From the NCBI GenBank assembly GCA_965223665.1, contig OZ245011.1, forward strand, positions 64,001 through 128,000: a stretch of DNA of 64,000 nt, read 5' to 3'. Origin of the DNA: Nitrospinaceae bacterium. Its GTDB lineage: Bacteria; Nitrospinota; Nitrospinia; Nitrospinales; Nitrospinaceae. This document shows, piece after piece, positions 1 through 64,000 of this stretch (position 1 is its first letter; each line of letters starts with the position of its first letter). The notes beneath the pieces are model-generated. The model searched no databases and was not told the DNA's origin. It was given only the letters and a program-made list of their open reading frames with translations. The position numbers were made by a program, and so were the translations under genes.

Positions 1-854
1 TCTAAATCAAGATCCTGAAAACCTTTTCTAAGAAAGCTGGCTACGTTGGCATATCTTTTAATTCTTGCCTCCACCGTTTCCTGAAGCAGTTCTTCCAAAG
101 CAGCTTCAAAGGAATAGTGCATTTGAACTGCTGGAGTAAATAAAGGAATGCCCTTTTCCTGAGACTTGTAATTTTTAAATAAATCAAAATATATAGATCT
201 GGACGTTATCTTTTCAAGGCGATTCCACTCTGTATTTCTTACTAAAACAAATGATACTCCCGGAAGGCCCTGGATACATTTGTTGGCCGTGCCAATTCCA
301 AAGTCGATTTGGGAATTATTAAAGTCAACGGGATCACCTGCTAAACTGCTGATGGCATCCACTAATAATTTTTTACCGTATTTTTTTGCTAAGGTTCCAA
401 CCTCATTTAGCGGATTGAGTAATCCAGTAGTGGTTTCGTGGTGAACCATAGCAACCACCTCAATTTCAGGCTTTGACTTTAAGACGTTTTCTATTTCTCC
501 CAAATCTGGAGGTGTTCCCCAAGGGGTATCCACGATGAATTTAGATAATTTATAAGCGTCTGCCATTTTAGCAATTCTTTCACCATAAATACCATTACGT
601 ATGACTAAAATGGACTTCCCGTCACTTAAACAGGAGGAAACTCCCATTTCTAAAGCGGAAGTTCCAGATCCGGAAATTAATACCGCTGAGTAATCATCCT
701 CAATTTGGAAAGCAGTAACAATTTTTTCTCGAATGGACTGTAAGAGCTCGGTCATTTCATGCTCCCGGTGGCACATGTCCCCTCGAAGCATGGCATCTCG
801 AACTTTGTCGGTGACATTTACAGGACCTGGGTTAAGTAGAACTAATCTTTTCAT
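1..854 (-). CDS. 2-aminoethylphosphonate--pyruvate transaminase family (PhnW/AepZ-like, class V PLP aminotransferase), 3' end outside the window
   Basis: Not in the ORF track because it runs off the edge. Manual translation from the ATG at 854 gives MKRLVLLNPGPVNVTDKVRDAMLRGDMCHRE...GSGTSALE...VHHETTTGLLNP...VDAISS...GTANKCIQGLPG. These are PhnW-family motifs including the PLP lysine in ANKC. Confidence 0.8.
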   Translation of the reverse strand, partial: MKRLVLLNPGPVNVTDKVRDAMLRGDMCHREHEMTELLQSIREKIVTAFQIEDDYSAVLISGSGTSALEMGVSSCLSDGKSILVIRNGIYGERIAKMADAYKLSKFIVDTPWGTPPDLGEIENVLKSKPEIEVVAMVHHETTTGLLNPLNEVGTLAKKYGKKLLVDAISSLAGDPVDFNNSQIDFGIGTANKCIQGLPGVSFVLVRNTEWNRLEKITSRSIYFDLFKNYKSQEKGIPLFTPAVQMHYSFEAALEELLQETVEARIKRYANVASFLRKGFQDLDL

Positions 855-940
855 AATTTTCCTTTGTTAACCTAAACTTGTGTAAAAGTATACCATCATA
901 TATTCTTAGTAATTGAAAACAAATTTTTAGAGAAATACTT

Positions 941-1702
941 ATGTTTAACTTGAAAACTCTTATTTTAAGCTTTGTTATTTTGATATCAGGGTGGGAATTT
1001 TCCTGGGCTCTTGGTGATGAATCAAAGTTTATCATTCCCCAAATTAAATATAAAGGTGGAAGTTTTAAACCGCGTCCTTCAGGTATCGAAAGTTTAATGG
1101 CCCAATTAGCAAATAGAACTTCGGTAGAGGTTAAACGGGCTTCCTTGAATGTGAACTTGGTTGACCCTAAGCTTTTTCAATATCCCTTTATTTATTTGGG
1201 TGGTGACGAACCGTTTGAGCCATTTCCTCAAAAGGAAATTAATATTCTCAGAAATTATCTTAACTATGGTGGATTTTTATTAATTGATGATAACTCTGCA
1301 AGAGCCAATTCAGGTTTTGATACCTCCGCTCGCCGCTTAGTGAAAAGGTTGTTTGTTAATACTCCCCTTCAAAGGATTTCTAGAGACCATTCTATTTTTC
1401 GATCATTTTATCTGTTGAATCGTGTGGTAGGCAGGGCAAAGATAAAGAGTTATTTAGAAGGAATCACAATTAAAGGAAGAACGGTATTGGTTTATAGCTC
1501 TAATGATTTGGCGGGAGCATGGTCAAGAAGTAAGCTTGGTTATTGGGATTTTGAAATGATTGGTGGTGGAAATAGGCAGAGAACATTAAGTATTCGGTTA
1601 GGAATTAATATAGTGATGTATGCGCTGACCTTAGATTATAAAAAGGATATGGTCCATTTGCCAATAATCCTGGAACGGTTGCGGAGGTATAGCGCCAGGT
1701 GA
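941..1702 (+). CDS. DUF4159 domain-containing exported protein
   Basis: N-terminal signal-peptide-like segment, YPFIYLGG, LRNYLNYGGFLLIDD, HSIFRSFY, NDLAGAW and a C-terminal GINIVMYALTLDYKKD typical of DUF4159. Confidence 0.8.
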   Translation: MFNLKTLILSFVILISGWEFSWALGDESKFIIPQIKYKGGSFKPRPSGIESLMAQLANRTSVEVKRASLNVNLVDPKLFQYPFIYLGGDEPFEPFPQKEINILRNYLNYGGFLLIDDNSARANSGFDTSARRLVKRLFVNTPLQRISRDHSIFRSFYLLNRVVGRAKIKSYLEGITIKGRTVLVYSSNDLAGAWSRSKLGYWDFEMIGGGNRQRTLSIRLGINIVMYALTLDYKKDMVHLPIILERLRRYSAR

Positions 1703-4002
1703 ATTTTCTCGGGAAGTTATTTGGTTTTGATAGTGAGCAATTTAATGCTTGGGAGATACATTGGGCTCTTCAGAACAATGTGTTAATCCAGTTTGTTTTA
1801 GCAATAATGCTGTTGCTCACATTATGGTTTTTTTGGACTAGCCTTTCACGAATTCGTGCTTTTGGGAAACGAATTTTACTTTTCTTTTTACGGGTTGTCG
1901 TATTAGGTATTGTTCTTCTATTGATTTTCCAGCCTCAATTAGAATTAAAAAAGATTCAGTCGCTCAAAAATAACATTGCTGTATTATTGGACGATAGTAA
2001 AAGTATGTCCATCCAAACCTTTCCCGACGAAAAGCCACGGATTGAACTAGTAAAGAATGCTTTGTTGAACCAAAAGGTGTTTTTTGAAAAACTCAAGCAA
2101 GATTATGAATTAAAATATTTTTTGATTTCCGACCAAATAAAATCGATTTCCGAACCAGAAATTGGAAAACATTATGAACCAAAGGCCTTAAATACTGACT
2201 TTGAAAAAGTAATTCAAGAATTAGCTAAGGAATATAAGGATAAGTCACTGCAAGGAGTCTTGTTGTTTTCTGACGGCGCAGATTTAAGCCAAAATGCTTC
2301 AAGCATTTCTGCTGAAATGACGGATCAATTATCAAAATTTTCTGGTCCTATTCATACCATTCAAGCTGGGAGTAATGATGAATTTAAAGATTTAGCTATT
2401 GAGCAGGTTATTGTTAATGATTTTGGTTTCATTAATCAACCCGTTTCCGTATCTGTAGTTATTCGAGCTACTGGGGTCGGTAATAAAAACATACCTTTGG
2501 TATTGCGAGAAGGGGAGAAAATTTTTGTCAGTAAAACCGTGAAAATTAATGAGGATGTAAACCAATATCATGCTGAGTTGCAATTCACTCCAATGGTACA
2601 AGGAAAACATATTTATTCCTTGACGGTTCCGCTGTTTTCAGGTGAGTCAGTTAAAAATAATAATCATTGGGATTTTCAAATAAAGGTGGTCCGCGACCGT
2701 ATTCGAGTTTTGCATTTAAATGGACGGCCTTCCTGGGATGCTCGATTTCTCAGAGAGGCTTTAACGAATAACCCTAAAGTTGATCTCCTTTCATTTTTTA
2801 TTTTGAGAACTCTTACGGATGATGTCCAGGCACCTACAACGGAACTAAGTTTGATTCCATTCCCGTCAAATCTTTTGTTCAGTGATTACTTAAGTTCATT
2901 TGATCTGGTAATTTTTCATAACTTTAAATATAAGCCGTTTTTGGATAAAAAGTATTTAGACAATATTAAAAAATTTGTAGAGGCAGGAGGGGCTTTTTTA
3001 ATGATAGGTGGAGATCTTGCATTTCAAGAAGGTGGATATTCACGAACTTCGGTGGAAGATATTCTTCCTGTAAAGTTTAAAAGAAATGATAAGAGATATC
3101 TTTTTGGAAATTTTGGTTTGCAAGTTTCCAAAAAGTTGTCTCACCATCCCATCTTAAAATTAGAGCCTGATTTTAAATTAAATAATAAAATTTGGAATTC
3201 CATGCCTCCTTTGCAAGGGTTAAATGTAGGCCTTTTGCCTAAAGCGAAATCTCATGTGTTGATTAGCTCTTCTTCGAAAAAAGGTCAAAATCCTATTTTG
3301 GTTTCACACCGAGCTGGAGAAGGAAGAACAATGGTAGTGGCCAATGATACCCTGTGGAATTGGAACTTTCACCGGGTGGGAAAAGGCGGAAGTGGTAGAT
3401 ACTATCAAAAGTTCTGGGAAAATGTGATTGCATGGATGACTGGGGATCCCGAGACACTTCCCATACAAATTGAAACTGATAAAGAAAAATATAGAGAGAA
3501 TGATAAAGTCTTGGTTCAGTATAAGCTTTTTAAAGAAGACTATAACCCGTTACCGGGTGCAAAAGTAGATCTGATATTAGAATCACTTCCCGGGCATAAG
3601 CAGTTAGCCGTCTATCACTTAAAAACGGACGAAAGAGGAGAAGGGCGAAAAGAAATAACACCAGGAAAGGAAGGCTTTTATTCTGTCAGGGTGGTTCTAC
3701 AATCTTCTAATCGGAGTTTGTCTCAAGAAAGCCGATTCAGTATTGAAAGTCCAAAGGTAGAATTTCAAAAACCACTTGTGAACTCATCTTTCCTTAAAGA
3801 ATTATCAAAGAAAACAAAAGGGGTGTACCAAGTATTAAGTCAAAAAACCCATTGGAAAAATCTAACGTTTCCCAACCCTGAAGTGGAGTTCAAATCAAAT
3901 ACAAAATTTCTATCCTTATGGGATAACTGGTGGTCTTACGGTTTTGTTTTGGGGTTACTGGGCCTGGAGTGGTGGATCCGTCGAAAATGGGGACTCAGCT
4001 AA
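1699..4002 (+). CDS. Membrane-anchored vWA + Ig-like + class I GATase-like (DUF1355-type) protein
   Basis: GTG start overlapping the DUF4159 stop. Two N-terminal TMs, MIDAS motif LLDDSKSM and FSDG, GATase-like segment FVEAGGAFLMIGG, and a C-terminal TM ending LEWWIRRKWGL. Confidence 0.7.
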   Translation: MNFLGKLFGFDSEQFNAWEIHWALQNNVLIQFVLAIMLLLTLWFFWTSLSRIRAFGKRILLFFLRVVVLGIVLLLIFQPQLELKKIQSLKNNIAVLLDDSKSMSIQTFPDEKPRIELVKNALLNQKVFFEKLKQDYELKYFLISDQIKSISEPEIGKHYEPKALNTDFEKVIQELAKEYKDKSLQGVLLFSDGADLSQNASSISAEMTDQLSKFSGPIHTIQAGSNDEFKDLAIEQVIVNDFGFINQPVSVSVVIRATGVGNKNIPLVLREGEKIFVSKTVKINEDVNQYHAELQFTPMVQGKHIYSLTVPLFSGESVKNNNHWDFQIKVVRDRIRVLHLNGRPSWDARFLREALTNNPKVDLLSFFILRTLTDDVQAPTTELSLIPFPSNLLFSDYLSSFDLVIFHNFKYKPFLDKKYLDNIKKFVEAGGAFLMIGGDLAFQEGGYSRTSVEDILPVKFKRNDKRYLFGNFGLQVSKKLSHHPILKLEPDFKLNNKIWNSMPPLQGLNVGLLPKAKSHVLISSSSKKGQNPILVSHRAGEGRTMVVANDTLWNWNFHRVGKGGSGRYYQKFWENVIAWMTGDPETLPIQIETDKEKYRENDKVLVQYKLFKEDYNPLPGAKVDLILESLPGHKQLAVYHLKTDERGEGRKEITPGKEGFYSVRVVLQSSNRSLSQESRFSIESPKVEFQKPLVNSSFLKELSKKTKGVYQVLSQKTHWKNLTFPNPEVEFKSNTKFLSLWDNWWSYGFVLGLLGLEWWIRRKWGLS

Positions 4003-4120
4003 AAGGGAAAGGTATTAGAAGTGTTAAAGGGGTTTTCTTGTTTAAATGACTCCTTTCCTGTAATATCAAAAATAACAGGGCTTTGGGGGTAAAGTCCGAA
4101 GAGAAAAACCAAGAGGATAA

Positions 4121-5455
4121 ATGGAAAAAACAACGCCAAGTGGTCCAACTTTAAGAACCTGGATTCGAGACAGAATATTATTTTTAGCAGTATTAATTTT
4201 TGTAGTAGGAGCTGCACTCTATATTGGCTCCGTAAAAATTTTTTCCCCCGAAAGTATTTGGTTGCATCCAGTAAAAGAGTTTTCTCTCTTAATTGCTATG
4301 ATTGGTGTGGTTTCTTTAGGTTACGAACTGTTCCTCCGCGAATTGACCTTTAATGAATATAAGGAGGCTTTGCAAGAGATTGTAAATCCCCATGCGGTTC
4401 GATTAGGTATTCAGGCCATATATAAAAATCGAGCGGAGTTGGGGCAAGCACACAGCTTTGATAAACTGTTTAAAAATGTGAAGCATGAAATTTTTATAGG
4501 GGGAACCTCGCTGCTTTCCATTTCCACGGGAAGTCGGGACTTACTTCGAGAAAAAGTGTTGAATGGCATAACGGTAAAACTTCTAATCATGGACCCGGAT
4601 TCTGAAGTGACTCAATTAATAATTCAACAAGGAGGGGGAAAGCCGACATTTATAAATGAAATTAAAACATCGATTTTGCTTTTGCAAAAGCTGCAAGAAG
4701 AAATTGAAGATTTCAGTAGTACAAATAAAGGAAAATTTCTGATCCATACTTATAAATCTATTCCTTCTCATTCCTTCATTTCTATGGACGTAATGGAGCC
4801 CGGCGGACTCATTATTGCTGATATAGGTCCTTATTTAGGCAGGAACCATCAACGTCCCAGTATGATGGTTGCTAATAAAAAGCATGGACTTTATGACCAT
4901 TATCGAGAGTTAAATGAAATGATGTGGCAGGAAAGTAAGCCCTTACCAGTGGAAACCCAAAAAATTGTGGGGCCAAAAACTAAAACACAAGTTTTTGTGA
5001 GTGGCCCGGAAACGGAATTTTTTGATAGGGAAAATGAATCTTGGGCAGCAGCTTCCATTTGCCAATTAAATGATGAGTGGAAAGGAATAAAAGGAAGCCA
5101 GTGGGTTTGGATCCGAGATCAAATTACATTAGAAGAAGCTAAAACGGGAAGTCAGCATAAATTTCGTCTTAGCTTTAATATTGAAAATGGCCGTGCCAAT
5201 TCAGTTACGCGGGCAGAATTGTTTGTGCGCAGTGATGACACATGCCATATTACAGTTAATGATGTCAGCTTAAACCAAGATTACGGTGGAGCTGACTACC
5301 CTGAACCGTTTATTATTGACTTTGATCAATATATAAAAGAGGGTCTTAATACCGTCACGTTTGAAGTAATCAACTATGCAATGCCTCAAGTCGAATCTCC
5401 TGAAGAAAATCCCAGCGGTCTGATTTATCGTCTTCACCTTGAAATGCAAGAATAG
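4121..5455 (+). CDS. Hypothetical membrane protein: 2 TM + PLD-like/DUF5919-like domain + C-terminal galactose-binding-like jelly roll
   Basis: Hydrophobic stretches at about aa 19-39 and 52-72. Middle domain IFIGGTSL..VKLLIMDPDS..GLYDHYRELNEMMW. C-terminal beta-rich QWVW..FRLSF..RSDDTCHITVN..GLNTVTFEVIN..NPSGLIY. Confidence 0.55.
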   Translation: MEKTTPSGPTLRTWIRDRILFLAVLIFVVGAALYIGSVKIFSPESIWLHPVKEFSLLIAMIGVVSLGYELFLRELTFNEYKEALQEIVNPHAVRLGIQAIYKNRAELGQAHSFDKLFKNVKHEIFIGGTSLLSISTGSRDLLREKVLNGITVKLLIMDPDSEVTQLIIQQGGGKPTFINEIKTSILLLQKLQEEIEDFSSTNKGKFLIHTYKSIPSHSFISMDVMEPGGLIIADIGPYLGRNHQRPSMMVANKKHGLYDHYRELNEMMWQESKPLPVETQKIVGPKTKTQVFVSGPETEFFDRENESWAAASICQLNDEWKGIKGSQWVWIRDQITLEEAKTGSQHKFRLSFNIENGRANSVTRAELFVRSDDTCHITVNDVSLNQDYGGADYPEPFIIDFDQYIKEGLNTVTFEVINYAMPQVESPEENPSGLIYRLHLEMQE

Positions 5456-5700
5456 TATCTTAATTTAGTAAGGATACTTTGAAATCAATTCGATGCTTAT
5501 TATAACTAAAACCCTAGAATCTGATATCCGACTTCGGGTTGAATTAAAAGGTGTTAGCATTGATAGAGTTTAATCTACTTTAAAGAATATCCTCTTCCTC
5601 ATCTCCAACCGTCTATTATGTTTTAAGGCCTTTAATTCGAATGGGTTATGGCCGTTTTAGTTGTTGTTTCTCGTTAAATTTGGTTCCATTAAATCAATAA

Positions 5701-5729
5701 TTGACAGGGTCTGGTAGGCCTAATATAAT
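5701..5729 (+). promoter_or_regulatory. Consensus sigma70 promoter for the nuo operon
   Basis: TTGACA (5701-5706), exactly 17 bp spacer, TATAAT (5724-5729). Confidence 0.9.
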
Positions 5730-5741
5730 CCCCATTTCCAA

Positions 5742-5951
5742 AGCTTTTGTTGATAGCAAAGGCTAAGTGATAGAATGTTTTAGCTGGGCATATAATAAGC
5801 TGAAAATTATTATTGCCAGAGAAATTTTACTCAAGAATACTCATGGTAGTTTTTTGAGGATCTGATAATAATTAATTAATTTTAAAGCCCTTATTAGATA
5901 GAACCGTTTGAGTTTTGTAAATCTGTCCACTGTATCTACAGAACTTTTTTT
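5742..5951 (+). promoter_or_regulatory. Structured 5' leader (or sRNA) upstream of nuoA, ending in a terminator-like hairpin plus T7
   Basis: Hand-identified hairpins at 5742-5764, 5778-5805, 5805-5873 and 5910-5946, with a T run at 5945-5951. Confidence 0.45.
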
Positions 5952-6002
5952 GTGTAAACCCATTGCTGGCTGAATTGTCTGCATTTTGTTAGGACCTGCT
6001 CT

Positions 6003-6356
6003 GTGACTGAGTATTTATTTATACTTGTATTTGCTGGTGTAGCTTTAGCAGTGGTCATTGGAATCCTGGTATTATCCACCCTTTTAGGACCTAGACGATC
6101 TACCACTGAAAAAGAACTTCCTTATGAATGCGGTATGTTACCTTCCGAAGAGGCCAAAGGACGATTCCCTGTCCGATTTGCAACTATTGCAATGCTATTC
6201 ATTATCTTTGATATTGAAGTTGTGTTTATGTATCCCTGGGCAGTGGCGTTGGATGAACTCAAACTATTTGGATTAATTGAAATGGCGGTCTTCATCGTCA
6301 TCCTTGGAATCGCATATGTCTACATATGGGGACGTGGAGGATTAGAATGGGATTGA
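6003..6356 (+). CDS. nuoA: NADH-quinone oxidoreductase subunit A
   Basis: PYECG loop, [15 protein letters not shown]-terminal GGLEWD; GTG start. Confidence 0.97.
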
Positions 6357-6931
6357 TGGACCAAGCGGTCGATTTATTTGAGACCGAAATAAGTAATTTA
6401 AAACTAAATGCAAAAGATGCTCTGGATCAATTTGGTTACGAATTTTCAGGGGCAGTGTATGACAGTATTTTAACTACGAAAATGGGTAAGGTCATTGGTT
6501 GGGCACAAAAAAATGCGCTTTGGCCTGCGACTTTTGGTTTGGCTTGTTGTGCAATTGAAATGATGGCAATGGCCAATTCCCGGTGGGATGCAGCTCGTTT
6601 TGGAGCGGAGGTTTTTCGTGCTTCTCCGAGGCAAGCAGACTTAATGATTGTATCTGGGCGGGTTTCGCAAAAAATGGCTCCGGTTTTAAAACGCATTTAT
6701 AACCAAATGCCTGAACCTAAGTGGGTTATTGCAATGGGAGCATGTTCCTCATGCGGAGGAATTTTTAATAATTACGCGATTGTTCAAGGAGTGGACCGTG
6801 TAGTTCCGGTGGATGTGTATGTACCCGGTTGTCCTCCAGGACCCGAAGCATTGATCTACGGAGTAATTAAACTCCAAGAAAAAATTATGAAAGAAGCCGG
6901 TACTCCAAAAGCAAGGAAGCGAGTGGCATGA
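6347..6931 (+). CDS. nuoB: NADH-quinone oxidoreductase subunit B
   Basis: [30 protein letters not shown] (N2 ligands). Start placed at ATG 6347, after the GGAGG SD at 6336-6340. Confidence 0.97.
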
Positions 6932-7458
6932 CCAACGAGGAAATAATTGAAAAAGTTCGCTCGGACTTGGGTGAAGACATTCAGAAAGTAGAAATAACCT
7001 TGGGGGATGTAGTTGTGCATTGCCAACCCTCGTCTCTCCATAAAGTTGCTGAATTTCTAAAGAATGATCCCGACCTACATTTTGATTATTTAAGTGATAT
7101 TTCCGGAGTCGACTATCTGGATCAGGATCGCGAACCACGTTTCGAGGCTGTATATGGTTTGCATTCCTTGGATAAGGGGCATAGTGTGCGAATTCGGGTG
7201 GGATTAGAAGAGGAAGATCCAAAAGTTCCAACTGTATCTGATTTATGGAAAGGGGCTTTGTTTCCAGAGCGTGAGCTTTTTGACATGTTTGGTTTTGAAA
7301 TTGAAGGCCACCCAAACCTGAAGCGTTTAATTATGCCGCCAGATTGGGAAGGACATCCTTTATTAAAAGATTATCCATTGGTGGTTGAGGAGGTGGCTTT
7401 TTCCCATAACCCTGACCATAAAAGTGAATTAGTGAAAGTAAAAGAAGAATTAAAATAG
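6928..7458 (+). CDS. nuoC: NADH-quinone oxidoreductase subunit C
   Basis: [26 protein letters not shown]. Confidence 0.96.
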
Positions 7459-7470
7459 AGTAGCTGAATA

Positions 7471-8673
7471 ATGAGTGTTACTGAACAAGGTTTATTAGAA
7501 CGCGATAAAGATACGATGACCCTGAATATGGGTCCTCAACACCCTAGCACTCATGGTGTTTTCCGTGTGGTATTGGAAATGGACGGAGAATTAGTTCAGT
7601 CCACAGATCCAGATATAGGTTATTTGCATACCGGTATTGAAAAAACAGCAGAAGACAAGCGTTATATTCATTGTATACCAATGACCGATCGCCTCGATTA
7701 TTTAAGTCCTCCCCAAAACAATTTGGCATTCTGTCTAACTGTTGAAAAATTACTTCAAGTGAAAGAGTTGCCTTCAAGAGCTGATTACCTCCGGGTAATC
7801 ATGTGTGAATTAGGTCGTATTGGAAGCCATTTAGTTTGGTTAGGAACGCATGCTTTGGATATTGGTGCTATGACCGTTTTCCTTTATGCTTGGCGAGAAA
7901 GAGAAATGGTTTTAGATTTAAATGAAATGATTTCTGGTGTGCGGATGATGACGAGTTTCATTCGTGTTGGAGGCGTGGCAAAGGATGCAACTCCGGAATG
8001 GATTGATGGGGTTAAAAAGTTTGTGGATATTTTACCGTCTCGCATTGATGAATACGAAAGCCTTTTAACAAAAAATCCCATATGGATGGATCGCACACAA
8101 GGCGTTGGAGCCATGAGTCGAGAAGAAGTTATTAATTGGAGTATGAGCGGGCCTGTATTACGTGCTTCTGGTGTGGATTTTGATTGGAGAAAAAAGAGAC
8201 CTTACTCAAGATATGATGATTTCGATTTTAAGGTACCGGTGGGAGAAAATGGAGATATATATGATAGATATTTGGTCCGTGTTGAAGAAATGCGGCAGAG
8301 TCGCGAAATTCTGAAACAAGCTATTGAGAATTTACCAGCAGGGCCCTATAAAATTGAAGATAACAAAATTTCATTACCTCCAAGAGACACCTTGCACAAT
8401 AGCATGGAAGCTTTAATCCATCATTTTAAATTAGTATCGGACGGTGTGAAAGTTCCTCCCGGGGAAACTTATGTTCCTACCGAAGGGGCTCGAGGAGAAG
8501 TAGGTTTTTATATAGTTGCGGACGGATCCAATAAACCCTATCGAATGAAACTGCGCGCACCATCCTTTATGGCAATTCCCGGAATGTGCAAAATGATGGA
8601 GGATTCTTACATTGCCGATGTTGTGGGCATTATTGGAAGTATTGATATTGTTATGGGAGAAGTGGATCGCTAA
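7471..8673 (+). CDS. nuoD: NADH-quinone oxidoreductase subunit D
   Basis: NMGPQHPSTHG, GYLHTGIEK, DRLDY, C-terminal DIVMGEVDR. Confidence 0.98.
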   Translation: MSVTEQGLLERDKDTMTLNMGPQHPSTHGVFRVVLEMDGELVQSTDPDIGYLHTGIEKTAEDKRYIHCIPMTDRLDYLSPPQNNLAFCLTVEKLLQVKELPSRADYLRVIMCELGRIGSHLVWLGTHALDIGAMTVFLYAWREREMVLDLNEMISGVRMMTSFIRVGGVAKDATPEWIDGVKKFVDILPSRIDEYESLLTKNPIWMDRTQGVGAMSREEVINWSMSGPVLRASGVDFDWRKKRPYSRYDDFDFKVPVGENGDIYDRYLVRVEEMRQSREILKQAIENLPAGPYKIEDNKISLPPRDTLHNSMEALIHHFKLVSDGVKVPPGETYVPTEGARGEVGFYIVADGSNKPYRMKLRAPSFMAIPGMCKMMEDSYIADVVGIIGSIDIVMGEVDR

Positions 8674-9143
8674 TGTTTGTGTTTAATCCTGATTCAGAAA
8701 AACGAATTGAAAAGATTTTGGCTAAGTATCCGGTCAAACAATCGGCCTTGCTCCCACTATTGACTTTAACGCAAGAGCAGGAAGGATACATTTCTCCCGA
8801 TGCGATGATTGAAATTGGCAGAAGATTAGATGTGTCGCCAGCTTATGTAGAATCGGTTTGTTCCTTTTATACGATGTACTTCACCAAGCCGGTAGGTAAA
8901 TATGTGATTAAATTTTGCATAAACATCAGCTGTCATTTGAATGGTTGTGACGACTTGTTGTCCTACACAGAAAAAAAATTAGGTATCAAAGCAGGGGAAA
9001 CCACTGATGACAAAAAGTTCACAATATTAAAGGAAGAATGTCTTGCAGCATGTTGTGAAGCTCCTGTAATGCAGGTAAATAATAAATATTTCGTAAATGT
9101 GAATCCTCAAAAGGTGGATGAGGTTTTAGCAAAATTAAAGTGA
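8673..9143 (+). CDS. nuoE: NADH-quinone oxidoreductase subunit E
   Basis: SFYTMY and the 2Fe-2S motifs CINISC and CLAAC. Confidence 0.96.
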   Translation: MFVFNPDSEKRIEKILAKYPVKQSALLPLLTLTQEQEGYISPDAMIEIGRRLDVSPAYVESVCSFYTMYFTKPVGKYVIKFCINISCHLNGCDDLLSYTEKKLGIKAGETTDDKKFTILKEECLAACCEAPVMQVNNKYFVNVNPQKVDEVLAKLK

Positions 9144-9151
9144 ATTGACCT

Positions 9152-10420
9152 ATGACGGAAATCCTTTTTAAAAATATTGATATGGAAGGTCTCCATACAA
9201 TAGAAGTGTATGAGAAGCAGGGAGGCTACCAGTCTTTAAAAAAAGCCTTTGCAAAAGAGCCGGAAGAGGTTGTTGAAATTGTCAAAGCTTCTGGATTACG
9301 GGGCCGCGGGGGTGCTGGTTTTCCTACTGGACTGAAATGGAGCTTTCTTGCAAAGGATGTGTTTCCCCGTTATTTAGCTTGTAATGCCGACGAAAGTGAA
9401 CCGGGTACCTGCAAAGATAGAGATTTGATAATGAAGAATCCCCATTCTCTTATTGAAGGTATGATTCTTTGTTCCTATGCCTGTCGTATTGAAACCAGCT
9501 ATATCTACATGCGTGGAGAGTTTTATGAGTATAGTTTTATTATGGATCAGGCAATAGAAGAAGCTTATGCAAAAGGTTATTTGGGAAAAAATATTTTAGG
9601 TTCCGGTTTTAATTTAGAAATGTACACCCACTTGGGAGCTGGTGCATATATATGTGGTGAAGAATCTGCATTGCTTTCTTCATTAGAAGGATGTCGTGGA
9701 GAACCGCGATTAAAACCACCATTCCCAGCCGTAGAGGGTTTGTATAAAAAACCAACGATTGTAAATAATGTTGAAACTTTATGCGCTGTTCCATTTATTG
9801 TGAATGAAGGGCCTGAAGCTTATGCTGCTATAGGGACTGAGAAAAGTAAGGGAACGAAATTAGTTAGTGTTTCTGGGCATGTCAATAAGCCTGGTAATTA
9901 TGAGATTCCTTTGGGATTGCCAACTATTGACCTCATAGAAAAATATGCAGGTGGAATCCGAAATGGTAATAAATTGAAAGCATTTATTCCTGGTGGGTCT
10001 TCAGTTCCAATGCTTCCGGCGGATAAAGCGGACACTCCTTATGATTATGAATCGTTGCAAGCTGCTGGAACAATGCTCGGCTCTGGGGCCTTAATTGTAA
10101 TGGATGATACTACCAATGTGGTGGTTGAAGCCCTTCGGTTGGCGAGTTTTTATATGCACGAATCTTGTGGAAAGTGTACTCCCTGTAGGGAGGGGACCCG
10201 TTGGATGTACCAAATCCTATCGGATATTAATAATCGTCAAGGAAAACCAGAACAAGTAGATTTGTTAGTGGATATTTGTGACAACATGTCATTTAAATGT
10301 TTTTGTCCTTTAGGAGATGCAGCTGTTGCTCCAGTGATCAGCAGCATTGAGTATTTCCGAGAAGATTATGAAGAATTGATAGAAATGATGAAATCTGAAA
10401 CTCCGGTTTCAGTCAGTTAA
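9152..10420 (+). CDS. nuoF: NADH-quinone oxidoreductase subunit F
   Basis: GRGGAGFPTG, NADESEPGT, YICGEESAL, N3 motif CGKCTPC...C. Confidence 0.98.
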   Translation: MTEILFKNIDMEGLHTIEVYEKQGGYQSLKKAFAKEPEEVVEIVKASGLRGRGGAGFPTGLKWSFLAKDVFPRYLACNADESEPGTCKDRDLIMKNPHSLIEGMILCSYACRIETSYIYMRGEFYEYSFIMDQAIEEAYAKGYLGKNILGSGFNLEMYTHLGAGAYICGEESALLSSLEGCRGEPRLKPPFPAVEGLYKKPTIVNNVETLCAVPFIVNEGPEAYAAIGTEKSKGTKLVSVSGHVNKPGNYEIPLGLPTIDLIEKYAGGIRNGNKLKAFIPGGSSVPMLPADKADTPYDYESLQAAGTMLGSGALIVMDDTTNVVVEALRLASFYMHESCGKCTPCREGTRWMYQILSDINNRQGKPEQVDLLVDICDNMSFKCFCPLGDAAVAPVISSIEYFREDYEELIEMMKSETPVSVS

Positions 10421-10427
10421 AAATATT

Positions 10428-12899
10428 ATGGAAACTACAACAGCTAAAGATACAGTAACGCTTACGATAGATGATAAAACAGTAACTGTTCCTAAAGGGA
10501 TAGTGGTAGTTGATGCTGCAAAAACAGTAGATATTGAAATTCCTGTTTTTTGTTATCACGAAAAATTGGGGCCGTTTGGGTGTTGCCGAATGTGTTTAGT
10601 GGAAGTTGAAAAAATGCCCAAACTCACCACTGCCTGTACCTTGCAAGTGAATGAAGGTATGGTGGTAAAAACCAATACCCCTAAAGTAGAAAAAGCTCAG
10701 AAGGGAGTTTTGGAATTTACTTTATTAAACCATCCTTTGGATTGTCCTGTTTGTGATAAAGGCGGAGAATGTCCTTTGCAGGACAATACTTTTAAGTTTG
10801 GCCCTGATACCACACGAATGGATTACAATCGGTTTAATCGCGACAAGGCGACCGACCTGAGCCCGGTCATTACCATTGACCGCGAACGGTGTATTGCTTG
10901 CCAACGTTGTACTCGATATAGTGAGATTATTGAAAAAGACCAGGCCTTGGTGATGAGACATCGTGGATTTAAAAACCGAGTTTCTACATTCAATGATGAA
11001 CCTTATGACACTCGATTTTCTGGAAATGTTATTGATATTTGTCCAGTGGGCGCACTGACTAATACGGAGTTTAGATTTTCTGCAAGATCTTGGGACTTAA
11101 ATAATTCCAGCACCCTCTGCGGTCACTGTGCTTGTAATTGCAATATGACGTTAGGATCTCGTCTTAATGAAATGAAGCGAATTACCACGCGGCCTAATGA
11201 TTATGTAGATGATGGTTGGATTTGTGACAAGGCGCGATGGGGATATAGCTTTACAAATAGTAAGAATAGAATTAAATCTGCTAGAGCGAACTCCGATCCA
11301 ATTTCAATTAAGGATGCCTGTACGCAAGTGGCTCAGAAATTAAAGGAGATTGTAGATAAACATGGTCCTGATAGTGTCGGATTCTTAGGATCTCCCTATG
11401 GATTAAATGAAGAATTATATTTGTATCAAAAACTTTTTAGAATGCAGTTAGGTACCAATAATATTGATCATAAATTTTATGCCGATACTCCGGGGTTACC
11501 GGTACCGCATTTAGACTTGACCCAAATTGAGCAATGCAACTTAATTATTTTAATTGCAAGTGACCCGACGGAAGAGTTGCCTATATTAGATCTGCGTTTG
11601 AAAAAAGCGGTGACCACTAAGGGGGTAAAATTAGTTGTTCTAAATGATCAATCGACTTTAATGGATAAGTATGCAAGTTTGTCATTGAAATATAATGTGG
11701 GATCAGGGTCCTTGGTTTATGAATCATTGGCGGAAGCTGTGGGTGGGAACTTTTCTTATCGAGATAGTTTGCTCAGTGAATCCGGAATTGAGCCCACCCA
11801 AATTGATGTGTTGACTGAAAAAATTAAGACAGCAGGAAAAGTGTGCTTCATTTATAACCCTGCGGCTCTTACCGGAAATTCTGATAAATCACTGAAGTTT
11901 ATGCTAAATACAATGAGCACTTTGCCCATTGAGGTGGGTGCAATTCCAGCAGCACCTGCTACTAATGCTTTGGGAGCTATGGATATGGGAGTTCTTCCGG
12001 ATTATTATCCTGGTGGAATTTCGGTCAAAGATTCTGATGCGATTCAAAAAATATGGGGAGAAAATGCTCCTTTGGAGCCTGGTTTAAGTGGTCCCAAGCT
12101 TTTTCAGAAAGCCGAGGATGGTCAATTAAAAGCATTAGTTATTTTTCGTTCGAATCCCATGATTGAATTTCCAGGAGGGTCTCGAATAAAAGATGCTCTT
12201 CAAAAATTAGAGTTTGTAGTGGTTCACGATATTATGGAAACGGAAACCAGTCAGTTAGCCCATATAGTCATTCCCTCTAATGGGCCGGGATATGATGAGG
12301 GCACCACTACTAATATTGGAGGCAGAGTGCAATTGAGAGATAAGAGTTTGAACTCAGATTTCCCTCCGGATTGGAAAATGATCTCTCAAATGTCTCAGGA
12401 ATTAGGTGGCGAAACGGTTTATAAGAATTCAGCCGCAATAACTAAAGAGATTTCTGAAAAAGTTCCAGGTTATGAGGAAATAGTAAAGTCAAATGTTAAA
12501 AATGTAGGAAAAACTCGAGATTCCATTAATTATACAAATGGGGATCGACCAGAAAGAGAAGATTTGCCCAAGCGACCGGCAAAAGATATGTTTCGACTTC
12601 GAGTGGCTAGTTATTTGTTTTGCCATGATAAGCTTTTAGATGCAGAAAGTTCATTAGCTCATAAATTTTTATCTTCTACAGTGTTTATTCACCCTGAGGA
12701 TGCTAAAAACTTAAGTTTGCAAGAAGGAGATTCGGTTTCATTGGTATCCGGTGTGCAGGAAGTTGGGGCACAAGTAGAGATATCTGATAGGTGTAATCCA
12801 GGTGCGCTAGTGTTGCCTAAAATTTCTGACGAACAAGGGGTGTTGTCCTTAGTAGATCCTGATAGGTCTATTCAATGGATAAGATTAAAGAAAGAATAA
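10428..12899 (+). CDS. nuoG: NADH-quinone oxidoreductase subunit G
   Basis: N1b CYH..CRMC..C, N5 HPLDCPVCDKGGEC, N4 CIACQRC..CP, and an extra N7-type CGHCACNC..C. Confidence 0.96.
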   Translation: METTTAKDTVTLTIDDKTVTVPKGIVVVDAAKTVDIEIPVFCYHEKLGPFGCCRMCLVEVEKMPKLTTACTLQVNEGMVVKTNTPKVEKAQKGVLEFTLLNHPLDCPVCDKGGECPLQDNTFKFGPDTTRMDYNRFNRDKATDLSPVITIDRERCIACQRCTRYSEIIEKDQALVMRHRGFKNRVSTFNDEPYDTRFSGNVIDICPVGALTNTEFRFSARSWDLNNSSTLCGHCACNCNMTLGSRLNEMKRITTRPNDYVDDGWICDKARWGYSFTNSKNRIKSARANSDPISIKDACTQVAQKLKEIVDKHGPDSVGFLGSPYGLNEELYLYQKLFRMQLGTNNIDHKFYADTPGLPVPHLDLTQIEQCNLIILIASDPTEELPILDLRLKKAVTTKGVKLVVLNDQSTLMDKYASLSLKYNVGSGSLVYESLAEAVGGNFSYRDSLLSESGIEPTQIDVLTEKIKTAGKVCFIYNPAALTGNSDKSLKFMLNTMSTLPIEVGAIPAAPATNALGAMDMGVLPDYYPGGISVKDSDAIQKIWGENAPLEPGLSGPKLFQKAEDGQLKALVIFRSNPMIEFPGGSRIKDALQKLEFVVVHDIMETETSQLAHIVIPSNGPGYDEGTTTNIGGRVQLRDKSLNSDFPPDWKMISQMSQELGGETVYKNSAAITKEISEKVPGYEEIVKSNVKNVGKTRDSINYTNGDRPEREDLPKRPAKDMFRLRVASYLFCHDKLLDAESSLAHKFLSSTVFIHPEDAKNLSLQEGDSVSLVSGVQEVGAQVEISDRCNPGALVLPKISDEQGVLSLVDPDRSIQWIRLKKE

Positions 12900-12923
12900 T
12901 TTGTTACAGGTAGTGAGGCTTCT

Positions 12924-13949
12924 TTGATAGACGATATTTTAGATTTTTTAGCTCCTTATAATTATTTAATTATTGGAGTCATAAAAGCTGTGGTAATTGC
13001 AGTTGCCTTGATGACCTGCGTTCCTGGATTAGTTTGGCTGGAACGGCGCTTAATGGGGCGTTTTCAAGTTCGGTTAGGGCCTAATCGAGTAGGGCCATTG
13101 GGCTTGGGACAAGCTTTTGCAGATTCTATAAAGCTTTTATTTAAGGAATCTATAGTTCAAAAATCGGCGGATAAGTTTTTATTTTACTTGGCTCCGTCTA
13201 TTGTGGTTTTTACCGCCATTGTTACGTTCTCAGCAGTTCCCTTTGGCGATCCAATAGAAATTGGGGGTGAGTCCATTGGGCTTTGGGGAGCCAATTTAAA
13301 TATTGGTCTATTATTTATATTTGCTGTGAGTTCTATGGGAATTTACGGTATTGTGATTGCCGGGTTTTCCTCGAACAATAAATATTCGTTGATGGGTGGT
13401 TTGCGCTCATCCGCTCAAATGATCAGCTATGAATTGACCTTAGGGTTGTCTGCTTTGAGTGTGATAATAATGTCTGGCTCGTTAAATTTGGTTGATGTAG
13501 TTCATAAGCAAAATGATTATCCTTACATATTAATTATGCCAATTGCTTTTTTATTGTTTTTTATTTCCGGAGTGGCAGAAACTAATCGTGCCCCTTTTGA
13601 TTTGCCAGAAGCAGAGCAGGAGTTGGTGGCTGGTTTTTTCACGGAATACTCTGGAATGAAATTTGCCATGTTTTTTATGGGCGAATATATAAATATGATT
13701 ACCATGAGTGCTCTGATCACTATTTTATTTTTGGGTGGTTGGAATTCTTATATTCCTGGGTTTGACATCCCGATTTTGGTTTTTGCCGCGAAAGTTTTTA
13801 TGTTGGCATGTGTGTTTATTTGGTTGCGGTCAACTTTTCCTCGTATTCGTTATGATCGGTTAATGACGTTTGGCTGGAAAGTTTTATTGCCAATTTCAAT
13901 TGTTAATATGTTGGCGTATGGATTTGTCAAAGTGATTTTGGTTTCTTGA
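12924..13949 (+). CDS. nuoH: NADH-quinone oxidoreductase subunit H
   Basis: RLGPNRVGP, AQMISYE, AETNRAPFDLPEAE, PRIRYD; TTG start. Confidence 0.98.
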   Translation: MIDDILDFLAPYNYLIIGVIKAVVIAVALMTCVPGLVWLERRLMGRFQVRLGPNRVGPLGLGQAFADSIKLLFKESIVQKSADKFLFYLAPSIVVFTAIVTFSAVPFGDPIEIGGESIGLWGANLNIGLLFIFAVSSMGIYGIVIAGFSSNNKYSLMGGLRSSAQMISYELTLGLSALSVIIMSGSLNLVDVVHKQNDYPYILIMPIAFLLFFISGVAETNRAPFDLPEAEQELVAGFFTEYSGMKFAMFFMGEYINMITMSALITILFLGGWNSYIPGFDIPILVFAAKVFMLACVFIWLRSTFPRIRYDRLMTFGWKVLLPISIVNMLAYGFVKVILVS

Positions 13950-13959
13950 GGGATTAATT

Positions 13960-14457
13960 ATGATAGAAGCTGTTGTCAGTGGTGCCAAGAATTTGTTAAT
14001 CGGCTTAGGTGTTACTTTTAAAAATATGTTATCTAAGCCCACGACTGTTTGCTATCCCGAAGTAAAAAGGGAAATGCCTTCTCGTTATCGAGGACGACAT
14101 TTTTTGAATAGAGGTGAAGATGGTTTAGAGAACTGTGTGGGTTGTAGTTTGTGTTCCATTAATTGTCCAGTTGGATGTATCCATGTAGTCGCAGCTGAGA
14201 ATGATCCTGAAAATCCAGTTTCAAAAGGCGAACGCTATGCAGAAGTTTATGAGATAAATTTACTGCGATGTATTTATTGTGGATATTGTGAAGAAGCATG
14301 CCCTGTGGATGCGGTGGTTTTGCGAGAACATTATGAGTTGGCTGATTACGACAGGAAAAATTATATTGCCACAAAAGAAGATTTGTTGGTTTACCCTGAG
14401 CCCAATCAATTTCGCGTTAATTTCCTGGGTAATACTGAAGTGGTCAATAAGAAATAA
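13960..14457 (+). CDS. nuoI: NADH-quinone oxidoreductase subunit I
   Basis: Two CxxCxxCxxxCP motifs and RYRGRH. Confidence 0.97.
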   Translation: MIEAVVSGAKNLLIGLGVTFKNMLSKPTTVCYPEVKREMPSRYRGRHFLNRGEDGLENCVGCSLCSINCPVGCIHVVAAENDPENPVSKGERYAEVYEINLLRCIYCGYCEEACPVDAVVLREHYELADYDRKNYIATKEDLLVYPEPNQFRVNFLGNTEVVNKK

Positions 14458-14543
14458 CTGTTTTAATTTCGATGAATAAAGTAGAAAGATGGGGAGATTT
14501 TTTTGCTTTATTTTCTGCCTAATTTAGGAGGAGGAAATCTACG

Positions 14544-15131
14544 GTGTGGGAAACCTTAGAGCAGGCAATGAACTTTGCCCTGGAAAGAGACGTTGTTTTC
14601 GGTCTTTTTGAGCAGGGTTTTGTTTTTATTATTGGAATGACAGCGGTTCTAGCCAGTCTTGGAGTTGTGCTTTGCTCTTCTGCCATCTATAGCGCTTTAT
14701 TTCTTATTGGAAATATGATTTGTCTGGCGCTACTTTTCCTATTTTATAATGCAGAATTCTTAGCGGCTGTTCAGGTTGTTGTATATGCCGGAGCAGTTAT
14801 GATCTTATTTCTTTTCATTATTGCTTTACTGGGCGCAAAGAAAGAAGAAAAAGATTTTTCTTTTGAAAACTTGATGGGTCTAGGGTTTGTAGGATTGTTA
14901 TTTTGTGAATTATTGATGACTTTGGCGGTGGGGCCTACAAAGCAAGAGATTGGAAAAGCCACCCCTGAAGTGATCTCTCAAGTAGGTAGTGCAAAAGCTA
15001 TAGGAATTGAACTTTTTTCAAATTATTTAGTTCCTTTCGAATTGGCCTCGTTTTTATTAATGGTGGCCGCTGTGGGTATCATTTGTTTGGCGAAGTTTAA
15101 CTTTCGTCCATTGCGAAAACGTGTGAGGTAA
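14544..15131 (+). CDS. nuoJ: NADH-quinone oxidoreductase subunit J
   Basis: AEFLAAVQVVVYAGAVMILFLF and YLVPFELAS; AGGAGG SD upstream of a GTG start. Confidence 0.95.
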   Translation: MWETLEQAMNFALERDVVFGLFEQGFVFIIGMTAVLASLGVVLCSSAIYSALFLIGNMICLALLFLFYNAEFLAAVQVVVYAGAVMILFLFIIALLGAKKEEKDFSFENLMGLGFVGLLFCELLMTLAVGPTKQEIGKATPEVISQVGSAKAIGIELFSNYLVPFELASFLLMVAAVGIICLAKFNFRPLRKRVR

Positions 15132-15133
15132 TT

Positions 15134-15433
15134 ATGGGAGATACTTTTGTTTTATTTGTAAGTGCATCCATTTTTTCAATTGGTGCGGTTGGTTTTGTAA
15201 TTCGGAAGAATCCTTTAGTAATGTTCATGTCCATTGAGCTTATGCTTAATTCCGTGAATTTTTTGCTCATTGCCTATTCGAGTTTTCTTTCGGGTTTGGA
15301 CGGGCAGATTTTTGCATTAATGATAATGACAGTTGCCGCTGCGGAAGTTGTGGTTGGTTTGGCCATAATTCTTACGATTTTTCGAACTCGTCATGATCTA
15401 AATGTTGATCATATAAATGTATTGAAGGGATAA
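15134..15433 (+). CDS. nuoK: NADH-quinone oxidoreductase subunit K
   Basis: MSIELMLN, GQIFAL, AAAEVVVGLA. Confidence 0.97.
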   Translation: MGDTFVLFVSASIFSIGAVGFVIRKNPLVMFMSIELMLNSVNFLLIAYSSFLSGLDGQIFALMIMTVAAAEVVVGLAIILTIFRTRHDLNVDHINVLKG

Positions 15434-15437
15434 AATT

Positions 15438-17309
15438 TTGTATCCACATGCTTGGTTAATATTAGCCCTCCCTATGATTGGGTTTATTGCTCTCAGTTGG
15501 TATGGGGAGAACTTTTCTAAAAAAACGATTGGAACTTTTGCTTCGGCAATGGTAGGCGGTGCTTTTTTAGTGACGCTAATTATTTTAGCAAGTATGGGTA
15601 ATCATGATTCAATGCAAAATGTTCACCATGTTGAGACCCTTTATCCCTGGGTGGTATCTGATGGATTTCAACTGAATGTTGCAATATTAGTTGATCCACT
15701 TTCCATATTTATGCTTTTGGTAGTCACTGGGGTGGGTTTTTTAATCCATGTGTATTCGATTGGGTATATGCAAGAAGATCCCGAATTCAGCCGCTTTTTT
15801 TCTTATATGAATTTGTTTATTTTTGCCATGTGTTTATTAGTATTGGCAGCAGATTTCTTTTTCCTAATTGTCGGTTGGGCTTTAGTAGGGTTAGCTTCCT
15901 ATTTATTAATAGGATTTTGGTCTGAGAAAAGAAGTGCAGTGTTGGCAGCGCGTAAGGCATTTGTAATGAATGTTATTGGCGATGTGGGAATGGTCATTGC
16001 GGCCTTTATTATATTCGAAAACTTTGGGACGTTAAATTATGTTGAAGTTTTCCAGGCGGCCCCCGGTAGTTTTCTTCCCAATGATGATGGCGCTCTTTTA
16101 ATTACCTTACTTTTACTGGTTGGCGCTTTTGCTAAATCTGCTCAGTTACCTTTGCATACTTGGCTCCCCGATGCTATGGAAGGTCCAACCCCTGTAAGTG
16201 CTCTTATTCATGCTGCAACCATGGTAACCGCTGGCGTCTATTTGGTGGCCCGATGTAATGTTCTATTTATGTTAGCTCCATATGTAATGTATTTTGTGGC
16301 CGGTGTAGGTGCCATCACAGCGCTCTTTGCGGGCTCAATGGCAATGGTTCAATATGATATCAAACGTGTAATTGCCTACTCGACGATGAGTCAAATTGGA
16401 TATATGTTTTTAGCAGTAGGAGTGGGAGTCTTTAGTGTTGGTATGTTCCATTTAATGACCCATGCATTTTTTAAAGCTTTGTTGTTTTTAGGAGCAGGTA
16501 GTGTGATTCATTCTCTTAATGACGAACAAGATATTCGAAAAATGGGTGGATTGGTTAAGGCCATGCCTATCACCTTTGCAACTTTTCTGATCGCTTCATT
16601 AGCGCTATCAGGTTTTCCTTTGACAGCCGGGTTTTTTAGTAAAGAAGCGATCATTATGAATTCCTATTATGCAGAATATGGAAATATCTTTTTCTGGATT
16701 ATTGCTATAGCGGGTGCGGGAATGACAGGGTTTTATACCTTTCGATTATTCTTTTATACGTTCCCAGGGCAAAATCGAATGCCGGGTTCTCACCCTCATG
16801 AATCTCCCTGGATAATGGCAGGCCCTTTGGTGATCCTTGCTGGATTGTCATTATTTGGAGGTGTTTTAGGCCATTGGGCTCATGAGTTTTTAGCCCCTGT
16901 GTTTGGTGGTACGGTGCCGGTGCATCATGAGGATGGATTATTAGAAACGGTTGCAGTAACGGTGGCTTTACTTGGTATTCTATCTGCCATTCCGTTGTAT
17001 ATGACAGGAAAAGATCAATTGGCCTTTGCTAAACAAATGTTTGCTCCGCTATATGATGTTCTTTTTAACAAATACTATATAGATGAAATTTATGATTTTT
17101 TCATCGTCAAGCCAGTTAAAGCGATTGGTGCCTTTTTTGAATCAGACGCTGAAAGAAAGGGAATTGATTTCACAGTTGATCAAGTCGGCGAACAAGTGCG
17201 TGAGGTAAGCAAAGGTATAAGTTTTTGGCAAACGGGAAAAGTTAGAACGTATGCCCTTAATATCGTTGCTGGAATGGTCACGGTATTGTTGTTTGTGATC
17301 TTTATTTAG
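15438..17309 (+). CDS. nuoL: NADH-quinone oxidoreductase subunit L
   Basis: KSAQLPLHTWLPDAMEGPTPVSALIHAATMV, HAFFKALLFL, C-terminal lateral helix ending QTG plus a TM; TTG start. Confidence 0.97.
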   Translation: MYPHAWLILALPMIGFIALSWYGENFSKKTIGTFASAMVGGAFLVTLIILASMGNHDSMQNVHHVETLYPWVVSDGFQLNVAILVDPLSIFMLLVVTGVGFLIHVYSIGYMQEDPEFSRFFSYMNLFIFAMCLLVLAADFFFLIVGWALVGLASYLLIGFWSEKRSAVLAARKAFVMNVIGDVGMVIAAFIIFENFGTLNYVEVFQAAPGSFLPNDDGALLITLLLLVGAFAKSAQLPLHTWLPDAMEGPTPVSALIHAATMVTAGVYLVARCNVLFMLAPYVMYFVAGVGAITALFAGSMAMVQYDIKRVIAYSTMSQIGYMFLAVGVGVFSVGMFHLMTHAFFKALLFLGAGSVIHSLNDEQDIRKMGGLVKAMPITFATFLIASLALSGFPLTAGFFSKEAIIMNSYYAEYGNIFFWIIAIAGAGMTGFYTFRLFFYTFPGQNRMPGSHPHESPWIMAGPLVILAGLSLFGGVLGHWAHEFLAPVFGGTVPVHHEDGLLETVAVTVALLGILSAIPLYMTGKDQLAFAKQMFAPLYDVLFNKYYIDEIYDFFIVKPVKAIGAFFESDAERKGIDFTVDQVGEQVREVSKGISFWQTGKVRTYALNIVAGMVTVLLFVIFI

Positions 17310-17327
17310 TTCATGGAAAGATAACTA

Positions 17328-18848
17328 ATGCTATCTGCAATTATATTTCTTCCTTTAGTGACGGCCATTGTAATTTTAACTATGGCTGAAGAAAAGCTGG
17401 TTTCCATCCGGAGATTGGCTGAAATTGCCGCATTCCTTTCTTTTGTTGGTACATTGTTTTTAGCATATACGTTTGATCCCTCTGCTAAAGAAATGCAATT
17501 TGTGAATTCCTTTCATTGGGTTTCTGCATTGCACATAAACTTTAAAGTAGGCGTGGATGGTATTAGTCTTTGGCTCCTGGTATTGACTGCATTTTTAGGT
17601 ATCCTGGCGATTCGTTTTGCCGATCCGAATCAGAAAAATTTTCGAAATTTTATTGCTTTGACTCTTATGCTAGAAGCAGGAACTCTAGGGGTATTTGTTG
17701 CCCTGGATACGATCCTGTTTTATGTTTTTTGGGAATTAATGTTAATTCCTACCTACTTTTTAATTGGGTTATGGGGAGAAGGAGAGCGGGTTTACGCAAC
17801 CACCAAGTTTGTCATTTATACCCTTGTAGGAAGCTTGTTGATGTTAGTTGGAATTGTTTGGATTACTGTAATTCATTTTCAAGCCACAGGACATTTGAGT
17901 TTTGACTTGGTTACACTATTACATACGGAAATGCCAAAGAGTGAACAACTTTATATGTTCATATTCTTCTTTTTAGCATTTGCTATTAAAGTTCCTATTT
18001 TCCCATTTCATAGCTGGCTTCCTCACACATATAAATCCTGCCCGATTTCAACATTAATTTTGTTAACGGGAGCAATGTCCAAAACAGGGGCTTATGGATT
18101 GATTAGATTTTGTGTTCCCTTATTTCCTGAAGCAATGGCAGATTGGGCTCTTTGGATCGGAACTATGGCAGCAGGTGGGATCGTTTATGGTGCCTGGATT
18201 GCGGTAGCACAAAAAGATATTAAATCCATTGTTGCCTATTCTAGTATTAGCCATTTAGGGTTCATTGCTTTGGGAATTTTTGCATTTAATGGAAAAGGTG
18301 TTGAAGGAAGTGTCTTGCAAATGGTTAACCATGGAATAATTGCTTCGGCCTTATTTATCATAGTTGGCATTGTAGAGCAAAGAACGGGAACAAGAGATTT
18401 AAATAAGCTATCTGGTTTAAAGAAATCTATGCCTGTATTGTATGGTATTTTCATGCTGATTATGCTGGCAGCTTTGGGTCTACCTGGATTGAATGGTTTT
18501 GTGGGTGAATTTCTAATTCTTATTGGCGTTTGGACTTCTACCATATTAGACCAACTTTCTGTTGTCTATGTAGTGTTGGCAGGCTTGGCAATAGTTTTTG
18601 CTTCAATTTATATGCTTTTTATGTTTCAAGGCACTATGCAGGAAAAACCCACAGATGTATCTGAAAACGTTAAAGATTTAAATTCCAATGAGGTAGGCCT
18701 CCTTATTCCTGCTTGTGTTTTGGTAGTGGTTATTGGACTTTATCCTAAACCTTTAATTGATCTAGTCTCACCTTCTGCAGACCATGTTCTAACGGTTAAA
18801 AAGACTGTTAAGCTCTTTTCCGCTGGTTCAGATCATGGTGGCCATTAA
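17328..18848 (+). CDS. nuoM: NADH-quinone oxidoreductase subunit M
   Basis: GVDGIS, FYVFWE, AIKVPIFPFHSWLP, AYSSISHLG, GLPGLNGFVGEF. Confidence 0.96.
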   Translation: MLSAIIFLPLVTAIVILTMAEEKLVSIRRLAEIAAFLSFVGTLFLAYTFDPSAKEMQFVNSFHWVSALHINFKVGVDGISLWLLVLTAFLGILAIRFADPNQKNFRNFIALTLMLEAGTLGVFVALDTILFYVFWELMLIPTYFLIGLWGEGERVYATTKFVIYTLVGSLLMLVGIVWITVIHFQATGHLSFDLVTLLHTEMPKSEQLYMFIFFFLAFAIKVPIFPFHSWLPHTYKSCPISTLILLTGAMSKTGAYGLIRFCVPLFPEAMADWALWIGTMAAGGIVYGAWIAVAQKDIKSIVAYSSISHLGFIALGIFAFNGKGVEGSVLQMVNHGIIASALFIIVGIVEQRTGTRDLNKLSGLKKSMPVLYGIFMLIMLAALGLPGLNGFVGEFLILIGVWTSTILDQLSVVYVVLAGLAIVFASIYMLFMFQGTMQEKPTDVSENVKDLNSNEVGLLIPACVLVVVIGLYPKPLIDLVSPSADHVLTVKKTVKLFSAGSDHGGH

Positions 18849-18874
18849 TACCAATATTTCAGATTTTTAAAATT

Positions 18875-19564
18875 ATGAGACTTGGGGAACGCATGGTAGA
18901 TGCCCTGTTTATTGAACGTCCAAACAGGTATCTTGCTTATGTGGAGTTGGAGGGGAAGAAAGTGGCAGTTCATGTGCCCGACCCGGGAAGATTACCTGGC
19001 CTAATGATTCCCAAAAGAAAAGTTCGTTTAATTTACCAACCAGGACCCAAGAGAAAAACTGATTATTCTTTGGTTCTGGTTCGTCATGGATCGATTTGGG
19101 TATCTGTTTTTCCTTCATTTGCTAATAATTTAGTGGGCGATGCTCTAAATCGAAAAAGTTTAAAGGGAATAAAAGGTTATGATTCTTTTTCAAAAGAAGT
19201 TAAGGAAGGAAATAGTCGTTTTGATTTTAAGTTGAATTTTCCGAAAGGACCGCTTTTTTTAGAGGTTAAGTCTGTAAGCTTTGTTGAAAAAAGTGTGGGG
19301 AAATTTCCTGATGCTCCCACTGAAAGAGGTCGAAAGCATCTTAATGAATTAATCGACTTAAAGAAAAAGGGCTGTCAATCTTCTGTTGTTTTTATTTCCC
19401 AAAGATCTGATACGCGCTCCATTACTTCAAATGATGAGGTGGACCCGGAGTTTGGAGAGACTTTGCGAAAAGCAGCATCTACGGGTGTTGAATTGTACGG
19501 TTTCAATTGTCGGGTGACTCCTTCTACTGTTTCCATAAATGAAAGAGTTCCCATTAAGTTATGA
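18875..19564 (+). CDS. sfsA: DNA/RNA nuclease SfsA
   Basis: RPNRY, HVPDPGR, SRFDF, LEVKSV, FPDAPTERGRKHL. Confidence 0.93.
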   Translation: MRLGERMVDALFIERPNRYLAYVELEGKKVAVHVPDPGRLPGLMIPKRKVRLIYQPGPKRKTDYSLVLVRHGSIWVSVFPSFANNLVGDALNRKSLKGIKGYDSFSKEVKEGNSRFDFKLNFPKGPLFLEVKSVSFVEKSVGKFPDAPTERGRKHLNELIDLKKKGCQSSVVFISQRSDTRSITSNDEVDPEFGETLRKAASTGVELYGFNCRVTPSTVSINERVPIKL

Positions 19565-20050
19565 ACCTTGGTCTTGCTCGTTTAAAAAGGGTGTAAGATT
19601 TGGCTCAATTTCCCATTTTTTCCCATTGTAATACCAATGTTGTTTGTGAACTTTTGTGCGGAGTCGATTGTCTGGAAGCATTACATACCGATATCTTAAA
19701 GTAATTACTACTTGGTTAAAATCTATTTTTGGATTTGGCTTGCCTTCATTGATATCTACAATTTCACCATCCATCAAATAAGTTTGGTCCAATGGCTGGC
19801 TTCCAAAAAAAGATATTTTTTCGATCAGATTCAGATAAGTCATGAGGTAATCAGAGCGCATTTCTTTTTTAACAAAGGTAGCTCCACCAGTTTCGGATTT
19901 CCTTTCAAATGCACTATTGTAAACTCTTGTGGCTTCACTAAATTGTTCCAAACGTTTTTTTGGCAGGTTGGAGCAACCCATTCCTACCATTAATAATGTT
20001 GAAAGGGCAATAAAAAGATTTAAACCTACATTGTGTTTGTAATGTCTCAT
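19559..20050 (-). CDS. Hypothetical lipoprotein
   Basis: Basic N-terminus, hydrophobic core and lipobox-like GMG-C; no family recognised. Confidence 0.6.
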   Translation of the reverse strand: MRHYKHNVGLNLFIALSTLLMVGMGCSNLPKKRLEQFSEATRVYNSAFERKSETGGATFVKKEMRSDYLMTYLNLIEKISFFGSQPLDQTYLMDGEIVDINEGKPNPKIDFNQVVITLRYRYVMLPDNRLRTKVHKQHWYYNGKKWEIEPNLTPFLNEQDQGS

Positions 20051-20180
20051 GGATGGACCTCATGTGGTAAGATTGCTTTGAAACTAAAAAAATATAGCGA
20101 GGAAAATACTCTTCATATAAAAAGTATAAAAGCTACTTTGGTTTGGAGCAAGAGAAGTTGCAAAAAAAAGGAAATGACTA

Positions 20181-21011
20181 TTGATAAAAAAAACCAATTC
20201 TCAAAGAAGAAGAATTCAGAAAAAGCCAAGAAAACCTAGAGATTCAAGATCTAAAAAGCCCAAGGTTGCGCTATGGGATCAAGCTGCTCGCTGGTATGAC
20301 GCATTGGTTGGAGATCAAGGAAGTGATTATCATAGGTCAATAGTCATGCCTAATGCCTTTAAACTGATGAATTTAAAAAAGGGAAGTCGTGTATTAGATT
20401 TAGCTTGTGGGCAGGGAGTATTTTCCCGTTTTCTTTATCAGAGGGGATTGCGCGTAGTAGGTTTAGATATTTCTGAAGAATTAATTCGCTTTGCTGAGAA
20501 AAGATCCGATCCTGGTATCAAATTTTGTGTGGGAGATGCCCAGAAAAAATCCACTTTAGAAAATGAAAAGTTTGATGGAATTGTTTGTTTGCTGGCTATG
20601 CAAAATATCGAGTCTTTGGAAGGTGTATTAAAAAATGTGAAGAAATGGTTAAAGTCGGCTGGTATGTTTGTTATGGTTGTTACTCATCCTTGTTTTAGAA
20701 TTCCTCGACAAACACATTGGGGCTGGGATGAGGAAAAAAAGATTCAATATCGACGTGTTGATATGTATTCTCAGGAAACAGCAATTCCAATTTTAACTCC
20801 ACCGTTTGCGACGTCTTCTATTTATACTTTAACTTATCATAGGCCCTTAGAAAGTTATTTCTCTAATTTGGCCAGAGCAGGATTTGCAGTTGATTCCCTT
20901 GAAGAGTGGGTATCCGAGAAAAAAAGTCAACCGGGAAAACGGGCTAAAGCAGAAAACAGAGCTCGAAATGAAATTCCTTTGTTTTTAGCATTGCGGTCAA
21001 TAGTGAAATAA
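20181..21011 (+). CDS. Class I SAM-dependent methyltransferase
   Basis: VLDLACGQG, GLDIS, HPCF; Lys/Arg-rich N-terminal tail; start uncertain. Confidence 0.85.
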   Translation: MIKKTNSQRRRIQKKPRKPRDSRSKKPKVALWDQAARWYDALVGDQGSDYHRSIVMPNAFKLMNLKKGSRVLDLACGQGVFSRFLYQRGLRVVGLDISEELIRFAEKRSDPGIKFCVGDAQKKSTLENEKFDGIVCLLAMQNIESLEGVLKNVKKWLKSAGMFVMVVTHPCFRIPRQTHWGWDEEKKIQYRRVDMYSQETAIPILTPPFATSSIYTLTYHRPLESYFSNLARAGFAVDSLEEWVSEKKSQPGKRAKAENRARNEIPLFLALRSIVK

Positions 21012-21066
21012 TTTCTTTATAGTAAAGCGGAGAAATTTAGAAATAGCTTATTATAAAAGGTAAAAA

Positions 21067-21459
21067 ATGAGAAGAAACCGAAGTTATACATATGAATTGG
21101 TAGAGCAAAGTTTGTTATTGTCTAAAGTGAAAAGCTATTTAAAGGAACTGGGGGACAATTGGAAGGTTATCAGGGATTGTATGCCAATGGGGCATGTCGA
21201 GTATAAACCGATTCGAAATAATCCGATGCGATCTGGTTACCAGTTTCAATACCGTCCCGCAGGACTTAACTTGAACTTATATTTTCCTGAAAAACAATTC
21301 AATCTATTATTGGAAGAACTAAATGAAGATAAACTTCTGAAACTGAAAGCAACTTTTCAAAGAGCCATTCCTGAGCGTTCGGGTTATATAATTAATGAAT
21401 TTAAGATAAGAGGAATTTTGGATGAACCATTATCTGGAGAAAAAAAGGATGAAACGTGA
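21067..21459 (+). CDS. Hypothetical protein
   Basis: 130-aa ORF with AAAGG SD that fills the gap between genes; no motif recognised. Confidence 0.6.
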   Translation: MRRNRSYTYELVEQSLLLSKVKSYLKELGDNWKVIRDCMPMGHVEYKPIRNNPMRSGYQFQYRPAGLNLNLYFPEKQFNLLLEELNEDKLLKLKATFQRAIPERSGYIINEFKIRGILDEPLSGEKKDET

Positions 21460-21477
21460 TTTTTTCATTATTATTAA

Positions 21478-24328
<2,851 letters not shown>

Positions 24329-24345
24329 TAAAGTTCTCCAATATA

Positions 24346-25554
24346 TTAAGAGTTCGTAAATTCCTTTTGGGTTAAAGTTTCTTCCAAAGCTTTAATCAGT
24401 AAATCAATTTCCTTCTTAGAAACAATTAAGGGTGGAATAAAGCGTAAAGTATTTGGGACAACACTATTTACCAGGAATCCCTTTTTTAATAGAATCTGGG
24501 CTGCTTTTAATGAAGAGCCTTTAATGTCGATGCCTATTATAAGGCCTTTCCCACGCACTTCCTCAATTGAAGGAATTTCCTTTGCTAACCCAACCAATTT
24601 TTTATAGAAATATTCTCCATTTTTTGCTGCCCTTGGTAAAAAGGTTTTTTCCGAAATGACTTCTAAAGATGCCAAAGCAGCAGCACAGACTAAAGGGTTT
24701 CCCCCAAAGGTGGAGCCATGGGTTCCGGGTACAAATGTCTTTGCGATTCGATTAGTGGTCACCATAGCACCAATGGGAACACCGCCACCCAAACCTTTTG
24801 CCAAAGTCATTATGTCTGGTTTAATCCCAAATCCCTGATATGCAAATAATGTTCCCGTTCTACCGAATCCGGTTTGAATTTCATCTATAATAAGAAGAAT
24901 ATTTTTTTCAGTGCAAAGTTTTCGAACTTCTTTTAAATAATTTTTGCCAGGTACGATGACTCCGGTTTCTCCTTGAATGGGCTCAAGCATGATTGCGCAA
25001 GTTTTGGATGAAATCTCTTTTTTTAAAGCCCCTACATCATCAAAGGGAACATTCTTGAAGCCTTTCAACATTGGGCCAAACCCTATCTGCATTTTTTTTT
25101 GGGGGGTTGCACTCAGAGAGCCATAAGTGCGCCCATGAAAAGAACGATTGGTGGTAATAATTTCATATTTATTTTTAAAACCCTGATCAAAATAAAATCG
25201 TCGAGCAATTTTTATTGCTGCTTCAATAGCTTCAGTTCCACTATTACAGAAAAATACTTTATTCCCAAAGCTTAATCGTGAAAGTTCCCGGGCCAATCGA
25301 GATTGTTGAGGAATATGAAACCAGTTTGAAACATGAATTAATTGTTTAGCTTGATTTTGAATGGATTTAACTATTTTAGGATGGCAATGACCTAAATTGT
25401 CTACAGCAACTCCGGCTACAAAATCTAAATATTTATTTCCTGATTGATCCCAAACTTGCATTCCTTTTCCTTTGACTAAAGCAATGGGATAGCGGCCATA
25501 ATTTTGAGTCACATATTTTTTGGTAATATTAATTATATTTTGATTGTTTTCCAT
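24346..25554 (-). CDS. argD: Acetylornithine aminotransferase
   Basis: YLDFVAG, FCNSGTEA, SFHGRT, EPIQGE, DEIQTGFGRTG, TLAKGLGGG, HGSTFGGN. Confidence 0.92.
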   Translation of the reverse strand: MENNQNIINITKKYVTQNYGRYPIALVKGKGMQVWDQSGNKYLDFVAGVAVDNLGHCHPKIVKSIQNQAKQLIHVSNWFHIPQQSRLARELSRLSFGNKVFFCNSGTEAIEAAIKIARRFYFDQGFKNKYEIITTNRSFHGRTYGSLSATPQKKMQIGFGPMLKGFKNVPFDDVGALKKEISSKTCAIMLEPIQGETGVIVPGKNYLKEVRKLCTEKNILLIIDEIQTGFGRTGTLFAYQGFGIKPDIMTLAKGLGGGVPIGAMVTTNRIAKTFVPGTHGSTFGGNPLVCAAALASLEVISEKTFLPRAAKNGEYFYKKLVGLAKEIPSIEEVRGKGLIIGIDIKGSSLKAAQILLKKGFLVNSVVPNTLRFIPPLIVSKKEIDLLIKALEETLTQKEFTNS

Positions 25555-25601
25555 GTTTGGGGTAATTTCAGGGTTTTAAGTTTGATAATTTCCAATGAAT
25601 T

Positions 25602-25622
25602 GAAACTTTATCATAAAGTTTC
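25602..25622. promoter_or_regulatory. Perfect 21-bp palindrome (candidate operator) between divergent argD and comF
   Basis: GAAACTTTAT-C-ATAAAGTTTC; overlaps a putative minus-strand -10 (TATGAT) for argD. Confidence 0.5.
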
Positions 25623-25657
25623 CCGAAAGATAAAACAAATCCATTTGATTAGTTTTC

Positions 25658-26389
25658 ATGTTGAATTCCCTGATTAAAAAAACTAAAGATTTGTTATTTC
25701 CAGTTTCTTGTGTTGGTTGTGGGATGGATCGAAAAGGTCATGGTGAGTGCTTGTGTTCACTATGTCATAAAGGAATTCGATGTATTGAAAATCCGCTTTG
25801 TTATGTTTGTGGCTATCCTATAGATTTAGATTATAAAGTGGATGAAAATAAAATGAGGTGCGGATGGTGCCGTAAGGAAACATTTAGTTTTGATCAAGCC
25901 AGATCATTCGGATTTTATGAGTCAATTTTAAAGGAAACAATTCATTTTTATAAATATAATTTTCAATTGGGTGCTTTAAGAGACATAGAAGATCTGCTTA
26001 AAAAATATTTTCAATTTAGAATTTCTACTTATTCCACATTAAAAGTGATTCCTGTTCCACTCCACGTTAATAAGTTATATTCTCGTGGCTTTGACCAGTC
26101 CTATTTATTGGCCAAAAGTGTTGCAAGAATATTGCATATTCCATTTTTGGGGGTCCCAGTGGTTAGGATTAAAGATACGCCTCCCCAGGTTAAGATTAAA
26201 AGAAAAGAAAGAATGAGAAACATAAAAGGTGCTTTTAAAATTGAAAATTCAGATGCAATAAAAAATAAAGACCTTTTAATAGTAGATGATGTTTTTACTA
26301 CAGGTTCCACCACCAATGAACTGGCAAAAACTCTTAAAAAGAATGGAGCCGGAAAAGTTTATGTTTTTACTTTAGCACGGGCACTATAA
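25658..26389 (+). CDS. comF: ComF family phosphoribosyltransferase-like protein
   Basis: N-terminal CxxC zinc-finger motifs, PVPLH, RGFDQ, LIVDDVFTTGST, LARA. Confidence 0.9.
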   Translation: MLNSLIKKTKDLLFPVSCVGCGMDRKGHGECLCSLCHKGIRCIENPLCYVCGYPIDLDYKVDENKMRCGWCRKETFSFDQARSFGFYESILKETIHFYKYNFQLGALRDIEDLLKKYFQFRISTYSTLKVIPVPLHVNKLYSRGFDQSYLLAKSVARILHIPFLGVPVVRIKDTPPQVKIKRKERMRNIKGAFKIENSDAIKNKDLLIVDDVFTTGSTTNELAKTLKKNGAGKVYVFTLARAL

Positions 26390-26428
26390 AGTTTAGGTAA
26401 GATTTGATAGGTCAATTAGAATTTTGCA

Positions 26429-27763
26429 TTATCTCAAACTGCCTGTAACCAGCCACCATGAAATAATACTAGCTGCATATCCAAGGGCTATTGTCCAAGA
26501 CCATTTTAAATGCGACATAAAAGTATAGTTTTTCCTATCAACTCCCATGACCGCTACTCCTGCTGCCGAACCTACCGAAAGCAAACTTCCCCCAACTCCA
26601 GTGGTTAGCGTAATCAAAAGCCATTGATCTACACCCATGGAAGGATCCATTTTTAATACAGCAAACATTACCGGAATATTGTCTACAATTGCGGAAAGTA
26701 CACCTACACATATATTTGACCAGGTTGGCCCAATGGTTCCATAAAGAGATTCGCTGACAAGGGCAAGGTAACCTAAGTATTGTAATGCTCCAACAGCAGT
26801 AAGGACTCCAAAAAAGAAGAGTAGCGTATCAAACTCAACATTAGATATTTTTCTAAATATATCAAACTGTTGAGAAGATTCCTCCATATCGGGGTCTAAA
26901 TGAAGTTCTTCCAGTACGGGCCGATTTCCCCATCTTTTAAGGTAATAACCAAAGATCATTAAAACACCTAATCCCAGCATCATTCCTAAAAATGGTGGAA
27001 GATGTAAAAATTGATGGAAGCTTACCGCGGTTGCAATAGTTAAAATACCCATTCCTATTACTACCTTTGCTCCGGGTTTTAATTTAATGACCCCCGATTC
27101 GCTTTCAGGGTGTTCATCAGGGAGGAAAAAATACATTATCGCGGCAGGAATTAACCAATTGATTAAAGACGGAATCATTAAGTATGCAAATTGTAGAGTT
27201 TCAACTTTACCTGCTGTCCAAACCATTAGAGTGGTAATATCACCAAAAGGGCTCCAGGCTCCCCCCGCGTTTGCCGCAACAACAATATTTGTAAATGAAA
27301 GCACTATAAATCGAGAATGACCGCCACTTACCGCCAGTGCAACTGTGGACATTAACAAAGCACTCGTTAAATTATCCGCTAAAGGAGAGAGGAAAAAAGT
27401 AATGATTCCCGTTGCCCAAAATAAGGCGCGAAATCCCAAGCCTTTTCTTAAAAGCCAGGAACGAAGACAATTAAATACATTTCTTTCATCCAAAGTATTG
27501 ATATATGTCATGGCCGATAGAAGAAAGAAAAAGAGTTCACCGATTTCTGCAATTAATTCTTTGACAAATTCATGAGAATGACTTGGATCTCCAAGATGAG
27601 TGGATTCGTAAAAACCGATAAAAAACCACATTAAACAGCCGGCAAGAATTACGGGCTTGGATTTTCTCATGTGGATCTTTTCTTCGAGGACCACAAGAGT
27701 GTAAGCTAGGAAAAAGGCAACTATGGAGATGTAGCCGGCCCAGGAAGTTGTTAGCCCGTGCAT
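26429..27763 (-). CDS. nhaD: Na+/H+ antiporter NhaD
   Basis: RKSKP, SPLADNLT, ANAGGAWSPFGDITT, SAIVDNIP, GGSLLSVGSAAGV. Confidence 0.92.
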   Translation of the reverse strand: MHGLTTSWAGYISIVAFFLAYTLVVLEEKIHMRKSKPVILAGCLMWFFIGFYESTHLGDPSHSHEFVKELIAEIGELFFFLLSAMTYINTLDERNVFNCLRSWLLRKGLGFRALFWATGIITFFLSPLADNLTSALLMSTVALAVSGGHSRFIVLSFTNIVVAANAGGAWSPFGDITTLMVWTAGKVETLQFAYLMIPSLINWLIPAAIMYFFLPDEHPESESGVIKLKPGAKVVIGMGILTIATAVSFHQFLHLPPFLGMMLGLGVLMIFGYYLKRWGNRPVLEELHLDPDMEESSQQFDIFRKISNVEFDTLLFFFGVLTAVGALQYLGYLALVSESLYGTIGPTWSNICVGVLSAIVDNIPVMFAVLKMDPSMGVDQWLLITLTTGVGGSLLSVGSAAGVAVMGVDRKNYTFMSHLKWSWTIALGYAASIISWWLVTGSLR

Positions 27764-27999
27764 TCAGTACTCCCTAAAGTATAAAAACTGTGAATATCGG
27801 CAATCAAAATACGAATTTAGGTAAAAAAGGTCTTAGAGTAATAGTTAAAAGGAGAAAATTGAATTTGTCTACTAATTTAATAAAATCAATTATTTGGATG
27901 GCAATAATTTTAATTAAGATTCAATTTTTTCGGTATTTCAATTTATGTGAGAAAGCTTAAGTCTTGGAACATTATCTTTATAATTAAAAAAAATCAATA

Positions 28000-28042
28000 A
28001 ATTATCGGGATATAAATGAAAAACATTTATTTCCCGATAATT
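28000..28042. repeat. 19-bp-arm inverted repeat (one mismatch, 5-nt loop) in the nhaD/ispA divergent region
   Basis: AATTATCGGGA-T-ATAAATG AAAAA CATTTAT-T-TCCCGATAATT. Confidence 0.8.
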
Positions 28043-28193
28043 ATCTCAATTAAAATGGTCAATTTGCAAAAAAGATAACCATATAGAAATTGAAGACTGT
28101 AAGGTTTGTGTTTGTACCTCGACCAATAAATTTAAGGTGTTGATAACATTAAATAAATTAATAAGTTTGGGGATCGAAAGCGGGGAATTTTGA

Positions 28194-28221
28194 TTGACTG
28201 AGTTTTTTTCTATGCTAACAT
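28194..28221 (+). promoter_or_regulatory. Putative sigma70 promoter for ispA-dxs-hisBH
   Basis: TTGACT, 16 bp spacer, TAACAT with an extended -10 TG. Confidence 0.4.
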
Positions 28222-28292
28222 TAGTTTCGTGAGATTTTAGGGTATTTTGTTTTGATTTTTGTTAGCATTATTAGAGGATATAGTAAAAAAGT

Positions 28293-29183
28293 TTGCCAGC
28301 CAAAGAATATCTAGCCGAATGTAAGCGATTCATTGACGAGGCAATTCCACTCTATTTGCCGGAAAAAACGACATATCCTGAAAAAATTCATGAATCGATG
28401 CATTACAGTTTGTTTGCTGGGGGAAAGCGGTTACGGCCAAGCTTGTTAATTGCTTCAACCGAAGCGGTAGGTGGCCAGCGGGGTAAAGTTGTCCCTTTTG
28501 CGGTTGCTACAGAAATGCTGCATACTTACACGCTGATTCATGATGACCTTCCCGCTTTGGACAATGACAACTTTAGAAGAGGGAAACTTACTAATCATAA
28601 GGTCTTTGGGGAAGCGGTTGCTATCCTTTCCGGGGATGCATTATTGACCCAGGCCTTTGAGTTGATGACTAACCATTTTTTAATGGAAAGTATCCCTCCG
28701 AAAAGTGTTTTGCGAGCTTCCCATGAGATGGCAAAAGCCTTAGGATCTACCGGAGTTATTGGGGGACAAGTTGTAGATTTAGAATCAACGGGTCAAGAGA
28801 TTGATGCTTCTACTCTTGAATACATTCATATTTATAAAACAGGTTTTTTTTTCAAATCTTGTTTGAGAGCAGGGGCCATACTAAGTCAAGCTTCACGAGA
28901 ACAGCTCGATGCTTTGTCTCGTTTTGGAGCCCATATTGGGTTGGCATTTCAAATCATTGATGACATACTAGACATTGTTGGAGATAAAGAAAAGCTAGGA
29001 AAAGATATAGGTAGTGATATTGACAAAAATAAACCAACATATCCCGCAATGTTTGGGATGAACAAATCAAAGAAGATGGCTGAGGACTTAGTCAACCAGG
29101 CTAATGAATGTTTGGGTGATTTTGATCACTCTGCTGATCCTCTTCGAGAAATCGCCCGATTCTTTGTGGTACGAACCTTTTAG
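28293..29183 (+). CDS. ispA: Farnesyl diphosphate synthase / geranyltranstransferase
   Basis: GGKRLRP, LIHDDLPALDND..RRG, GDAL, GQVVD, KT, FQIIDDILD. Confidence 0.93.
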   Translation: MPAKEYLAECKRFIDEAIPLYLPEKTTYPEKIHESMHYSLFAGGKRLRPSLLIASTEAVGGQRGKVVPFAVATEMLHTYTLIHDDLPALDNDNFRRGKLTNHKVFGEAVAILSGDALLTQAFELMTNHFLMESIPPKSVLRASHEMAKALGSTGVIGGQVVDLESTGQEIDASTLEYIHIYKTGFFFKSCLRAGAILSQASREQLDALSRFGAHIGLAFQIIDDILDIVGDKEKLGKDIGSDIDKNKPTYPAMFGMNKSKKMAEDLVNQANECLGDFDHSADPLREIARFFVVRTF

Positions 29184-29195
29184 CTGGGCAATATT

Positions 29196-31196
29196 ATGAA
29201 AAAACTGCTGGATAGTATTAATAGTCCAAAAGATTTAAAAAAATTAAAGCCAGAGCAACTTCCTAAATTAGCGACCGAGATTCGGGACTGTTTGTTAAAT
29301 ACAATTTCAAAAACTGGTGGTCATTTGGGATCCAATTTGGGTGTAGTGGAGCTAACAATTGCACTTCATTATGTTTTTGACAGTCCAAAAGATAAGTTTG
29401 TTTGGGATGTTGGGCACCAGACATATGTGCACAAGTTGCTAACAGGTCGAAAAGATAAATTTGATACATTACGAAAATATGATGGTTTGAGCGGTTTTAC
29501 CAAGAGAGAGGAAAGTGAACATGATCACTGGAATTGTGGTCATGGGGGAACCTCAATTTCCGCGGCAATTGCGTTTGCAAAGGCTAGAGATTTAAAGAAA
29601 GAGGATCATGAAGTTTTAGCCGTAATTGGTGATGGTTCTATGACCGCTGGAATGGCTTTCGAGGGATTAAACCATACGGGGCACTTGAAAAGTAATATGG
29701 TTGTTGTCTTAAATGACAATGAAATGTCTATTTCTCCTAACGTTGGAGGGATGTCTTCTCATTTGAGCCAAATAATGACAGGTGAAGTTTTACGTAAAAT
29801 TAAAAAAGAAATTGATGAGTTGCTATTAGCCATACCCGGTGTGGGAAAGGAAATTTCTCGGTATGCTCATAAGCTGGATGAAGCAATAAAAGGTATTTTT
29901 ATTCCCGGTCGTTTATTTGAAGATTTGGGATTTCGTTACGTCGGACCCATTGACGGTCATAATATTGAAGACCTGATAGAAGCGTTTGAACCTTTAAAAG
30001 GTCCAAAACGGCCCACTTTGATTCATGTAGTGACTAGAAAGGGTAAGGGTTATAAGGTGGCGGAAGAAAAAGCTGAGGTGTGGCATGGTGCTTCTCCATT
30101 TGATATTAAGACAGGGACTTTTCTAAAAAAATCTTCATCAATACCTAACTATACTTCTGTTTTTGCCCAAGCTCTTATTGAATTGGCCAAGGAGGATGAA
30201 AAAATTATTGGAATCACTGCGGCTATGCCAACAGGAACAGGGATAAGTAAATTTGAAGAGGTTTTTCCCGATCGTACTTTTGATGTGGGAATGGCTGAAC
30301 AGCATGCAGTTGATTTTGCTGGAGGTTTGGCATTAGAAGGGTTTCTTCCAGTAGCTGCTATTTACTCTACATTTTTGCAAAGAGCTTACGATCAGGTGGT
30401 GCATGATATTTGTTTGATGAACATCCCCATTACCTTTGCTATGGACCGTGCAGGCATTGTTGGAGAAGATGGTGCTACTCACCAGGGTTTATACGATATC
30501 GCTTATCTAAGGACCCTCCCAAATATGGTGATAATGGCACCAAAGGATGAAAATGAATTGCGGCATATGCTAAAAACAGCCATTTACCATCCTGGTCCTG
30601 CGGCTATTCGTTATCCAAGAGGATCCGGTCTAGGGGTTTCTTTAGACCCTGAAATGAAAGAAATAGAAATTGGAAAGGGTGAAGTGGTTCGTGAAGGTAA
30701 AGATATAGTTTTAATTGCGTATGGGCATATGGTTCAGCCTGCTTTAGAAGCTGCAGAAAAATTAAAAGAATCTAATATTGACGCCACGGTCATCAATGCC
30801 CGGTTTGTAAAACCCCTTGATGAAGAACTGATTATGGCTCATGTGAATTCTACTAAATGTGTTGTTACTCTAGAGGAGCATTCGGTTCAAGGAGGTTTTG
30901 GATCGGCTGTTCTAGAATTGGTGCACCAACACGTAACTGACCAGCCTATTAATGTTAAATGTCTGGGCGTAGCAGATTTGGTAATTGAGCATGGTTCTCC
31001 CAATCTGGTTCGCAAGGATTTGGAATTGGATCTTGAAGGAATATTTAATTCCGTCCAAAAATTTTATTATTCTGTCAAAGGGCCTTTTGTTCAAGTGAAA
31101 TCACCTCGAAAAATCCATCAAGGAAATGGAAAACGGCCTGAAAAATTAAATCAACAAAAGGGTACTGAAGAGGTAAAACATTCAGTCAATGGATAG
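29196..31196 (+). CDS. dxs: 1-deoxy-D-xylulose-5-phosphate synthase
   Basis: GGHLGSNLG, WDVGHQ, GDGS..LNDN, AEQHA, YSTFLQRAYDQ, DRAG..DGATH, IRYPRG. Confidence 0.98.
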   Translation: MKKLLDSINSPKDLKKLKPEQLPKLATEIRDCLLNTISKTGGHLGSNLGVVELTIALHYVFDSPKDKFVWDVGHQTYVHKLLTGRKDKFDTLRKYDGLSGFTKREESEHDHWNCGHGGTSISAAIAFAKARDLKKEDHEVLAVIGDGSMTAGMAFEGLNHTGHLKSNMVVVLNDNEMSISPNVGGMSSHLSQIMTGEVLRKIKKEIDELLLAIPGVGKEISRYAHKLDEAIKGIFIPGRLFEDLGFRYVGPIDGHNIEDLIEAFEPLKGPKRPTLIHVVTRKGKGYKVAEEKAEVWHGASPFDIKTGTFLKKSSSIPNYTSVFAQALIELAKEDEKIIGITAAMPTGTGISKFEEVFPDRTFDVGMAEQHAVDFAGGLALEGFLPVAAIYSTFLQRAYDQVVHDICLMNIPITFAMDRAGIVGEDGATHQGLYDIAYLRTLPNMVIMAPKDENELRHMLKTAIYHPGPAAIRYPRGSGLGVSLDPEMKEIEIGKGEVVREGKDIVLIAYGHMVQPALEAAEKLKESNIDATVINARFVKPLDEELIMAHVNSTKCVVTLEEHSVQGGFGSAVLELVHQHVTDQPINVKCLGVADLVIEHGSPNLVRKDLELDLEGIFNSVQKFYYSVKGPFVQVKSPRKIHQGNGKRPEKLNQQKGTEEVKHSVNG

Positions 31197-31779
31197 ATGC
31201 TCACAGATTAAGCGCGCCACTCGTGAAACTGATATCGAAATCAATATAGTATTGGATGGATCGGGGAAGAGCGACATTCAGACTCCTGTGCCATTCCTCA
31301 GCCATATGCTGGATCAAATTGCCCGTCATGGTTACTTTGACTTAGTGGTTAGAGCCCAAGGTGATACGGAAATTGATTTTCATCATACTGTTGAGGACAT
31401 TGGGATTACATTAGGTATGGCTTTTGAAAAAGCTTTGGGGGATAAAAAAGGAATTTGCCGGTTTGGCAGTGCCAGAGTTCCTTTGAACGAAGCACTCTCA
31501 AATGTCACTGTAGATGTTTGTGGGCGTTCTTATTTTGTCTTTAATATAGACCTTCCTCGTGCAAAATTAGGGGAATTTGATGTGGAATTAGTGCCTGAAT
31601 TTTTTCAAGCCTTTTCGGCTAATAGTGGTACTACATTACATATTGATGCTCCTTATTGGACCAACCTCCACCATGTGACCGAAGCCTCATTTAAAGCGTT
31701 TGCAAGAGCTTTAGACCAAGCTAGTTCACTTGACCCTCGTTCGGACTCAGTTCCTTCCACGAAGGGTTCATTAGGATGA
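31189..31779 (+). CDS. hisB: Imidazoleglycerol-phosphate dehydratase
   Basis: RATRETDI, DFHHTVED, NLHHVTEA, PSTKG. Confidence 0.96.
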   Translation: MDRCSQIKRATRETDIEINIVLDGSGKSDIQTPVPFLSHMLDQIARHGYFDLVVRAQGDTEIDFHHTVEDIGITLGMAFEKALGDKKGICRFGSARVPLNEALSNVTVDVCGRSYFVFNIDLPRAKLGEFDVELVPEFFQAFSANSGTTLHIDAPYWTNLHHVTEASFKAFARALDQASSLDPRSDSVPSTKGSLG

Positions 31780-32390
31780 TTGCTATCATTGACTATGGAA
31801 TGGGCAATCTACGCTCCGTTCAAAAAGCGTTTGAAGCCGTAGGTGCCCAAGCCAAAATTACCAACGATACCCAGTCTATATTAGATGCTTGTTCCGTTGT
31901 GTTGCCAGGAGTGGGTGCTTTTAAAGATTGTATGGATAATCTCGTTCGTTTTGACTTGGTAGATGTAATTCATTCTTCTATTAAAAGTGGAAAACCCTTT
32001 TTGGGAATTTGCTTAGGTTTGCAACTATTGTTCGAGCAAAGTAATGAGTTTGGGAATGTCCCTGGGTTAGGTATATTCCCTGGACAAGTAGAACGGTTTC
32101 ACTTTAAAGAAAATTCAGAATTAAAAATTCCACACATGGGTTGGAATACGGTCAATATTCAAAAGAAAGCGCCTCTTTTTAATGGGATTGATTCTTCATC
32201 TTATTTTTATTTTGTCCATTCCTATTTTGTAAAACCGGAGGATCCAGACATTGTGGCCACCACAACCTGTTATGGCGAAGAATTTGTTTCCGGCATTCAA
32301 TTTGAGAATATTTATGCCTTCCAATTTCACCCTGAAAAAAGCCAAAGTTTGGGTTTAAATATTCTGAAAAACTTTTCCCAACTAAATTAA
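31776..32390 (+). CDS. hisH: Imidazole glycerol phosphate synthase, glutaminase subunit
   Basis: IDYGMGN, LPGVG, GICLG, PHMGWN, YFVHSY, QFHPEKS. Confidence 0.97.
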   Translation: MIAIIDYGMGNLRSVQKAFEAVGAQAKITNDTQSILDACSVVLPGVGAFKDCMDNLVRFDLVDVIHSSIKSGKPFLGICLGLQLLFEQSNEFGNVPGLGIFPGQVERFHFKENSELKIPHMGWNTVNIQKKAPLFNGIDSSSYFYFVHSYFVKPEDPDIVATTTCYGEEFVSGIQFENIYAFQFHPEKSQSLGLNILKNFSQLN

Positions 32391-32400
32391 AATTTAAAAA

Positions 32401-33294
32401 ATGTTTTCGACCGCTTATTTGCGCGGTGTAATGCTGGCTTTGACCACTGCTTTCCTTTGGAGTCTTTTACCCATATTAACCAAAGTGGCGGTAAAAGAGT
32501 TTAGTGGAGCCACTATTGTTTGGTTTCGTTTTACCTTTTCATTTTTCCTTCTTTTCGGGTTACTGCACCTTCGAAATAGGAACCCATTAAAAATATTAAT
32601 GAAACCACCCTTGTTAGCAGTGGTGGGTGGACTATTTTTGGGAACTAATTATTTCCTTTTTCTAAAAGGAGTAGAGACTAGTAGCCCCACCAACGCAGGC
32701 GTTCTTGTGCAATTGGCTCCTTTAATGGTTGTAATAATTGGGGTAACTCTTTTTGGAGAGAAATTTAATAATAAACAATGGATGGGTTTAGGTTTTGCCG
32801 TAATCGGTTTTGTGGTTTTTTTTAGAGACCAAATTAATAACTCTTCAAATGTACCAATCTATGCAACTGCTTCTCTATATATTTTGGGAGCGGCTTTAAC
32901 CTGGGCAATATACATCACCTTACAAAAAATTTTGTCCCCTAACTATGAAGCGCAACATTTAAATTTACTGGTTTATGGAACTGCCTCCCTATTGTTGGTA
33001 TATTTTGTTGAATGGAGGGAATTTTTTAACCAAAGCTTGGAAAATTGGTTGTTAATGATTATTTTAGGAATAAATACCCTATTAGCCTATGGCTGTTTAG
33101 CTGAAGCGGTTAAATATATTCCTTTGTCGTTGATTAGCGTTATCATTACACTCCATCCGTTTATTACCATGACCTTGATGCATTTTTTGCCGAAAATCTA
33201 CCCAAGCCTATTGCCTGAAAAAATTGGTGTTTTAGGATATTTCGGAGCCGGAGCAGCTATTTTAGGGGTTATTTTTGTGATTCGAAAAAATTGA
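32401..33294 (+). CDS. DMT/EamA family transporter
   Basis: About 10 TMs in two EamA-like repeats. Confidence 0.85.
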   Translation: MFSTAYLRGVMLALTTAFLWSLLPILTKVAVKEFSGATIVWFRFTFSFFLLFGLLHLRNRNPLKILMKPPLLAVVGGLFLGTNYFLFLKGVETSSPTNAGVLVQLAPLMVVIIGVTLFGEKFNNKQWMGLGFAVIGFVVFFRDQINNSSNVPIYATASLYILGAALTWAIYITLQKILSPNYEAQHLNLLVYGTASLLLVYFVEWREFFNQSLENWLLMIILGINTLLAYGCLAEAVKYIPLSLISVIITLHPFITMTLMHFLPKIYPSLLPEKIGVLGYFGAGAAILGVIFVIRKN

Positions 33295-33302
33295 ATTTAA
33301 AA

Positions 33303-34292
33303 TTAAGGCTTTATTCCTGTAATGACTCCAGTTGGTATCGCTTCGATGCGAAAATGCTGAATTTCCTGGATTCCAAATTCTTTTAACCAATTAATTTTTT
33401 CGGCTACGGGGTGGGCTCTTCCACCAGGAGTTAATAATCCAATATTCAAGCTGAATAAAACATCATTTAGTGGGCTCGTATCGTCTTCATCAGTGCAAAA
33501 ACCATGAACAATAATTCTTCCCTTCGGTGGTAAAATTTTGATGGCTTTTTGCAGGAGGAACTTTGCCTGATCCTCGTCATACATGTGAAGAACATTTGCA
33601 ATGAGAATTACATCATACCCTGAACCAAAGTCATCTCTTTTAAAGTCTCCACCAATGGTATTGACCCTGTCCTCCAAACCATACTGTTTGATATAGCTTT
33701 TTGCCACTTCAATTACTGGTGGGATATCAAATACTGTTGCCTTCAAATGATGGTGCAATTTGGCCCATTCTAAGGCATATGTTCCCGGTCCACCGCCAAT
33801 ATCGAGAAGGTGTTTATAGTCCCCTAATGGAATTTCCCTTGCCATTAACCAGGTGGCTTTTAGACCCTTATCATGCATAGCGTCAATGAACGCCCGTGTT
33901 TCATGGGGATCATTTCCAAGGACCTCCATGATGCTTTTTATAAAATTTCCTGTTTTAACAAATTGTGGGAGCTCTAACCAGACAGGAACTAAACTATACA
34001 TCAAGCGAATCCATTGGTGCATGCAACGATCACCCTCCTTGGAAAGAAATGGTCTGCATGATTCCATTAATTGGTACCGGTTATCTTTTTTTGAAGAAAT
34101 TTCCAGAGCAACTAAGGCATTTAATAATCTTAAAGTACCCTTTTCGGAAAGTTTGAGTTTTTGTGCCACGTCCTCGACTGATACGGGATCTCCAGCTAGT
34201 TCATCAAAAATTTTCAAATGGTTAGCTGTCATTAAAACCAGGGCAGGTTCAAATCCATTTAATATTTCTCCAATCTTTTTATCCATTTCCAT
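33303..34292 (-). CDS. SAM-dependent methyltransferase (Methyltransf_2 family, with N-terminal dimerisation domain)
   Basis: N-terminal wHTH-like region, LLDIGGGPG, FDIP, GDF, ANVLH. Confidence 0.85.
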   Translation of the reverse strand: MEMDKKIGEILNGFEPALVLMTANHLKIFDELAGDPVSVEDVAQKLKLSEKGTLRLLNALVALEISSKKDNRYQLMESCRPFLSKEGDRCMHQWIRLMYSLVPVWLELPQFVKTGNFIKSIMEVLGNDPHETRAFIDAMHDKGLKATWLMAREIPLGDYKHLLDIGGGPGTYALEWAKLHHHLKATVFDIPPVIEVAKSYIKQYGLEDRVNTIGGDFKRDDFGSGYDVILIANVLHMYDEDQAKFLLQKAIKILPPKGRIIVHGFCTDEDDTSPLNDVLFSLNIGLLTPGGRAHPVAEKINWLKEFGIQEIQHFRIEAIPTGVITGIKP

Positions 34293-34316
34293 TGAACAAT
34301 TCCTTGTTTGAAAATA

Positions 34317-34772
34317 TTAATTTTTGGTTTTCATGGCTATTCGAATTTCTCTTTCCGCATCTCGCTTTTTAATACTTTCGCGCTTGTCGTGAAGTTTTTT
34401 GCCTTTAGCAATAGCAAGTTCTAATTTAACTCTGCCATTTTTAAAATACATTTTTAATGGAATTAGACTATAGCCTTTTTCTCGGCTTATCCCAATCAAT
34501 CGATCAATTTCTTTTTTGTGAAGCAATAACTTTCTTTTTCGAGTTGGGGAGTGGTTAAATTGATGAGCGGGGGTGTAGGGGCTGATGTGTGCGTGATACA
34601 AAAATATTTCACCCCTTTCGAACTCTGCATAACTATCAACCAGGTTTGCTCTTCCATCACGACAAGATTTAACTTCTGTTCCTAATAGAGCCATACCCGC
34701 TTCTAAAGTGTCCTCTATGGAATAATTATGTCTTGCCTTTTTATTCTGACAAATTATTTTAATTCCGCTCAT
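34317..34772 (-). CDS. smpB: SsrA-binding protein
   Basis: [29 protein letters not shown]. Confidence 0.98.
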
Positions 34773-34811
34773 ATTGTTTGATTTAGTGATTTGGAAAAAT
34801 AAGTTATTTAG

Positions 34812-35591
34812 TTAATAAACCTTTACTGTTTTTCCGAGTGGTTTTTTGAAATATTTTGATGCATTTCTCTTGTAGCAAAAAATTTCAATGCATCCCCAAC
34901 TATTTATCAAAGCCCCTAATTCTCCGATTTTTTTATCACTGTATGTTTTTGACAGGTTCTTTATTTTATGGCGACCACACTCTAAAAACCAATCACCTTT
35001 TTTTCTTAAATGGGGTTCTATGTTTGCAAGTTTTAGGTTAGTCATCATATTACCAAATCGATCAATGTAGGTTACTTCCCCAAAAAGATTTTTTCCCTTA
35101 TAAAACGGTTGAGGCAATTTAATCATTATTGGGTTTGACAGCTTATCTCCAATAGTACTTATTGGGGTTCCTTTTGCTAAATGGGCGGCGATGGGAGCAA
35201 AAATATCTCTGCCATGGAAAGTTGATGATACAGGGTTTAAAAAATATTTAGCCTTTGAAATTTCGAATACTTTTGACTTGGAACACAAAATTGGGGATAA
35301 AACTCCATTATCTGGCCCAATAAAAATATGTTGTTTATGTTTGACTGCAATAGGTTTTCGTTTACCTCCCACCTCGGGGTCGACTACGACTAAATGAATA
35401 GATTTTGTGGGAAAGTAATTCCAGAAACTATCCAAAACTCTAGCAGCTTGTTCAATATCTTGTGATTCGATTTGATGGGTTATATCAATTAATTGAGCTA
35501 CGGGAGCAATTTTTAATATTACTCCTTTCATGATTCCAACAAAAGGATCATTTAAACCAAAATCAGTGGTAAGCGTGATTAGGGAAGGCAT
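34812..35591 (-). CDS. SAM hydroxide adenosyltransferase (DUF62 family)
   Basis: TTDFG, VVDPEVG..R, GPDNG, STFHGRDIFAP, YIDRFGN. Confidence 0.9.
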   Translation of the reverse strand: MPSLITLTTDFGLNDPFVGIMKGVILKIAPVAQLIDITHQIESQDIEQAARVLDSFWNYFPTKSIHLVVVDPEVGGKRKPIAVKHKQHIFIGPDNGVLSPILCSKSKVFEISKAKYFLNPVSSTFHGRDIFAPIAAHLAKGTPISTIGDKLSNPIMIKLPQPFYKGKNLFGEVTYIDRFGNMMTNLKLANIEPHLRKKGDWFLECGRHKIKNLSKTYSDKKIGELGALINSWGCIEIFCYKRNASKYFKKPLGKTVKVY

Positions 35592-36904
35592 CCGGTAACT
35601 TGACGATTTGTTACATGCTGAACGTTGACTGAAATAATATTATTCATTAAATCATTTTCTCCACTCAGAAAAATTGGGATATAGTTTTCACTATGCCCTT
35701 TCAATAGGTTAGTTTCAGGATCTCTGCTACTTTCTACGAGAAGAGAAACTGTTTTATTTAAAAAGCTTTTTCTAAAGTCTAAAGATTTTTTTTGACCTAA
35801 TTGGGATAAAATTTTATTTCGTTCTTTTTTAGTCTTATTTTGGACATCATTTTTTAGTGAATAGGCAGTTGTTCCTCGCCTAGGCGAATAACTAAAAACA
35901 TGTAAATAAGAAAAAGGAATATCTTCAATTAACTGATAAGTATTTTTAAACATATTTTCTGATTCACCCGGAAATCCGACAATTATGTCTGCTCCTAATC
36001 CTGGATTGGGTATCTTATTTAATATCCGGTCAATCGTTTTTCTGTATTCCTTGGAATTGTAATTTCTTTTCATCTGTTTCAATATATAGTCATCTCCACT
36101 TTGAAGTGGGATATGAAAATAAGGACATAATTTTTCAGACTTTGCCATAAGTTCAATTAAATCTTCATCAATCTCCATGGGATTAATTGAACTAAGCCTT
36201 ACTCTAAAGTTTCCATCCAATTCAACGATTTCTCTAACCAAAGAAGAAAAATTCTCGGGTGGACTCAAATCTCTCCCGTAGGTTCCCAAGTTTATGCCAG
36301 TAAGAGTGATTTCTTTATAACCAGAAGAAATTGCATGTTTCACATTATTAATTATATTTTTTCTGGAATCACTAATGGATCTTCCTCTGGCATGGACCAC
36401 GGTACAAAACGAGCATGCTTCGTCGCAGCCAGTTTGAACTTTTATAAAGGCTTTAGTTTTTCCATGGAAATCAGAAACAGGAATGGGTTGAAAATCCCAT
36501 TTTTCCTTTATATCCTCCATATAAACTAAGGGACTTTGTAAAGAGTTTTTCTTTGAATCTTCTTTAGATAATCGTCTTTGAATTATTTTGGCAATATCTA
36601 GTTTATTCGCATTTCCAAGCAGTATGTCTAAGCCATCTAACTTTGAAACTTCTTCTGGATGGGTTTGCCCGTAGCATCCAGTAAAAACCACCAAAGCGTC
36701 TTCATTAATAGCCAAAGATTTTTTAACCGCGGCTCTTGAACTTTGATCACTTTTAGAGGTAACCGTGCAAGAGTTCACCACATAAATATCTGCTGTCTCC
36801 TGGGAATTGACAATAGTAAAACCTTCCTGTTTTAACAACGTTTGCATTTCGGCTGTATCGTTTTGATTGGTGCGACATCCCAGAGTTGTAAAGGCAACTT
36901 TCAT
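35579..36904 (-). CDS. mtaB: tRNA (t6A37) methylthiotransferase MtaB
   Basis: TLGCRTN, NSCTVT, TGCY, radical SAM motif CDEACSFC, LTGINLG, HVFSYSPRRGT, GHSENY. Confidence 0.92.
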   Translation of the reverse strand: MKVAFTTLGCRTNQNDTAEMQTLLKQEGFTIVNSQETADIYVVNSCTVTSKSDQSSRAAVKKSLAINEDALVVFTGCYGQTHPEEVSKLDGLDILLGNANKLDIAKIIQRRLSKEDSKKNSLQSPLVYMEDIKEKWDFQPIPVSDFHGKTKAFIKVQTGCDEACSFCTVVHARGRSISDSRKNIINNVKHAISSGYKEITLTGINLGTYGRDLSPPENFSSLVREIVELDGNFRVRLSSINPMEIDEDLIELMAKSEKLCPYFHIPLQSGDDYILKQMKRNYNSKEYRKTIDRILNKIPNPGLGADIIVGFPGESENMFKNTYQLIEDIPFSYLHVFSYSPRRGTTAYSLKNDVQNKTKKERNKILSQLGQKKSLDFRKSFLNKTVSLLVESSRDPETNLLKGHSENYIPIFLSGENDLMNNIISVNVQHVTNRQVTGCLP

Positions 36905-37004
36905 GGTAAATTCAATTAAAAAAAATTAATAATTTCTCATAGTATGATAATGCCCTAATGGTATCAATGATTTCTTAGAATAAAATAAAAAAATTAGGAG
37001 GAAC

Positions 37005-37033
37005 TTGACCCGGTAGGGAGAGTTTGTTACATT
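37005..37033 (+). promoter_or_regulatory. Putative sigma70 promoter for fis-glmU-glmS-thiDN
   Basis: TTGACC, 17 bp spacer, TACATT with an extended -10 TG. Confidence 0.55.
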
Positions 37034-37078
37034 AATGGCCTCATTCCGATAGACCGTTTGCCCCACCAAAGAAGGCTT

Positions 37079-37345
37079 ATGAATAAAGTCCAAAAAGATG
37101 TGCGTACGTTTCTTGAAAAATGGTTGGACAAAACTGTTCGCCAATATATTTCCAAAATGGATGGTAAAGAAAATGGCCATTTGCACGATTTAATTATTGG
37201 TGGGGTAGAGAGGCCCTTATTAGAAATTGTACTTCAGGAAACCCAGTATAATCAGACCAAAGCTTCCAATATTTTAGGTATTAACCGAAATACCCTAAGA
37301 AAAAAAATTCAAGAACATAAAATCAAATGCAAAAAGACCACTTAG
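37079..37345 (+). CDS. fis: Fis-like DNA-binding protein
   Basis: VERPLLEIVL and HTH NQTKASNILGINRNTLRKK. ATG 37079 follows an AAGG SD; the ORF track starts at TTG 37058. Confidence 0.82.
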   Translation: MNKVQKDVRTFLEKWLDKTVRQYISKMDGKENGHLHDLIIGGVERPLLEIVLQETQYNQTKASNILGINRNTLRKKIQEHKIKCKKTT

Positions 37346-38076
37346 CGGTCGTTATTTTAGCCGCGGGAAAAGGGAAACGGATGAAGTCAGACCTTCCTAA
37401 GGTATTGCACGAATTAGGATCAAAGACTTTATTGTCTCATGTTTTAGAAACTGTGAAATCGTTAGCTCCTGAAAGGACGGTCATAGTTGTTGGGCACCAA
37501 GCTAAAAAAGTGGAGTCTCAATTTTCGGATCATAATAATGAGTTTGTAGTGCAAAAAGAACAATTGGGAACCGGTCATGCCGTGCAGCAAGCTCAGGAGG
37601 TTTTGGAAAATTTTGAAGGTAATGTACTTATACTTTGTGGAGATATGCCCTTATTAAAAGAGTCGACTTTGAAGAATTTAATAAAATCCCATGAAAACTC
37701 GAGTGTTGAGTGTACTTTGTTAAGTTTAAAGACGAAAGAGCCAAAGGATTTTGGTCGTATTGTCAGGGATGTTGAAGGGAATGTCAGTCGTATTGTAGAA
37801 TTTAAAGATGCAACGGAGATGGAAAAAGCTATTGACGAATACAACTCTGGAGTTTATTGTTTTAATAAGAGTATTCTTTTCAAGATATTACAGTCAATCG
37901 ACAACAAAAACTCCCAAAGTGAATTCTATTTGACCGATGCAATTCGGTTATTGACCGAGGGAGGGAATTTTGTGCAGTGTGTTCAAACCAATGACGATGC
38001 TGAAATTCTTGGAATAAACTCTAAAGCCGATTTAAAAAAGGCGGAAGAAATTTTTTATTCGCGTAAAAATGTTTAA
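37327..38076 (+). CDS. glmU: GlcNAc-1-phosphate uridylyltransferase (GlmU N-terminal domain only)
   Basis: LAAGKGKRMKSDLPKVLH, QLGTGHAV, GDMP, GRIVR, IVEFKD, EFYLTD, GINS. It stops at the linker helix with no left-handed beta-helix. Confidence 0.85.
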   Translation: MQKDHLAVVILAAGKGKRMKSDLPKVLHELGSKTLLSHVLETVKSLAPERTVIVVGHQAKKVESQFSDHNNEFVVQKEQLGTGHAVQQAQEVLENFEGNVLILCGDMPLLKESTLKNLIKSHENSSVECTLLSLKTKEPKDFGRIVRDVEGNVSRIVEFKDATEMEKAIDEYNSGVYCFNKSILFKILQSIDNKNSQSEFYLTDAIRLLTEGGNFVQCVQTNDDAEILGINSKADLKKAEEIFYSRKNV

Positions 38077-38118
38077 GCCTTTAATAGTTTTTATAAATAA
38101 TTCTATAATTACTCAAAT

Positions 38119-39324
38119 ATGAAAGCTGTCATATTAGCAGCCGGTCAATCGAATAAGCTAACACCCTTTTCAGATACGCGACCCAACCCAATGATTTCCG
38201 TGGCTGGAGGTTATCTTTTTGGCCATAGTTTATCTTTGCTTAAAAGCGCAGGGATCAATGACATCTTTGTTGTTGTGGGACATAAAAAAGAGAAACTGAT
38301 TGAGCATGTTGGCGAATTATCAAATAATGGATTAAATCTCCAATTAGTGGAACAAAAAAAACCATTGGGTATTGGAGATGCAGTTCTTCAGATTCGAAAG
38401 AAAATATCTCCGGGTGAATACTTCCTGTTGATTTATGGAGATATTATTACGGCATCCAATATATATTCTAAAACGCTTCAATCGTTTCATGCGTTCAAAA
38501 GCCCGGTCGCATCGATTTGTTTGCCTCCTTCAAATGAAATGTTTGGTAATGTTTTCTTAAATGCCAATATGTCTATTACCAACATTATTGAAAAACCTAA
38601 AGGAAATGATCTAGGTAACTATGTATTGTCCGGCGTTTATATTCTTCCCGAATCATTTTTCTCGATTTTAGAAAAAAGTAAGAAATCAATGGAAAAAGCT
38701 ATTCAAAAACTTGTGAAACAAGAAGGGCTGCGTGCTTCAATGTGGGAAGATGAATGGCTAGACATTGTTTATCCTTGGGAAATTCTAACGGCTAATCGGT
38801 TGATTATGGATTCGTGGGAAAGTTCTTCCATTTCCAAGTCTGCAACTTTAGAGTCCAATGTAACTATACAGGGTACAGTTCATATTGAAGATAATGTAGT
38901 CATTAAGGCGGGAGCTGTTTTAGAGGGACCCTGCTATATTGGAGAAGGCGTTTATATTGGAAATAATACTTTAATTCGAAGTTACACATCCATGGGATCC
39001 AAATGTTCAGTAGGATATGGAGTGGAACTAAAAAATTGTGTTGTGCAAAGCCGTTCTCACATAGGTAGATTGTCGTTTATTGGAGACAGTGTTCTAGGGG
39101 AAAATGTAGATATTGGTGCGGGAACCATGACAGTGAATCGACATCTGGATTGGGAAACGGTTAAATGGAAACAGGGTAAAAAGCCCATTGATACTAAGAG
39201 AACCAAACTAGGATCTTTTATTGGTGATAATGCCATTGTGGGAGCTGGTAATACTATTCAACCTGGTACGGTTATTCCACCAGGAAAAGTATTGCCTCCT
39301 AGGTTTTCGGTTATGAATAAATAA
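38119..39324 (+). CDS. Archaeal-type bifunctional sugar-1-P nucleotidyltransferase/acetyltransferase homologue with degenerate catalytic motifs
   Basis: NTP-transferase fold (YGD, IIEKP, WLDIVYPWE), hexapeptide repeats and the archaeal-GlmU-like tail TKLGSFIGD. Confidence 0.8.
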   Translation: MKAVILAAGQSNKLTPFSDTRPNPMISVAGGYLFGHSLSLLKSAGINDIFVVVGHKKEKLIEHVGELSNNGLNLQLVEQKKPLGIGDAVLQIRKKISPGEYFLLIYGDIITASNIYSKTLQSFHAFKSPVASICLPPSNEMFGNVFLNANMSITNIIEKPKGNDLGNYVLSGVYILPESFFSILEKSKKSMEKAIQKLVKQEGLRASMWEDEWLDIVYPWEILTANRLIMDSWESSSISKSATLESNVTIQGTVHIEDNVVIKAGAVLEGPCYIGEGVYIGNNTLIRSYTSMGSKCSVGYGVELKNCVVQSRSHIGRLSFIGDSVLGENVDIGAGTMTVNRHLDWETVKWKQGKKPIDTKRTKLGSFIGDNAIVGAGNTIQPGTVIPPGKVLPPRFSVMNK

Positions 39325-39343
39325 TTTACTTTCTTAAGACTAT

Positions 39344-41164
39344 ATGTGTGGAATCAGCGGGGCCGTCGGCCTTAATGACATTTCAAATTTATTATTCGAA
39401 AGCATCAGAAACTTGGAATATCGTGGATACGATTCCTGTGGTGTTGCTTTGATGAATAATAAATCGATTATTGTTAAAAAGAATACGGGAGAAGTGAAAG
39501 CAGTTTATGATAAAGAAAGTATTTTAAGGCATACCTCTAAAATGGGAATAGCTCATACCCGATGGGCCACTCATGGGAAGGTTACCAAAGAAAATACTCA
39601 TCCTTTCTTGTCGGGTGATAAAAAATTTGCAGTTGTGCATAACGGTATTATTTCTAACTATGATGCCCTAAGGTCAACTTTAATTAAGGAAGGTCATAAG
39701 TTTTGCTCCGAAACTGATACGGAGGTGATCCCTCATTTGCTTGAAAAATTTTACAAGCAAGTCAAGGATGTTGAAACAGCGCTGGTGAAGACTTTAAACG
39801 TATTGGAAGGAACCTTTGCTATTGCCATGATTTCCTATTACAAACCAGAGCATATTTATTGTGCCAAAAGAGAGTCTCCTTTATTACTGGGAATCGGAGA
39901 TGAAGTTAAATTTGTGGGTTCCGATTTTAATTCGTTCATCGATTATACAAAAAACGCAGTTATTATTGATGATGATGAGTATGCCATTATTACCAAGGAT
40001 AGTTTTGTTGTAAAAAACTCTATTACCCGCGAGGAAATTAACAAACCCATAACCAAAATCGAATGGGATAGTGAAACATCTAAAAAAGGTGGCTATCCTC
40101 ACTATATGTTGAAGGAAATTCATGAGCAGCCCCAAACTGTGATTAATGCCTTAAAAATTCCGGAAAGCACTATTGATCAAATGGTGGATTTGATTCATGA
40201 AAGTTCAACTTGCCATTTAATCGGAGTAGGGACTACTTTTTACGTGGCAATGTATGCCAATTACGTATTTTCAATTTATGCCGGAAAATTTATTCCGGCT
40301 ATTAGTTCGGACGAATTTGCCTCATTATCTCCTGTTGAAGAAAATAGTTTTGTTCTGGCAGTTTCTCAATCAGGAGAAACCTATGATACGCTTTCTGCGC
40401 TCAAGTATGCACAATCTAAAGGTGCAAAGACAGGTGCTATTGTGAATGTAATGGGCTCATCTTTAGCGCGTTTAGTGGATTGCACTATTCTTCAAGGTTC
40501 AGGACCAGAAATATGTGTTATTAGTACTAAGGCGGCATTTACGCAAATGGTATTGTTAACGAAAATTGCTTTAAAATTGGGGCTGAAGCGAAAGTTTATT
40601 TCGAAAAAACAATATAATGAAAACCTAAATGCATTGAAGGAAATGCCCGAAATCATCCACGGGATTTTAAATGAACGTTCTGGGTTTATCCATCGAATTG
40701 CTCATCAGCATGCTCAAGTAAAGCATTGGTTATATTTAGGAAGAGGAATCTATTATCCCGTTGCCTTAGAGTCAGCTTTAAAAATGAAAGAAGTTGCTTA
40801 TGTGCACGCAGAAGGTATGCCATGTGGTTTTTTGAAGCATGGAACTTTGGCGATGATAGATTCAAATATAAATTCAATTGTTTTTATTCCACCAAAGAAT
40901 GATAAAGAATTGTATGAAGCTACATTGGCCAGTGTTGCCGAAATTCGTGCTCGATCCGGTTATGTTTTAGGAATCCATTTTGATGAGCGTGGAAAAAATA
41001 AAGACCTTTTTAGTGAAGAGCTAATTCTACCGCCGGTGCCTCAAATCACGGCACCTCTTATTCAATTAATAATTGCTCAAATGTTGGCTTATTTTACTGC
41101 AACCTCCCTCAAAAGAAACGTGGATAAGCCGCGTTCTCTTGCCAAATCTGTAACAGTAGGTTAG
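39344..41164 (+). CDS. glmS: Glutamine--fructose-6-phosphate aminotransferase (isomerizing)
   Basis: MCGI, EYRGYDS, HTRWATHG, HNGI, SETDTE, SQSGET, KMKE, LKHG, LAKSVTV. Confidence 0.93.
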   Translation: MCGISGAVGLNDISNLLFESIRNLEYRGYDSCGVALMNNKSIIVKKNTGEVKAVYDKESILRHTSKMGIAHTRWATHGKVTKENTHPFLSGDKKFAVVHNGIISNYDALRSTLIKEGHKFCSETDTEVIPHLLEKFYKQVKDVETALVKTLNVLEGTFAIAMISYYKPEHIYCAKRESPLLLGIGDEVKFVGSDFNSFIDYTKNAVIIDDDEYAIITKDSFVVKNSITREEINKPITKIEWDSETSKKGGYPHYMLKEIHEQPQTVINALKIPESTIDQMVDLIHESSTCHLIGVGTTFYVAMYANYVFSIYAGKFIPAISSDEFASLSPVEENSFVLAVSQSGETYDTLSALKYAQSKGAKTGAIVNVMGSSLARLVDCTILQGSGPEICVISTKAAFTQMVLLTKIALKLGLKRKFISKKQYNENLNALKEMPEIIHGILNERSGFIHRIAHQHAQVKHWLYLGRGIYYPVALESALKMKEVAYVHAEGMPCGFLKHGTLAMIDSNINSIVFIPPKNDKELYEATLASVAEIRARSGYVLGIHFDERGKNKDLFSEELILPPVPQITAPLIQLIIAQMLAYFTATSLKRNVDKPRSLAKSVTVG

Positions 41165-41243
41165 TCTATCCAATAATTTTTTACCTTACGCCATAAGTGT
41201 GCAGGTTATCTGTGCCTATTTTTTAATTTAAAAGTTAATTTAT

Positions 41244-42632
41244 ATGAGAAGAGTTAATACGGTCTTGACTGTCGCTGGGTCTGATTCTAGTGGAGGTGCT
41301 GGCATTCAAGCTGATATAAAAACCATTGGAGCCCATGGTTTGCTTGGGACTTCTGTGATTACTTCTATAACTTCACAAAATTCTTATGGAGTTCAAGCGA
41401 CCCATCACTTGGATCCAAAGCACATTGAATCCCAATTAAAGTCTATTTTTGAAGATTCAAAGCCTTCAGCTGTAAAAACAGGAATGTTGGGAGAAGGAGA
41501 AATCGTAAAAGTAGTTTCCAAATATTTGAAAAAATATAAAGTGAAAAACTTGGTGGTAGATCCCATCCTATTGTCAACCAATGGATATCCTTTGCTTTCG
41601 AAGGAAGGGATCCGGGTAATGGAAAACTTATTATTTCCACTTGCTAAATTGGTAACACCGAACTTGTCAGAAGCAGAAAAATTATCCGGAGTCCGCATTA
41701 AAAAAGCATCGGATCGAATAAAGGCAGCACGTTCAATATTAAAAAAAGGGGTTCAGGGAGTTTTGATTAAAGGGGGGCATGCAATTGATAATGCTGACGA
41801 TTTTTACTTTGATGGGAAAAATAAGGTTATTTTTCCCGGAAAGCGTTTTCCCATGGAAAATCTGCATGGAACTGGATGTGTACTTTCTTCGGCGATTGCT
41901 TCATGTTTGGCTAAAGGTGAATCCATTATTGAGGCCATTCAAAATGCAAAAAATTTCATAAATGTAGCAATTAGCCAGGGAATATTCCCAGGTAATGGAG
42001 CGGGTTGCGTTGATCCTCTAGGCAAATTTTATGAGAAGCAATTAAGAGAGGATCTTATCCAGCAAGTGACCCAAATGGTAGAAAACTTAAAATCTTATCC
42101 ATTAGGATACTTAATTCCAGAGGTTCAATCTAATATCGGAGTGGGTCTGTCTGGAGCCTTTTCGCCTGATGATGTGGTAGCTATTCCAGGAAGAATAGTT
42201 AAAAAAGGTAAAGGAATTTATACTATTGCATCCCCTGAATTTGGAGCCTCACGGCATGTTGCAAAAATTGTTTTGACCGTAATGCGTGCCGATGAGTCAA
42301 GGCGTGCAGTGATGAATATTAAGTTTACGGACTCCTTGCTAAAAATATGCAATAAATTGGGATTTAAAATTAGTTCTTTTAGTCGTTATAAGGAGCCCAA
42401 AAATATTAAGCAATTGGAAGGGTCCTCATTAGAATGGGGAACTTACCAGGCTATTTCAGACCTTGGAGAAGTACCTGATATAATTTTTGATGTAGGTGGG
42501 CAGGGTAAGGAAGAAATGATCCGAGTTATTGCAAAAGACTCTGCAGATTTGCAGAAGAAAATATTAAAAATTCACCGTCTTGCTTTAAAAGAACTCCCAG
42601 ATAAAGAGATAGATCGATGGAGAAAGAAATAG
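41244..42632 (+). CDS. thiDN: Bifunctional HMP/HMP-P kinase + ThiN-type thiamine-phosphate synthase (ThiDN)
   Basis: ThiD motifs GSDSSGGAGIQAD, KTGML, TPNLSE, KGGH, HGTGC. ThiN motifs IPEVQSN, PGRI, GASRHVA, EGSSLEWG, DVGGQGKE. Confidence 0.9.
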   Translation: MRRVNTVLTVAGSDSSGGAGIQADIKTIGAHGLLGTSVITSITSQNSYGVQATHHLDPKHIESQLKSIFEDSKPSAVKTGMLGEGEIVKVVSKYLKKYKVKNLVVDPILLSTNGYPLLSKEGIRVMENLLFPLAKLVTPNLSEAEKLSGVRIKKASDRIKAARSILKKGVQGVLIKGGHAIDNADDFYFDGKNKVIFPGKRFPMENLHGTGCVLSSAIASCLAKGESIIEAIQNAKNFINVAISQGIFPGNGAGCVDPLGKFYEKQLREDLIQQVTQMVENLKSYPLGYLIPEVQSNIGVGLSGAFSPDDVVAIPGRIVKKGKGIYTIASPEFGASRHVAKIVLTVMRADESRRAVMNIKFTDSLLKICNKLGFKISSFSRYKEPKNIKQLEGSSLEWGTYQAISDLGEVPDIIFDVGGQGKEEMIRVIAKDSADLQKKILKIHRLALKELPDKEIDRWRKK

Positions 42633-42732
42633 TCAATTATGATCACCTAAAAAACAGGAATTTTCCTCAAAAGCAACATGAATTTAATCAACCATTACCA
42701 AAACGAAAATAAAATATATTTATCAACTTGAA

Positions 42733-44652
42733 TTAAGACAACCCTTTTGGGATATCAAACCATTCCATTTCATCCACTTTTTTCCCAAAATACTTTGCGC
42801 CCTCTAAAGTGTAATGGTGATGATCAGAATATATTTTTTCGAAATTTTCTGTGACAATACTGCATTTACTTTTTCTGACGGAACATTGATAATCAATCTT
42901 TTTCAGAAATAATATTCCATATTTTGACGCAATTGATTTTAGTTTTTTATTTATAGCGCTCGTTTTCTTTTTCCTTTTATTGAATAAATCTTGCTCAGCT
43001 TGGTCTTTTTTAAATAAAGCGAAGTCGCCATTTATATTGCTAACTATATCATCTAAGAGCGTATTATTTTGAGGTTTAATTGGCCACTCTTCTGATTTAG
43101 ATAAAAGAATCACTTTCTTTTCATTTGCTAAGAGAAATTTAATAAAATTTTCAATATAGCTCAATTCATTTCCATTAAATGAATCACTAATTACAACAAT
43201 TCTAGCTTTTTGGAATTCTTGGCTTTCAATACACTCCTTAGTTCTTTCTATACCTCCTTTTTCTATTTCATCAATATATTCTTGATCATTCTTATCATTT
43301 GAAAAAAAGACCAATCGGAGATCACATAGTTCAAAATTATAAAACTTCACGTATTTGGTGCTGTGTATCAATTGAAAAAAATCGAAACCATGACTATCTC
43401 CCCAAACTAGTACATCTATTAAACCTGGTTTTTTGAATTTATCAAAATAATTCCAACCCCTATCAAAATTACTTTTTCGCAAGCTTAAAAGATAATTGTT
43501 ATCATAAACATATCCTTGGAACCTGTTTTTTGAATGTTTTGAATTCCATCCTATGGATATTAAGGCAACCGATAAAATAAATATCATCTGAAAAAAAACT
43601 TTTCTTTTTACTAATTGATTATTTCTAAAAATCTTTTCAACAAAAAAATAACTTATAAATGAACATAAAAAGGTCAAAATAATTAAATAAAGCTTTTGAT
43701 AATTTAAAATACTCCCTAACTGGATCCTAGCGAAAGCAAATATAGGAAAGTGCCAAAGATAAAGTGAATAAGAAATCTTTCCAACAAAATTTATTATTTT
43801 TGAAGACAATAATTTAGAGGCAATATCTATTTGATTTGAAAACCAGATGATTAAGCAACTGCCCAATACAGGAATTGAGGTCCAAATAGAAGGGTGTCTA
43901 GTTTGTTCATCAAAATATAAAAATGATATTATAAGAGTGGTCAAACCAATAGGAGGCATTGTTTTTTGCCAAATCTCCTTAAGTTTTCTCCCTCTACCCA
44001 GAATTTCAAAATAGCTTAATAATACACCTGTGCCTAATTCCCATAACCTTGTATGAATATAATAAAATGTTTTTGATGGCTGGTTTAGGGAACCCCATTC
44101 CGCTAAAAATAAGCTTAAAATTTCAAGTCCAATTAGAAGCGGTAAAAAGTATTTTGGAGATTTTTTTAAAAAGTAAAAACATGTGATCGGAAGTATAATG
44201 TAAAATTGCTCTTCAACTGAAAGAGACCAGGTGTGTAAAAATGGCCTCAATAATCCATCGGTAGCTCCATATTCAATCCCAGAATAATAAAAAAATATAT
44301 TTGATAAAAAAAATATTGATGAAAAAATTGAGTTAATAAAATTAGAAAAATTGGTGGGTAATAGAACAAAGTAAGCAATTGGAATGCTGGTAAATATGAC
44401 AAGATATAATGCGGGTAAAATTCGTCTGGCTCTTCTTTCATAAAAATTTAAAAAACTAAAACCGTTGCTTATTTTTATTTCATAAATAATAATTCTTCCT
44501 ATCAAATAACCGCTGATTACAAAAAATATATCTACCCCGATATATCCTCCTTCAATCCAAAATTGTTCAAAAAGGACAATTTCAGCGTGATACATTATAA
44601 TGCCCAGAACTGCAATAGCTCTGAGCCCATCAATGTCAGTTCTGTATTTCAC
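42733..44652 (-). CDS. OafA/OatA-like O-acyltransferase (acyltransferase-3 + SGNH domain)
   Basis: DIDGLRAIA, GVDIFFVISG, RRARRILP, HTWSLSVEEQFY, SYSLYLWH; SGNH-like GDSH and DHHH. Confidence 0.9.
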   Translation of the reverse strand: MKYRTDIDGLRAIAVLGIIMYHAEIVLFEQFWIEGGYIGVDIFFVISGYLIGRIIIYEIKISNGFSFLNFYERRARRILPALYLVIFTSIPIAYFVLLPTNFSNFINSIFSSIFFLSNIFFYYSGIEYGATDGLLRPFLHTWSLSVEEQFYIILPITCFYFLKKSPKYFLPLLIGLEILSLFLAEWGSLNQPSKTFYYIHTRLWELGTGVLLSYFEILGRGRKLKEIWQKTMPPIGLTTLIISFLYFDEQTRHPSIWTSIPVLGSCLIIWFSNQIDIASKLLSSKIINFVGKISYSLYLWHFPIFAFARIQLGSILNYQKLYLIILTFLCSFISYFFVEKIFRNNQLVKRKVFFQMIFILSVALISIGWNSKHSKNRFQGYVYDNNYLLSLRKSNFDRGWNYFDKFKKPGLIDVLVWGDSHGFDFFQLIHSTKYVKFYNFELCDLRLVFFSNDKNDQEYIDEIEKGGIERTKECIESQEFQKARIVVISDSFNGNELSYIENFIKFLLANEKKVILLSKSEEWPIKPQNNTLLDDIVSNINGDFALFKKDQAEQDLFNKRKKKTSAINKKLKSIASKYGILFLKKIDYQCSVRKSKCSIVTENFEKIYSDHHHYTLEGAKYFGKKVDEMEWFDIPKGLS

Positions 44653-45492
44653 GATTTAAACTCACTGGTAAAATCAATTAAAGTGCCCTTTGGATAAATT
44701 ATCGGGATTTGTGGAAGTTCGCAGTGGAGGGGGGGTAGAGGTGCCCATAATATAAGCATTGAAATTTTTGAGTTATAGTAATCTGGAAGTGGTTTGTGTT
44801 TGATGATGACTATATTTTATGCAGTATGGTTTTTGATAGATAATGAAAAAAATAAAAACGACCTTAATGGTTAGGTTTTCTTAATTGGTGATTTTTAGGT
44901 AGTGTTGTCAGAAATGATACCATTTGATGGCTGTTTTCGTAGGAATTGCGATAAACTTGATGCAAAATAATATATTTTATCGAAAATATAAACTATGGAG
45001 TCTATATTACAATTATTAAATTCGAAATTTTAAATGTCAAGCATTATATGTGAAAATAATTATTGGTCTAATTTGAGTTTTGGCTCAAGAGTATTTTTTG
45101 GGAGGAAATGATTGGAGGTTTTGTCTTTGTTTGAAAAATTTCAATGAGCATGCTTCCGCTTGTTTCAAAAAATAATTTGAAGCTATTAAATGCTATGATT
45201 CATAGTAGATTTCTGGTGTAGATAAATCGAAATAATAAAAATGTTAATTGAGATTTCTGGTGGCAATTTTAAATTGAAATCAAAAAATGATTTGGGAGGG
45301 AATCTAAAACTACATAGGCTTCCTATGATGTTGGTGTCATAGAAAGTTTAGCAGCATTTGAATTCTTCGAAAATATTAATAGGACTTATAGTTTTGGAAG
45401 TAGGAAATTTCCTTAGCATATCTTTTAAAAAAATTTAAAACATTAGTGAGCTCAAAATTTTGGGAGCAATGCTTATAGTTTAAATTTCCATT

Positions 45493-47433
45493 TTAAAGTA
45501 GAGTTTTATCGATCAAAATTTCAGATTGTTCTTTAGCATTGTCCAACCATTCCTTAAATATTAAATTCCCTTTTTCTTTTTTCAATACAGAATAGGTTTC
45601 CAGCTTTTGCTCATTGGTCGGCTCTCCAGCCTCTTCTCTTTCCACAATTTGGATCAAATAATGAGAATGTTTTGAAGAACCTCTTGTTGTTTCACCCGGT
45701 TTTAAATTAAATACCGCATCCTTGATCTCTTTGATATTGCCGATCCCGGGAATAGTATCCGCCATGCTGAAAAAAGGAGTTTCATCAATCTCTAATTTAT
45801 TTTCGCTGGCAATTTTATCTAAACTTTTTTCAGCCTTTAAACGCTTTGAGAGAGATTTCATTTTTTCTTTGGTATTTGATTCGCTTATTTGGTCATCATA
45901 TTCTTTGGATACTTCTTCAAGCACCGTATCCATTTCTGGAATGTGAGGAGGTTTGCGCTCTACAACTTTTGCTAGAAAGGATGCGTCAGGGGTGTTCACA
46001 GGTTCGCTGATTTGGTTGTCTTTCAAGATAAAAGCCGCATTAAAAAACTCCGGAACAATTCCAATATCAGGGACATTGTGATTTGTAGTTGAAATGAAGT
46101 CCGTAGATTTCACTTCGGAATTAAATTTTTTAGCCGCTTTTTCTAAATCATTGTCAGTTGAAGCCATTTGATAGATCTTTTTTATTTTCCTGCGAATTCT
46201 TTGTTGGATTTTTCGGGATTCAAGTTTCTTTGTGATTTCTTCTTTAACTTCGCTAACCGGTTTTTTTCGTTCTTCTTTCAATTCATCTAACTTAATAATG
46301 TGGTAACCAAAAACAGTTTTAATGGGACCGGCTAATTCTCCAGCTTTCATGTTATCCAAAGCTTTTTCAAATTCTGGAACCATAGTTCCTTTTGTGAATT
46401 CACCTAAGTCTCCTCCTCTTGGTCCTGAACCAGGATCTTCAGAATGTTCCTTTGCCAATTCAGCAAAATCCTTTCCATCCTTTATTTTTTGGAGAATGTC
46501 TTCCGCATTTTTCTTGGCTTTTTGTTCAGCTTCATCCAAGGCCTTTTTCTTAGCTTCCTCGGTGGCGTCTCCTTCCGGCAAAACTGGTAGAGCCTTAATT
46601 AGAATGTGTCGTGCGCGATATCGCTTTTTAAGAATGTAGTCTGCTTCATGGGCATCATAGTAATCTTGAATATCTTCCTCATGAATTTTAATTTCGTCTT
46701 TAAGAGTTTCCTTAGTAAGTTTAATGTATTTAACCTTAATCTGTTCAGGAACTTCAAATTGGGTTTTATTCTTTTCGAAATATTTTTTTAATTCTTCATC
46801 CGAGGGAGGGTTTTCCGGTTTGAAATATTTTTTGGGAAACTGAATATATTTAAATTTTATTTTTTCATTTTCCTTTTTAAAAGCTTCCAGCATCTCAGAT
46901 TCTGAAATTTTGGTATTTGATTTAATTACCTGCTCAATTTTTTGAAGCAACATTATTTCCCGTTGACTGTCTTCAAATTCTTTTGCTGAAATGCGGTTAA
47001 AATTGAGAAAATTTTTGTAAAGGCTGGGGTCAAATGAATCAGCCTTTTGAAAAGAAGGGTTCTCTTTTATTTTACTGGTAAGCTCCTGATCGCTAACTTG
47101 AATATTGTATTTTTTTGCTTCCGCTAACAGGATTTTCTTTTGTATTAAACCATCTAAAGCTGTATTCTTAAGGTCCAATTTTTCAATGAGATCTTGGGAA
47201 AATTGCCCCTTAAATTGAGACCGGTAATAATTTATTAAGTTATTAAAAGATTGATCGTATTCATTGAGTAAAATCTTTTCCCCATTAACGGTTGCAATGA
47301 CGCCACTACGCCCTCCACTACGTCCTCCCATTCCCCAGGAATAAAAAATAGTGCCAACAAAGGCGAAAACAATTAGCCATAAAATGGATTTAATCATCCA
47401 AGAATCAGCATGTTTGCGAATCAGGTTTAACAT
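45493..47433 (-). CDS. ppiD: PpiD/SurA-type periplasmic chaperone and parvulin PPIase
   Basis: N-terminal TM, SurA_N-like domain, ARHILI, FAELAKEHSED..GGDLG, VFGYHII. Start placed at ATG 47433, after a GGGAG SD. Confidence 0.88.
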   Translation of the reverse strand: MLNLIRKHADSWMIKSILWLIVFAFVGTIFYSWGMGGRSGGRSGVIATVNGEKILLNEYDQSFNNLINYYRSQFKGQFSQDLIEKLDLKNTALDGLIQKKILLAEAKKYNIQVSDQELTSKIKENPSFQKADSFDPSLYKNFLNFNRISAKEFEDSQREIMLLQKIEQVIKSNTKISESEMLEAFKKENEKIKFKYIQFPKKYFKPENPPSDEELKKYFEKNKTQFEVPEQIKVKYIKLTKETLKDEIKIHEEDIQDYYDAHEADYILKKRYRARHILIKALPVLPEGDATEEAKKKALDEAEQKAKKNAEDILQKIKDGKDFAELAKEHSEDPGSGPRGGDLGEFTKGTMVPEFEKALDNMKAGELAGPIKTVFGYHIIKLDELKEERKKPVSEVKEEITKKLESRKIQQRIRRKIKKIYQMASTDNDLEKAAKKFNSEVKSTDFISTTNHNVPDIGIVPEFFNAAFILKDNQISEPVNTPDASFLAKVVERKPPHIPEMDTVLEEVSKEYDDQISESNTKEKMKSLSKRLKAEKSLDKIASENKLEIDETPFFSMADTIPGIGNIKEIKDAVFNLKPGETTRGSSKHSHYLIQIVEREEAGEPTNEQKLETYSVLKKEKGNLIFKEWLDNAKEQSEILIDKTLL

Positions 47434-47671
47434 GAAAAACACTCCCAAGGTTAAGAAAAAGATGTTACAATTCAATGGTTGACATACTATAAAACAAGGT
47501 CTTGATTGGCAACCATTTATTCCGGCCTTTTTTGAGCAAAAGTTACATTTGAATCCTTGTTGTAAATTCTAGTATCAATCCTGTTGTTATCAGTTCTATT
47601 AAATTATGGTTAATTGGATCCAACCTCTAACTTATTAACAAAAACAATAGTTTACGTCATTTATCAGGTAA

Positions 47672-48715
<1,044 letters not shown>

Positions 48716-48721
48716 TAAAAA

Positions 48722-49537
48722 GTGTGGATAAGAGGACTCAAAAATAGAAAACGGGTTTTCATTTTTGTTTCCATTCTCTTGGTTTCTTTTGTCTTAATGA
48801 CCGTTAATATTAAACGGTCCAGCCATCCCACTCCCGTTGAGAAATTTTTTCTTTGGGTGGTTTCACCGCTTCAAAGCTTTTTCACTCTCACCGTAGATTC
48901 TGTGGCCGATGTCATCGATGGCTATTTTTATTTTGTTAATACTACCCAAGAAAATGAAGGCCTGAAAGAAAAAGTTGATCAACTTTCTAAAGAGAATAAC
49001 TATCTTAAGGAAGAAGTGAGACGATTGGCTCGTATTGCACAATTAGCCGATTACCAAAATGATCGAAAATTAAATTCAATCACTGCAACGGTAATTGGAA
49101 AGGATGCAACTCAATGGGTCAAAATGGTGTTTGTTAATAAAGGAACCCAGGATGGAGTTAGGGAAAACCAACCTGTTGTAACTGAAACAGGAATAGTGGG
49201 TCATATTCTTCAAGCAGGAACAACTACCTCCAAAGTATTATTAATAGTTGATAGTCGAAGTGCGGTGGATGCGTTATTTCAGGAGTCTCGGGTTTCTGGA
49301 GTGGTAAGTGGGAACGGAACTGAAGAATGTAATATGAAGTATGTACCTATAGGGGCTCCTGTGGAAATTGGGGATCTTGTTTTGTCATCTGGATTGGGAG
49401 GGGTTTTTCCCAAAGGTCTTTTGGTGGGTAGAGTGAAGCAGGTAACTCAAATGGAACATGGGTTGTTTAAGGATATTATTGTTACACCCACAGCAGATTT
49501 GTCACGTTTAGAAGAAGTATTAATTTTATTGTCATAA
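48722..49537 (+). CDS. mreC: Rod shape-determining protein MreC
   Basis: TM plus coiled coil, NKG..DGV, SSGLGGVFPKG, LEEV. Confidence 0.95.
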   Translation: MWIRGLKNRKRVFIFVSILLVSFVLMTVNIKRSSHPTPVEKFFLWVVSPLQSFFTLTVDSVADVIDGYFYFVNTTQENEGLKEKVDQLSKENNYLKEEVRRLARIAQLADYQNDRKLNSITATVIGKDATQWVKMVFVNKGTQDGVRENQPVVTETGIVGHILQAGTTTSKVLLIVDSRSAVDALFQESRVSGVVSGNGTEECNMKYVPIGAPVEIGDLVLSSGLGGVFPKGLLVGRVKQVTQMEHGLFKDIIVTPTADLSRLEEVLILLS

Positions 49538-49552
49538 TAATCAGGTTGCCCT

Positions 49553-50071
49553 ATGTGGCTGCTTTTCATTTTTATAATTTATTTTTTGGTTTTCTTTTCC
49601 ATTCAAACGAGTTTGTTGGATTTGATTGCTATTGCCGGGGTGACACCTGATTTAGCATTAATTCTAACGCTCTATGGAACGGTTATCCTGAAAAATGAAA
49701 GGAGTATTGCCGTAGGTTGCTTCATTGGTTTTATACAAGATTGTTTCTCTGCAGGAATTTTAGGGGTAAATACTCTTTCAAAAGGTTTAATTAGTTTTAT
49801 TTTCTCAGGATTAAGAAAAAATATTATTGTCGAAGGATTTATTCCAATTGCAATATTCTCATTTGTCTCATCTCTTTTTGATGGTTTAGTTTTTTATTTT
49901 TCTTCTTTGCTTTTATTTAAGGCAGGAGCGTCGCTCACCTTTCTTTACTCTAAGTTAATTGTATACTCATTATATAATGCAGCTATAGCCCCTATTATTT
50001 TTTACCTTCTTAATTCTAATAAAAACTGGTTGATTAAAAAGTTTCCAGGTTTTGAGGGAGCCGTGCAATGA
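49553..50071 (+). CDS. mreD: Rod shape-determining protein MreD
   Basis: Small polytopic protein with PDL and GFIQD, located between mreC and mrdA. Confidence 0.92.
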   Translation: MWLLFIFIIYFLVFFSIQTSLLDLIAIAGVTPDLALILTLYGTVILKNERSIAVGCFIGFIQDCFSAGILGVNTLSKGLISFIFSGLRKNIIVEGFIPIAIFSFVSSLFDGLVFYFSSLLLFKAGASLTFLYSKLIVYSLYNAAIAPIIFYLLNSNKNWLIKKFPGFEGAVQ

Positions 50072-51981
50072 GCACTCATCTTTATTCACGGGATGTGTCT
50101 GAAGGTATTCGAAGAAAACTTAAAATGTTTGCGGTTATTGTTGTAGTTGCATTCGTTTTTTTATGGGTCAGAATTTGGTACCTACAAATTCTGAAGGGGG
50201 AAGACTTTAAAGGATTGTCAGAGAATAATCGTGTTCGATTGGTTTCCCTTCCTGGAATTCGTGGGTTAATAACGGACCGCAATGGGGAAACATTGGTTTC
50301 TATTAGACCCTCCTTTAATTTATACATTACTCCGGAAGATGCCAAAGATCTGGATGTGACATTGGATATTTTGGAGGAGAAAATCGATTTTGATGAGGAA
50401 AAGTTAAGAACGAATATGAAGAAAGCTCAACCATTTGCGAATGTGTTGATAAAGGCAGATGTGAGTAGGGAAATGGTCGCTTTTGTGGAAGAGAACAATC
50501 GTATTCTGCCGGGGGTGCACTTAATTGTAGAACCCTTAAGAAACTATGTTTATAAAGATTTAGCAGCCCATGTTTTAGGTTATTTAGGAGAGATTTCGAA
50601 AGAAAAGTTAGAGGAAATGAAAGAAAATGACTATCACATGGGAGACTTAATGGGTAAAGAGGGTATGGAGTTCCTTTATGAGAATGAATTAAAAGGAACA
50701 AAAGGCTATAAGCAAATTGAAGTAGATGTGGCAGGAAGAGAACTTCAAATTCTTAGAAAATTGCCTCCTGAAAGTGGAAACCAACTGGTGTTGACATTGG
50801 ATTTGAGGTTACAAAAAGTTTTAGAGCAGTTGATGGTAGGTACAGAAGAAGAACCGAAGAATGGAGCTGTGGTTGTCCTTAAGGTTTCCACAGGTGAAGT
50901 ATTGGCAATGGCAAGTAAACCCTCATTCGATCCCAATTTGTTTGCTGCAGGAATTTCAATTAAAAATTGGCGCAAGTTAATTTTTGACAAACGTCATCCT
51001 CTTCAAAATAAATCAATAGATGGGCAATATCCTCCTGGATCTACCTATAAGATTGTCACTGCCTTAGCAGGACTCGAAGAAAAAATCATTACTCCAGAAA
51101 CTTCCATTTATTGTCCCGGCCATTTTAAATTAGGACGAGGTAGGTATCGTTGTTGGAAAAGGGGTGGTCATGGTGCTGTCGATTTACACAAAGCGTTGGT
51201 TCAATCCTGTGATGTTTATTTCTATACCGTTGGTCACCGACTTGGAATAGATAATCTGGCAAAATATGCCAAATCACTGGGCCTTGGAAACTTTACAGGA
51301 GTCAATTTAATTGGAGAAAAAACAGGGTTAGTTCCAAGTACGGATTGGAAGTTGAACGCAAAAAAGGAACCCTGGTTGTTAGGAGAAACTATTTCAGCTT
51401 CAATTGGGCAAGGATATAATTTGGTGACTCCTATTCAACAGGCCAATATGCTGTCAACAGTTATCAATGGGGGATTATTATTCAAACCATTTTTAGTTAA
51501 AGGGATTAAAGATAAACATGGAGCAATGATTAAGGAAGTTTATCCAAAAGTACTTACTAAGCTAAATGTTAACCCAGAAAACTTAGAATTAATAAAAAAT
51601 GCTCTATTAGGTGTGGTCAATGAAAAAAGAGGAACCGGTTGGCGTGCAAGATTAAAGAATATTAAAGTAGCAGGAAAAACCGGAACCGCCCAAGTGGTCC
51701 GCCTTAGGGCGGTTGGGTCCAATAATGAGGAAGATATTCCTTATGAATTTAGAGACCATGCATGGTTTGTTGCGTTTGCCCCTTACGAAAACCCGGAAAT
51801 TGCTGTTGCGGTTATTGTCGAGCATGGAGGGCATGGAGGTTCTGCTGCAGCCCCTATTGCCCGAAAAATCATTGAGACCTACTTTAGGTTTTATCCTTTG
51901 GAATCTCCAGATAATTCTGAAGAGAATAAAAATGCATTGGCTTCCCCTAGCCAGGTTTCTACCCCAGTTGACAACGGTTAG
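50068..51981 (+). CDS. mrdA: Penicillin-binding protein 2
   Basis: RGLITDRNG, SxxK (STYK), SxD (SCD), KTGT, HAWF. Confidence 0.96.
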   Translation: MSTHLYSRDVSEGIRRKLKMFAVIVVVAFVFLWVRIWYLQILKGEDFKGLSENNRVRLVSLPGIRGLITDRNGETLVSIRPSFNLYITPEDAKDLDVTLDILEEKIDFDEEKLRTNMKKAQPFANVLIKADVSREMVAFVEENNRILPGVHLIVEPLRNYVYKDLAAHVLGYLGEISKEKLEEMKENDYHMGDLMGKEGMEFLYENELKGTKGYKQIEVDVAGRELQILRKLPPESGNQLVLTLDLRLQKVLEQLMVGTEEEPKNGAVVVLKVSTGEVLAMASKPSFDPNLFAAGISIKNWRKLIFDKRHPLQNKSIDGQYPPGSTYKIVTALAGLEEKIITPETSIYCPGHFKLGRGRYRCWKRGGHGAVDLHKALVQSCDVYFYTVGHRLGIDNLAKYAKSLGLGNFTGVNLIGEKTGLVPSTDWKLNAKKEPWLLGETISASIGQGYNLVTPIQQANMLSTVINGGLLFKPFLVKGIKDKHGAMIKEVYPKVLTKLNVNPENLELIKNALLGVVNEKRGTGWRARLKNIKVAGKTGTAQVVRLRAVGSNNEEDIPYEFRDHAWFVAFAPYENPEIAVAVIVEHGGHGGSAAAPIARKIIETYFRFYPLESPDNSEENKNALASPSQVSTPVDNG

Positions 51982-52045
51982 TCTAAACCCTAGAATCAAA
52001 TCTAGGAATATATTAGTTCCTTGGATCCAACATTAATCAAATAAA

Positions 52046-52705
52046 ATGAAAACAAAAGAATCCCTCCCTCTAAGTTTAGGTAATAAGGTATTGGCTAATA
52101 TTTTAGATGAAAGATATCAGGTTACTGTCCGCGGCTGGAAGGAAGATGAATATATTCTTTTAGACTTGCCTGTGTTTCAAGGAAGTATTTTAAAAGCTGC
52201 ACCTCAGGCCGGATGCTCAATTAGTTATACCCTTGATGGAACTTTTATTAATTTTAAAACCACCATTTCACATATTTTAACCCAGCCTATTCGACTTCTT
52301 TTGCTGGAATATCCCAAATCTTTTTCCACTCATAATCTTAGAAAGAATTTTCGTCAAAGGGTTAATTTTTCTTTTTTTTATTCCAGAGAATCCAATCCCA
52401 ATGAGTTCACTTTTACTGGAACTATTCGAGATTTAAGCTTATCAGGTGCTTTAATAACACATGAAAAACCTCTAGAAAAAAATGAGACGATTGCATTAAC
52501 GGTTAATCTTCCTCAGGGAAAAATTGCGAATCTTCCGGGAAGAGTGAAAAATATTAGAAATCGCCCAAACACTGAAAGAGAACCCTTTGTTACCGGATTA
52601 GAATTTAATGGACTTTCTCCCGAGCAGGACAGTGTTATCAGGAAGTTTGTTGAAAGTAGAATTTCAGAACGTCGAGGAACTGACCGCGTCAACGGTCTGC
52701 AATAA
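52046..52705 (+). CDS. YcgR-like (flagellar brake type) PilZ-domain c-di-GMP receptor
   Basis: N-terminal YcgR-like barrel, RKNFR (RxxxR) and DLSLSG (DxSxxG). Confidence 0.82.
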
Positions 52706-54686
52706 CCCCTAAGTCCTTTTCTCTTAAAAACTTTATTTTATCCCTCAATTCAGCGGCTTTTTCAAACTCCAAATTGCGAGCCGCATTATACATTTGCTTT
52801 TCTAATTTTGCTGCCAGTTCAATTACGTTTCCGCCTGGTAAATATTCTTCGGATTCTTCCATTGCTAAAGGGGTCTCGGAAAGCTGCTCAAGATTAATCA
52901 AAGATTCTTGTACAGATTTTTTTATGGTAGCGGGTGTGATGTTGTGTGTTTTATTAAATTCAATTTGAATTGTCCGTCTTCGTTCCGTTTCGTCTATGGC
53001 ATTTTGCATAGCTGAAGTAATTTTGTCAGCATACATTATGACATGTCCTTCCAAATTTCTGGCAGCACGTCCGGAGGTTTGAATTAATGAAGTGGCCGAC
53101 CTTAAAAAACCTTCCTTGTCAGCATCAAGAATCCCTATTAGAGAAACTTCGGGAAGATCTAGTCCTTCGCGGAGTAAATTTATTCCAATCAGGGCATCAA
53201 ATTCTCCCAATCTCAATTCACGGAGAATTTGTACACGATCAATAGTGGTGATGTCCGAGTGGAGATATTTTACTCTCAAACCCATTTCTGAAAAATGCTC
53301 TGTCAGGTCTTCAGCAAAACGTTTTGTGAGAGTAGTTACCAGAGTTCTTTCATTTCGTTTGGCTCGCTCCTTAATTTCATGAAACAAATCATCTACTTGC
53401 CCAGAAACAGGGCGAATTTCTATTTTAGGATCTATCAATCCCGTCGGCCGTACAATCAATTCTGCTATTTTATTATTTGATTTTTCTATTTCATATTCTG
53501 ATGGAGTGGCAGAAACATAAATTGCGTTTTCAACTTTTGTTGAAAACTCTTCAAATCTTAAAGGACGGTTATCAAATGCAGAGGGAAGACGAAATCCATA
53601 ACGTACCAAAGTTTCTTTTCGGGCGCGATCCCCATTATACATTCCGTGAAGTTGAGGAACTGTGGCATGGCTTTCATCTATCACAAATAAGGCATCTTCG
53701 GGGAAATAATCAAGTAAAGTGGGCGGAGGGCTTCCTGCTTCTCTTCCCATTAAATGACGCGAATAATTTTCGATTCCCTGGCAATATCCGATTTCACGAA
53801 TCATTTCTAAGTCGAACATTGTACGTTGCTCAATACGTTGGGCTTCTATTAGTTGATTTTGACTTTTGAAAAATTTAATCCTTTCGACCATTTCTTTATA
53901 GATATTTTCCATTGCTTCTTCTAATTGTTCTTTTGGAGTGGTGTAATGGCTGGCGGGATATATAGCAATTCGATCTAAATCTCTTACTTTATTTAAAGTC
54001 AGTGGGTCTACAACAGAAAGATTTTCAATTTCATCACCAAAAAATTCCATTCGAATAGCTTCATTTCTTTCGTATACTGGCAAAACTTCGACTACATCTC
54101 CCCGAACGCGGAAGGTTCCTCTTTGGAAATCCACATCATTTCTTTTATATTGAATTTCAACTAACTTCCGCAATACTTTTTCCCGATCTAATGTCATTCC
54201 TTTTTCAAGAAATAACAACATTCCATGATAAGCCTCGGGAGAACCTAATCCATAAATACAGGAAACGCTAGCAACGATTAATACGTCTCGTCTTTCAAAA
54301 AGAGCATGAGTAGCTGCGTGCCGCATTTTATCGATTTCATCATTAATCGAAGCATCTTTTTCAATAAAAGTATCTGTAGTGGGTAAATAGGCTTCGGGTT
54401 GGTAGTAATCATAATAGCTGACAAAGTATCCCACTGCATTATCAGGAAAAAATGTTTTGAATTCATTGTATAACTGTGCGGCGAGGGTTTTGTTATGAGC
54501 CATGACTAGAGTAGGTCGTTGCAATTGTTCGACCACATTGGCTATGGTAAATGTTTTTCCCGAACCTGTAACTCCTAATAGAGTTTGGTGTGCAGGTCCT
54601 TTTTTCAATTCTTTTGCCAAAATTTCAATAGCTTGTGGCTGATGCCCCGCAGGTTTGAAGTCAGAAACCAGGTTAAATTCTTTCAT
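52689..54686 (-). CDS. uvrB: Excinuclease ABC subunit B
   Basis: [37 protein letters not shown]-terminal FEKAAELRD. Confidence 0.98.
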
Positions 54687-54745
54687 AATTCCAGTAATTG
54701 AGTGCTTGTGGAAAATTCCCGTGATATGTTAAATTACCATCAAAA

Positions 54746-54765
54746 GGAATATTGTACAATTTTCC
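54746..54765. promoter_or_regulatory. 20-bp near-perfect palindrome overlapping the putative uvrB -35
   Basis: GGAATATTGTACAATTTTCC; the minus strand reads TTGTAC, 17 bp, TAATTT (extended TG) towards uvrB. Confidence 0.45.
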
Positions 54766-54901
54766 CCACCCAGTCCTCACATTCTATTTTTCAACAATTT
54801 GAATGTAACAAAGGGTTTAGCAGTTTTGAAGAACTCAAGGGAGAATTTTTTTAAATTTTCAACATTAATTAGAGTCCCTCTATTTTTTAAAAAGGGTTTT
54901 T

Positions 54902-56098
54902 GTGAAATCCAATTCCCAAGAAGATATTGTTAAAACCATCCAATATAAAGATTCGACGATAACACTTATAGGGACCGCCCATGTTTCTCATAAAAGTGTC
55001 GAGTTAGTAGAAGAAAAGATTGCAGAAGGTAATTATGATTGTATTTGTGTGGAATTGTGTCCTCCTCGTTATCAAAATTTAAAAAATAGGTCTTGGTGGA
55101 AAAATCTGGATATCTTTCAAATTTTTAAACAAAAAAAGGGAAATTTATTACTCATTAATTTAGCATTATCTGCATATCAAAAACGTTTAGCAGAAAAAGT
55201 GGGAATTGAGCCGGGTCGAGAAATGTCCCGGTCGATTGAATTAGCTCAAGAGCATAATTTGCGTTTGGAAGTTATCGATCGAGATATTTCCACAACATTA
55301 CAGAGAATGTACCGTGAGGTTTCTTTTTGGCAGAAAATAAAACTTTTTGGCGGATTGGTCGCAAGCATATTTGTGGGAGAAGAAGTTACGGAAGACCAAA
55401 TTGAAGGCCTAAAAGAAGGTGATATGCTTCATTCTCTAGTTGATGAATTTGGGGAATCATTACCATCTGTAAAAAAAGTTCTAATTGACGAACGAGATCA
55501 ATATATGGCTGGAAAGCTTGCACAATTGGTAGACCAGGCCGACGGTCCCAAAAATATATTAGCAATGGTTGGTGCAGGTCATTTAATTGGAATGATGCCT
55601 GCACTGGAGTCTCCGCCCGATAGGCAAGCTCTTGAAAAGCTGGAAACAAAACCTCCTCCTAGTCGTTCAGGATATTATTTTGGATGGGGAATTTGTATTG
55701 TTATTTTGAGTATGTTTTTCATTGGTTACTACAAATCCCCCGAGTTAGGGTGGCAAATAATAATTACCTGGGTTGTCTTGAATGGAGGGTTGAGTGCTTT
55801 AGGCGCCGCTTTAGCTTTGGCTCACCCCGTTTCAGTCCTGACGGCTTTTTTAGCTGCACCATTGACCTCCCTAAATCCTACAATAGGCGCAGGAATGGTG
55901 GTTGGAATGGTGGAATCCTTTCTTAGAAAGCCTAAGGTGAGTGACTTTGAGTCTATGCGAGATGACGTGGCTCATGTGAAAATGTGGTGGAAAAATGGAG
56001 TTGTACGTGTTTTTTTGGTTTTCTTCTTTGCAAATTTAGGCTCCGCGGTAGGAACGTTTGCCGCAGGGACTTCCATATTTAAGCAAATCATTGGGTAG
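54902..56098 (+). CDS. TraB/PrgY/GumN family protein
   Basis: LIGTAHVS, VEL..R, EM, DRDI, LIDERD, VGAGH, C-terminal TMs. Confidence 0.9.
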   Translation: MKSNSQEDIVKTIQYKDSTITLIGTAHVSHKSVELVEEKIAEGNYDCICVELCPPRYQNLKNRSWWKNLDIFQIFKQKKGNLLLINLALSAYQKRLAEKVGIEPGREMSRSIELAQEHNLRLEVIDRDISTTLQRMYREVSFWQKIKLFGGLVASIFVGEEVTEDQIEGLKEGDMLHSLVDEFGESLPSVKKVLIDERDQYMAGKLAQLVDQADGPKNILAMVGAGHLIGMMPALESPPDRQALEKLETKPPPSRSGYYFGWGICIVILSMFFIGYYKSPELGWQIIITWVVLNGGLSALGAALALAHPVSVLTAFLAAPLTSLNPTIGAGMVVGMVESFLRKPKVSDFESMRDDVAHVKMWWKNGVVRVFLVFFFANLGSAVGTFAAGTSIFKQIIG

Positions 56099-56104
56099 TT
56101 TTCC

Positions 56105-57040
56105 ATGGCTTTTATTGAACCACTTATAGTGGTGACCCCTCCTCCAATTTTTAAGTCCTCTTCTTTACGATTAGAATTATCGAAGAAATTTATTAATTTG
56201 GTATTTAATCAAGAGAATCGGTATTTAAAAGAGAATGAACTAATTGAATTGTGTCAGGGGGCACAAGGCTTACTTGTTGGCCGTGACCTGATTACGGAAA
56301 AAGTTCTTTCTTCTCTCCCAAATTTAAAAATTATTTCTAAATATGGAGTTGGCTTGGACAATTTGGATCAGGATCTACTTAAACTTTACAAAGTTAAATT
56401 GGGGTGGACACCAGGTGTAAACAAACGCTCTGTAGCTGAACTCACTCTCGGCTTTATGCTAGGTTTAATTCATAATATTTTTAAGGCAGGGTATTCTTTA
56501 AAACATTCTCGATGGAAAAAGGATGGAGGAAATGTATTGCAGGGAAAGAATGTTGGCATTATAGGATGCGGAAATATCGGAAAAGAGGTTATCAATTTAC
56601 TTCATCCTTTTGGATGCAATGTATTGGTTCATGATATTCTTAAAATGACAGAATATTGTCAAAAAGTTGGTGCGTCTGAGGTGGGATTGGACAGATTATT
56701 AGGTGAGTCAGATATTATTTCACTACATGTTCCTTTGACACCAGAAACCAAGAATATGATAAACAAAGAGACATTCGAAAAAATGAAAATTTCTGCTTTT
56801 TTAATCAATACAAGTCGAGGAGATGTTGTAAATGAATCGGACCTAAAGTTTGCCTTGCTTAAAAATAAAATAGCCGGCGCAGCTTTAGATGTTTTTTCCA
56901 TTGAACCACCGGAAGACAGAGAATTATTGGCTTGTCCGTCATTGATGGTGACTCCTCATATCGGAGGAAATTCATTAGAAGCCGTAGAATTAATGGGGCA
57001 ATCTGCTATAAATCATTTAGTCGATTATTTTGGGAAATAA
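56105..57040 (+). CDS. D-2-hydroxyacid dehydrogenase (phosphoglycerate dehydrogenase-like, no ACT domain)
   Basis: YGVGLDN, GCGNIG, LHVPLT, NTSRG, DVF..EP, TPHIGG. Confidence 0.85.
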   Translation: MAFIEPLIVVTPPPIFKSSSLRLELSKKFINLVFNQENRYLKENELIELCQGAQGLLVGRDLITEKVLSSLPNLKIISKYGVGLDNLDQDLLKLYKVKLGWTPGVNKRSVAELTLGFMLGLIHNIFKAGYSLKHSRWKKDGGNVLQGKNVGIIGCGNIGKEVINLLHPFGCNVLVHDILKMTEYCQKVGASEVGLDRLLGESDIISLHVPLTPETKNMINKETFEKMKISAFLINTSRGDVVNESDLKFALLKNKIAGAALDVFSIEPPEDRELLACPSLMVTPHIGGNSLEAVELMGQSAINHLVDYFGK

Positions 57041-57043
57041 ATT

Positions 57044-57856
57044 ATGAGATGGAATCGTTTTTTTCTTGCATTACTAGGAATTAATTTAATTGTTTTTCCG
57101 ACTATACAGGTTTGGGGAAATGACATTGATCCAAATGAAGTGTTACGTCTTCTTAAAAAAAAGAAGGAAAATGAAGAGATTCAATTGAGAGAATTTTCAA
57201 AGATGGTGTTGATTCCGGAAGGCAAATTCTTCATGGGTCGCAAGGGAATAAATAAAAATGAAATGCCTGCGCACCAGTTATCTTTAGATTCCTTTTATAT
57301 AGATAAGTATGAAGTAACACAACTTCAATATCTTAACGTAATGCAACGCAATCCCAGTTATTTTAAGAATTGTCCACTTTGTCCTGTGGAAAAAGTTAGT
57401 TATTATCATGCAGAGGAATACTGCAAGAAGCTTGGAAAGCGACTTCCCACGGAAGCGGAGTGGGAAAAAGCTGCCAAAGGTGGAATGCCAGGGGAATTCT
57501 ATTGGGAACATGAAAAAGCAGAATTATTTGCCTGGTATGGAAATAACTCCGGAAACAAAACTCAACCGGTGGGAGAGAGGCAACCCAATTTATTTGGGAT
57601 TCATGATATGGCGGGTAATGTATGGGAATGGGTTTCGGATTGGTATGAGGAGGAATTTTATAAAACCAGTCCAAGCGTAAATCCCAAAGGACCAAAAAAG
57701 GGTAAAGAAAAGGTGGTCCGAGGTGGGTCTTGGGGAGATCCTCCGGAAAGATTGGCTCATGCGTATCGAAATTTTAAAGAACCGGATACAAGCTATATTA
57801 ATGTTGGATTTCGATGTGCCTCCAATAATATTGTAAAGCAAAATAATCATGGATGA
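57044..57856 (+). CDS. Exported FGE-sulfatase (SUMF1-like, C-type-lectin fold) domain protein
   Basis: Signal peptide, YEVT, RLPTEAEWEKAA, GIHDMAGNVWEW, RGGSW, GFRC. Confidence 0.88.
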   Translation: MRWNRFFLALLGINLIVFPTIQVWGNDIDPNEVLRLLKKKKENEEIQLREFSKMVLIPEGKFFMGRKGINKNEMPAHQLSLDSFYIDKYEVTQLQYLNVMQRNPSYFKNCPLCPVEKVSYYHAEEYCKKLGKRLPTEAEWEKAAKGGMPGEFYWEHEKAELFAWYGNNSGNKTQPVGERQPNLFGIHDMAGNVWEWVSDWYEEEFYKTSPSVNPKGPKKGKEKVVRGGSWGDPPERLAHAYRNFKEPDTSYINVGFRCASNNIVKQNNHG

Positions 57857-58448
57857 CCCTGGATATTCAAAAGAACATTGGCAAAGTCATTATGAATCTG
57901 GTGAATTGCCTTGGGATTTGGGAAAAGTTTCTCCTGCATTCGTTCATTTATTGGAGCAAAATATTCTTCTACCTGGAAAACTAATTGTCCCAGGCTGTGG
58001 ACAAGGGCATGAGGTAATATTTTTTGTTGGTAACGGTTTCGAGGTTACCGCAGTAGATATTGCTCCCGGTGCGGTAGATTTACTTAAGAATGCATTGCGC
58101 AAGCAAGGATTAAATGCAGAGGTAATAAACCAAGATTTTTTCAAGCTAAAAGAAAACTATAATGAAACTTTCGATTATATGTTAGAGCAAACATTTTTTT
58201 GTGCGATTCATCCTTTGCAACGTTCTCTTTATGTGGAAACTTCACATCGCATTTTAAAGCCAGGGGGAAAAATTTTTGGTCTTTTTTACGAAACGGGTGA
58301 GGCGGGTGGCCCCCCTTTTAATACGACTGAATTAGATGTCCGTGAGTTTTTTGCTCCTCGTTTTAAAATTCTCTCATTGAAAAAAAATAATAACTCCGTT
58401 GATCGTCGAAAAGAAAAGGAATGGTTGGCAATACTTGAGAAAAGATAA
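57849..58448 (+). CDS. Thiopurine/thiol/halide S-methyltransferase family (TPMT-like)
   Basis: PWDLG, VPGCGQG, DFF, EQTFFCAI, GPPF. Confidence 0.87.
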   Translation: MDDPGYSKEHWQSHYESGELPWDLGKVSPAFVHLLEQNILLPGKLIVPGCGQGHEVIFFVGNGFEVTAVDIAPGAVDLLKNALRKQGLNAEVINQDFFKLKENYNETFDYMLEQTFFCAIHPLQRSLYVETSHRILKPGGKIFGLFYETGEAGGPPFNTTELDVREFFAPRFKILSLKKNNNSVDRRKEKEWLAILEKR

Positions 58449-58475
58449 ATTTATCAAAAAACATTTGTTGATAAT

Positions 58476-59138
58476 TTATCCTTTTAAAGGAAGTAAGCAT
58501 TCCATGGAATCATTTTTTGGGGAATTGATTAAGTTGGAAATTGGAAAAAATTCCAATTCATCAGTATATGGCTTTAGGAGCTCTTTTAAGGTTTCACTGG
58601 AAGTTGTGGGGGTGAGCCAATTTGAATATTCCTCAGGAGGTATTATTACCGGCATCCTATGATGAATGCTTTTTAGGGCTGTATTTGCTTCTGTAGTAAT
58701 TATTGTAAATGTTTTAAGTTTTGTAGAGCCTTGGTTCCATTCAGACCATAATCCAGCAAATGCAAATAAATCATGAGACGCCATTTGTATATATTGAGGA
58801 ACTTTTTTATCCCCATTTGATTTCCATTCAATAAAGCCATCAGTTGGCACTAAACAACGCTTTGATTTGAAGGATGATTTAAAACTTGGTTTTTCTTCGA
58901 CGGTTTCAGCGCGAGCATTAATCATTCTATTTCCTATTTTTTCCTCTTTTGCCCAACTGGGAATTAAACCCCAACGCATTAGGGTTAGTTGCCTATTTTC
59001 TTGAGTAGAAACTACTATTGGAATATTTTGGGTTGGAGCAATGTTGAATCGCGATTTGAACTCTAACGATATTTTTTCAATTTTGAAATGTTCTTGAATA
59101 GTTTTAATGGGTTTGGTTAGACTGAATCTTCCACACAT
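58476..59138 (-). CDS. SOS response-associated peptidase (SRAP/YedK, abasic-site crosslinking)
   Basis: N-terminal MCGRF, NIAPTQ, RWGL, INARAE, GFIEW, IHHRMP. Confidence 0.95.
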   Translation of the reverse strand: MCGRFSLTKPIKTIQEHFKIEKISLEFKSRFNIAPTQNIPIVVSTQENRQLTLMRWGLIPSWAKEEKIGNRMINARAETVEEKPSFKSSFKSKRCLVPTDGFIEWKSNGDKKVPQYIQMASHDLFAFAGLWSEWNQGSTKLKTFTIITTEANTALKSIHHRMPVIIPPEEYSNWLTPTTSSETLKELLKPYTDELEFFPISNLINSPKNDSMECLLPLKG

Positions 59139-59237
59139 AAATTGAAAAATGTTAAGGATTTGTGAAAATTATATATTATATTAAGAGTTTCAAAAATATA
59201 AGAAATTTATCATGATATTAATAAAGAAAAGATAAAA

Positions 59238-60650
59238 ATGATGGAAATTAAAAACGGTAAAAAAATTTATTCAGGGATTTTTCGCGATGGAGGTGCTGGA
59301 AAATTTGCAAAACGTCGTTATCGTTTGCGCCGTTCAAAGTTGATGCAAAAAGAGGATAAGCTTATCGTCTTAACAGGTGTTCCTTATGGGCCTGGGGCGG
59401 AAACAACATGGACTTACGCACATGCTCCCACTTATCAGGAACCTTCTTTAATGTATCTCACAGGGATTAATCAAAATGAAGTTTTACTGATGCTTGATCC
59501 GGGTTCTAAAGAATCCGAAGAGATACTTTTCGTAAAAGCTAAAGACCCCTCTAAAGAATTTTGGGATGGAGTTAGGTTCGGTGTAGGTGACCCCAAATCC
59601 GAAAAAGAAGTAAAGCAAATTACTGGTATCAATGATGTGAGAAATATTGATGATTTTGAAAAAGTTTTTCATGAGAGATTAAGCAAGAGAAGGAAAAAAA
59701 GAGTCGGTACTTTTTGGTTAGAAGGGAAATCCGGAAAAAAAACAAAAAAAATAAAAACAGATCATAATTGGAAATTTAAAAAAAGAATTGAGGGTTTGCT
59801 TCAAAAATGGAAAAAAAGAAATATCATATTATCCAATATAATGAGCTCTCATTTTGAATTGCGCTTACCTTTAGACAAGTATGATGTGGCAAATACCCTA
59901 AAAGCTCAAAAGATTACTGGAGATGCCTTTAAAAATACTTTGCGACAATTTTATAGATTTAATAATGAGTGTCAGGTGCAAGGTTTTCTTGAAGGGCATA
60001 TGTTGATGGAATCTCCTTATGGATTAAGTTTTCCTGGAATAATTGCGTCTGGATCGAATGCGACCGTGCTGCATTATATGAAAAATGATGATTCATTCAC
60101 AAAAAAGGAATTAGTGCTCCTCGATTTTGGAGTGCGATGGATGACTATGCATGCTGATATTTCCAGGACCGTGCCCGCTTCAGGAAAATTTAATCCGATG
60201 CAAAAAATTTTATATGAAATTGTATTGTCCGCTCAGTTAGCGGTTGAGAAAGTAGCTAAAGCAGGAATAACCATTGTTGAGTTAAATGAGATTTGTTGGA
60301 AAACTTTAGAGGAAGAGCTTGAAAAGAAATTTAAAGCAAAAGGTGGGGTTTGTGAACTTCAATATGATTTCAATCCTCATGGAGTCAGCCACTTAATCGG
60401 CGAACAAGAACATGACGGTGACCCATTCCGAGCATATGGACGGGAACCTATGAAAGCGGGATGGCTGATAAGTAACGAACCTGGAATTTACGGGAAATTT
60501 AAAATCAAACTTAATGGAAAAAATTATAACGAAGAGTTGGGAATTCGATTGGAAGATAATTTGTTAATTACCAAGATGGGTTGTAAAAACCTTTCGGAGG
60601 GAATTCCCAAGCGTGTTTGGGAAATCGAAAAATTAATGGAAAAAAAATAA
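59238..60650 (+). CDS. pepP: Xaa-Pro aminopeptidase (M24B)
   Basis: YLTG, WDG, LHY and metal ligands in LDFG, ADIS, HGVSH, NEPG, RLED. Confidence 0.85.
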   Translation: MMEIKNGKKIYSGIFRDGGAGKFAKRRYRLRRSKLMQKEDKLIVLTGVPYGPGAETTWTYAHAPTYQEPSLMYLTGINQNEVLLMLDPGSKESEEILFVKAKDPSKEFWDGVRFGVGDPKSEKEVKQITGINDVRNIDDFEKVFHERLSKRRKKRVGTFWLEGKSGKKTKKIKTDHNWKFKKRIEGLLQKWKKRNIILSNIMSSHFELRLPLDKYDVANTLKAQKITGDAFKNTLRQFYRFNNECQVQGFLEGHMLMESPYGLSFPGIIASGSNATVLHYMKNDDSFTKKELVLLDFGVRWMTMHADISRTVPASGKFNPMQKILYEIVLSAQLAVEKVAKAGITIVELNEICWKTLEEELEKKFKAKGGVCELQYDFNPHGVSHLIGEQEHDGDPFRAYGREPMKAGWLISNEPGIYGKFKIKLNGKNYNEELGIRLEDNLLITKMGCKNLSEGIPKRVWEIEKLMEKK

Positions 60651-60652
60651 AA

Positions 60653-61117
60653 CTATATTTCTTTTAATGCCTCCATTACTTCTTCAACGTGGCCCTTAAC
60701 TTTTACTTTAGGAAAAACTTTCCGAATTATTCCAGACTTATCAATGATGAATGTGCTTCTTACAATTCCCATAAATGTTTTTCCATATAACTTTTTTTCC
60801 TGCCAAACTCCGTATTTGTTAACAACCTTTTGGTCTACATCTGCCAGTAAACTAAATGGCAAATCGTATTTTTCAATAAATTTTTGATGGCGCTCGGCGG
60901 AGTCTATGCTCACACCCAAAATCTCAGTGTGTTTAAATTTTTTGAAGTTATCTCTAAAGTCACAAGCTTCTGTAGTGCAACCAGGAGTCATGTCCTTGGG
61001 ATAAAAGTATAAGACAACATTTTTCTTGCCTTTGAAGGAGCTAAGCTTAATTTTCTTATTATTTTGATCAACTACAGTGAAATCTGGCGCTTTTTTTCCC
61101 TCTTGGAGCATAGACAT
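60653..61117 (-). CDS. bcp: Thioredoxin-dependent peroxiredoxin Bcp/PrxQ
   Basis: YFYPKDMTPGCTTEAC, GVSID, RSTFIID. Confidence 0.95.
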   Translation of the reverse strand: MSMLQEGKKAPDFTVVDQNNKKIKLSSFKGKKNVVLYFYPKDMTPGCTTEACDFRDNFKKFKHTEILGVSIDSAERHQKFIEKYDLPFSLLADVDQKVVNKYGVWQEKKLYGKTFMGIVRSTFIIDKSGIIRKVFPKVKVKGHVEEVMEALKEI

Positions 61118-61125
61118 TGTTCCTA

Positions 61126-61593
61126 TTAAAATTTTAGTTTATCTAGAGTTTGATCCAAATTTTTATTTAAGGAATTAATCATTTCCATTATTTTTTTTGG
61201 CGAAGTTCTCCCTGGAGTTTTGTTGGTTATCATTCTTGCCTCACCTAATCTTGCATCAATGAGATCATAGGTTTCTTTTGTGGGAGATTTACCATCATTG
61301 CAGAAACTTTCAAAACCCACTACTAAACGTTGCAACTTCCCATCAATTTGAAAGCCCAAAGTCGAATCTTTTTTTAAGGCAGAGGACTTTTCCATATAAC
61401 CCCATAATCCTCCTATCATCCCTTGAGAGCGCTCAAAAGATCCTCGTAATTGTTTCGTGGCTTCTTTACAAGTATCTGCATTTGCAACTTTAGAAACTGT
61501 GCTAAGTAAAAATACTGATACAAGGAAGAACCCCAAAGATTTAAAAACTAAAGTAGGCCTAATCGATTTATAAATAAACATTCCCATCTCCAT
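61126..61593 (-). CDS. Hypothetical exported alpha-helical protein
   Basis: Signal peptide ending ANA-D, two Cys; no family recognised; start uncertain. Confidence 0.6.
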   Translation of the reverse strand: MEMGMFIYKSIRPTLVFKSLGFFLVSVFLLSTVSKVANADTCKEATKQLRGSFERSQGMIGGLWGYMEKSSALKKDSTLGFQIDGKLQRLVVGFESFCNDGKSPTKETYDLIDARLGEARMITNKTPGRTSPKKIMEMINSLNKNLDQTLDKLKF

Positions 61594-61758
61594 GTATTGG
61601 GTAAGTAATTGACCAGAATAAAGTAAAAGGCAGGTTATAGACTGATCTCTTGGTCTTTAGGGCATCTAATCAAGAATGACAATCGATGTCAAATTAAATT
61701 CCGTTAATTTATTGATAATAAAATAAATATGAAGGTAAGTCTTTGTAAAGTAGGTCGC

Positions 61759-63354
61759 TTAATTGAAAACTTTGTGATTTTTTAAAAGGGAAAAAGTGGG
61801 ATCCTTAGAAAGAGTTTTTAATATTTCAGGGTTTATTCTTTTAATAATTGATAAATATTTTAAGGTTCCTTTCTTGTCTTCTTTTTTTGAGTAACATTTT
61901 GCTAAGAGAATATGTAGCGGTATCAGGTTATCTTGTTCAGGATGTGAAATTAAAGTTCGTTCCAAAAGAGAAATTGCCCGGGTGTATTGTTTGGTTTGGT
62001 AATAAACATGAGATGTATTTAATTTGCTATCCAGGTTCGACGGGTCGATTTGAAGAACTGCAGAATAAATTGCCAGAGCTCTTTTAAACATACCGTAATT
62101 AGCGAATACTTTTCCTTTTTGATTTAAAGCTGCGACAGGATGGAAAAATAATTCTTCGGGATCTTGAATGGGTTTGCCTACCCGTGGTTTGGTAGGAATT
62201 TCCTCCAAACTCAATTGAGCCAATTGATCTGGGTCCCCTAAGGATTTGGACAACTCATAATACTCTTTAGCTTTTTTTAAATTACCGCGCATTATAGAAA
62301 TATCACCAAGTTCTTGGTATCCCTTCGCCTGCAGATCGCGATTATTTTTTGAATTATTAATCAAGTTTTTAACCGAATTTTCTGAAAGCTCTAAACGTAA
62401 AAATAAACTAGACATCCCTATTAAAATTTCGCGAATGATAGGGTCATCCTTCTTCAAGTTTGCGGCAGTTTGAATCTCAAAAAGGGATAATCCGTATTTC
62501 CCATTTTTGTAGAAACTTTTAGAGCGACCTAAATGATATTGGGAAGGAATAATTTTTTTAGGAATTTGATTTAATCTGTCTTGCTCAATGAGTTCAATAA
62601 GAGATCGGGCTGCTTCTGCTTTAGGGTGATTCCTGTAATTTTGCCAAATATTATCCAGGGTCAATTTTGCTAAATCCAGTTTGTTTTCTACCGCATAAAG
62701 ATATCCTAACTGGTATGCAGATTCTTGATCTTCTTGATTTAATTTTAAAGCCTTTTTAAAAGCCTTTTCTGCCGAGCCCAAATCATTTAAATAAAGAAAA
62801 TTCATTCCTCTCTCATAAAAGAATTCTGAATTATCTGGATCTAAGTTTGCTGCTAGGGTGAGCTCTTTATTGGCCTTTTTCATTTCCCCATTTGCCGCTA
62901 ATGTAATTGCATATTCATAATGTGCCTGTGCGCTACTTTTATGGTTTTGAATTGAATTCTTGCAGGATTGTAAGGCCAATTTTGCTTTTCCGAAATTTCG
63001 GTAGAATACGCAATAAGCATAATGTAACGCCGAGTGATTCTGGTTAAGTTTTTTCGCTTGATTTAAAGTATTTAACCCATTTTTATATTTGCCTAACTCA
63101 TTTAATAAAAATGCTTTTATAAAAAAAGCGGTATCTAGTTTAGGTTTTTTTTCTAAATATAAATTGATAGTTTTTAAAGCTTCAGCAAAGTTATTTTCTT
63201 TTACTAATTGTTGAACCTTTAAAAATGTTGAGTTAGTTTTATCTGAGGAAGAGTTTGCAACTATATCCATTTTGGGAAAGGCTGCCCAGGAAATACCTAA
63301 AATCGAAAAATGGAGAAATGAAAGTAAAATAAGTATCTTTAACCAATTTGCCAT
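61759..63354 (-). CDS. Exported tetratricopeptide-repeat protein
   Basis: Signal peptide (SWA) and repeated TPR patterns such as FYERG..LGSAEKAFKKALKLN. Confidence 0.85.
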   Translation of the reverse strand: MANWLKILILLSFLHFSILGISWAAFPKMDIVANSSSDKTNSTFLKVQQLVKENNFAEALKTINLYLEKKPKLDTAFFIKAFLLNELGKYKNGLNTLNQAKKLNQNHSALHYAYCVFYRNFGKAKLALQSCKNSIQNHKSSAQAHYEYAITLAANGEMKKANKELTLAANLDPDNSEFFYERGMNFLYLNDLGSAEKAFKKALKLNQEDQESAYQLGYLYAVENKLDLAKLTLDNIWQNYRNHPKAEAARSLIELIEQDRLNQIPKKIIPSQYHLGRSKSFYKNGKYGLSLFEIQTAANLKKDDPIIREILIGMSSLFLRLELSENSVKNLINNSKNNRDLQAKGYQELGDISIMRGNLKKAKEYYELSKSLGDPDQLAQLSLEEIPTKPRVGKPIQDPEELFFHPVAALNQKGKVFANYGMFKRALAIYSAVLQIDPSNLDSKLNTSHVYYQTKQYTRAISLLERTLISHPEQDNLIPLHILLAKCYSKKEDKKGTLKYLSIIKRINPEILKTLSKDPTFSLLKNHKVFN

Positions 63355-63368
63355 AGGTAGGTAATTTT

Positions 63369-63956
63369 TTAGGGATTTGCAATTCTCATAGCGCGCACTG
63401 CTTTTCGACCTCTTGCAGTCTTAGGTGCTGAAAATCGAACTCCATTATTAAAGATAAATCCAAATGCATTAAACTTCCCATTTTCTTCTGAAGACCAATG
63501 AGCTCCAGCCCCTTTTTTTGCAAATATTGGGTCAAAATGAATTTTCATTTCTCGGCCTACTTGGGAACTATTTAATTTATCCGGCTCATATAAAGTGCGG
63601 AGATCTGCTAGAGTAGGCATTTGCCAATCAAAATAATTAGCAAAACCCTTTGAATTAAGATTCTTAATATAATCGAAGGATTCTTTCCAATTCATCCAAT
63701 GGCCGGTATGCTGAAATGAATCCATCTGTAACCACATAATTCCAGTTTTAGTGTCAGTAATGGTATTGTCTCCATTGTCAATAAACCTTTTGTCTTCTGA
63801 TTTAGTTGGGTTTGGTGATGTGGTTGATTCATTACAAAACCCCTTACCTATGTCCGTGAGTTGAATGACTGAAATTAAAATCATTATTTGAAAAATATGG
63901 AAAACTTTTATCCTGAAGAAACTTGAATACGAATGAGAAATTATTAGTGGATTCAT
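63369..63956 (-). CDS. DUF1566 (Lcl C-terminal) domain protein
   Basis: RFIDNGDNTITDTKTGIMW, DWQMPT..L, WSS, VRAMR. Confidence 0.85.
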   Translation of the reverse strand: MNPLIISHSYSSFFRIKVFHIFQIMILISVIQLTDIGKGFCNESTTSPNPTKSEDKRFIDNGDNTITDTKTGIMWLQMDSFQHTGHWMNWKESFDYIKNLNSKGFANYFDWQMPTLADLRTLYEPDKLNSSQVGREMKIHFDPIFAKKGAGAHWSSEENGKFNAFGFIFNNGVRFSAPKTARGRKAVRAMRIANP

Positions 63957-64000
63957 TACTGTTTTAATTTTGTGTTTAAAATTTTGTTTACTATTCCAGG

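Follow-up and report, generated by a model that had tools for sequence, protein, structure and literature searches.

The 64,000-nucleotide stretch analysed here (the window) comes from a Nitrospinota genome and carries the gene order Fis-like ORF, GlmU-N, P401, GlmS, with the last three ORFs all on the plus strand. The source organism is a relative of nitrite oxidisers. The features of the locus are as follows, with the evidence for each in brackets:

37058..37345, plus strand: small Fis-family HTH protein, 95 aa (ORF; PF02954 HTH_8, E 6.5e-13)
37327..38076, plus strand: GlmU-N, uridylyltransferase domain alone, 249 aa (TIGR01173; solved GlmU chains; kept residues)
38077..38118, no strand: intergenic spacer, 42 bp (ORF coordinates)
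38119..39324, plus strand: P401, two-domain GlmU paralogue of the ST0452 fold, 401 aa (HMM, alignments, structure model)
39344..41164, plus strand: GlmS, canonical glutamine--fructose-6-phosphate transaminase, 606 aa (TIGR01135; identity to E. coli GlmS)
41199..41215, plus strand: terminator-like hairpin followed by a T-run (consensus scan only)

The Fis-family ORF runs 19 nt into the start of glmU-N, is colinear with the operon in 29 of 30 Nitrospinota loci and probably stands first in it; scores from Fis-specific models fall below their cut-offs. P401 ends 19 bp before the start of GlmS. The hairpin and T-run lie 35 nt past the glmS stop and may mark the operon end, a weak indication on its own, with the terminator consensus scan returning 5 sites where shuffled sequence would give 5.6. 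Searching the window against Rfam gave no match to the glmS ribozyme or to any other family, so there is no sign here of the RNA-level controls known for glmS.

GlmU-N is clearly orthologous to the N-terminal domain of the bifunctional GlmU of bacteria such as E. coli and S. pneumoniae, and its gene lies upstream of glmS in the window, as glmU does in E. coli. Only positions 2-240 of the 452 in TIGR01173 were matched (289.7 bits, below the 366.85 cut-off), while residues 8-248 align to solved GlmU chains with an E value of about 1e-62, reaching to about 246-254. The protein ends in the linker helix, lacks an LbH domain, and in alignment has every E. coli uridylyltransferase residue present, including R18, K25, Q76, G81, T82, D105, E154, N169, E195, Y197, T199 and N227. 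Model coverage and residue alignment thus agree with the first-pass annotation, which had described a half-GlmU with intact uridylyltransferase motifs ending at the linker helix, and the coordinates bear out its remark that no acetyltransferase remnant follows, the 42-bp gap being too short to hold one. The downstream GlmS scored 620.5 bits against TIGR01135 (cut-off 418) and is 35% identical to E. coli GlmS over its full length.

P401 comprises a nucleotidyltransferase (NT)-like domain (about residues 1-230) and an LbH domain (about 231-401), and no account of it turned up in the literature searched. The protein matches Sulfolobus tokodaii ST0452 over its whole length (2ggo; E 1.6e-52, residues 1-387), passes the archaeal GlmU model TIGR03992 just above its cut-off (305.4 bits; cut-off 292.1), and its AlphaFold model (pLDDT 84.6, pTM 0.85) superposes on ST0452 with a TM score of 0.85, all of which agrees with the archaeal-GlmU architecture initially proposed. 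By Pfam it is an NTP_transferase plus LbH protein, with LbH_EIF2B scoring 69.5 bits (cut-off 54). However, unlike ST0452 and the canonical TIGR03992 enzymes, P401 has lost catalytic residues from both domains. The P-loop reads GQSNK..RPNP compared with GSGER..RPKA in ST0452, and the ExxxTD loop is deleted, leaving a gap at the S-x-RGE-x-ELTD of canonical relatives; both changes had been called from the sequence at first pass and were seen again in the alignments. Relative to E. coli GlmU, the P-loop Arg and Lys, the Thr of the GTG motif and the sugar-binding Asn are replaced (R18 by K13, K25 by N23, T82 by I85, N169 by L170 and N227 by V217), and the E195/Y197 loop is deleted. In the acetyltransferase domain, H363, Y366 and N377 correspond to R317, F320 and D331, confirming the reported change of HLSY to RLSF (GRLSF here, PHLSY in ST0452), while the other pocket residues R287, E303, K305, A334, N340 and K363 are kept. 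In PMC11947611 the key catalytic residues of the acetyltransferase are given as E348 and H362, by the numbering of S. aureus/S. pneumoniae, and of this pair P401 has the Glu (E303) but not the His. Two details of the first-pass annotation needed amendment: N340 is indeed kept, but it is equivalent to E. coli N386 and not N377, whose counterpart is D331, making this a third altered active-site residue; and His314, although present in our sequence, is not conserved among relatives (H 42, Q 39, R 19, others; 120 rows), and so cannot be a relocated catalytic base.

We examined conservation in an alignment of 120 rows (the query and 119 of the 120 matches listed, at 69-98% identity, with P0082 left out for length). 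R317, L318, S319, F320, G322, D323, S324, N340 and R341 were invariant in all 120 rows, whereas position 13 was H38/K37/N32/R6/Q5/S1 (one row not listed) and position 23 was I81/N26/L7/S3/T3; the P-loop is unconstrained in an otherwise very conserved protein. Across five genome pairs dN/dS was 0.015-0.048 for P401, 0.012-0.071 for GlmS and 0.09-0.22 for GlmU-N, and P401 is more conserved than the neighbouring GlmU-N. P401 is under strong purifying selection and is a core gene in Nitrospinota, with an orthologue in 60 of 61 genomes (67-77% identity across the order, 51-57% across the class), and both the substitutions and the glmU-N/P401/glmS synteny are retained, the latter in 30/30 Nitrospinota loci. 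The best orthologue matches are stop-free in 59 of 60 cases, the remaining one, in genome G007, holding a single TAA. The loss of catalytic residues in both domains might suggest an archaeal-type GlmU in decay, left without function, but the low dN/dS, the invariant RLSF, the near absence of stops and the distribution across the phylum rule this out.

In a paralogue tree of 140 rows, the clade containing P401 (42 rows) has R (32), S (7) or G (3) at the catalytic position and no His, whereas His is found in 91 of the 98 rows of the other clade. On this sequence evidence P401 and the working enzyme are paralogues rather than orthologues, and the P401 clade is old and common to Asgard and TACK archaea, which also retain canonical GlmU; in three genomes, two from Heimdallarchaeum and one from Freyarchaeota, a canonical copy (458-521 bits) occurs together with a variant (312-332 bits). 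The rewiring of the operon is therefore not a local event, which could not be seen at first pass. Among variants without the P-loop Arg, GlmS lies directly downstream in 18/19 bacterial loci and on the same strand in 19/32 Heimdall-type loci (12 within 176 bp), with no GlmS nearby in the other 13, while none of the 19 loci of Asgard-like variants with GxGxRL..PK has GlmS. Linkage of the variant to GlmS is thus kept across domains of life. The catalytic-position Arg is replaced by Gly in 13/32 Heimdall-type loci, and is therefore not essential to the role of these archaeal relatives.

A pseudoenzyme at this position would require another route for glucosamine acetylation, as pointed out at first pass. 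No full-length GlmU was found elsewhere in the genome (0 matches over cut-off), and the candidate route was not a GNAT but an LbH protein encoded 3 Mb from the window genes, adjoining a phosphohexomutase:

G000:C1:3128327-3129127, minus strand: LbH259, LbH acetyltransferase with intact His/Tyr/Asn, 259 aa
G000:C1:3129131-3131212, minus strand: PHM694, GlmM-like phosphohexomutase, 693 aa

LbH259 matches Arch_glmU best (positions 247-393, 139 bits), and alignment indicates that it corresponds to the C-terminal half of a GlmU of archaeal type, with the last NT-domain segment retained. It keeps the equivalents of E. coli GlmU R333, E349, K351, H363, Y366, N377, A380, N386 and K392, all 24 loci carry its GHF[NA]Y motif, 23 of them with PHM694 adjacent, and 59 of 61 genomes have an orthologue. 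Deeper relatives join these genes with the window genes in one five-gene operon, ordered glmU-N, P401, glmS, PHM694 and LbH259, in 11 loci. Judged from sequence, the route from fructose-6-P to UDP-GlcNAc is complete without P401, through GlmS, PHM694, LbH259 and GlmU-N.

We modelled GlmS with P401 residues 1-394 in one prediction job using shallow, unpaired alignments of 20-21 rows. The three runs gave ipSAE values of 0.61, 0.62 and 0.72 (median 0.62) compared with 0.00 for the best of three controls, with contact agreement of at least 82% and partner pLDDT of at least 85. The ipSAE mark used is reached by 58/80 solved complexes and 2/110 mismatched pairs, counts that are only rough here because our own alignments were used. 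In the model, the P401 NT-like domain sits on the glutaminase/isomerase hinge of GlmS and the adjoining isomerase surface, with predicted docking residues 239-264, 439-454, 549, 558-561 and 587; on the P401 side the predicted contact includes 145-148, 166-168 and 206-210. Conservation was 0.90 at the P401 contact and 0.80 in the remainder of the NT-like domain (the contact value is matched by 15 of 10,000 random sets), with 23/37 contact residues invariant against 60/193 elsewhere in that domain. Across 29 Nitrospinota sequences the GlmS contact scored 0.94 compared with 0.77, a value that none of 10,000 random sets reached. These tests pool surface, buried and pocket residues and, as they use kin sequences, overstate significance. 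Within the contact, L[ND]E at GlmS 442-444 is present in all 13 bacterial variant-linked GlmS of alignment A5, which are 48-56% identical to the window GlmS, and 10 of these have LNERSG. The L[ND]E motif is absent from eight Heimdall-type GlmS and from E. coli GlmS, and the P401-GlmS interaction may therefore be confined to bacteria.

P401 is best read, from its residues, as a GlmU-derived pseudoenzyme that has lost those needed for chemistry in both domains, and as modelled it most likely binds GlmS. Our leading reading, held with as much reserve as confidence, is that it has no catalytic role and binds GlmS as a regulatory or scaffolding subunit. Adjacency to glmS would be expected of any pathway enzyme, and the near-intact acetyltransferase pocket and invariant replaced motif also fit an enzyme of altered chemistry. 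Such an enzyme, working in amino-sugar metabolism, might be an LbH acyltransferase without the general-base His, in which a phosphate or carboxylate is positioned by the invariant Arg, or might act on a sugar phosphate other than the canonical GlmU substrate; use of a GlmS-derived intermediate would explain its retention beside glmS. LbH N-acetyltransferases without the catalytic His exist, GRLSF[IV]GDS and VNR are invariant in 120/120 rows, P401 and GlmS have similarly low dN/dS, and the Asgard members with a complete P-loop show that the clade is not uniformly dead. However, the His, which PMC11947611 gives as catalytic, has changed together with the Tyr and Asn, the Arg is itself Ser or Gly in 10/42 clade members, the P-loop drifts among close relatives, and in the operon of deeper relatives other conserved genes cover all four known steps, leaving no unassigned reaction for P401. 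We consider an altered enzyme unlikely.

P401 might instead serve chiefly as a structural scaffold on which the split GlmU is put back together, without a sensing role. Its LbH domain would form mixed trimers with LbH259, or GlmU-N would pair with its NT-like domain, and the two half-enzymes, perhaps with GlmS as well, would be brought into a single complex for channelling. GlmU-N lacks the trimerising LbH domain, LbH259 is a C-terminal half, the three co-occur throughout the phylum and share one operon in 11 loci, and complexes of inactive and active paralogues have been solved (GMPPA/GMPPB, 7d72, and VTC1-KJC2, 8yre, among the matches listed). Against this, the Heimdall-type variant adjoins GlmS in loci where bacterial GlmU-N was not found, two Heimdallarchaeum genomes searched carry a full-length canonical GlmU elsewhere, so that the partner conserved across lineages is GlmS and not the split halves, and it is the NT-like domain that contacts GlmS in the model. 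A pure scaffold seems to us distinctly improbable. Of the two functions first proposed for P401, all checks run favour that of a pseudoenzyme regulating or scaffolding either GlmS or the half-GlmU, with conservation, LbH259 and the complex model in support, while the non-canonical acetyltransferase is weakened.

Inactive nucleotidyltransferase/LbH proteins acting as regulators include GMPPA with GMPPB, KONJAC (KJC) with VTC1, the non-catalytic subunits of ADP-glucose pyrophosphorylase, and eIF2B gamma and epsilon. Like these, P401 combines lost catalytic residues with strong conservation, and fold and sequence matches place it in the same fold family as GMPPA/GMPPB (7d72-7d74) and VTC1-KJC2 (8yre). 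GMPPA-type proteins bind their own catalytic paralogue, whereas the modelled partner of P401 is the unrelated amidotransferase/isomerase GlmS, whose step comes three earlier in the pathway. In Bacillus subtilis, GlmR (YvcK) binds UDP-GlcNAc and interacts with GlmS, according to PMC7525490, and the logic proposed for P401, as a proposal only, is likewise end-product sensing with direct GlmS contact, although no fold or family similarity was seen between GlmR and P401. In contrast to bacterial bifunctional GlmU, the enzyme here is split, with the acetyltransferase step assigned to the distant LbH259.

As P401 keeps the ST0452 fold and most residues contacting the sugar phosphate and uridine, its remnant pockets may bind a pathway metabolite (UDP-GlcNAc, UTP, GlcN-1-P or acetyl-CoA) while the NT-like domain would dock at the GlmS hinge. 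Pocket occupancy could then tune GlmS activity, or hold GlmS in a complex with other pathway enzymes; ligand sensing by P401 and any direction of regulation are inferences. GlmS is the first enzyme of cell-wall sugar synthesis, and it is at this step that control by P401 would act.

Four colinear ORFs on the + strand make up the hexosamine operon in this Nitrospinota host genome (4.35 Mb, 98.6% complete), and these are listed here with their surroundings.

34812-35591, - strand: 259-aa ORF, SAM-hydrolase-like (DUF62), a likeness by eye only
37058-37345, + strand: Fis-family HTH protein, 95 aa (Pfam and HMM scans)
37327-38076, + strand: GlmU-N, uridylyltransferase half of GlmU, 249 aa (ORF)
38119-39324, + strand: P401, ST0452-type GlmU paralogue, 401 aa, 42 bp after GlmU-N (ORF)
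39344-41164, + strand: GlmS, 606 aa, 19 bp after P401 (ORF)
41199-41215, + strand: terminator-like hairpin after glmS (scan; weak on its own)
41244-42632, + strand: ThiD-ThiN fusion, phosphomethylpyrimidine kinase plus ThiN-type thiamine-phosphate synthase (PF08543 and PF10120)
42733-44652, - strand: 639-aa multi-pass membrane ORF, acyltransferase-3/SGNH-like by eye only

The Fis-family ORF, which encodes a small DNA-binding protein, overlaps the start of glmU-N by 19 nt and may be translated together with the operon. Immediately 3' of the operon stands the ThiD-ThiN fusion gene, whose ThiN domain is mostly archaeal. An Rfam scan of the whole 64-kb window returned neither a glmS ribozyme nor any other family at gathering score, and RNA control of glmS was set aside on this basis.

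The first-pass annotation had described a half-GlmU that ends at the linker with its motifs intact and is followed after 42 bp by the next gene, and this description holds, with the spacing given by the ORF coordinates. GlmU-N scored 289.7 bits against the bacterial bifunctional GlmU model TIGR01173, below the cut-off of 366.85, and covered only model positions 2-240 of 452. Solved GlmU chains align to it as far as the linker helix, in which the protein ends, so that it has no C-terminal LbH acetyltransferase domain. Alignment with E. coli GlmU (A4) showed R18, K25, Q76, G81, T82, D105, E154, N169, E195, Y197, T199 and N227 (E. coli numbering), which we take to be the active-site residues of the uridylyltransferase, to be identical in GlmU-N.

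P401 scored 305.4 bits against the archaeal model TIGR03992 (Arch_glmU), just over its cut-off of 292.1, and ST0452 aligned with it end to end (E 1.6e-52). Its predicted structure (pLDDT 84.6, pTM 0.85) superposes on ST0452 (5z0a/2ggo) with a TM of 0.85, and HMM, full-length alignment and fold therefore agree on the two-domain ST0452 architecture proposed from the sequence. We compared P401 with E. coli GlmU, a canonical Heimdallarchaeum GlmU and ST0452, presuming the roles of the residues compared, including those of the ST0452 acetyltransferase. The alignment bore out the altered signatures reported for both domains, in the P-loop, the ExxxTD loop and the HLSY motif. In the nucleotidyltransferase domain P401 reads GQSNK and RPNP in place of GxGxR(L/M) and the P-K Lys, with changes (E. 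coli to P401) of R18 to K13, K25 to N23, T82 to I85, N169 to L170 and N227 to V217, and with the E195/Y197 loop deleted, while Q76, G81, D105 and E154 are kept. In the acetyltransferase domain the catalytic His and the HLSY Tyr are replaced (H363 to R317, Y366 to F320, each in 120/120 rows of the family alignment), N377 has become D331, and R333, E349, K351, A380, N386 and K392 are kept. Residues contacting uracil and sugar phosphate are thus retained in P401 itself (Q79, G84, D108, E158; R287, E303, K305, K363). The downstream Asn noted earlier, N340, is indeed preserved, but it corresponds to E. coli N386, and it is the N377 equivalent that has changed to Asp. Likewise, H314 is variable in the family alignment and therefore cannot substitute as a relocated catalytic base. 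A Glu and a His (E348/H362, S. aureus/S. pneumoniae numbering) are given as the key catalytic residues of the GlmU acetyltransferase in PMC11947611.

An orthologue of P401 is present in 60/61 sampled Nitrospinota genomes, the sole exception being G043, a genome 90% complete whose only match was a different transferase of 26% identity. The order glmU-N/P401/glmS was found in 30/30 Nitrospinota loci, with the Fis-like ORF colinear in 29/30. Pairwise dN/dS over five genome pairs was 0.015-0.048 for P401, 0.012-0.071 for GlmS and 0.09-0.22 for GlmU-N, and both the substitutions and the three-gene synteny are thus kept under purifying selection. In a family alignment of 120 rows (P401 itself with 119 of its 120 top-scoring matches, a 377-aa fragment being left out), R317, L318, S319, F320, G322, D323, S324, N340 and R341 were invariant, while position 13 was H/K/N/R/Q/S and position 23 was I/N/L/S/T. 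These two positions are, we assume, residues needed by every active sugar-1-P nucleotidyltransferase, and since they drift in a protein ~70% identical across an order, a nucleotidyltransferase role is very unlikely. Unlike the P-loop, the replaced acetyltransferase motif is absolutely constrained in these rows. P401 combines an NT plus LbH fold, loss of catalytic residues and purifying selection, which are the marks of a regulatory pseudo-nucleotidyltransferase.

A full HMMER scan of 1.84 billion representatives gave 482 proteins with E values no higher than 1e-30, and 137 of the best 150 (13 dropped for length), the query and two Nitrospina relatives were placed in a midpoint-rooted FastTree of 140 rows, from which two clades were split. 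The canonical clade (98 rows) has His at the catalytic position in 91, and nearly all of these also carry the ExxxTD loop, the GTG Thr and an R/K P-loop residue. The variant clade, containing P401 and set apart from the canonical GlmU enzymes, has His in none of its 42 rows (R 32, S 7, G 3), a variable position 13, a G-I/V-G motif and a deleted ExxxTD loop. Its source names include Heimdallarchaeum, Hodarchaeota and Desulfurococcales/Thermoprotei, and when genomes were scanned the variant turned up across many Asgard lineages, as well as on contigs with SAR324, Gemmatimonadota and other labels. In each of three genomes, two of Heimdallarchaeum and one of Freyarchaeota, a canonical copy (458-521 bits) co-occurs with a variant (312-332 bits), and the canonical Heimdall copy has all motifs intact. 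This coexistence identifies the variant as a paralogue that has a function of its own rather than as a peculiarity of one lineage. Homologues 49-77% identical to P401 also occur in MAGs labelled Alphaproteobacteria (L068) and Nitrospirae (L050, L110, L125, L127, L188), labels which probably reflect mis-binning or mislabelling rather than transfer.

Existing annotations name P401 'bifunctional GlmU' or 'glucose-1-phosphate thymidylyltransferase'. A protein that passes the HMM cut-off and has the fold, but which lacks both catalytic signatures and clusters away from the canonical enzymes, should not, judged on its sequence, be classed as a bifunctional GlmU. Such names would put both GlmU activities on the wrong gene and mislead metabolic reconstructions.

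The question of how glucosamine is acetylated, raised by the pseudoenzyme interpretation, led to two genes elsewhere in the host genome.

G000:C1:3128327-3129127, - strand: LbH259, 259-aa LbH acetyltransferase (Arch_glmU C-terminal half)
G000:C1:3129131-3131212 (also L018:196-2274), - strand: PHM694, 693-aa GlmM-like phosphohexomutase (Pfam PGM_PMM_I and III)

TIGR01173 gave 17 matches in the genome with none over cut-off, the best besides GlmU-N and P401 reaching 61.9 bits or less, and no hidden full-length GlmU was thus found. The other route that had been anticipated was found in LbH259, whose best family match is to Arch_glmU positions 247-393 (139 bits) and which keeps the equivalents of R333, E349, K351, H363, Y366, N377, A380, N386 and K392 (E. 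coli numbering), the His, Tyr and Asn among them. The 'alt_bact_glmU' model TIGR03991 was rejected for both P401 and LbH259 (89.3 and 98.9 bits, respectively, vs a cut-off of 225.3). An LbH259 orthologue is present in 59/61 genomes, with its His-x-x-Tyr motif in 24/24 loci and PHM694, which sits directly upstream, adjoining in 23/24. No canonical GlmM exceeded the cut-off in the genome (best 199.9 vs 447.55 bits), and this best match, of 468 aa, appears by its motifs to be of PMM/PGM type. PHM694, whose second half carries extra sequence and where Pfam detects just domains I and III, shows GlmM-like N-terminal, active-site-Ser and metal-binding motifs, and these and its linkage make it the better GlmM candidate. 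Furthermore, deeper Nitrospinota and bacterial MAGs provide 11 loci where glmU-N, P401, glmS, PHM694 and LbH259 stand in one row. With this five-gene unit, every known step on the way from fructose-6-P to UDP-GlcNAc, four in all, can be putatively assigned to a gene other than P401, leaving P401 as an apparent fifth component without a reaction to perform.

We also recorded the presence of GlmS at loci of the His-less clade, the loci being mutually related and not independent, so that the counts describe a pattern.

Heimdall-type, P-loop Arg lost: GlmS in 19/32 loci, same strand, upstream, 12 within 176 bp
Bacterial, P-loop Arg lost: GlmS in 18/19 loci, directly downstream
Bacterial, P-loop Arg kept: GlmS in 2/2 loci
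Asgard-like, GxGxRL..PK kept (L162-L185): GlmS within 6 kb in 0/19 loci

Bacterial GlmU-N is absent from the archaeal variant loci, which points to GlmS as the partner conserved across lineages. The 19 loci with an intact P-loop are mostly labelled Asgard (Baldr-, Odin-, Hel-, Hod-, Freya-, Borrarchaeota) or uncultured archaeon, one (L167) being labelled bacterium Candidatus Deferrimicrobium sp., and their products may retain nucleotidyltransferase activity alongside an LbH domain that is not catalytic. Two MAG loci (L188:4164-5975 and L199:3-1532) carry a second, divergent GlmS-like ORF, 30-31% identical to that of the window, immediately upstream of the P401 homologue, with a normal GlmS also downstream.

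A complex of GlmS (alignment A5, 21 rows) with P401 residues 1-394 (alignment A1, 20 rows) was then modelled, as the first-pass annotation had suggested, and the predicted complex passed. The three runs gave ipSAE values of 0.61, 0.62 and 0.72 (median 0.62) vs 0.00 for the best of three controls, agreed in at least 82% of contacts and had a partner pLDDT of at least 85. The mark used is reached by 58/80 solved complexes and 2/110 mismatched pairs, a calibration that is only rough for our own alignments. No solved structure of GlmS bound to a partner with the P401 fold is known to us, and a pass from a memorised structure therefore seems unlikely. The model supports rather than shows direct binding of P401 to GlmS, with predicted contacts in the NT-like domain of P401 (residues 43-45, 114-126, 135-151, 160-168 and 205-210) and at GlmS residues 239-264, 439-454, 549, 558-561 and 587. 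By alignment to E. coli GlmS, 239-264 comprise the interdomain linker and the first isomerase-domain helix. The contact was better conserved than its surroundings, at 0.90 vs 0.80 for P401 (15/10,000 random sets reached this value) and 0.94 vs 0.77 for GlmS (29 Nitrospinota sequences; 0/10,000 sets), in tests which pool surface and buried residues and related sequences. Within the contact, L[ND]E occupies GlmS 442-444 in 13/13 variant-adjacent bacterial GlmS of A5, with LNERSG at 442-447 in 10/13 and Gly or Ala at 447 in 12/13; the L[ND]E motif is missing from the eight Heimdall-type GlmS and E. coli GlmS.

The reading we favour, at about an even chance of being correct, is that P401 is a GlmU-derived pseudoenzyme predicted to dock on the hinge of GlmS. 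Its retained contact residues for uracil and sugar phosphate suggest that it probably senses a metabolite of the pathway and would then modulate GlmS or organise a pathway complex, with both the sensing and the direction of control being our inference. We consider an enzyme with altered chemistry unlikely, while giving it real weight because the pocket is almost intact and the motif replacing HLSY does not vary; the drifting P-loop residues speak against nucleotidyl transfer. That P401 serves purely to scaffold the two halves of GlmU is more doubtful still. That P401 is a decaying remnant or pseudogene has next to no probability, being ruled out by its dN/dS and its presence in nearly all sampled genomes.

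The pseudoenzyme interpretation is supported, and it now extends beyond a single operon to an ancient family of paralogues. More tentatively, and with less confidence than we place in hinge binding by P401, this family (Heimdall-type Asgard archaea, Nitrospinota, SAR324- and Gemmatimonadota-labelled loci) may clamp the GlmS hinge and impose end-product feedback on hexosamine synthesis. As an inactive NT plus LbH paralogue proposed to be a regulator, P401 resembles GMPPA, KJC, the non-catalytic AGPase subunits and eIF2B gamma/epsilon, and GMPPA/GMPPB and VTC1-KJC2 complexes were among its structural and sequence matches. Unlike the partners of these inactive proteins, the one modelled for P401 is GlmS and not its own paralogue, which would make GlmS a new target for a pseudo-nucleotidyltransferase of the regulatory kind.

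How GlmS is controlled determines the flux that enters peptidoglycan, lipopolysaccharide and protein glycans. This control is known to be exerted by a ribozyme, by small RNAs with RapZ, by GlmR in Bacillus and by UDP-GlcNAc feedback in eukaryotes. GlmR of Bacillus is described in PMC7525490 as a UDP-GlcNAc-binding protein that interacts with GlmS; P401 is similar in its proposed logic and unrelated in fold. In the literature searched, which covered few subscription journals, we found no description of P401, of a split Nitrospinota GlmU or of a GlmU-like GlmS partner.

Whether or not P401 acts on GlmS, the genes show that Nitrospinota make UDP-GlcNAc via a split GlmU, formed of a bacterial N-half and an archaeal-type C-half encoded separately beside an unusual mutase. 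A conserved GlmS-binding pseudo-GlmU, if true, would be a further, unreported solution to GlmS control, and would give both Asgard archaea and the marine nitrite oxidisers, which are of global importance, a first candidate regulator of GlmS. Eukaryotic GFAT carries UDP-GlcNAc feedback within itself, and the proposed family would be a prokaryotic, protein-based equivalent of this feedback, as well as a prokaryotic relative of the eukaryotic NT plus LbH enzymes turned regulators, GMPPA and eIF2B gamma/epsilon.
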